From a virus, in the IMG/VR virus record IMGVR_UViG_3300032294_002612, positions 1 to 31,731 of that record: a DNA stretch of 31,731 nucleotides; one strand, 5' to 3'. Position numbers and translations under genes: made by a program. Under the pieces are notes generated by a model. The model did not search any database. It was not told where the DNA came from and was given only the letters and a program-made list of their open reading frames with translations. The first letter of the stretch is position 1; each line of letters opens with the position of its first letter. Below, one piece after another: positions 1 through 31,731 of this stretch.

Positions 1-1467
1 ATCTCCAGTGGTAAAAACAATGTTTTGCAAAGACGCGCCAGCAGCTTCTCCCTGTAATAAAACGCCAGTTCCATTTACGGACGGGCGAAGCGCAAAACTT
101 TTCGTACCGCTAATCGTTTGATCGCCAGTATTATAAACCAAATTTGGAGATTCAATAAATGGTGATAAATAAATTCCATTAGCAAAATCGGCTACAAAAG
201 CATTATTTCTATATCTTAATTTATTTCTTCCTGTTATGTTATCTGTCAGAATAATACCAGTTAAATCACCAGAAAAAATACCAAAATTAGTAAGTTCTAA
301 GTTTTTAATGACCCTATCTCCAGAAACTATTTGATAATCAAAATAATATTTTTCCTCCGAGGGCGTAGAAGAGCTGATTCTAGTATTTTTTATAATACGA
401 TTTGTATTAAATACATTCGTAGTGGGAAAAGAAGTCGTTAATTCACTATCTATTAATCTTATTGTTCTATTACTAGTATTTGATTGAATATTTATGGTAT
501 TCATTTTAGAACTAATAATTGTTTGTGTAGATGTGTTAATTTTTAATGGGCTTGGAGTACCATTGACTAAGTCAATAGTATTGCCTACACAATTTTCTAA
601 ATAAATTGATCCATATGTTCCAGCCAGAAATGCACTCGATGAAGACTGGCCACCACGACTTGAGATTGTTGAAAATCTACAATTATATAAAGTAATATCG
701 CCACCATTTCCACCATTTTGTGGTAGGCCGCCTGCCCAAAAACCACCTTGGCTTGTAATAGAGAGATTTACACTTTGATATCCCCAGTCTTTTATATCGA
801 AATTGTAACCATCGCCTTGTGAAGCAAAAAGGCTTGTATGTGTTACATTTAATGTAATATCGCCAGGACCAAGCCCTCGAATACCTACTCTTGATGGCCA
901 ATTATTTGTAGTTATAATTGAGTACGATCCTTCATAAAAATTCAATATGTAAGATCTATTATTTGAATAAAGACCGTCAGTAACAATAGCATTCCATGCA
1001 TCTTGAGCCGTTTTAAACGGGCGATTTATATTACCTATTTGTGCATTAAAAGCCTGATTTCCAATAGTATCGGAGATGTAAACATTTCTAAACGACTGTG
1101 CCAAATCTGGTCGTGTCAATACATTTCTTCCACTAAATTGTAAAAGTGCGCCACTGGTTACATCTGCAATAATTCCACTTCCCGTAATATTAAAATTATC
1201 AACAAAAGTTTTTACGCCGTTTATATTTTGATTGCCAGTTGTATAAACAACATTATTTAGATTTTGAGAAGAGCCAAATTCTACCCAGGAATTATTAATA
1301 TCATAATAATAATATTTATTTTCTCCAGTTACATATACAGTAAGTCCTGCATAAGCTTTATTATTTATTGCTAATGAGTTCCTTTCACCAGTAGTAGCAA
1401 CAATCGCCCTTGAATCCAAGGGGATTTGTGATGCTAAGTCAAAATTTGTGGATAATTGTATTCCCAT
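1..1467 (-). CDS. Tail-fibre/virion structural protein (runs off the left end; absent from the ORF track)
   Basis: Manually translated from ATG 1467: MGIQLSTNFDLASQIPLDSRAIV... with no stop before position 1. Contains VYTTGNQNINGVKTF and VYNTGDQTISGTKSFALRPSVNGTGVLL, motifs shared with neighbouring fibre-like genes. Confidence 0.75.
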   Translation of the reverse strand, partial: MGIQLSTNFDLASQIPLDSRAIVATTGERNSLAINNKAYAGLTVYVTGENKYYYYDINNSWVEFGSSQNLNNVVYTTGNQNINGVKTFVDNFNITGSGIIADVTSGALLQFSGRNVLTRPDLAQSFRNVYISDTIGNQAFNAQIGNINRPFKTAQDAWNAIVTDGLYSNNRSYILNFYEGSYSIITTNNWPSRVGIRGLGPGDITLNVTHTSLFASQGDGYNFDIKDWGYQSVNLSITSQGGFWAGGLPQNGGNGGDITLYNCRFSTISSRGGQSSSSAFLAGTYGSIYLENCVGNTIDLVNGTPSPLKINTSTQTIISSKMNTINIQSNTSNRTIRLIDSELTTSFPTTNVFNTNRIIKNTRISSSTPSEEKYYFDYQIVSGDRVIKNLELTNFGIFSGDLTGIILTDNITGRNKLRYRNNAFVADFANGIYLSPFIESPNLVYNTGDQTISGTKSFALRPSVNGTGVLLQGEAAGASLQNIVFTTGD

Positions 1468-1470
1468 AGG

Positions 1471-2460
1471 TTAAAAATTAAATCTAATTTGAAAATTAGA
1501 ATTTGTTGAATTGACTAAAGATTTATATACTAAATATGGATGCGTAGACCCATTTACCAAATTTAACAACATGCCCGAACCAGTGAAACTTGATGTTATG
1601 TTAAAATTATTCGGATCTATTATAGAAGTTAAAGCCCCCCATCCAGAAGGATATACCAACCAAAAACGACTATTAACTGTATTATATGTTAATGTAATGG
1701 GATTAGGACGACTTGAAACAACTTTAGTTCTCGGCACTCCAGTAATTTGGGTGGGCGTTAAATTATCTTGCCCAGACCCCCAATAGTAAGGGGCTTCAAA
1801 TGTAATACTCTGTGTGTTACTTTGAATTTGTATTGGAGTGTTATTTTGATTTAGACCGGTTGCTTTTATATAAACATTATTCGATGTTGAATTTAAATTA
1901 ATCCCAACAGACCAATTAAAATTTTGCACAACTGGAAGAAGTAATGGAAGACGACCCACATTATTTACATAACCTTCTACATTTGTAAATTGATTTAAAT
2001 TTAAACTTCCAGTATTTATAGTTCCAATAAAAGGAATAGAAATTGTTGTTGTACCAAGCTCTTGAATGGCGAAGCCATTTAAAGAAATAGACCCAGGGAT
2101 AAATGGATAAAAAACATTATTAAGAAAAGATGCTACATCATTTCCACCAGGATTTACCCCTAGAAAACCCTGAACATTTGCAGTAATTTGTCTATTTCCA
2201 TTAAATACTGTTGATCCACCTAATTCGCCAGTTGTTGCTAAACCAGATCCATTTAAAGTGGGTCTTGTCGTAAAATTTTTAATTCCGCTAATATTTTGAT
2301 TACCGCTAACTAGAACCGCGCCTTGAGTAATTATTTGTTGAGAAACATCTATAGCCTCATTTAATTGTTGCGGAGTAACAAAAAATCCAGTTCCATATCC
2401 GCTAACTAAATCGGATATATCTGGATGTAATTGATTTTTTCTTATTAAACTCCTGCTCAT
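1471..2460 (-). CDS. Virion structural / fibre-associated protein
   Basis: 329-aa ORF, G/N/T-rich and beta-type, with SGNQNISGIKNFTTRPTLNGSGL motif; directly follows the portal gene. Confidence 0.6.
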   Translation of the reverse strand: MSRSLIRKNQLHPDISDLVSGYGTGFFVTPQQLNEAIDVSQQIITQGAVLVSGNQNISGIKNFTTRPTLNGSGLATTGELGGSTVFNGNRQITANVQGFLGVNPGGNDVASFLNNVFYPFIPGSISLNGFAIQELGTTTISIPFIGTINTGSLNLNQFTNVEGYVNNVGRLPLLLPVVQNFNWSVGINLNSTSNNVYIKATGLNQNNTPIQIQSNTQSITFEAPYYWGSGQDNLTPTQITGVPRTKVVSSRPNPITLTYNTVNSRFWLVYPSGWGALTSIIDPNNFNITSSFTGSGMLLNLVNGSTHPYLVYKSLVNSTNSNFQIRFNF

Positions 2461-2461
2461 A

Positions 2462-4363
2462 TTAATTTAATTTACTATGATATAATAAAATTGCTGTTTT
2501 ATAATCTAGCCCGTATTCAGCGGCAATTTCATTAATTTTTTCCATATTTACATTTATTTGTACGGGTTTATTAATATAGTCATTGATTTTATTCACCCAG
2601 TCTTTCGGAGATTCATTTGTTGCAATTGTTTCCGCGATTGTTTGAATAATTTCTTTTTGTTCTTTGGTTAATCTTTTACGATCATACTTTTCTTTTAAAG
2701 TTGTTTCAACCGCTTCAACTAAATTATCAAATTTTACTAGATTTTTGGCTACAAGATCTGCGTTAATTTTAGGTTTTACTTCCGATGCTTGAACAGTTGG
2801 CGCCGTTCTAGGCGCTTTTGTTGTTTGGGGGGTTCCGGTTCCAGTAGGGCGACCAGTTTGTTGTTGAGGTTTATTTAAAAGTGGTTGGTACAAACCGTCT
2901 TCTTGAAGTTTTCGAAATTCCTGTTGAGATTCAACACTTTCTTCGGGTAGGGGTAATCTTCCAGTATCTATAGCCGTAATCCCCTCTTCTGGAGTAAGAA
3001 CGCCTAATTCTATAAGTCTCGAATAAACGCGCGTTAAATTTGCGTCACTCTTAAAGTCAGAGTCTTTAAAACGTGCGACTGGTAAATTTTTAAAACCAAG
3101 ATTTTTACCAATTTTTTTCATTTCTGGTAAAATGAACTCATTCATAAATGTTTCACGCGCATGCTTTAATCTTGATAAAAATACTTCTATTTTAGTATTA
3201 GTATTGGCATATTTTTCTTCGCCAAAAAGAACGTTATTTAAACCATAACGAATATCACGATCTACAACTTCATATTTTTTAGGATCAAGAATATTACTGA
3301 TTTCTGGAATAATAAATTTAATATTGGTTGTATAGTCAGTTACCAGAATACGGCCCACGCTTTCATTTTCGAAAATTTTTCTTAACGTTCCGATTTGTTC
3401 TTTAGTTGGCATACCGACTTCATCATTTCCCATTGTAACCAATAAGACCGCTTGCTGTATTGTACGACTGATTGCCATATCCATGTTTTTAAGTTCTTGC
3501 TTCCAGTTAATATCTTCGAGAACTGGGAAACCCATTGGTACACTGAATGGTTCATAGTCTTGTTTTTTATAAAATACTGGAATAAATCTTTCTGGATCTA
3601 ATTCAAATATCATGTATTGATTTGATTGGGTAATATTGCTAGTAGTTTTTAAATCTTTTACATTTTTAACTCTTTGAGCAAGTTCTCTATCTTGTTCATT
3701 ATCTGGATTCGTTAAAACTTGCATTTCAAAATCGTTTAAAACTTTAATATATTGAGGAGTAATAAATGAAGCTGATCCAATAGCTTGAATATCAGCAGGA
3801 TTTAAAATAATATATCTAACAGGAATTTCTCCGGTGCGAGCTTCTGTCGTGATTAAATCCGTAAGAACGCGCATGTCTTGTTTTGTAAATTGTGCGTTTA
3901 ATTTATATAAAAATACATTTCCACTACGGAAAAATTCACGGAAAAACATATCTTGTAATTTCCATAAATTGACACGATCCCCCCATGCTTGGAAAAATTT
4001 ACGGGATTGTTCGTTACCACCAGTAAAATAAATAGGCGAGCAACTAAACTCGGTCATTAAATCAATAGTATTTCTAAAAATAGAAAAATTATAATAAGCC
4101 TTTTGACATAAAATAATAGTGTCCTTAATACTTATATTAGAAGTATATTTACCATAGCCGCCACCATAAATAAAAGGAATTACCCCACCTTCAATATTTG
4201 CATATTTATCAGTCCTAGAGATTGTGGATGACCTATTTCTTCTTACGGAAGTATTCACTTCCCCACGACTAGCTTTGACTTCTATAGTATCTTTTGATTT
4301 TATAGATCCTTCAATTACCTGTGGTTCTGGGAACTTAATATTTTTATTAGTATCACGCGCCAT
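2462..4363 (-). CDS. Portal protein
   Basis: 633 aa, directly downstream of the terminase. Portal-like features: FRNTIDLMTEFS, FFREFFRSGNVF, YEPFSVPMGFPVLEDI, helical C-terminal part and a GRPTGT low-complexity linker. Confidence 0.75.
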   Translation of the reverse strand: MARDTNKNIKFPEPQVIEGSIKSKDTIEVKASRGEVNTSVRRNRSSTISRTDKYANIEGGVIPFIYGGGYGKYTSNISIKDTIILCQKAYYNFSIFRNTIDLMTEFSCSPIYFTGGNEQSRKFFQAWGDRVNLWKLQDMFFREFFRSGNVFLYKLNAQFTKQDMRVLTDLITTEARTGEIPVRYIILNPADIQAIGSASFITPQYIKVLNDFEMQVLTNPDNEQDRELAQRVKNVKDLKTTSNITQSNQYMIFELDPERFIPVFYKKQDYEPFSVPMGFPVLEDINWKQELKNMDMAISRTIQQAVLLVTMGNDEVGMPTKEQIGTLRKIFENESVGRILVTDYTTNIKFIIPEISNILDPKKYEVVDRDIRYGLNNVLFGEEKYANTNTKIEVFLSRLKHARETFMNEFILPEMKKIGKNLGFKNLPVARFKDSDFKSDANLTRVYSRLIELGVLTPEEGITAIDTGRLPLPEESVESQQEFRKLQEDGLYQPLLNKPQQQTGRPTGTGTPQTTKAPRTAPTVQASEVKPKINADLVAKNLVKFDNLVEAVETTLKEKYDRKRLTKEQKEIIQTIAETIATNESPKDWVNKINDYINKPVQINVNMEKINEIAAEYGLDYKTAILLYHSKLN

Positions 4364-4405
4364 AACTTATTATAATAGTCTATTACACTAAAATCTGATA
4401 TTTTA

Positions 4406-6310
4406 TTAGATTAATTCTGCGACAAAAGTTGTATTCTTTTTCGCAAAGTTCTCTGGGGCCATTATATCAAAATAGGCTTTAACACCCCAATTGCCAAGCA
4501 TAAGAGTTGTATAATTATCTTTTCTAGCTCTATTTATACTTGTAGATTTTCTTAAATGAGATGGCAAATCAAAACTTTGGGTACCCCTAGATGTTGTGGT
4601 GACCTCAACATTGGCACACTGATCTTTCGTATCTTGAACAATGAAATCCTGCTCTTCTATAAATTCGCGGACGGTCAATTTCTTTGTTTCGTATTCATTA
4701 TCCGCCTTTTCCCCAATTCCTCTAGGATATATATACTCCATCGGAAGATTCATTGTAAAAATATTTTCTAAAATATCAGGATGGTTGCTCGCGCGCGAGG
4801 CAAACCATATTTTTTTATGATCAATGCAAGTTTGTAAATAAGAGTTTGCGCGACCCAAAAAGAAGCTTGTAAAATATTGTTTAATACATATATTACCGAA
4901 ATCTTTGTTATATTGACGGGCGCAATCTTTTAACATTTTAGTATAATCCTCATTTTCTTTATCTGAATCAAAATCCACAAAACCAATCTTACGATTCATA
5001 TCTTTGAAAAACTGAGAGTTATTTACCGCATCTATAAAAGTATCTGCACCCGCATGGTCAATAATAATCAAGGCAATATTAAAGTTTTTATATAAATAAT
5101 AAAAATATTTTATATGATCTTGCAAAGATGATCCTGCGGCTTGGTATCCATGAACCAATACGCCTTGTTTTTTTTCTTCGTCCAGCTCAATAACACTCAT
5201 GGCAAAATAGTCAGCAACTTTAGAAGATGAAAAGTTCGGGTCAATTGCTAAAATATATTTTTTATCACTATCGCCAATTACCTTAGTAGTTGGATATTCC
5301 CCATCTGAAATCGTACACTCATGCATTTTTTTAGGTGAAAAATAACTATCTCCACCATCAATAAAACGGGCACAATATTCACGTAAGAAGGAATGGTGTG
5401 AACTCCCACCACTTTTAGCAACTTGAATCGCGCCTTGATCTACCATGTGTTGAGGCAAGGCTTCATAACTTAATTGGGAAATAAAATATGTCCCAGGAAG
5501 CTCGCCCTCTTTAGACTCTTGCTCGTCTGGATGTTCTACTAAATGTGACCATTGTTGATAAACGCGAAATAAATGTTCAAAGGTATAACTTGCAGAACTT
5601 AAACATAACATTTGAGAAGTATTCTCAAAGATATGCCTATTATCTGGATGTAGCAAGCCCTTTTTTATTAATTCTTCTTCTAATTTTCTAATACGAATAC
5701 GTTCACCCACATCTCTTGGAGAACTTAAGAATGGAATAAGAACATTATCAATAATATCAGGAGGTAAAAGTAAAAACTCATCCAAAATAAGTACGTTAGC
5801 ACGAATACCACGAATTTTTTCTCCAGTGAGCGGAATAGCTGTGATACTACCGCCATTAATTTGCCATTCGTATTGGTCATTTCGCTTACTTTTTAAACCA
5901 AAACATTGTCGGGCTAAGGCCGCCCCTGGAGACATTAAAAATTTTTCAATTTCATTAAAAACGCGGCGACTAGTACGAAAGTTAATAGATGCAATAAGTA
6001 TTTTAGTCCCAGGCTCTAACATACATTTAAGAATACAATAGATCGCAGCGCAAAAACTTTTAGCGCCACCACGACCCCAAACTAACATACAATAATTTCT
6101 GTTAAAAAAAGAATTGAGTGTTAATTCTTGATAGGCTTCTAATGTCAAGCCCATTGATAATTCCGTAGTAAAACCAAGATTATATCTTAGAAATTTAGCA
6201 AGACTAACCCGCGCTTCTTCGTCAGTTAAATCGCCCTTTAAATTAAGTAACTCTTTATTAACGTTAGCTAATGGTTTAGATTTTTTTTGATTTCCTACGA
6301 TGAGTGCCAT
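4406..6310 (-). CDS. terL: Terminase large subunit
   Basis: Walker A-like WGRGGAKS, GEKIRGIRANVLILDE (Walker B), LSSA motif III, RNase H-like ILAIDP...DYFAM and C-terminal RKDNYT. Confidence 0.9.
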   Translation of the reverse strand: MALIVGNQKKSKPLANVNKELLNLKGDLTDEEARVSLAKFLRYNLGFTTELSMGLTLEAYQELTLNSFFNRNYCMLVWGRGGAKSFCAAIYCILKCMLEPGTKILIASINFRTSRRVFNEIEKFLMSPGAALARQCFGLKSKRNDQYEWQINGGSITAIPLTGEKIRGIRANVLILDEFLLLPPDIIDNVLIPFLSSPRDVGERIRIRKLEEELIKKGLLHPDNRHIFENTSQMLCLSSASYTFEHLFRVYQQWSHLVEHPDEQESKEGELPGTYFISQLSYEALPQHMVDQGAIQVAKSGGSSHHSFLREYCARFIDGGDSYFSPKKMHECTISDGEYPTTKVIGDSDKKYILAIDPNFSSSKVADYFAMSVIELDEEKKQGVLVHGYQAAGSSLQDHIKYFYYLYKNFNIALIIIDHAGADTFIDAVNNSQFFKDMNRKIGFVDFDSDKENEDYTKMLKDCARQYNKDFGNICIKQYFTSFFLGRANSYLQTCIDHKKIWFASRASNHPDILENIFTMNLPMEYIYPRGIGEKADNEYETKKLTVREFIEEQDFIVQDTKDQCANVEVTTTSRGTQSFDLPSHLRKSTSINRARKDNYTTLMLGNWGVKAYFDIMAPENFAKKNTTFVAELI

Positions 6311-7230
6311 TTTGTATCAAAGTAATATTGTAAATCTATTTTACAAGCCTCTTCATTCATACCTAAAATATGAAGTGTTTTATTTCTGGCTTCTTCGCGC
6401 CCATCACAAAAAACAAATTGTAAATTATCATATTGACGTAATAATTTTCTCATGTTATGAGCAATAAACTCGCCAGAAGCTTTACCAAATTTTTGTTTTT
6501 GATACATCATATTATTGAGAGTCGATTCTACAACTACGACAATATAACCTTCCATTTTTTTAGCCTTTTGAATTTCGCGTTCAAATCTTTCGCGGCCACC
6601 ACTCAAAGTTCCATATAAATCAGATAAACTTTTTCTCTCTACTGCTAATTTATTGTTAGGGTGAAGAGAGTAATCGCCATATTCTAATTTAGATTCAATT
6701 AAAGTATGCTCTTCAAAATGAAATGGTTTTTGTTCACGACTATCTACAATAATTTGTGGAATAGGAGCAAAAGGAATTTCGTCAGGAATTTGATAATTAA
6801 ATCTGGAATGCAGTCCAATCTTTTGGCATAAATCATTATAACACATTCCAGAAAAAGCTTCTATTGTACTGATCGGTAATAAGCAATTTATACTTTGAGC
6901 TTCTATTTGACTAGGAGCAATTTCTAAGTTTTTTAAATCACAATATTGCCCCAATTTACTTTTAAAATAATCAGTGTACTCTTCTTGAGAAAGAGTCTTT
7001 AACCAGTTTTTATAGTTTTTCTTATCGACAAAATCGCAAGTAATATATTGGTCAAAAGATTTATATTCTAATTTTGTCCCATTAAAACGATCAATGCGTT
7101 TCCAATAAGTTTCAAAATAAGTTTTACAGGAAAGCTTATGGTAATATCTTAAATGTTTTTGAAGTTCGGCAAAATAATTAAATTCTTCTCCACAAACTTT
7201 ACATTTTAAATACATTTTATTTTTATCCAT
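6295..7230 (-). CDS. ERCC4 (XPF/Mus81)-family nuclease with N-terminal C2H2 zinc finger
   Basis: IIVDSREQ...GDY...VERKSLSDL ERCC4 signature; CKVC-x12-HLRYYH finger. Confidence 0.85.
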   Translation of the reverse strand: MDKNKMYLKCKVCGEEFNYFAELQKHLRYYHKLSCKTYFETYWKRIDRFNGTKLEYKSFDQYITCDFVDKKNYKNWLKTLSQEEYTDYFKSKLGQYCDLKNLEIAPSQIEAQSINCLLPISTIEAFSGMCYNDLCQKIGLHSRFNYQIPDEIPFAPIPQIIVDSREQKPFHFEEHTLIESKLEYGDYSLHPNNKLAVERKSLSDLYGTLSGGRERFEREIQKAKKMEGYIVVVVESTLNNMMYQKQKFGKASGEFIAHNMRKLLRQYDNLQFVFCDGREEARNKTLHILGMNEEACKIDLQYYFDTKWHSS

Positions 7231-7241
7231 AATATATTATA

Positions 7242-8354
7242 TTAACTATGAACCATTTCATCTATATCAATTCCACGAATTATTGCCTTTAGTTCGTCCA
7301 TGGATGATAAACGTTTTGCTTCGTCTTCTAAATTTTGTTTTTGAGCTTCTGCTAGATGAATAATACTTTTGCGACGTTCCTCATCTTTCCACGCCTGCAC
7401 TAAATTAAGAATACTAGCGTTTTCCTGTTTTCGCTCCTGTATTTTTTTGGATCGATCATCAACAAGCGATTTATATAATTTATTTTGCCTATTACGACAT
7501 TGGTTATATTCAGTTTGTAAGCTACTAATGGCCTCATTAAGACTCATTTTAATATTGCGCCCCTCGTCCTCTTCAGATGCTTGACGTAATAATTGACGCA
7601 AATCTTCAACTTGTTGTAAAATTGTAGAAGCCGTAACAACTTCTGTACATAAGGTAATAAATTGATCTAATTCTTCTTGTGTTAAATCTTCCTTATCATA
7701 AGTATAACGAATAAAAGCATCTTCAAATAATTTACGGTCATCGTCACGACGATAAGTATTAATTTGATAACAAAAACTAAAAGTATTCAAATATCTTTGC
7801 AACATTTCTACCTGTTTAATTTGAACGGCTTTTAATTTTTTTTCTTCCCATCCTAAATTAAGATATTTATTAATTCGATATAATGTTTGATCCATGCGGC
7901 GCGGTGGAAAATATTCGCTAATAGGGCTTGGGGCAGAAGTTTCGGAATCTTTTGGAACATAAGTAGTCATATCTAAATATGTAGGATCGGCCTTTTGTAA
8001 TTTATTAACGTATTTGTTAACTTCGCGCGATTCGAGACTGAGATGGGTCAAATTATTATTTTTAAATAAAATTTTTGCCATATCTAAGTAATGCTGATTT
8101 TTATAATTATTTTTTATAAATTCTTCGTGATCTGTTGTTAATGAAATTCGATCTCTTTGAAAGACAGAACGATTTTTGTATTCAATATTATTATCTAATA
8201 AATACTGTTTTAAAATCCGCCCTTCTTTACTACGACTATCAATATTTTCATTATTATAAGTGTAAACAGTAATCTCCGTAAGTGTGGCTTCGGGATTTTT
8301 TTGCAAAAATTCTTTTAATCTATTTTGCTGTTCTAATGTAAGAATTTCTTCCAT
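7242..8354 (-). CDS. Hypothetical helical/coiled-coil protein (terminase small subunit is only a positional guess)
   Basis: 370-aa ORF in an operon between the sigma factor and the nuclease/terL genes. Confidence 0.5.
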   Translation of the reverse strand: MEEILTLEQQNRLKEFLQKNPEATLTEITVYTYNNENIDSRSKEGRILKQYLLDNNIEYKNRSVFQRDRISLTTDHEEFIKNNYKNQHYLDMAKILFKNNNLTHLSLESREVNKYVNKLQKADPTYLDMTTYVPKDSETSAPSPISEYFPPRRMDQTLYRINKYLNLGWEEKKLKAVQIKQVEMLQRYLNTFSFCYQINTYRRDDDRKLFEDAFIRYTYDKEDLTQEELDQFITLCTEVVTASTILQQVEDLRQLLRQASEEDEGRNIKMSLNEAISSLQTEYNQCRNRQNKLYKSLVDDRSKKIQERKQENASILNLVQAWKDEERRKSIIHLAEAQKQNLEDEAKRLSSMDELKAIIRGIDIDEMVHS

Positions 8355-9064
8355 TATAATACCTCCCTTACTACTTCGCGCGCTTTTTGTAAAATTTTTG
8401 ATTTGATTTTACTAATTTGTCTATATGCTGGCCGACCTTCTTTTAAACTTAATTTATAACCCATTTTTTTTGCTACTTCCGCCTCGTCTAAATGCTGTAA
8501 AAACATATAGTCATAAACCTTCCACTCAATGATACTTAGATTCTTCTTCATGATTTCATGGAAAAGTGGCATTAAATTTTCTATATCTATCATGTTCTCC
8601 GTATCATGTAAAACATTTTCTAAAGTTGTTTCAGGATTGTCATGGTTTGGACTATGAATACTTAATGGAAATTTTACATCATAAGCAGATTTTTTACTCT
8701 TCTCCCACTTAGCGTAATCTTTACAAGAATTGTTTTGTGTTCCATATATAGAACAACCATAATCACCAGTATTAAATGGACATTTTAAACATGGGCGCGA
8801 GAAATTAGAATAATGATTTCTAAGCATATTAGTCATTTGGTGGTTAATAACTTGATTAAGCCATGGCCTCATAGGGCGCAGTGGATCCCATTTCTCCCAT
8901 TTCTTATAAATATGTATTCTTAATCTTTGAGCAACATCTTCGAAATCCATCCATGCGATGGCAGTTAAATGCCAACGATGTTTGCGTTTTTGAATTTCAG
9001 AATTAATAATATCTATCGAGTCTTCGAAAGATGGCCTAACAACGCCTTTTTTCTTACGTGGCAT
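8354..9064 (-). CDS. Phage RNA polymerase sigma factor (sigma70-like, putative late sigma)
   Basis: Region-2-like DFEDVAQRLRIHIYKKWEKWDP...PWLNQVINHQMTNMLR; region-4-like HTH LSIIEWKVY...EAEVAKKMG...ISKIKSKILQKAR. Confidence 0.75.
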   Translation of the reverse strand: MPRKKKGVVRPSFEDSIDIINSEIQKRKHRWHLTAIAWMDFEDVAQRLRIHIYKKWEKWDPLRPMRPWLNQVINHQMTNMLRNHYSNFSRPCLKCPFNTGDYGCSIYGTQNNSCKDYAKWEKSKKSAYDVKFPLSIHSPNHDNPETTLENVLHDTENMIDIENLMPLFHEIMKKNLSIIEWKVYDYMFLQHLDEAEVAKKMGYKLSLKEGRPAYRQISKIKSKILQKAREVVREVL

Positions 9065-9065
9065 A

Positions 9066-9470
9066 TTATTTAGATCTTAACGAGCCAGCTTCTTTTTGAA
9101 ATTCTGATAAAATTTCTTCTTTAGTTTTTGTTTGAATATTATTTTGATTATTTACCTCGATAGGAGAAGATGGATTATCAATTAAACTTCCAAAAGATTC
9201 CCCTTTAGGTTGGTAAACATCTACTTTAAAAGATGGTTTAATTTTTTTAAAGTCAATATTACTATCTATTGTATCATAACTCTCATCATTAATTTCTACG
9301 GAGTTTATATTTTTCTTTAATTTTAATTCATTTAAAAATTTATTCCTGTTATCTTCTGGTCGCGCGGAAGCTGGTTTACTAGCAAACGATTGCCCGCAAA
9401 AAGCGCAAAATTTTGGTAGTTCAAAATTATATTGAGTGGTCTTCCCACATTTTGAGCAAAAATATTTCAT
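9066..9470 (-). CDS. Zinc-ribbon protein
   Basis: FCSKCG...PKFCAFCG at the N-terminus. Confidence 0.7.
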   Translation of the reverse strand: MKYFCSKCGKTTQYNFELPKFCAFCGQSFASKPASARPEDNRNKFLNELKLKKNINSVEINDESYDTIDSNIDFKKIKPSFKVDVYQPKGESFGSLIDNPSSPIEVNNQNNIQTKTKEEILSEFQKEAGSLRSK

Positions 9471-9554
9471 ACACTAGTATTTTATAGGTTTACACAAAAA
9501 AATTCCAAAATCTCTTCTATAAACATTTTATAAAAATCATAGTGTAAATAACTA

Positions 9555-10145
9555 TTGATGTCGTCTTTAATTAATTCACGGGTGTTCGATATCATCAAAG
9601 AAGATGTCGAATCTCTTGATGGTCGTATTGTTTTATTAAAAGGAAATTATTGCGGTGGTAAGAGCAAATGCTCTGGCCTTTTTTATATGGATTCTAATGA
9701 TGATCCAGTTATCAAAGTAGCTAAAGGAAACCTAGAAGAAGAAGAGTGGTTTGGCGTTCTTATTCATGAGTATTGCCACTTTATACAGTGGAGAGATGAT
9801 TCAAAATTATGGAATCGTTTTTGTGATTATGATATATCATATTCTCAAATTATATCAAAACCACAAAAATATAAAAAAGAATTACAAGCATTAATGGAAC
9901 TAGAAATAGATTGTGAAAAATGTGCCACAAGTATTATAAAAAATAATAAGCTATTCGATTATAAGAATTATGCCCAAACCGCAAATGCAATTCTATATAA
10001 ATATGCAATGTTATATAAATATGGAAAATGGCCGAATGACAATAGAAAATATCAAAAAGTACAAGAATTTTGCCCAAAAAGAATTCTAAAATCTTATAAA
10101 GAATATCTGGAAATACCAGAACGTGTTATTCAATATTATAAATAG
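9555..10145 (+). CDS. HExxH metallopeptidase-like protein
   Basis: LIHEYCHFIQW with downstream ELEIDCE glutamate. The start may be ATG 9558. Confidence 0.65.
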   Translation: MMSSLINSRVFDIIKEDVESLDGRIVLLKGNYCGGKSKCSGLFYMDSNDDPVIKVAKGNLEEEEWFGVLIHEYCHFIQWRDDSKLWNRFCDYDISYSQIISKPQKYKKELQALMELEIDCEKCATSIIKNNKLFDYKNYAQTANAILYKYAMLYKYGKWPNDNRKYQKVQEFCPKRILKSYKEYLEIPERVIQYYK

Positions 10146-10419
10146 AGTCAGATTCGTCAAGGGGAATAATTAGCCCATTTTCTATAATAAATTGATTTAA
10201 TTCTTCTTTGCTATCTGCGATAACCATTGTGTATGGACTTGAAGCTCCGCCAGCGCATTGTAGTGGGGATATAATTACTTTATTAGTAACTGCATCATAA
10301 ATCATCCACCATTCAGTTTCGTTTACTAATATTCCGTCTACCACCGGAATGACATCTGGACGTTCTTGATTTGAATATATTCTAATCATAATAAATTTAT
10401 TCCCGTAAATACTGTCCAA
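10126..10419 (-). CDS. Hypothetical protein
   Basis: 97-aa ORF coupled to the LRR gene; the true start is probably MIRIYS near 10389. Confidence 0.6.
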   Translation of the reverse strand: MDSIYGNKFIMIRIYSNQERPDVIPVVDGILVNETEWWMIYDAVTNKVIISPLQCAGGASSPYTMVIADSKEELNQFIIENGLIIPLDESDSIYNIE

Positions 10420-11489
10420 CCACGACCTGTTAGAATCGCAACATTTGTTATGCCTTGACCGGTTGGGCGTGAATTAGTTCCACCTAAATTTAATATGCAT
10501 GCTCCATTTAATATTGGAGTTCCCGTTGTTCTTCCGGCAGCAACAAAAGATGCAAGAATCGAATTGACCGCACTAGCTCTTAATTGATTTGTTTGTGCTT
10601 GAAAGTTGCCCAATCTATTAGAAACAGAACCGCCAGCAAATCCAGTTAATTGATTTATAAAACAAACAAAAGTTTGCAAACCAGTCAGTCCACTCAGACT
10701 TGGAATAGAATCTGTGAGTTGGTTTGATTCGCAACGAAAAGTTTGCAAATTGCTCAATCCACTTAGACTTGGAATAGAACCTGTGAGTTGGTTGTCAGCG
10801 CAGCGAAAATCTCGCAAATTATTCAACCCACTTACACTTGGAATAGAACCTGTCAGTTGGTTTGATTGACAGTGAAACTCTCGCAAATTATTCAACCCGA
10901 TAAGACTCGCGATCGGACCTGTTAATTTACTTACTCCCTGTTGACTATTACAATAAAAGTTTTCCAAACTACTCAGCCCACTCAGACTTGGAATCTGCCC
11001 TGTGAGCTGGTTTTGATGGCAAGAGAAACGTCGCAAATTACTCAGCCCACTCAGACTTGGAATCTGCCCTGTGAGCTGGTTTTGATGGCAATAAAAAGTA
11101 TGTAAATTGCTCAACCCACTTAAAATTGGAATAGAGCCTGTAAGTTGGTTTATGGCGCAATGAAACAGTTGCAAATTCTCCAACCCACTTAGACTTGGAA
11201 TAGAACCTGTGTGTAAATTTATGGCGCAATTAAAAACTTCCAAACTTGTCATTCCACTTAAGGATGGAAGCGTTCCTGACACTTTATTGTCAAGATATAT
11301 TAACTCTTTGAGGTTTACATTATTTGCGTATCCGCTAATTGCTGTAATGTCATTATTATTACATGTAAATAATGTTAAATTAGGAAAAGCAGAAATATTA
11401 ACAGTTCCACCCAGTCTTGGAGAGCTTGTTCCACAGTTAATTTGTGTAACCGTTGGATTATTTTGTAAAATTAAATTAATTCCAGCCAT
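10386..11489 (-). CDS. Leucine-rich-repeat protein (plant-type LxGxIP repeats)
   Basis: About 9 regular 23-aa repeats LTGSIPSLSGLxNLxxFxCxxNQ, corresponding to 69-bp DNA repeats. Confidence 0.9.
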   Translation of the reverse strand: MAGINLILQNNPTVTQINCGTSSPRLGGTVNISAFPNLTLFTCNNNDITAISGYANNVNLKELIYLDNKVSGTLPSLSGMTSLEVFNCAINLHTGSIPSLSGLENLQLFHCAINQLTGSIPILSGLSNLHTFYCHQNQLTGQIPSLSGLSNLRRFSCHQNQLTGQIPSLSGLSSLENFYCNSQQGVSKLTGPIASLIGLNNLREFHCQSNQLTGSIPSVSGLNNLRDFRCADNQLTGSIPSLSGLSNLQTFRCESNQLTDSIPSLSGLTGLQTFVCFINQLTGFAGGSVSNRLGNFQAQTNQLRASAVNSILASFVAAGRTTGTPILNGACILNLGGTNSRPTGQGITNVAILTGRGWTVFTGINLL

Positions 11490-11490
11490 A

Positions 11491-11745
11491 TTAAGAGAAT
11501 GTTTTGTTATAGTTTACACTAGAAGTTAAGATTTGTGAACTTCCATCACCCCAATTGGCGGTGACTTGACCATTTCCAAAATGAACGTTAAAAGCGGTCA
11601 ATGTTTTACCAGATGGGTTAACAATAAAATCCCAAAATAAGCCACTAACAATAGACGTTTGTGGCCAAATTAATTTATTATTATAATAAACCTGTCTGGC
11701 TGATAATCCATTATATTTAATATCAGTGGCTTGGTCAAGTCTCAT
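11491..11745 (-). CDS. Small virion/fibre-associated protein
   Basis: VYYNNKLIWP fibre-type motif and VTANWGDGS PKD-like motif. Confidence 0.55.
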   Translation of the reverse strand: MRLDQATDIKYNGLSARQVYYNNKLIWPQTSIVSGLFWDFIVNPSGKTLTAFNVHFGNGQVTANWGDGSSQILTSSVNYNKTFS

Positions 11746-12635
11746 TATGTTAAGATATATACCACCCCGCTAATCGGAGTAATAGCATTATACTGTCCAG
11801 TAGTCATTGCACGAATTCCACTTACGTTTCCGAAGTTTTGAGTGTAACGATTATCTAATTCACCAGTTGGGGTTCGGCTAACTTCTGTGTATCCAACCCC
11901 GTTCCATACATAAATTCTTCCGTCATTATTTGTAACATAAACTCTTTGGAAATTTCCACTGGTCCCCGTAAGTGTTTCAAAATTCGTAACTGTGGAAAAA
12001 ATATCCAATGCCGTTCTTTGTGCTTGAACAGTAGCCGCAGTTAAAAGAGTTCTTCCAAATGAAGTAGAATCAGAGATTTGATTTGCGTCAATTCCTTCTC
12101 CGTTTAATATAACCCCAGTCCCATTAACTGTTGGGCGCGTATTAAAACTTGCCCCACTAGCTTTTATATTCCCAGCTACTTCTAATTTTTCAGATGGGGA
12201 ATGCGTATCAATTCCAATTTTGCCATCGTTTTTAATTATTAACCTCTCAGTTCCATCACCAGGATTTTTAGAAGTAAAAAATCTTATATCTCCACCTTGC
12301 CAATTATATTGTTCAAAATCATTATCTTGTATTCCAAAAAATACCCCTCGATCAACCCCGCTATTATTTAAAATTTCTAGCCATGTGGCGGGGCTATTTG
12401 TTTGAAGACTTAATGTATATTGAGAATTTGGATCTACGATACTATTTGCATCATTTCCAATTATTAAACGACCACTTTTTATTTGGTTTCCGGTAGTAAA
12501 AACAATATTACTAGCTGTCGAGTTAATATATCCGCTTAAAAGATTTAAATCCGCACCAGCTATTGGATCCACCTCTTGTTTTAAAGAGGGTGGGTATTCC
12601 TGCTCTGCTTTTCTAATTATGTTTTGAATGGCCAT
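11745..12635 (-). CDS. Tail-fibre-like protein
   Basis: ERLIIKNDGKIGIDTHSPSEKLEVAGNIKAS fibre repeat, TRPTVNGTGV motif and C-terminal MTTGQYNAITPISGVVYILT. Confidence 0.7.
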   Translation of the reverse strand: MAIQNIIRKAEQEYPPSLKQEVDPIAGADLNLLSGYINSTASNIVFTTGNQIKSGRLIIGNDANSIVDPNSQYTLSLQTNSPATWLEILNNSGVDRGVFFGIQDNDFEQYNWQGGDIRFFTSKNPGDGTERLIIKNDGKIGIDTHSPSEKLEVAGNIKASGASFNTRPTVNGTGVILNGEGIDANQISDSTSFGRTLLTAATVQAQRTALDIFSTVTNFETLTGTSGNFQRVYVTNNDGRIYVWNGVGYTEVSRTPTGELDNRYTQNFGNVSGIRAMTTGQYNAITPISGVVYILT

Positions 12636-12650
12636 TTAATTAATTACACT

Positions 12651-13376
12651 TTATTTTTTTAAATTTTCGAAAGATTCTATTATATAAGATAAAATTTCTG
12701 ATCTTACGATATCCTCCCGGCCAAATTCAAAAGTATGGATACCCCGTTCTTTGGCGCAATCTTTATCGAATAGTTCAAATACTTTATTAAACCCACTCTG
12801 TTTGATGTCTGATTGTTGGGCGTCTCCACAAATAAACAATGTGGAAAAATTAGCCATACGTGTCATTACTAGTAAAAAGTCCTCAACGCGACAATTTTGT
12901 GCCTCATCCATTATAAAACTGGCATTTGAAATATTTAAACCTCTCAAGAAACCCAGCGGAACGCCAACAATTCTTTCGTCCGCCATTAAAGCTTTAACAT
13001 GAGGAATGGGAAGTAATTCATTTAATTTATCAACCAATGGTTGTGTATAAGGTGACATTTTTTCTTCAGATGTGCCTTTAATATACCCAATTCCATGAAC
13101 AGAAGCTTCTACCGGAACGCGGCTGTAATATATTTCACTAGATTTTTTGTCTTTTATTTTTCTTAGCGCGCAGTAAACGGCCAAAATTGTTTTGGCGGTT
13201 CCTGCAACACCTTTAACAATAATTACTTTCGTGTTTTTATCTAGGGCTAGGTTTATAAACTCTTTTTGTTTATTTGTCCATGGTAATTCACGAATGTTTA
13301 AATCTATGGTTGTTTTTGTTTTTTTCTTCTCCGTATACGGAGAAACGTCACGAGGTTTTTCTTTTTTTGACTTCAT
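12651..13376 (-). CDS. phoH: PhoH-family ATPase
   Basis: GVAGTAKT Walker A, GFLRGLNI, IMDEAQN, GDAQQSD, DIVRSE. Confidence 0.92.
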   Translation of the reverse strand: MKSKKEKPRDVSPYTEKKKTKTTIDLNIRELPWTNKQKEFINLALDKNTKVIIVKGVAGTAKTILAVYCALRKIKDKKSSEIYYSRVPVEASVHGIGYIKGTSEEKMSPYTQPLVDKLNELLPIPHVKALMADERIVGVPLGFLRGLNISNASFIMDEAQNCRVEDFLLVMTRMANFSTLFICGDAQQSDIKQSGFNKVFELFDKDCAKERGIHTFEFGREDIVRSEILSYIIESFENLKK

Positions 13377-13481
13377 GAAAGAACACCTATATTTACACTG
13401 TATATAATCTGGACACTTTTATTTCATTCTTATTAAAAATTTTTTGAACATTTTTAAAAACCGTGAGTCTAATTTTTCACT

Positions 13482-13895
13482 ATGAATATTAATGCAACTC
13501 TTGTACCAAAAACAAATTCTTATAGTGGAACCAATTATACATGGGATCTTGTTGATACTGTAACTCGTGCATGGCCAGCTTGGGATAGCATGTTTGATAT
13601 AGTGGCAAGTCCCAAATATAGTTTTACCCAAACTATTGGCTTTAAAGATAATAAAGATTCTTTTAGTTTAGAAATTGAACTTCCACGTTTTCGTAAAGAA
13701 AATATTAAACTCTCTGCTGAAAATAATATTTTACATATTAGTGCCGAACAGGATAATCTTAAATTTTATCATTCTGTAAGTATTCCTTCAACTTTAGATA
13801 CTAATACAATTGAAGCTAAACTCGATCATGGTGTACTCACGGTTTTAGCTCAAAAAGCTGAGCAAGCTAAACAAAAAACAATTCAAATTAAATAA
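13482..13895 (+). CDS. Small heat-shock protein (Hsp20/alpha-crystallin)
   Basis: LEIELPRFRKENIKL...IEAKLDHGVLTV...KTIQIK. Confidence 0.88.
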   Translation: MNINATLVPKTNSYSGTNYTWDLVDTVTRAWPAWDSMFDIVASPKYSFTQTIGFKDNKDSFSLEIELPRFRKENIKLSAENNILHISAEQDNLKFYHSVSIPSTLDTNTIEAKLDHGVLTVLAQKAEQAKQKTIQIK

Positions 13896-13915
13896 ATTAA
13901 GATGTAAATAAATGG

Positions 13916-14314
13916 GTGCGGAATATTTTATACGCTTGCTTATCTTTAATAATAATTTTAGGTATTTTACCTAATTATTCTACTAAACCAATAGAAGAAG
14001 ATATTATATTAAATAATGGTTGTTTAATATATTCTATACAATATCAACACGCCTTAATAGCTAAAAAAATATTAGGAGATTCAGATGTTTGGGCAAAAAT
14101 ACTTTTATATAGATTGAAAGGCGCAAAATCGGGACATGCTGTTACTCTTTATGTTTATAAAAATAAAACATATGTGTACGATCCAGCCTTTGCCAGTTAT
14201 CAACTAAGTGAATTTCCAATTTATAATCCTTATAAAATAGTGCAATTGATGCACCCTTTAAGTAAAGTACTCTGGGCAGAATATGCTGAGAATGTATTAT
14301 TATATAATCCTTAA
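13916..14314 (+). CDS. Exported/membrane-anchored protein with a putative Cys-His-Asp (papain/transglutaminase-like) triad
   Basis: N-terminal hydrophobic segment; NGCLIY...GHAVTLY...YVYDP. Confidence 0.5.
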   Translation: MRNILYACLSLIIILGILPNYSTKPIEEDIILNNGCLIYSIQYQHALIAKKILGDSDVWAKILLYRLKGAKSGHAVTLYVYKNKTYVYDPAFASYQLSEFPIYNPYKIVQLMHPLSKVLWAEYAENVLLYNP

Positions 14315-14519
14315 GTAGAAAACTTATTCAAAATTATTGCCTAGCCACATTCATTAACGAGTGCGGCTGGGAAAAAACTCTGTAAGCATTGCTCCATACC
14401 CAAGAAATATAAAACTTAAATTGACCATAGTCATTATAGTAACAAATAACATCATTAATAACACCTCCTTTCATACTATATATTACAGCAGAAATGGTGC
14501 CAATCAAGTTACAATATTG

Positions 14520-16022
14520 TTACCTAGTTTCGCGCCACTGTAAACTAGCAAAAGTATTACTTGCATTAGTGCCAATTCCAGATCCAATTATAACAAAAAC
14601 ATTACTATTCGTACTATCGAAATTTTGACTAATATATCCTCTTTTTGCGCTTGATAAAGCTGCTATTTGAGATTGTGCGCTAAATTTTCCAGCACCCTGA
14701 CCGCCAGCAATGCAATATCCTGCGTCTACTAGCATTCCACTTGTAAAATTAACGCTTGTTGCACTAATATTATATTGAACAACACTTTCATCATTTGCGC
14801 TCACCCAAGTACCGCCAACTATTTGCCCTGTGCTTGGAAGTCTCCAAACCTCATAAGTTATTGCATCTGTTAAAGTGTAAATATTGGCCATGTTTGCTCT
14901 GACAACACTACGGTTTGGTTTTCCGTAATATCCAGTTTTTAATGCTATTGCGACTAAAGGAAGACGACTGGTTGTAGTTACAGATCTTGCCACTGTATTT
15001 CTTGCTGAAAAATCTACCCCTGCTTCATTGTAGCCGCCCTCACTAATAACCGTTGCACAAATTTGATCCATCGTATCTGTACCAACTGCGCTGCTATAAT
15101 TTCTAATTTCACATCTGACTGGAAGATTTGGGTTACTCCAATAAACAGTTGGTTTATTATTACTATTATAAAATTCGTGAGCAATCACACTTTCGCCATT
15201 ATGAACAAACCCAGCGCGCACTCTTCCAACCCCAAGCCATTGAAAATCTGATGTAAATAATTGAGTTTTAGTAGGGTCTAAATTAAAACTGGACGCACCA
15301 CTTCCATTACATTTATCAATGTTCCAATTGTTTTGGGCGATTCTTTCTTCCGATACAAATCCAGAAACATCACCTCTTAAAACAAGTGATAAAGTCCCAT
15401 CGCCGCTTTGTTCAAAAAAGATTCCATTATGGTCATCAAAAAGACCAATTCTTTTATTTGTGCCATTACGATATCCTGTAAAATTAAAACTTTGGAAAGT
15501 TAGTTCACTTTTACCTGGCATGTAGTGATGATACATGCGGCTTTGGTGAATGGTAAAATCATTTGCGCCAGTCCCAACTTGCAATATTGCTTTTGCTTGA
15601 TTAACATTGAATGATACAGAAGAATTCACCCCACTAGTTTTAGTTAATAGTTCTGTTTCTTCTCCATAAACATGGGAATAGTCAGCGAGGGTAAATGGAT
15701 TAGATATTCTTTGGCGACCAAATGCATCTATTTGTGCTGATTGACTTGAAAAATTAGTTACATTAACATTAACTGGATTGGTTACAGATACGCTACCAGT
15801 TACGTTTTGAACCGCTGGAAAATTCGCAACAGTGACGTTGCCCGTAACGTTACCAGTTACGTTTTGAACCGCTGGAAAATTCGCAACAGTGACGTTGCCC
15901 GTAACGTTACCAGTTACGTTTTGAACCGCTGGGAAATTGTTTACTAAAACTCCACCAATAACCGAAACTTCTACGGGTGTATTTTGGCCTTCTTGTTCGG
16001 CTTTATGTATTGTTCGGATCAC
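14520..16022 (-). CDS. Virion structural protein with N-terminal 19-aa repeats
   Basis: GTG start; DAFGRQRISNPFTL, YHHYMPGK, DFQWLGVGRVRAGF and PNLPVRCEI motifs recognised from phage structural proteins. Confidence 0.7.
   Translation of the reverse strand: MIRTIHKAEQEGQNTPVEVSVIGGVLVNNFPAVQNVTGNVTGNVTVANFPAVQNVTGNVTGNVTVANFPAVQNVTGSVSVTNPVNVNVTNFSSQSAQIDAFGRQRISNPFTLADYSHVYGEETELLTKTSGVNSSVSFNVNQAKAILQVGTGANDFTIHQSRMYHHYMPGKSELTFQSFNFTGYRNGTNKRIGLFDDHNGIFFEQSGDGTLSLVLRGDVSGFVSEERIAQNNWNIDKCNGSGASSFNLDPTKTQLFTSDFQWLGVGRVRAGFVHNGESVIAHEFYNSNNKPTVYWSNPNLPVRCEIRNYSSAVGTDTMDQICATVISEGGYNEAGVDFSARNTVARSVTTTSRLPLVAIALKTGYYGKPNRSVVRANMANIYTLTDAITYEVWRLPSTGQIVGGTWVSANDESVVQYNISATSVNFTSGMLVDAGYCIAGGQGAGKFSAQSQIAALSSAKRGYISQNFDSTNSNVFVIIGSGIGTNASNTFASLQWRETR
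15794..15938. repeat. 57-bp tandem repeat (about 2.5 copies) encoding VANFPAVQNVTGNVTGNVT
   Basis: Units start at 15794, 15851 and 15908; the first two are identical. Confidence 0.9.
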
Positions 16023-16079
16023 TTATATACCATTACACATTTTTTTATTCTTTTTTTTAATTATTAATATAATGTTTAT

Positions 16080-16238
16080 ATGAAACAGTGTCAAATGCAC
16101 ATATCCCCAGCGCCCGAATGTCTTGTTCCATGCCCAGAAGAAGCTACCGAAATACTAACATTAGGTAATCATACAGATATGTTCCTTTGTAAAGAACACT
16201 ACAAGTCTTTTAATAATCTTCATAAACAAGAAGATTAA
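16080..16238 (+). CDS. 52-aa Cys/His-rich protein
   Basis: MKQCQMHISPAPECLVPCPEEATEILTLGNHTDMFLCKEHYKSFNNLHKQED, translated manually. Confidence 0.55.
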   Translation: MKQCQMHISPAPECLVPCPEEATEILTLGNHTDMFLCKEHYKSFNNLHKQED

Positions 16239-16564
16239 ATTAAAATCTAGAAAAATAAAAACCCCGCCGAATTTTTAGATTTGATTATTATTATTTAGGC
16301 TATTTTACTCTTAAAGTTTTAAAAAAGGGTAGGGGGTGGTATATATAAAGAAATATCCACTTCTCTATATATAAGAATAAGGATATATATAGATTATAAT
16401 AGAATTATAAGATAGACTAGTTAAATTAAATTAATTAAAATAAATGATGAGGAGATTGAAATTTCACCCCCCCGGCTCTAAAAATTAAAACGCCTGTTCG
16501 AATTTTTTCAAAAATGGGGAGGGGGTATCAACAAAAATAATTTGCAGAATCGCAAAAAAATCCC

Positions 16565-16598
16565 TTGCGTTTTGCGTGATCCGTGGTAGAGTGTATAC
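16565..16598 (+). promoter_or_regulatory. Sigma70-type promoter, leaderless (first of about 18 similar ones in the right half)
   Basis: TTGCGT-16-(TGG)TAGAGT-6 nt-ATG with an A-tract upstream. Confidence 0.75.
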
Positions 16599-16781
16599 AT
16601 GAAGAAGAAATACTACACCAGCACAGAGATCATCGAATACGCCGAACAGGTCGGCGCAGTCTGCACCTTCGCCTCGCTCGGTCTGCGAGTGTTCAAAGGA
16701 TGGACGGCCAAGGGTTCTTATGAGGTCAAGTTCCATAGGGTCGAGCCTTGCGTGTGGCAGAAAAGAATCGTCAGAAAATAA
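16599..16781 (+). CDS. Hypothetical early protein
   Basis: 60 aa, own promoter. Confidence 0.7.
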   Translation: MKKKYYTSTEIIEYAEQVGAVCTFASLGLRVFKGWTAKGSYEVKFHRVEPCVWQKRIVRK

Positions 16782-16819
16782 TCCCTTGACTTTTCGCACC
16801 ACTCTGATAGATTAAATAC

Positions 16820-16999
16820 ATGAAAGAAAACACACCACAAAAAGGCCAGCTCTGGGTGAGCGGCGCAACAGTCTACCGCGTCATCCGTAACGAAGGCGAT
16901 AAGACCCACGCTCATCATCATGGTAAAATGAGCCTGTTCTACACGCGCAATCTGAAGATTGCGACCCCTTCCCAAGTCGCGGAATACTTGGGAAAATAG
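16820..16999 (+). CDS. Hypothetical 59-aa protein
   Basis: MKENTPQKGQLWVSGATVYRV...LKIATPSQVAEYLGK; promoter TTGACT-16-TAGATT-6-ATG. Confidence 0.7.
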   Translation: MKENTPQKGQLWVSGATVYRVIRNEGDKTHAHHHGKMSLFYTRNLKIATPSQVAEYLGK

Positions 17000-17035
17000 T
17001 TTGACAATCACCACAAAAACAAACAGAATAACAAC

Positions 17036-17251
17036 ATGACAAAAAAACAATTCACCGCCATCGCTCACATCTTGGGCAAGCGTCTCGCTGAAAAACAACA
17101 CGCTCCCATCGGAGAATACGAAGCTGTCGAAGTCCTCGCTTTTGACTTGGCGAAATACTTTGCCGAACAAAATCCTCGTTTCGACGAAAGTCGCTTTTTG
17201 GAAGCTGTCTCTAATCACACCCCTAACATTCCCGTGGGATCATATAAATAA
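17036..17251 (+). CDS. Conserved phage protein (NPRFDxxRF type)
   Basis: MTKKQFTAIA...FAEQNPRFDESRFLEA; TTGACA-17-CAGAAT promoter. Confidence 0.75.
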   Translation: MTKKQFTAIAHILGKRLAEKQHAPIGEYEAVEVLAFDLAKYFAEQNPRFDESRFLEAVSNHTPNIPVGSYK

Positions 17252-17254
17252 ACT

Positions 17255-17344
17255 ATGTCAATCTGGGTTCCACTCTTCTACCTGTGCATCATGCCAGCCG
17301 CTTGCGGATTCTTAATCCTCTGGGCCGATTCCAGAAAAAAATAA
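17255..17344 (+). CDS. 29-aa membrane peptide
   Basis: MSIWVPLFYLCIMPAACGFLILWADSRKK; tight operon spacing. Confidence 0.55.
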   Translation: MSIWVPLFYLCIMPAACGFLILWADSRKK

Positions 17345-17348
17345 TCAC

Positions 17349-17528
17349 ATGAAAAAATACATCACATTCGACAAGATTGCCTACGCAATGTCCCTCTCCA
17401 CATTCATCTTCATCGCCGTGACGCTTTGCGCTGCTTGCGTTGACTTGCAAGACAGAACGAACAAAAACCAAAAACAAATGCACGACGAAGTTCGCGCAAT
17501 GTTTGAGAACATCGAGAAACCTCTATGA
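17349..17528 (+). CDS. 59-aa membrane-anchored protein
   Basis: MKKYITFDKIAYAMSLSTFIFIAVTLCAACVD...; ATGA overlap with the next gene. Confidence 0.6.
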   Translation: MKKYITFDKIAYAMSLSTFIFIAVTLCAACVDLQDRTNKNQKQMHDEVRAMFENIEKPL

Positions 17529-17725
17529 TTACCCCCAACATCCAAAAGGCTCTTGAGTCAAACGGAGTCCGTTTCTTTGCAAAAGACTTTCTCATGGAAG
17601 GTATGCGGAAAGACTGCGTTGACGCCGTGCATGATGCAAAGCTCGTTTATGACTTACTGCGCGAACGCATGGAAGTCATTCTCTCACTCACTCCAACTTA
17701 TCCAGAAACAGAAACAAATGAGTAA
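17525..17725 (+). CDS. Hypothetical protein
   Basis: 66 aa, translationally coupled to the upstream gene. Confidence 0.65.
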   Translation: MITPNIQKALESNGVRFFAKDFLMEGMRKDCVDAVHDAKLVYDLLRERMEVILSLTPTYPETETNE

Positions 17726-17906
17726 AGACCAAGTCAAAGCCGTGTGCGACTTCTCGCACGATGTCATAAAAAAAGTCAAACAGTTGTTTGACATAAAGCC
17801 CCGCAAAGCCTCGCTTCTTTGTCATAGTCTCGCGCACCTGAACACCGCGACATGGCTCGAGCGCGCCGTCTGCAACGGCACAATCATGGACTACAAGCCG
17901 CGATAA
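17718..17906 (+). CDS. Hypothetical protein
   Basis: MSKDQVKAVCDF... is the probable start within track ORF 17553..17906. Confidence 0.6.
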   Translation: MSKDQVKAVCDFSHDVIKKVKQLFDIKPRKASLLCHSLAHLNTATWLERAVCNGTIMDYKPR

Positions 17907-17907
17907 T

Positions 17908-17984
17908 GTAAAGTGCTAATAATCAAGCACTTACAGCGGCGCGCCCCGCCGCGCAGCGTAAGTCGTTGAAAATGAGGCACTTAG
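17908..17984 (+). repeat. 77-bp intergenic element, copy 1
   Basis: GTAAAGTGCTAATAATCAAGCACTTAC-AGCGGCGCGCCCCGCCGCGCAGC-GTAAGTCGTTGAAAATGAGGCACTTAG. Confidence 0.95.
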
Positions 17985-18115
17985 ACAATCTGCTACGCAG
18001 ATGTCATGCCAACTTGCAGAATAAAATGCTCGTTTGAAAAAACATCAACAAAAATAATTCACACAATCGTAAAAAAATCCCTTGCTTTTTCCATGATCTG
18101 TGATAGATTGTATGT

Positions 18116-18463
18116 ATGAAAGATAAAGAAAACACCACGTTCAACGTCAACGGAACCTTCTGCACGCTCGTCGTCTCGGAAGATCGGGAGGATGATTGCA
18201 CGAAGCTTTGGCATGACCTCGTCAGCGTTGACACTGGCAAGGTCGTTGCGACCCTCGACTGGTCGCCCTACTCTTGCCCCTCTAATGAGGAGGTGCAGCA
18301 GATCATCGACCTCGGCTTGCCTAATGGCTTGCGTTGGGCTAACTCTCACCCTTCTTCTCGCTTCAACTTTGACAGCGAGATGCTCTCGCGCTACCTGTCT
18401 GGTTACGAACACGCCGAAGGCGGCAAGATCGAACTGGTCTTTCGCGTTCGCTTGGCCGCATAA
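18116..18463 (+). CDS. Hypothetical protein
   Basis: 115 aa; TTGCTT-16-TAGATT-6-ATG. Confidence 0.75.
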   Translation: MKDKENTTFNVNGTFCTLVVSEDREDDCTKLWHDLVSVDTGKVVATLDWSPYSCPSNEEVQQIIDLGLPNGLRWANSHPSSRFNFDSEMLSRYLSGYEHAEGGKIELVFRVRLAA

Positions 18464-18506
18464 AAAAACTCTTGCGTTTAACCTCAACATCACATATCCT
18501 AACAAT

Positions 18507-18797
18507 ATGAACAGCATCCACGACGACTACAACACGCAACCGCAATCCGACGAATACGCGACCGAGCACGAGGAAGTGCGCGGCACGTTCGCGGCTGAAC
18601 CCGCCAACGAGGACAACCTCACACCCGCGCAGGAGTTTGACATCCTGTTCGGCTACGCCGAGGAGCGTCACCGCAACGATCCGTGCGCGCATCCTGCGCC
18701 GGAACCCTATGATGGGTGCGAAGGCCAATGGCCTGGGGATGGGTCGGGTCTGGATGACCTCGCGGACTTGGGCGAACAGGAAGGCTGGGACAACTAA
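18507..18797 (+). CDS. Highly acidic 96-aa protein
   Basis: MNSIHDDYNTQPQSDEYATE...; TTGCGT-17-TATCCT-6-ATG. Confidence 0.75.
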   Translation: MNSIHDDYNTQPQSDEYATEHEEVRGTFAAEPANEDNLTPAQEFDILFGYAEERHRNDPCAHPAPEPYDGCEGQWPGDGSGLDDLADLGEQEGWDN

Positions 18798-18801
18798 GAT
18801 T

Positions 18802-19032
18802 ATGACACAACAAGACGGCATCATCAAGTCGCTGGAAACTCTCATCAAGCATGAGAAGACTATGCAGGCGCAGGAGTGCGACATCATCCAACTCAAAAAC
18901 CTTTTAGCGCAAGCCTTGCACACGATCACCATGCACGAGCACAAAATGAATATGCTTTGCGGCATGAACATCACGATGGCAAGCGAACTGGAAAAACTAC
19001 GCGACAAAAAGTTTTCTTTCGGAGTCAACTAA
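18802..19032 (+). CDS. Coiled-coil hypothetical protein
   Basis: MTQQDGIIKSLETL..., 76 aa. Confidence 0.65.
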   Translation: MTQQDGIIKSLETLIKHEKTMQAQECDIIQLKNLLAQALHTITMHEHKMNMLCGMNITMASELEKLRDKKFSFGVN

Positions 19033-19033
19033 C

Positions 19034-19189
19034 ATGAGCAGAATCATTATGACAATCGACACGCGCCCACTCGCGCGCGCGATTGAGCGAAGCGTTCGCA
19101 GGACAACTTGTAAGCCCTCCTTCGCCATGCGTGTCAAGAAAAAATTCGCACGTAAAGCAAAGTTTTTTTCTGGTTGGCGAGACGAGTAA
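19034..19189 (+). CDS. Basic 51-aa protein
   Basis: MSRIIMTIDTRPLARAIERSVRRTTCKPSFAMRVKKKFARKAKFFSGWRDE; its stop codon lies inside element copy 2. Confidence 0.55.
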   Translation: MSRIIMTIDTRPLARAIERSVRRTTCKPSFAMRVKKKFARKAKFFSGWRDE

Positions 19190-19262
19190 AGCGTTGAATA
19201 TCAACGACTTACGGCGGCGCGCCCCGCCGCGCGGCGTAACCCCTTGCAAATTAAGCACTTAC
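19186..19262 (+). repeat. 77-bp intergenic element, copy 2
   Basis: GTAAAGCGTTGAATATCAACGACTTAC-GGCGGCGCGCCCCGCCGCGCGGC-GTAACCCCTTGCAAATTAAGCACTTAC. Confidence 0.95.
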
Positions 19263-19373
19263 AGAATATACTGTTCAGATGCCGTGCCAAGTGTCTTGTC
19301 AAGCACAAAAAAAATATTTTTTAATTGCAAAAAAATCCCTTGCATTTTTGCGCGGCTGTGCTATTCTTTAAGC

Positions 19374-19529
19374 ATGACAGAGAAAGAAAAAGAAATCCAA
19401 GCCCTCGAGGAAAAACTCGAACAAATCGCAAACGACTTGATTGACCCCATGCTGGACGATCAAACGACCGTTTTACTGCGTGCAATGAGAAAAGTGCGCG
19501 AAAAAATAAACGCTCTCGTCGCAGAATAA
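19374..19529 (+). CDS. Coiled-coil 51-aa protein
   Basis: MTEKEKEIQALEEKL...; TTGCAT-16-TATTCT-6-ATG. Confidence 0.7.
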   Translation: MTEKEKEIQALEEKLEQIANDLIDPMLDDQTTVLLRAMRKVREKINALVAE

Positions 19530-19567
19530 TCCTTGCAACCGAACGCAAAATCACAGAAAATAAAAAT

Positions 19568-19807
19568 ATGAACATCACCAAAGTTGACCTCTACGAAGCC
19601 CTCATCCAAGCGCGTGTCGCCTTGTCGAAAGACATCCGCGAAACCTTGCGCGGTCGCCACCTCTCCTACGTTCAAGACTTCTCGCGGAAATCCATCCGCG
19701 AAAAAATCGCGGCCTACCGGCTACTCTCTAACCTCTCCACGATCAACGCGGAAAGCTACTCGGACAAACGCTCCCTGCGTCACGTTAAAAAAGCTCTTGC
19801 CAAGTAA
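19568..19807 (+). CDS. Hypothetical protein
   Basis: 79 aa, own promoter. Confidence 0.7.
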   Translation: MNITKVDLYEALIQARVALSKDIRETLRGRHLSYVQDFSRKSIREKIAAYRLLSNLSTINAESYSDKRSLRHVKKALAK

Positions 19808-19832
19808 CGCAATCTCTGACAAAATCACCACC

Positions 19833-20516
19833 ATGAAACTACTAAGCACCAATAATACCAAAATCAAAAAAGGCGAAAAGCTCGGCTGGCGCACTTACGG
19901 CCTTTCACTTTCACCCGCTGGCAAAAGTGGAAAACAATTCTGTCCGCATCGCTCGGCTGGCTGTGAGTTTGCTTGTCTCGACACTTCGGGCATGGGTATC
20001 TTCTCAAACGTGCAAGACGCACGCCTTGCAAAGTCGCGTTTCTTCATCGACAACCGCAACGAGTTTCTTTCTCAGTTGCATAAAGAATTGCACAATGCAG
20101 AAAAGTGGAGCGCAAAAAATAATACGCCCGTTGCTGTTCGTCCGAACGTGCTTTCTGATCTGCCTTTCCATAAGCTGATCGACATGGCGCGCTTTCCGTC
20201 AATTCAGTTTTACGATTACACGCCGAACCTTCAACGCATGATGCAGTTTCTAAACGGCGAGTTGCCTAAAAATTATCATCTGACCTTCTCGCGCAAAGAG
20301 GACAATCAACATCGTGTCCACGCTGTTGTTGCTGCTGGCGGTAACGTGGCGGCTGTCTTTAGTGAGTTGCCCGAAACCTATCTCGGCAAGCCTGTCATAA
20401 ACGGCGACGAAAGCGATTTGCGTTTTCTCGACGCGCAAGGCGTGATCGTCGGATTGAAAGCAAAGGGCAAAGCTCTCAAAGACAAGTCTGGATTCGTGGT
20501 GCAAGTTGGCGTATAA
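19833..20516 (+). CDS. GP88-like Cys-cluster phage protein
   Basis: Start MKLLSTNNTKIKKG; CPHRSAGCEFAC, RPNVLSD, FYDYT, YHLTFS, GDESDLRFLD, GLKAKG. Confidence 0.7.
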   Translation: MKLLSTNNTKIKKGEKLGWRTYGLSLSPAGKSGKQFCPHRSAGCEFACLDTSGMGIFSNVQDARLAKSRFFIDNRNEFLSQLHKELHNAEKWSAKNNTPVAVRPNVLSDLPFHKLIDMARFPSIQFYDYTPNLQRMMQFLNGELPKNYHLTFSRKEDNQHRVHAVVAAGGNVAAVFSELPETYLGKPVINGDESDLRFLDAQGVIVGLKAKGKALKDKSGFVVQVGV

Positions 20517-20593
20517 TGAACACCTATGGAAATCATTTGCTTGCTTGTAGTAGTAGCGGCTTGCGCTTGTGCAATTCATCAAAATCAAAAACT

Positions 20594-20752
20594 ATGACAC
20601 TAAATCTAATCGCACGAAAAAATCTGTTCCGCTTGTCGCAATTTTTCAAACGCCGCGCTGATGCTGCATCACGCCGTGGCCGCGATGCGCGCGCAAAAAT
20701 TCTTCTGGCTGCATGGGAAAAAATGCTTGACATCCGCGACAAACTGCGATAA
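20594..20752 (+). CDS. Basic hypothetical protein
   Basis: MTLNLIARKNLFRL..., 52 aa. Confidence 0.6.
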   Translation: MTLNLIARKNLFRLSQFFKRRADAASRRGRDARAKILLAAWEKMLDIRDKLR

Positions 20753-20753
20753 C

Positions 20754-20830
20754 GTAAAGCGTTGTAAATCAACGAGTTACGGCGGCGCGCCCCGCCGCGC
20801 GGCGTAAGTGCTTGAAAACCAACGACTTAT
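20754..20830 (+). repeat. 77-bp intergenic element, copy 3
   Basis: GTAAAGCGTTGTAAATCAACGAGTTAC-GGCGGCGCGCCCCGCCGCGCGGC-GTAAGTGCTTGAAAACCAACGACTTAT. Confidence 0.95.
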
Positions 20831-20947
20831 GCAGAACCACATTCAGGAAGCGTGCCAACTCAGAAAACTTTTTTTCGTAAACAAAAATACTTTTTAAAAA
20901 TGCAAAAAAAATCGTGCATCATGCGCGCATGGTGCTATTCTTTACCC

Positions 20948-21079
20948 ATGCAAGCGAACACCATCACCGACGACTTCAACACGCAAATCCAAAGCGACGA
21001 GTTTGCCTCGGAATACGAGGCTTACATCGACGAGCAGGAAAAAAATTATTGGCGTCAAATCGACGCTCGCGGAAATTAA
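20948..21079 (+). CDS. Acidic 43-aa protein, paralogue of 18507..18797
   Basis: MQANTITDDFNTQIQSDEFASE...; TATTCT-6-ATG. Confidence 0.7.
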   Translation: MQANTITDDFNTQIQSDEFASEYEAYIDEQEKNYWRQIDARGN

Positions 21080-21121
21080 TCCGTTGACACTCTTAACCCT
21101 AACACCTAACATCATCAATCT

Positions 21122-21568
21122 ATGAACCAAGCAAACATCATCATTAGCGCATACGGAAACGGCATCGCCGTTGGTCTTCACGGCACACGCGAAGAGATCG
21201 AAAAAAACTTCAACCGCTTCTTCAACTGGGGCGCAACTGGTCAAGGAGAACTCGGTAGCTACTTGCACGAACTCTCTGATAACTTCTCTTACTTTCTATC
21301 CACGGAAGCTGATATGCTTCGCGCTATGACATACGAAACTATGACACGCTGGCAAGACTCTCCAGTGAGCGATCAATACAAAGCGCGTCCGCGCTTCCAC
21401 AAGAAACCGAATGGCGAAAAGTTTCGTCGTGATGCTGTCGCCGCTGCGACTGCCGAATACGAATCTTTCCCGCGTGAAAGTTTCATGCTCCAAATGAAAT
21501 CGCCCTCACACATCTACCAGCAACTCGACGGCGGTGCGCCTTCGTGGAGGAGCGAAACGGAGGACTAA
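21122..21568 (+). CDS. Hypothetical protein
   Basis: 148 aa, TTGACA upstream. Confidence 0.75.
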   Translation: MNQANIIISAYGNGIAVGLHGTREEIEKNFNRFFNWGATGQGELGSYLHELSDNFSYFLSTEADMLRAMTYETMTRWQDSPVSDQYKARPRFHKKPNGEKFRRDAVAAATAEYESFPRESFMLQMKSPSHIYQQLDGGAPSWRSETED

Positions 21569-21572
21569 TATA

Positions 21573-21746
21573 ATGAAAATATCTTACAAAGAAGCACAAG
21601 ACATGGGATTTGTAGAAAGGTCTTATCGTCCTTGGATGATGGATGCAGAATTTTTCACCCAACTTTTTTCCAAAAAATATCTTGACCTTTTTCAAAGAAG
21701 AGGCCAAGATCTACTTTACTTAACAACCCTTATCCAAAAATTATGA
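21573..21746 (+). CDS. Hypothetical protein
   Basis: MKISYKEAQDMGF...; GGAGG upstream. Confidence 0.5.
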   Translation: MKISYKEAQDMGFVERSYRPWMMDAEFFTQLFSKKYLDLFQRRGQDLLYLTTLIQKL

Positions 21747-21934
21747 CGACTAACAAACACGCACAGAACGACCAACCGACACCGGAAACGGATGCATTTT
21801 TCTACCGCCACGGCTACCCAATCGAAGTGGACACGCAAAAAGCAATCTCCTTATGCGAAAGACTTGAGCAAGAGCGGGACGAAGCGCGCAGGCTCTTGAA
21901 GGAGGAACGAAACAGAGGACTCGCTCTGTCATAG
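21743..21934 (+). CDS. Hypothetical phage protein (TPETDA...LERERDEAR type)
   Basis: PTPETDAF...CERLEQERDEARR. Confidence 0.65.
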   Translation: MTTNKHAQNDQPTPETDAFFYRHGYPIEVDTQKAISLCERLEQERDEARRLLKEERNRGLALS

Positions 21935-21958
21935 TCGTGTCATAGTCGTGTCATAGTC
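21927..21958. repeat. 11-bp tandem repeat TGTCATAGTCG, about 3 copies
   Basis: Read directly; the first unit contains the upstream TAG stop codon. Confidence 0.85.
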
Positions 21959-21989
21959 AACGCCCCTTCAAACGGGCGTTTGACTTTTT
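21955..21989 (+). terminator. Rho-independent terminator
   Basis: AGTCAACGCCC-loop-GGGCGTTTGACT followed by a T-run. Confidence 0.65.
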
Positions 21990-22007
21990 GCCCAAATCAA
22001 AAGTTGT

Positions 22008-22084
22008 GTAACTCGTTGAACATCAAGCACTTACGGCGGCGCGCCCCGCGAATCGTCGTAAGTCATTGAGCCACAGGACTTTGT
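22008..22084 (+). repeat. 77-bp intergenic element, copy 4
   Basis: GTAACTCGTTGAACATCAAGCACTTAC-GGCGGCGCGCCCCGCGAATCGTC-GTAAGTCATTGAGCCACAGGACTTTGT. Confidence 0.9.
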
Positions 22085-22314
22085 GGATTATGCTTTAGGG
22101 TGCTCATCATTGAAGCCAATTTGACAATTGATTCTGCAAATGCTTTATTCTTACCCTTCATCTTACTGATAAGCTGTTCCCTGTTCTCAAGATCCCGCTC
22201 CCTACCTATTTTGTCACATATGAGATGTAATTCTCCACTATCTATCATGAATCTGTCCAAATCACGAATTGCATTTTTATTATTAATTATTAATTCTAGA
22301 GTTTCTTTATCCAT
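22063..22314 (-). CDS. Hypothetical protein (AT-rich, counter-oriented)
   Basis: 83 aa; its stop lies in the right arm of element copy 4. Confidence 0.55.
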   Translation of the reverse strand: MDKETLELIINNKNAIRDLDRFMIDSGELHLICDKIGRERDLENREQLISKMKGKNKAFAESIVKLASMMSTLKHNPQSPVAQ

Positions 22315-22516
22315 ATTATTACTATTTAGCCTATTACTATTTCACTATTTAGTCAAGACTATTTGTGTATTTATTATTTTACTATTTAGCAATTTGATAT
22401 TTCACTATTTGTCGAAAAATCTGGATAATTTCGACACGACAAAAAAACGTGTCGATGGCTTCGACATTACTATTTACCTTGATTCTTTTGTATTTTGTGC
22501 TATTCTAGATGAATAT

Positions 22517-22587
22517 GGGGGTGAAGCATTAAAGTGATGCAACGGACTTTTAATCCGTAGAAGAGGGCGCGTTACCCTCCATCCCCA
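22517..22587 (+). tRNA. tRNA-Lys(UUU), atypical
   Basis: Acceptor GGGGGTG/CATCCCC, D arm GCAT/ATGC, anticodon arm ACGGA-CTTTTAA-TCCGT, T stem GAGGG/CCCTC with non-canonical loop CGCGTTA. Promoter TTGATT-16-TATTCT upstream. Confidence 0.75.
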
Positions 22588-23071
22588 CCCCATTATCAAA
22601 TTCCCAATGATGATTAGGACAAAGCAACATTAGATTATCTATATTATTAATCTCTGATAATTTGCAATCATCTGCAAAATCTGCAATAGATTTTTTATGA
22701 GCGACTTCAACATGATTCGAATAGCCACAGAATTGACAAATTTTTGGCATATCTTTCATTACAACTTTGCGTGAATGCCATCTAATGTAAGCATACGCTG
22801 CTCCATGAGTATGCTTTTCATAGATCATTTCTTTTTTAGTCGGATTTCTATTATATAATAAATTATTCTTGTTTTTTGTTTTGCAATCAAGACAGTAACA
22901 ATTTATAGCAAGATCTTTTTTAAGAAATAATTTTTTACAACTTTTGCAAGCTCTATATCCAGCTTTCCTTTTTGGGGTTATCCTATTATTAAAAGATGCG
23001 GCACAACTTTGTGAACAAAATTTTTTCTGTTCTCTACCCAAGAGTTCTTTATCACAATTAAAACATTTCAT
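22550..23071 (-). CDS. HNH endonuclease with N-terminal zinc-binding motifs
   Basis: CFNC..KFCSQSC; CQFCG...VEVAHKK...NNIDNLMLLCPNHHWEFD. Confidence 0.88.
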   Translation of the reverse strand: MKCFNCDKELLGREQKKFCSQSCAASFNNRITPKRKAGYRACKSCKKLFLKKDLAINCYCLDCKTKNKNNLLYNRNPTKKEMIYEKHTHGAAYAYIRWHSRKVVMKDMPKICQFCGYSNHVEVAHKKSIADFADDCKLSEINNIDNLMLLCPNHHWEFDNGVGMEGNAPSSTD

Positions 23072-23214
23072 ACATATACTTACACATATTCGAAAAGAAG
23101 AAGCCTAAAAAATATATTTGTTAATGTTTCAAGACCCTCCCATCCCACAAAACTTTCTGAAAAAATTTCAAAAAACCCGTTGACAAAATCCTCAAAAAGA
23201 TTTATTCTTAAAAC

Positions 23215-23478
23215 ATGAAAGCACTACTAAACAAAGTCAAACTGGCAATCGCAGACTCTAAACTTGGAGTTCTGACCAACCCTGTGTATCGTCTGAAATA
23301 TCGTCCTTACACGGATCACGGAAATGATGAGGTTCACACCTACTACGTTTCCCGACCCTTCGATGGGTTTGCCAATGGTATCACCGCCTACTGCTTCGGC
23401 AAAGGTGTTCGTAGGTTCCGCTTCGACGAAATCGTTGAGCGTGAAGTCGTATCGCTCTTTGGAAAATCTGTGGCGTAA
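23215..23478 (+). CDS. Stand-alone WYL-like domain protein
   Basis: YRLKY...ITAYCFGKGVRRFRFDEIVE resembles the WYL AYC...RxFRxDRI motif; TTGACA-17-TATTCT-6-ATG. Confidence 0.55.
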   Translation: MKALLNKVKLAIADSKLGVLTNPVYRLKYRPYTDHGNDEVHTYYVSRPFDGFANGITAYCFGKGVRRFRFDEIVEREVVSLFGKSVA

Positions 23479-23479
23479 A

Positions 23480-24320
23480 GCCACGAATAACAATCTGCCC
23501 GACAATCAATATCGGAAATAAAAGAAGCAAAGTTAACCGGATCTTTGCGGTGGCGCGAAAGCGAAAATAAAACATCCGCCGAGGCAGATAAACATTTACA
23601 AGTAGCCCGAAAAAATATCGGAAACAAAAGCAGGACAGAATAGCGTCTGTCATCATATACAAAACGCACCGAGGCTTGACTTTAAATATCTACGAGGTAA
23701 ATGCCAGAGGGAACTGGCGCCCACGCGTAGAGAATAAACTCCCACAATTTTAGTTCTTTTACATCTTGAGGGCTGACTCCTCCCAGAAGGGGGAGAGCGC
23801 GCAGAAGAAAACCAGAGGAATTAACCTCCAGCCCACAACTTTGAGACGTTTGAATGGATTGATGGACGCATCAGACTTTCAGAACCGAGTTGCCCGAATG
23901 GGTGAAGGTGCAGTGCTTCGGGTAGCTGGTTACGGTGCTAAGCATATAGCTTAGAGTGCCACAGCACACGGCCTTCCGTCTCATAATACTCTCCCAAGCT
24001 CTGGCGGATACATCTCCGTTTACCTTGTGAGCTAGTCGTCGAAAGGCGATTCGATGTCGGTGCCGCCAGAAGGCACGGAGTCATAGGCAGGGAGTTCTGG
24101 CCTCCCTGTCAACACTTTCTTTGAAAAAAATCGCCGTGGAGTAACGGTCCACTAGTCAGAACCTACTGATGAATAAGAGTAAGCTGTTCGTGACAGCAAT
24201 AAAGGGGATGGTCACCGCCGACCCGCAAGCGGCTTGCGTTAGCTGGTTAGTGCTGCAAAGTATTAGCCCCCATTTGATCCGCAAGGAGACGATGATGGGA
24301 AGCATGGCAGCCGACACTTT
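23480..24320 (+). ncRNA. Putative large structured ncRNA, or an array of structured RNAs
   Basis: No convincing ORF; many stems, GNRA loops and long-range closing helices (detailed in findings). Confidence 0.6.
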
Positions 24321-24321
24321 C

Positions 24322-24393
24322 GCACCTTTCGCCAAGTGGTAAGGCCAGAGTCTGCAAAACTCTTATACGCTGGTTCGAATCCAGCAAGGTGCT
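24322..24393 (+). tRNA. tRNA-Cys(GCA)
   Basis: GCACCTT/AAGGTGC, AGAGT-CTGCAAA-ACTCT, GCTGG-TTCGAAT-CCAGC, discriminator U. Confidence 0.93.
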
Positions 24394-24460
24394 CATTATC
24401 AACGAGTTACAGTGGCGCGCCCCGCCGCGCGCCGCAAGTCGTTGAAGACTAAGAACTTAT
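24384..24460 (+). repeat. 77-bp intergenic element, copy 5 (left arm overlaps the tRNA-Cys 3' end)
   Basis: GCAAGGTGCTCATTATCAACGAGTTAC-AGTGGCGCGCCCCGCCGCGCGCC-GCAAGTCGTTGAAGACTAAGAACTTAT. Confidence 0.9.
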
Positions 24461-24512
24461 AAATAATAAAAAGACTATTGACAATCTTTTAAGATGTGAT
24501 AAAATATAAAAA

Positions 24513-24965
24513 ATGGAAACACCACTCATTAAACTATTTGATGTTATTCTGCATCCAATTCTAAAGAAGTCATGGATTCATTTCCAAATTGAAGCTACCG
24601 ACGAAACAGGTAAAAAATACTATGACAATTCATCTAGTTATGGATGTTATGATCCTCCCTACCCTGCTTTCCCATGTTATGCTGGAGAAAATCATTTTAC
24701 AAATAAACATCCTTATGGTTATACATTAGAGCAATTTGATGTTAATAAAATAATGAGAAGGCTTGATACTTATCAATGGGTTGCTGGCATTAGGTCTGTT
24801 AAGTTTAGTAATCAAGTTTATGTTTGTCCTAAAACCTATGCTGTTTGGGAATTTATTAATAAGGAAATAGAAGGAACTTCTCACTTTGAAATAAAAGAGT
24901 TGCCCAAAAATACAAAAAATGTTCGCGTGTGCGACGAACAAAAAAGTATCCTATATGATTACTAA
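24513..24965 (+). CDS. AT-rich hypothetical protein
   Basis: 150 aa; TTGACA-16-TAAAAT promoter; the only gene between element copies 5 and 6. Confidence 0.75.
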   Translation: METPLIKLFDVILHPILKKSWIHFQIEATDETGKKYYDNSSSYGCYDPPYPAFPCYAGENHFTNKHPYGYTLEQFDVNKIMRRLDTYQWVAGIRSVKFSNQVYVCPKTYAVWEFINKEIEGTSHFEIKELPKNTKNVRVCDEQKSILYDY

Positions 24966-25027
24966 TCAATAACTTACAACAACGCGCCCCGCCGCACCGC
25001 CTAAGTGCTTGAATATCAACGGCTTAC
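24951..25027 (+). repeat. 77-bp intergenic element, copy 6
   Basis: ...AATCAATAACTTAC-AACAACGCGCCCCGCCGCACCGC-CTAAGTGCTTGAATATCAACGGCTTAC. Confidence 0.88.
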
Positions 25028-25202
25028 ATTTTCAACATGGAAAAAGCTGTCCAAGGAGTAGAAAACGTGCAATAGTTCACGCCAAATTTCGACAACAAGC
25101 CCCAGAAGATGTATTTGTAACAAAAATCATTTAGAACCATCAACAAAAATATTTATCAAAAAGTCAGTTGACAATAAAATCAAATAGGGTTATTCTTACA
25201 AC

Positions 25203-25928
25203 ATGATCACCACACAACTACCACTACCCATGCGCTGCTCCTCTGATGCTCTCGTTCAGCCAGAGCTTGAACTCAAACCTACGCGCAATCCTTCCTACTC
25301 TCGCGTCGAACGCTTCTTTGATTCTTTGGATCGTTCGCGTGTTGTGTCATACACCGACTACTGGAACTCTGTTGCCCCTCAAAAAACAGAAGATGCAATG
25401 TTGCGCTGGCTCTTTGCTTTTATGTCAGTCCATACGAGTTGGAAGTCCAACGTCAATGGCTACAATGCAATCAAGACTATGGATTGGTTACAAGACCAGA
25501 TGGTCTTGTTAAACAAGCTCAAGCATAGTGGCGTTGGCTTGCACAACAATCGCACAAAATTTGTCTGGCAATTCCAGAAAAACTTTTGGGGTGATGTCAA
25601 AAAGTATTCTCACGCTCCTACGGATTGGCGCGGTCATCGTGACGAGTTGGTTAGCGAAGTGCTTGGCCTTGGCAAAGCAAAAGTCTCTTTCTCGTTGGAG
25701 ATGATTCATCCCGACAAGTGCGAAGTTGTTTGCATGGACACTCATATGTTCCAAGCCTACTCGCTCGACCAAACCAAAGACGAAAAACATTACGATAACA
25801 TCGAAGCCCATTGGATCACAATGTGCCGTGCCTATGACGTTCCTTGCTACATTGCGCGTTGCCTTTACTGGGACGCAATCCAGAACAAACAGGATTCGCG
25901 CTACTGGTCGTATGTTTTTGAGGCGTAA
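25203..25928 (+). CDS. Helix-hairpin-helix DNA glycosylase/AP lyase-like protein (Ogg/EndoIII superfamily)
   Basis: VLGLGKAKVSFSL HhH motif with Lys, followed by VVCMDTHM (catalytic Asp region). Confidence 0.72.
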   Translation: MITTQLPLPMRCSSDALVQPELELKPTRNPSYSRVERFFDSLDRSRVVSYTDYWNSVAPQKTEDAMLRWLFAFMSVHTSWKSNVNGYNAIKTMDWLQDQMVLLNKLKHSGVGLHNNRTKFVWQFQKNFWGDVKKYSHAPTDWRGHRDELVSEVLGLGKAKVSFSLEMIHPDKCEVVCMDTHMFQAYSLDQTKDEKHYDNIEAHWITMCRAYDVPCYIARCLYWDAIQNKQDSRYWSYVFEA

Positions 25929-25971
25929 AATAATCCTTGCAATAAATCTCAAAATCCAATACATTAAGAAC

Positions 25972-26196
25972 ATGAACAAAACCACTACCATCATCACCCG
26001 CCGTTCACCCTTCACCCAAAAAGTTAACAGGATGGAGATTCCTCTCTCCCATTCGGAGTTTGAGAAGAGGGCAATTCTTTGGCAGTCTGGGATGCTCATC
26101 CAAGATGCCTTTCCGATGCTCGACGCTGATCAGCGCGAGTTCATCAAAACTGGTATCACTCCCGAAGAGTGGGAACAGATGTTTGGAGAAGACTAA
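25972..26196 (+). CDS. Conserved small phage protein
   Basis: LIQDAFPMLDADQREFIKTGITPEEW motif; TTGCAA-17-TACATT-6-ATG. Confidence 0.75.
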   Translation: MNKTTTIITRRSPFTQKVNRMEIPLSHSEFEKRAILWQSGMLIQDAFPMLDADQREFIKTGITPEEWEQMFGED

Positions 26197-26217
26197 TATA
26201 GAAAGGAGGGAAATATA

Positions 26218-26388
26218 ATGAAACTAATCGAAGGTGCTATCTATAATTACAAAGGGGAATCCGTTCGATTCCGTAAGGAAGTCGGAGTGGTCTCGCTCTT
26301 GTCGCGTCGTAAAAAGTCTGGTTTCTTGGGTCGCACAGACCTCTTGAAGAAGGCTAACAAGACGCAAGTCGCCAAGTTCCTCAAATAA
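26218..26388 (+). CDS. 56-aa basic protein, probable paralogue of 16820..16999
   Basis: MKLIEGAIYNYKGESVRF...LKKANKTQVAKFLK; SD AAAGGAGG. Confidence 0.7.
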   Translation: MKLIEGAIYNYKGESVRFRKEVGVVSLLSRRKKSGFLGRTDLLKKANKTQVAKFLK

Positions 26389-26390
26389 GC

Positions 26391-26467
26391 GTAAAGCTCT
26401 CGTAATCATGGGGTTACGAGGGCGCGCCCCGCCGCGCTGCGTAAGTCGTTGAATATCAACCACTTGC
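26391..26467 (+). repeat. 77-bp intergenic element, copy 7
   Basis: GTAAAGCTCTCGTAATCATGGGGTTAC-GAGGGCGCGCCCCGCCGCGCTGC-GTAAGTCGTTGAATATCAACCACTTGC. Confidence 0.92.
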
Positions 26468-26572
26468 GCGTTTATGCTTTCAGGAACCGTGCCAACTCCC
26501 AGAAAAATATTTTCAATCAAATTGCAAAAAAGGGTTTGCTCTCCCATACAAAACAACGTATTCTTATGAAGT

Positions 26573-27352
26573 ATGAGAAACCTAAACCTAACACTGCACT
26601 GCGGCGGTCACGCCGTGGAATCCACCCAAGTTCAGCAAACCCCTACTCCCGCACCCACGGATTCGTGGATGCCCATCCCGCACTTCGCGCTCATCGAGCG
26701 TCTGCGCGAGATCGTCGGTAGTGCTGGCTTGACCATCACGCAGGAGGCTCACGCCCTTGCTCGTAACGGTCTCCGCTACTTCGGACTTTTCCAAGTCGCG
26801 GGAATCCCCAACTTCTCACAGGAGTCCAACATCGGGACTGTGATCGGCTTGCGTAACTCGCACGACAAGTCGTTTCCCGCTGGCATCAATGCTGGTTCTG
26901 CGCCTTTCGTGTGCGATAACCTCGCGTTCCACAACGAGATCAAAATCGCTCGTCGTCACACCAAGTTCATCATGCGCGACCTTCCTTCGCTGCTTTCGGG
27001 CGCGTTCGGAAAGTTGCTCAACACTTGGGGCAACAACGCCAAGCGCATCGAGGCTTACCAGTCTTGCGCGCTCAAGGACGTTCAAGCGCACGACCTCATC
27101 GCCAAGGCTTACCGCTGTGGCGCAGTGAGCAAGACCGCTCTGGCGGACGTTCTCGACCAGTGGCACAACCCCGAACACGCCGAGTGGTCGGAGCAGAAGA
27201 ACCTCTGGGGTCTTCACAACTCCTTCACCAACGTCATGCGCGGAAACGTGCTCGCGTTGCCCAAGCGTAGCGATGCGCTTCACGGACTTCTCGACCCTAT
27301 CGCTGGCGTAGCGCTGGCGAGGGCGGAAGACGCCGAGGCCATCACGGTCTAA
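26573..27352 (+). CDS. DUF932-family protein
   Basis: PIPHFALI...GLRNSHDKSFP...FVCDNLAF...RRHT...NLWGLHNSFT. Confidence 0.8.
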   Translation: MRNLNLTLHCGGHAVESTQVQQTPTPAPTDSWMPIPHFALIERLREIVGSAGLTITQEAHALARNGLRYFGLFQVAGIPNFSQESNIGTVIGLRNSHDKSFPAGINAGSAPFVCDNLAFHNEIKIARRHTKFIMRDLPSLLSGAFGKLLNTWGNNAKRIEAYQSCALKDVQAHDLIAKAYRCGAVSKTALADVLDQWHNPEHAEWSEQKNLWGLHNSFTNVMRGNVLALPKRSDALHGLLDPIAGVALARAEDAEAITV

Positions 27353-27373
27353 ATTCTGAGACGCACAAAAGGG

Positions 27374-27403
27374 CTTGACAGGGCAACCTGTCAAGCTTTT
27401 TTC
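27374..27403 (+). terminator. Rho-independent terminator
   Basis: GCTTGACAGG-GCAA-CCTGTCAAGC-TTTTT. Confidence 0.85.
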
Positions 27404-27424
27404 TTTGTAAAAATTCATTGTTAT

Positions 27425-27501
27425 GTAAGTCGTTCATTTCCAGGCACTTACGCCGCCGCGCCCCGCCGCCGTGCGTAACTCGTTGAGTATCAGCCACTTA
27501 C
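27425..27501 (+). repeat. 77-bp intergenic element, copy 8
   Basis: GTAAGTCGTTCATTTCCAGGCACTTAC-GCCGCCGCGCCCCGCCGCCGTGC-GTAACTCGTTGAGTATCAGCCACTTAC. Confidence 0.92.
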
Positions 27502-27560
27502 ATTTTAATGCAAAAATATCTTGACGCCGCGCACAAAACAAGTTACCTTGAGGCTTCACC

Positions 27561-27887
27561 ATGACACTAAATGAAATCCAAGCCATTGCCAACCTCACCG
27601 CAAAATTTCTCGGACTCTCAATCAAACCCAAGGCCGAAATTACTACCAATAAACGAGGCCGCGCCTACACCACGCAGGGCCGCTTCAACATTCCAGAGTG
27701 GGCCTTCAAGCACGGAGAAAAGTTTGTCATCTACTACGTTGTCCACGAAGTCTGTCACTTCTATGGAGGGACATTAGATCACGGCAAACTATTTTGTCAA
27801 GTCGAAGATCGCGCACTAAAATTTTGGGGGCTTTACATTCAACGCAAAAAAGTTTATCCTGAACCTCACTCAATATTCAAACTATGA
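27561..27887 (+). CDS. SprT/YgjP-like zinc metalloprotease domain protein
   Basis: RGRAY...YYVVHEVCH...DHGKLF. Confidence 0.72.
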   Translation: MTLNEIQAIANLTAKFLGLSIKPKAEITTNKRGRAYTTQGRFNIPEWAFKHGEKFVIYYVVHEVCHFYGGTLDHGKLFCQVEDRALKFWGLYIQRKKVYPEPHSIFKL

Positions 27888-28129
27888 AAACCATCACGCC
27901 ATCAGACACAAGAGGAGAAATGCTCGTCATTGGAGACTATGTTAAATACAATGATATTGTATGGGAGATAGTCGATTTTGAAGATGGAAGCGGAAAATAC
28001 TGGGACGACGACTACGAAGAACACGCGAGCCTGTTATTGAGTCCAAGATCCCAAGAAGGTGAAAATATTTGGATAGAGGATTATGAAGTTGAGCAAACTG
28101 AACATCAACAATTATATTTTGAATTATGA
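27884..28129 (+). CDS. Acidic hypothetical protein
   Basis: 81 aa, ATGA-coupled to the upstream gene. Confidence 0.65.
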   Translation: MKTITPSDTRGEMLVIGDYVKYNDIVWEIVDFEDGSGKYWDDDYEEHASLLLSPRSQEGENIWIEDYEVEQTEHQQLYFEL

Positions 28130-28218
28130 AAGCTATTGTTCTATTTGTCGCCCTACCTGTTACTATTTTGGTTTGGTCGTTTGCTATTTATGGTGTGATT
28201 AATTTTTTGGGGTGGTAG
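28126..28218 (+). CDS. 30-aa membrane peptide
   Basis: MKAIVLFVALPVTILVWSFAIYGVINFLGW; ATGA-coupled, ends inside the tRNA. Confidence 0.45.
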   Translation: MKAIVLFVALPVTILVWSFAIYGVINFLGW

Positions 28219-28281
28219 CTCAATGGTTAGAGCGTGCGGCTCATAATCGCTTGGTTGTCGGTTCGAATCCGACCCGCCCCA
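28209..28281 (+). tRNA. tRNA with CAU anticodon, probably Ile2 (lysidine type)
   Basis: GGGGTGG/CCGCCCC; GCGGCTCATAATCGCTTGGT resembles the bacterial ileX arm; GTCGG-TTCGAAT-CCGAC. Confidence 0.88.
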
Positions 28282-28357
28282 CATCTATTTGAATATCAAT
28301 GACTTACAGATGCGAGTCGGGCGCGCCGCCGTAACTATTTGGCGATCAAGCACTTAC
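28281..28357 (-). repeat. 77-bp intergenic element, copy 9 (core inverted)
   Basis: The minus strand reads ...GTTAC-GGCGGCGCGCCCGACTCGCATCT-GTAAGTCATTGATATTCAA. Confidence 0.85.
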
Positions 28358-28400
28358 AAAAATACTTGACACAGATCACAAAACCCCATAGTATTTAGGT

Positions 28401-28661
28401 ATGCAAGATTACAAATTGCCCAAAGACACCTACTCCTCCGCTCGCTATGACGAGTTGCACTTTGCCGTTGCACACTACGGAACACAGATGCACAGAGGCT
28501 TGTGGGATATGCTCGTTGACGCTGGTATGACCAAACGCCAAATTTTTTCTGAATACATGAAAGTTATTCGCACTACTACGGCTGTCAACAATGACATCCT
28601 GCATTGTGTTGGAGCTTTCAAGACAAAAAAACCTACGGACAATGTAATGTTTTCAAGATAA
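28401..28661 (+). CDS. Hypothetical protein
   Basis: 86 aa; TTGACA-17-TAGTAT-6-ATG. Confidence 0.75.
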   Translation: MQDYKLPKDTYSSARYDELHFAVAHYGTQMHRGLWDMLVDAGMTKRQIFSEYMKVIRTTTAVNNDILHCVGAFKTKKPTDNVMFSR

Positions 28662-28699
28662 CCTATTGACAACCCAACCAAAACCAAGTAAGATCATAA

Positions 28700-29575
28700 A
28701 TGATGAAAACGCTAAACGCACTAATCAAAACCGACGAGTCCATCACCGCAGTTCTTGATGGAGTTCCCAAGACGATGAGTTGTAACCATCCGTCTTTCAC
28801 CGAGGCGATCACTTGCCTCGCTACTGGAGACTACGAAACTCTCGACACCTTGTTCGATGTTTCCGAGTCTATCACCCGCAAGTTCAATGCCGATAATGTC
28901 GGCGGTGTGGAGATCACCGATGGTGTGATCTACTACCAAGGCGAACCTGTCCACAACTATGTCGTTGATCGTATCTTCGACTTCATGGACGAGGGCTTGC
29001 CGTTCCAACCGCTTGCGAAGTTCCTTGGCAAACTCATGGAGAATCCTTCTCGCCGTGCGGTTTCGGAGCTTTACACGTTCCTTGAACACAAGCATCTTCC
29101 GATCTGTGAGGATGGCGACTTCCTTGCTTACAAGAGTGTTCGCCAAGACTATATGGATCACCATAGCGGCAAGTTCTTCAATGGTGTTGGTGAGGTCTTG
29201 GAAATGCCTCGCAACGCTGTCTGCGACGATGCCGATGTGGGTTGCTCTTACGGCTTCCATGCTGGTAGTCATGCGTATGCCAGCACTTTCGGTGGCGGCG
29301 ACTCGCGCCTTGTGATCGTCAAGATCAATCCTGCCGATGTTGTGTCGGTTCCGAAAGATTGCAACTGTCAGAAGTTGCGGACTTCACGCTACGAGGTTGT
29401 CAAGGACTTTGAGCGTGTGTATCGTAGTCCACTCAATACGGAGTTCACTCCAGACTGGCATCGTAGCGAATACGATGACGAGGACTACGAGGATGAGGAT
29501 TCTGGTTGCACGGACAAAAACTGCAACTACCATAATGTGAGGGATAGCAAAGGCCGCTTCATGCGGAAGCGGTAG
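28700..29575 (+). CDS. rIIB: RIIB-like protein
   Basis: ICEDGDFLAYKSVRQDY...CSYGFHAG...VKINPADVVSVPKD...KLRTSRYEVV. Confidence 0.85.
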   Translation: MMKTLNALIKTDESITAVLDGVPKTMSCNHPSFTEAITCLATGDYETLDTLFDVSESITRKFNADNVGGVEITDGVIYYQGEPVHNYVVDRIFDFMDEGLPFQPLAKFLGKLMENPSRRAVSELYTFLEHKHLPICEDGDFLAYKSVRQDYMDHHSGKFFNGVGEVLEMPRNAVCDDADVGCSYGFHAGSHAYASTFGGGDSRLVIVKINPADVVSVPKDCNCQKLRTSRYEVVKDFERVYRSPLNTEFTPDWHRSEYDDEDYEDEDSGCTDKNCNYHNVRDSKGRFMRKR

Positions 29576-29592
29576 TCGGTGGTGCGACAAAA

Positions 29593-29631
29593 GGGGGTGA
29601 GGCTTGTGGTGGGCCTCACCCCCAACTTTTT
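29593..29631 (+). terminator. Rho-independent terminator
   Basis: GGGGGTGAGGC-loop-GCCTCACCCCC-AACTTTTT. Confidence 0.8.
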
Positions 29632-29649
29632 GTAGGCATTGTGTTTGTT

Positions 29650-29726
29650 GTAAGTTGTTCTTATTCAACTACTTGCATCGCCGCGCCCCGCCGCGCCGCG
29701 TAAGTCGTTGGTATTCAACGTGTTAA
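29650..29726 (+). repeat. 77-bp intergenic element, copy 10
   Basis: GTAAGTTGTTCTTATTCAACTACTTGC-ATCGCCGCGCCCCGCCGCGCCGC-GTAAGTCGTTGGTATTCAACGTGTTAA. Confidence 0.92.
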
Positions 29727-29796
29727 ATTTTTTTGCAAAAACTGCTTGCCATATCACTCAAATACCGCTATTCTAAAAACTCAACCTACTACTACA

Positions 29797-31731
29797 ATGA
29801 TCGTTACACAAACCAAAGCTAATGTCGTCACGCAAGGTGTTCAAGGTGCTGTTTCTTTCGGCATCAAACAAGAAGGTCTTGCCCACATCTTCAACGTCCT
29901 CCGCAACCAGTTGTATTCGGACAAGATTCTTGCAGTCTTGCGCGAGTATTCCTGTAACGCTGTTGACGCTCACACGGAAGCAGGACACAATCGCCCGATT
30001 GAGGTCACGCTTCCTTCTCGTCTGTCTCTGGAACTCAAGATTCGTGACTATGGCACGGGCCTTTCCGAAACTGACATTCAAGAGATTTATGCTTTCTATG
30101 GTGAATCAACGAAGCGTAAGAGCAACTCCCTCATCGGGCAGTTAGGTCTTGGCAGTAAGTCCGCTTTTGCCTATGGTGACAACTTTGTCATCAATAGCTA
30201 CTACAACGGCGTCAAGACTATCTACAACGCTTACATTGATCCCTCGCAGATCGGTCAAATCGCTAAACTCGCATCTGCTTCGACTAACGAAGCGAATGGT
30301 GTTGAAATTGTGATTCCGGTCAAACCCGCCGACTGCGAAAATTTCGTCAATACTGCTCGTAGCTTGTTCACCTTCTTCAAGGTCAAGCCTATCGTGCGCG
30401 GTGCTGCTAACTTCACTTACGAAGAAAAGCCTTCCATTTATAGTGGCGCGGATTGGCGCATCTTCAAGGCAGATCGTAACTCCTATGGTCGTAACTGCGT
30501 TGCTGTCATGGGCAATATCGGCTACACCATTTCCTCGTCTGCTCTCAAACTCGATGAGAACAATGATGCCGAGGCAACTATCGAACGCTTGCTGTCTAAC
30601 TGCGACATTCAACTCGACGTTCCGATTGGCGAACTCGACATCGCGGCCTCGCGTGAAGGTTTGCAATACACGGATCGCACCATTGACAATATCAAAAAGC
30701 GCATCCTTGTCATTCGTGACTTCCTCGTTGCTGACATTACCAAGCAACTCAAAGGCGCACAAAGTCTGTGGTCGTTCAAGCGTATGCTTGGTGAAATGCA
30801 CAACTTCAATAGTCCCTACTATGTTGTGTGTAACGCTATGCGCGGCAAAAATGGTTACGATTACAACGGCAAATCTGTCAAAGACTATACCATCAACTTC
30901 AATAACTCTCGCGGTTTCAAACTTTACACTCCGCGCAAAGGTTACATGAATGGTTCTTACATTGTGAAAGGCAGTAAGAACGAGGACTTGACTCACCTTG
31001 TTACGCTCGACAGCGGCATGGTCATCGTGGAGAACACGAAGAAGATCAAGACGCAGATCGTCAACCACATCTTCCCCATGCTTCAGAATGATGGTAAGGT
31101 GATCGTGTTTGAGCCGCTTAATGCTGCTGATCGTAAGAAACAGATGGACGCTCTTGGCCTTGCTGACTCTGACATCGTTGACATGGCAACCTTGCCCAAG
31201 GTGTTGCTGCCTCGCGCAACTCGTCGTGCGAGCAACAATGCCCTCATGGTTAATCGCAGCAAACACACCAGCAAAGTGTTTTCGATTGATCCTAACTCCA
31301 AAAGTCTCTCGTCCTATCACAAGGTCAAGAGTGACTACTGGATGGAAGATGATCTCGACCTGTCCTCGCTCGATCCCAAGAAATACTGCTACGTTGAGAT
31401 TGAGCGATTCATGGGTAAGATCGACGGACATGAAATCAACCCGACAAGTCTAATGTCTTGCTGTGCCAAGATTGAAACTCTTGCCAAACTTACCAAAGCT
31501 AAAGGTATCGTTGCTCCTATCATCGTCGGTATCAAAGGTGGCGGCACTACGCTTAACAAAGCCAAGATGAGCAAACTCATGGACTTCAAAACTTTCTTCA
31601 CCAATGCGTTGAAGGAGATCGAAGCTCAAGCCAATGTCGGTGAGGTTCTCTACTCCGACGAAATCTACAACAAGTTTGCCAGCAAGAACCAATGCTTGCG
31701 CGGAGAACTCCGCAAACTGGTCAACGCCAAC
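29797..31731 (+). CDS. rIIA: RIIA-like protein with GHKL ATPase domain (runs off the right end; absent from the ORF track)
   Basis: Manual translation MIVTQTKAN...LYSDKILAVLREYSCNAVDAH...IRDYGTGLS...YGESTKRKSNSLIGQLGLGSKSAFAY; adjacent to rIIB. Confidence 0.88.
   Translation, partial: MIVTQTKANVVTQGVQGAVSFGIKQEGLAHIFNVLRNQLYSDKILAVLREYSCNAVDAHTEAGHNRPIEVTLPSRLSLELKIRDYGTGLSETDIQEIYAFYGESTKRKSNSLIGQLGLGSKSAFAYGDNFVINSYYNGVKTIYNAYIDPSQIGQIAKLASASTNEANGVEIVIPVKPADCENFVNTARSLFTFFKVKPIVRGAANFTYEEKPSIYSGADWRIFKADRNSYGRNCVAVMGNIGYTISSSALKLDENNDAEATIERLLSNCDIQLDVPIGELDIAASREGLQYTDRTIDNIKKRILVIRDFLVADITKQLKGAQSLWSFKRMLGEMHNFNSPYYVVCNAMRGKNGYDYNGKSVKDYTINFNNSRGFKLYTPRKGYMNGSYIVKGSKNEDLTHLVTLDSGMVIVENTKKIKTQIVNHIFPMLQNDGKVIVFEPLNAADRKKQMDALGLADSDIVDMATLPKVLLPRATRRASNNALMVNRSKHTSKVFSIDPNSKSLSSYHKVKSDYWMEDDLDLSSLDPKKYCYVEIERFMGKIDGHEINPTSLMSCCAKIETLAKLTKAKGIVAPIIVGIKGGGTTLNKAKMSKLMDFKTFFTNALKEIEAQANVGEVLYSDEIYNKFASKNQCLRGELRKLVNAN

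Follow-up and report, generated by a model that had tools for sequence, protein, structure and literature searches.

The stretch of DNA analysed here, hereafter the window, comprises 31,731 nucleotides and represents the first 31.7 kb of the 166,536-bp genome of an uncultured phage (G000). The genome encodes a DnaE-type polymerase, an rIIB-like gene and a terminase that is at most 25% identical to its closest counterpart among 50,697 annotated phages. ARAGORN detected 19 tRNAs in G000 and Rfam one further tRNA-Lys(UUU), at 22517-22587, which has a non-standard T-loop (Rfam 47.4 bits) and is missed by ARAGORN at default settings. An HNH endonuclease ORF on the opposite strand (22550-23071) overlaps the 3' end of this tRNA, and several relatives carry a standard tRNA-Lys at its position. 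Cluster members carry no taxon label, the literature held no pointer to the host, and a tmRNA pattern matched three genomes of three phyla; the Verrucomicrobiota, used below as host group, are a guess only.

The locus lies in a GC-richer region in which small genes are split up by palindromic repeats. A sigma-70-type promoter-like site on the plus strand (23180-23208), identified by consensus match only (10/12, with a 17-nt spacer), ends 6 nt 5' of the start codon of an 87-aa ORF (23215-23478, plus strand) and is likely to mark the start of a transcript that runs on into the RNA array described below; a plus-strand scan from this site to the tRNA-Cys gave no terminator-like site. The ORF heads the array in this clade (47 homologues among 49 candidates), is missing from the arrays of distant phages, and has no match in Pfam, PHROG or the atlas. 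Promoter-like sites at 23180-23215 and 25168-25203 both stop 6 nt 5' of a start codon, a spacing which suggests that early mRNAs of this phage are leaderless. On its right side the array is followed by tRNA-Cys(GCA) (24322-24394, plus strand; ARAGORN and Rfam), the final transcript unit in most relatives, and is bordered by a plus-strand copy of palindromic repeat family D1 (24392-24458), a repeat that borders early-gene cassettes. Members of this repeat family split the early region into cassettes, with copies at 24392-24458, 24959-25025, 26399-26465, 27433-27499 and 28289-28355 and others upstream.

A sequence-only reading of the region had described an array of structured RNA domains, a to e, spanning 23680-24320. 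The helices it reported are present where it placed them, in a (23689-23731), b (23770-23834), c (23842-23983), d (24000-24070), a following hairpin (24086-24110) and e (about 24133-24316), and the observation was confirmed. The extent had been set too short: the array starts at 23493 with two extra units, A and B, and thus consists of seven units (A, B, a, b, c, d and e), the last of which ends 8 nt before the tRNA-Cys. We rejected a coding role, as the longest stop-free stretch is 45-70 codons per frame and whole units are deleted in relatives, and we rejected cis-regulation, as the downstream gene is not constant.

The 641-nt stretch folds better than shuffled sequence on the plus strand (-222.9 kcal/mol, z -4.05, 0/20 shuffles as good), with z -1.21 on the opposite strand. 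Single units on the plus strand reached z -2.1 to -3.3 (200 shuffles each, boundaries picked by eye), and fixed 150-nt tiles across the array only +0.2 to -1.9. A coding tile at 25451-25600, inside a 241-aa ORF, gave z -3.58 against 40 shuffles, possibly by chance. With tiles of this kind, folding energy is weak evidence alone, and the case consequently rests on covariation and on modular gain and loss. Rfam assigned no family to the array and returned only the tRNA-Cys, even at E values up to 10. The GOLLD and ROOL covariance models gave no match at the gathering score or at E up to 10, and none in 14 + 9 related loci; the MISL RNA model matched neither the array nor related loci; and Rfam and ARAGORN found no tRNA, tmRNA, RNase P RNA, SRP RNA, Y RNA or riboswitch within 23493-24316. 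Whether in the window, in the array, elsewhere in the genome or in 23 related loci, Rfam matched nothing but tRNAs, one tmRNA with a group I intron, and a short element resembling tmRNA. A blastn search of the array against the 50,697 annotated phages returned six matches, all at chance level.

All units lie on the plus strand, and their occurrence is given here for the 29 complete arrays of the comparison set presented below. Unit A (23493-23589; 24/29) is a pseudoknot-type fold with A-rich linkers, and unit B (23600-23682; 21/29) belongs to the same fold family, at 84% to A over 31 nt. Several A/B-like folds, some in tandem, occur without the remainder of the array at L155:10790-12830 in phage G002. 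Unit a (23689-23744; 10/29, and also in phages G001 and G407) consists of a stem, an internal loop, a hairpin and a predicted pseudoknot. The helix first reported for it holds, and the domain is longer, reaching about 23744 through the pseudoknot, whose predicted helix links loop 23709-23712 to the 3' tail 23740-23743 over an A-rich linker. An alignment of 10 sequences has 96.7% of cells paired over 18 pairs, four of which are changed on both sides, one of these in the pseudoknot.

Unit b (23770-23834; 11/29) is a three-way junction with 4 of 15 pairs changed on both sides among 11 sequences. It displays an unpaired self-complementary word at 23797-23802, and a palindrome of 6-8 nt occupies the same place in 12 of 12 distinct script-matched sequences, in the form of three words (found 10 times, once and once). 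Two more distant b-like units (L066, L071), outside the script matches, have no 6-nt palindrome at that place. Because the word switches among three palindromes, unit b is predicted to form a homodimer, and in co-folding the dimer was favoured by 12-16 kcal/mol. Palindrome swaps of this kind marked intermolecular bridges in OLE and GOLLD (PMC12286853). Unit c (23842-23983; 3/29) is a closed domain of several stems, in which the 5' hairpin is replaceable and a pseudoknot is predicted. Six sequences from four phage groups support 35 pairs, 97.1% paired, with 10 changed on both sides; the 4-bp pseudoknot helix has no double-sided change among these six.

Unit d (23989-24110) combines what had been read as domain d and a separate hairpin following it. 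These form one RNA, with nested 5' stems, a GNRA hairpin, a predicted pseudoknot (24010-24014/24053-24057) and two terminal hairpins (24060-24076 and 24086-24110), which are joined by a predicted 7-bp loop-loop helix between the complementary 7-nt loops 24065-24071 and 24095-24101. In 31 sequences the 43 pairs are 99.5% paired and seven are changed on both sides. The loop-loop helix itself is invariant in the 31 sequences and in L029, a locus of a different phage, in which compensatory changes have remodelled the last stem. The distant copy in locus L190 folds unaided into the same architecture (z -5.78), and its two loops (L190:992-998 and 1030-1036) differ from those of the window at 6 of 7 positions and are still complementary, as judged by eye; in the energy model the first loop has its outermost base paired, so that 6 are left. 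The closing helix originally assigned to d, 24000/24070, did not hold as a conserved fold: it has no double-sided change in the 31 close relatives, although it is compatible in all of them, and 2 of its 8 pairs are broken in L029. Energy minimisation of the window sequence yields this helix, which could represent an alternative state of d. A wider d pattern matched 66 loci, with both stems only in the 10 already known, and two additional pattern matches in distant phages were rejected as chance matches within ORFs.

Unit e (24133-24316; 16/29) is a multi-stem RNA of 160-190 nt with long-range pairings and optional hairpins. Nineteen sequences share 23 predicted pairs, eight of them changed on both sides, and the long-range pairs tie both ends together. 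A likeness of e to a T-box or a fluoride riboswitch was dropped, as Rfam gave no match, the bases concerned form a local hairpin, and there is no gene after it. The covariation check thus showed that a, b, c, d and e each keep their own helices by compensatory changes. The shuffle controls for covariation, mostly 0/500, overstate significance and are not to be taken as probabilities, since many of the aligned sequences come from close relatives and the structures had been derived from these very sequences.

Scans with a d pattern yielded 10 viral and 34 metagenome loci, from which two chance rows among the 34 and L029 were left out. Including the window, the comparison set holds 42 arrays, of which 39 are distinct and 29 complete. 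The complete arrays range from 337 to 1274 nt, the smallest having three units, and they display 22 unit orders, a figure recounted by hand after false matches of one label had been removed (coordinates, too, were read by hand, as was the complementarity of the L190 loops, and none of the three had a scripted control). The pool contains 16 labelled unit types plus unlabelled inserts, and only the window array has all of a-e. Order is not fixed: a lies 5' of B in three arrays and 3' of B in seven, and at least seven different units abut d at its constant 5' flank. The linkers whose similarity had been noticed at the outset are real and U/A-rich, and the gains and losses among relatives map to these short stretches; one of them, 23753-23764, is the boxA-like site treated below. 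Unit d is present in 29/29 complete arrays, having served as search query, and in an independent protein-led search it was found in 7/7 contigs long enough to hold it; presence in every array is due to search design, and with the protein-led result d could be a fixed core.

The tRNA-Cys follows the last unit within 15 nt in 23 of the 29 arrays, lies behind an inserted ORF in one, and is absent nearby in five. In L064, L066 and L067 a short ORF stands directly after the last RNA unit, before the tRNA-Cys or the repeat and at the same type of linker, so that the slot accepts protein cassettes too. Inserts between A/B and d in L050 and L039 contain several tRNA-like units, some with two T-loop-like hairpins as judged by eye, each with its own boxA-like word in front (five such words in L050); Rfam gave no match to these units.

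Units a, b, c, d and e also recur apart from one another in distant phages, some behind promoter-like sites of their own. Phage G001, represented by a 32-kb fragment that lacks the 87-aa ORF, carries a promoter-led array of its own, containing a and c along with two other pool units; its c has 99 nt identical to the window and a replaced 5' hairpin, and its d is found 2 kb from that array, between ORFs. A pattern for e gave 23 matches, of which seven were dropped as chance and 10 are real copies outside the clade; chance rows were likewise dropped from two further match lists (4/11 and 3/10). Nine of the 10 distant copies precede tRNA-Asn and one (L199) faces tRNAs on the other strand. The description of the array as leading into tRNA-Cys is therefore accurate for most relatives, but the tie is a loose one. 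The complete genome of G404 (211.6 kb) encodes a terminase with 23% identity to that of G000 and nothing that matches the DnaE-type polymerase of G000; it holds b and e 28 kb apart, with b alone behind a promoter-like site. In G405 a boxA-like site, an RNA of about 400 nt, c, e and tRNA-Asn follow in sequence, and in L190 a new promoter-like site, a boxA-like site and e come after d. Units are split across loci in G001, G404 and G406. In G410 (L005, L032) the units are 90-100% identical to those of the window, whereas its DNA polymerase is only 44% identical to that of G000, which suggests that diverged phages have exchanged the early region. A side observation in G406 is an 81-nt element (L225:1736-1816, minus strand) that scores 48.8 bits as tmRNA, over the tRNA-like part only, and is followed, after about 170 nt, by c, f and an e-like unit. 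Since the units are shuffled and reused in distant phages, they move independently of each other and of the core genome, and this independence rules against one GOLLD/ROOL-like molecule.

The boxA-like site at 23753-23764 (plus strand), a predicted loading site for NusB-S10, has one mismatch to the published consensus, at position 8. A second, weaker and uncertain word before e (24116-24127, plus strand) has its first base off consensus and recurs in several relatives. Over the 25,306 nt of arrays the boxA-like word has 43 sense copies and no antisense copy, against a single one over 180,486 nt of flanks; it is present in 37 of 38 arrays, and the one that lacks it is cut short. Position 8 is T in 37/43 copies, the window's included, and A or G in the other 6; the strict E. 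coli consensus is fitted by only 5/43, and T at this position was admitted to the search pattern after being seen. The E. coli consensus has A there, all sampled Verrucomicrobiota sites have G, and published and sampled sites together have A or G. That T, A and G replace one another at this one position among relatives is in keeping with a boxA. In the Verrucomicrobiota sample the word was found in 14/18 rRNA leaders and 12/14 spacers, never antisense. In G000 as a whole, three of nine boxA-like matches are at stable-RNA loci; such a word stands at the head of the tRNA-Tyr/Val cluster and of a second structured RNA, and a near match lies between a promoter-like site and the tmRNA. Published work describes boxA as a loading site for NusB-S10 that keeps Rho from acting and helps the RNA to fold (PMC5725501, PMC13753749). 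The sense-strand occurrence of the site across the arrays suggests rRNA-type Nus antitermination.

That the array is transcribed is plausible. Contigs of relatives from RNA libraries include parts of the array with flanking early ORFs, although one run is probably DNA and such contigs give neither strand, ends nor level; none of 12 public sequencing runs contained half of the sampled words of the array. One 369-nt metatranscriptome contig of a relative joins B to d and skips at unit borders, but the skips match DNA-level differences among relatives and are thus not evidence of splicing.

Other stable RNAs of G000 were noted in passing. The phage tmRNA (G000:C1:78133-78810; L074:8133-8810) has a group I intron inserted near its 3' T-loop, an unusually long tag reading frame of about 32 codons and a boxA-like word directly upstream. 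The second structured RNA (G000:C1:77250-77590, minus strand; L074:7250-7590), about 340 nt long, runs into tRNA-Met, with a promoter-like site before it and a boxA-like word at its start; it has no Rfam match at the gathering score. Homologues of it lead arrays with c and e in G404, G405 and G409, the RNA of about 400 nt in G405 being one of them. An 86-nt folded insert (G000:C1:88174-88259, minus strand) sits between tRNA-Val and tRNA-Ala, in a tRNA cluster with a boxA-like word 3' of tRNA-Tyr.

The sequence-only reading had left a choice between one large ornate RNA and a polycistron of novel small RNAs. The part that survives is that of separate novel RNAs, in keeping with the 22 orders among 29 arrays, the occurrence of units apart and the lack of Rfam matches; the single GOLLD/ROOL-type RNA does not. 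Judged by sequence comparison, the array is a set of seven separately inherited units, traded singly among phages. We propose a polycistron of independent units, processed to separate RNAs that act in trans as decoys or mimics, a reading which as a whole we consider evenly poised between right and wrong. Its parts differ in strength. We are highly confident that the units are independent of each other, we think it probable that they are released as separate RNAs, and their action as decoys or mimics is a tentative suggestion that we doubt somewhat more than we trust.

According to this proposal, host RNA polymerase would start at 23180-23208, read the 87-aa ORF and enter 840 nt of untranslated RNA, giving an early polycistronic transcript with tRNA-Cys at its end. 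At the boxA-like site NusB-S10 would assemble together with NusA, NusG and SuhB, in the manner of rRNA operons, so that Rho would be held off and folding helped. The units would be freed by RNase E-type cleavage within the U/A-rich linkers and by RNase P at the tRNA, in line with the general processing of tRNA operons by host RNases, and closing helices and pseudoknots would protect the freed units from trimming. Each unit would then present a fixed three-dimensional surface for binding a protein of the host, a defence or translation-control factor being the most plausible partner, with b binding as a predicted homodimer and d locked by its loop-loop helix. Recombination at the short similar linkers would let phages with a common host swap units like accessory genes. 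The decoy or mimic role is preferred on account of the hypervariable early region, the lack of a fixed downstream gene, the conserved tertiary surfaces, and the tRNA-like and tmRNA-like units in the pool. Host counterparts of a-e gave no match in 401 Verrucomicrobiota genomes and, for d, none in the genome collection, which makes the decoy step the weakest of the mechanism; with neither an Rfam match nor a host RNA match found, the target is a guess. As a wider conjecture, which we hold to be rather unlikely, several large freshwater-type phage lineages might share an RNA-only accessory pool of at least 16 small folds, carried in rRNA-style, boxA-driven operons and exchanged in the way of anti-defence proteins. 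Some of these RNAs would self-assemble, b as a dimer linked by its palindrome and d by loop-loop contacts that might close rings in trans, and would sponge host immune proteins or signalling nucleotides.

The transcript might instead stay whole, as a beads-on-a-string scaffold or self-assembling particle with domains joined in trans via the b palindrome and the d loops. The swaps of the b palindrome and of the d loops do resemble the intermolecular bridges of OLE, GOLLD and ROOL (PMC12286853), and the 369-nt contig spans B to d, though a contig is not a transcript. We nevertheless consider a scaffold unlikely, since units stand alone or behind separate promoter-like sites in distant phages, the smallest complete arrays consist of three units, and the tRNA-Cys needs cutting out regardless.

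Cutting could also come from within, if one or more units were self-cleaving ribozymes of a new class that cut the polycistron or trim the tRNA, the others being cargo. Units a, d and e are compact pseudoknotted folds of ribozyme size, and theta ribozymes adjoin phage tRNAs. Against this, no Rfam ribozyme matched at E up to 10, in the array or in the 23 related loci; hammerhead and HDV-like descriptors, rough ones without a positive control, gave nothing in the window array; and e is absent from 13/29 arrays and can face tRNAs on the opposite strand, as in L199. A ribozyme role is accordingly quite improbable.

Three explanations have still smaller chances. Units might be aptamers that sponge small signalling molecules such as immune nucleotides, riboswitch-like and without an expression platform; the build of unit a, with its pseudoknot closed across an A-rich linker, is riboswitch-like, invariant unpaired bases occur in a, c and e, and no downstream gene is constant. 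Yet no Rfam riboswitch matched and the pool holds at least 16 different folds, and we judge aptamers very unlikely. Alternatively, selfish or near-neutral cassettes could spread by recombination, folded only to spare the transcript, as the free gain and loss of units and the 99 identical bases of c in G001, a sign of recent transfer, would allow. This we find highly improbable, because the loops of d, the palindrome of b and the pseudoknot of a retain their tertiary pairings when their sequences are fully swapped, the units are associated with no mobility gene or target-site repeat, and the boxA-like site is kept in 37/38 arrays. A single large ornate RNA of GOLLD/ROOL type with optional domains, for which the length of about 830 nt, the phage tRNA context, the kissing loops and the A-rich linkers could be cited, is largely refuted and barely tenable given the absence of an Rfam match and of a fixed order (22 among 29), lengths from 337 to 1274 nt, the internal boxA-like site and the separate loci of units in other phages.

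How, then, does the polycistron of separate units compare with described systems? GOLLD and ROOL are phage-borne, lie near tRNA genes, and are multi-stem and pseudoknotted with covarying kissing and palindromic loops (PMC12286853, PMC5737381). The array is likewise phage-borne, near tRNA genes, several hundred bases long and pseudoknotted; whereas GOLLD and ROOL are single molecules with a conserved domain plan, its units of 55-190 nt come and go singly and reorder. RNAC and RNAD of T4 are small non-tRNA RNAs from the phage tRNA region, classed as late (PMC3014915, PMC9697503), and the array also consists of small non-tRNA RNAs in such a region. In contrast to these two late RNAs, it draws on a pool of no fewer than 16 folds that can replace one another, in a cassette of early type that has boxA-like sites, a distinction made by description. 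With the leaders and spacers of rRNA operons it shares the combination of promoter, boxA-like word, untranslated structured RNAs and tRNA (PMC5725501, PMC13753749); unlike rrn operons it is without rRNA, the usual phage word has T at position 8, and NusB binding is predicted.

Phage RNAs that act on the host offer a further comparison. Pseudo-ToxI of phage PhiTE is a pseudoknotted decoy that copies a host antitoxin RNA (PMC3594212), and Racrs are reported to be phage non-coding RNAs that copy the CRISPR repeat and act on the host in trans (PMC10651486). By analogy, phage non-coding RNA acting in trans is the proposed model for the array. Pseudo-ToxI and Racrs are copies of host RNA, often near-identical repeats, whereas the array units are mutually dissimilar, except A and B. 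No copy of a host CRISPR repeat or antitoxin was found in the array on comparison with the 401 Verrucomicrobiota genomes, the guessed host group, and an Rfam CRISPR-repeat match outside the array is at chance level (E 3.1). On the features compared, the array belongs to none of GOLLD/ROOL, RNAC/RNAD, rrn boxA operons and RNA decoys. We found no published description of a shuffled, boxA-linked phage RNA array in literature covered mostly through open-access sources. A catalogue of 10,006 viral motifs has been built from IMG/VR (PMC10690425); four short array motifs had no match in six of its nine supplementary files, and the catalogue as a whole might hold single units of the array.

In conclusion, the array is real, conserved and uncatalogued in Rfam: it consists of separate structured RNAs in shuffled cassettes, a variant of phage tRNA-region non-coding RNA. 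Phage tRNA regions are known for stable RNAs of obscure role, such as RNAC and RNAD of T4, GOLLD and ROOL. The present locus shows phage RNAs as a shuffled kit of small swappable units that is common to distant phages and that apparently uses a host rRNA transcription signal. With it come five new folds, each of 55-190 nt and represented by naturally occurring compensatory variants, and since these are small enough to make, probe and use as bait, the role of phage non-coding RNAs becomes directly testable. If the units are decoys, they would constitute an RNA-based layer of counter-defence that protein-centred screens have overlooked.
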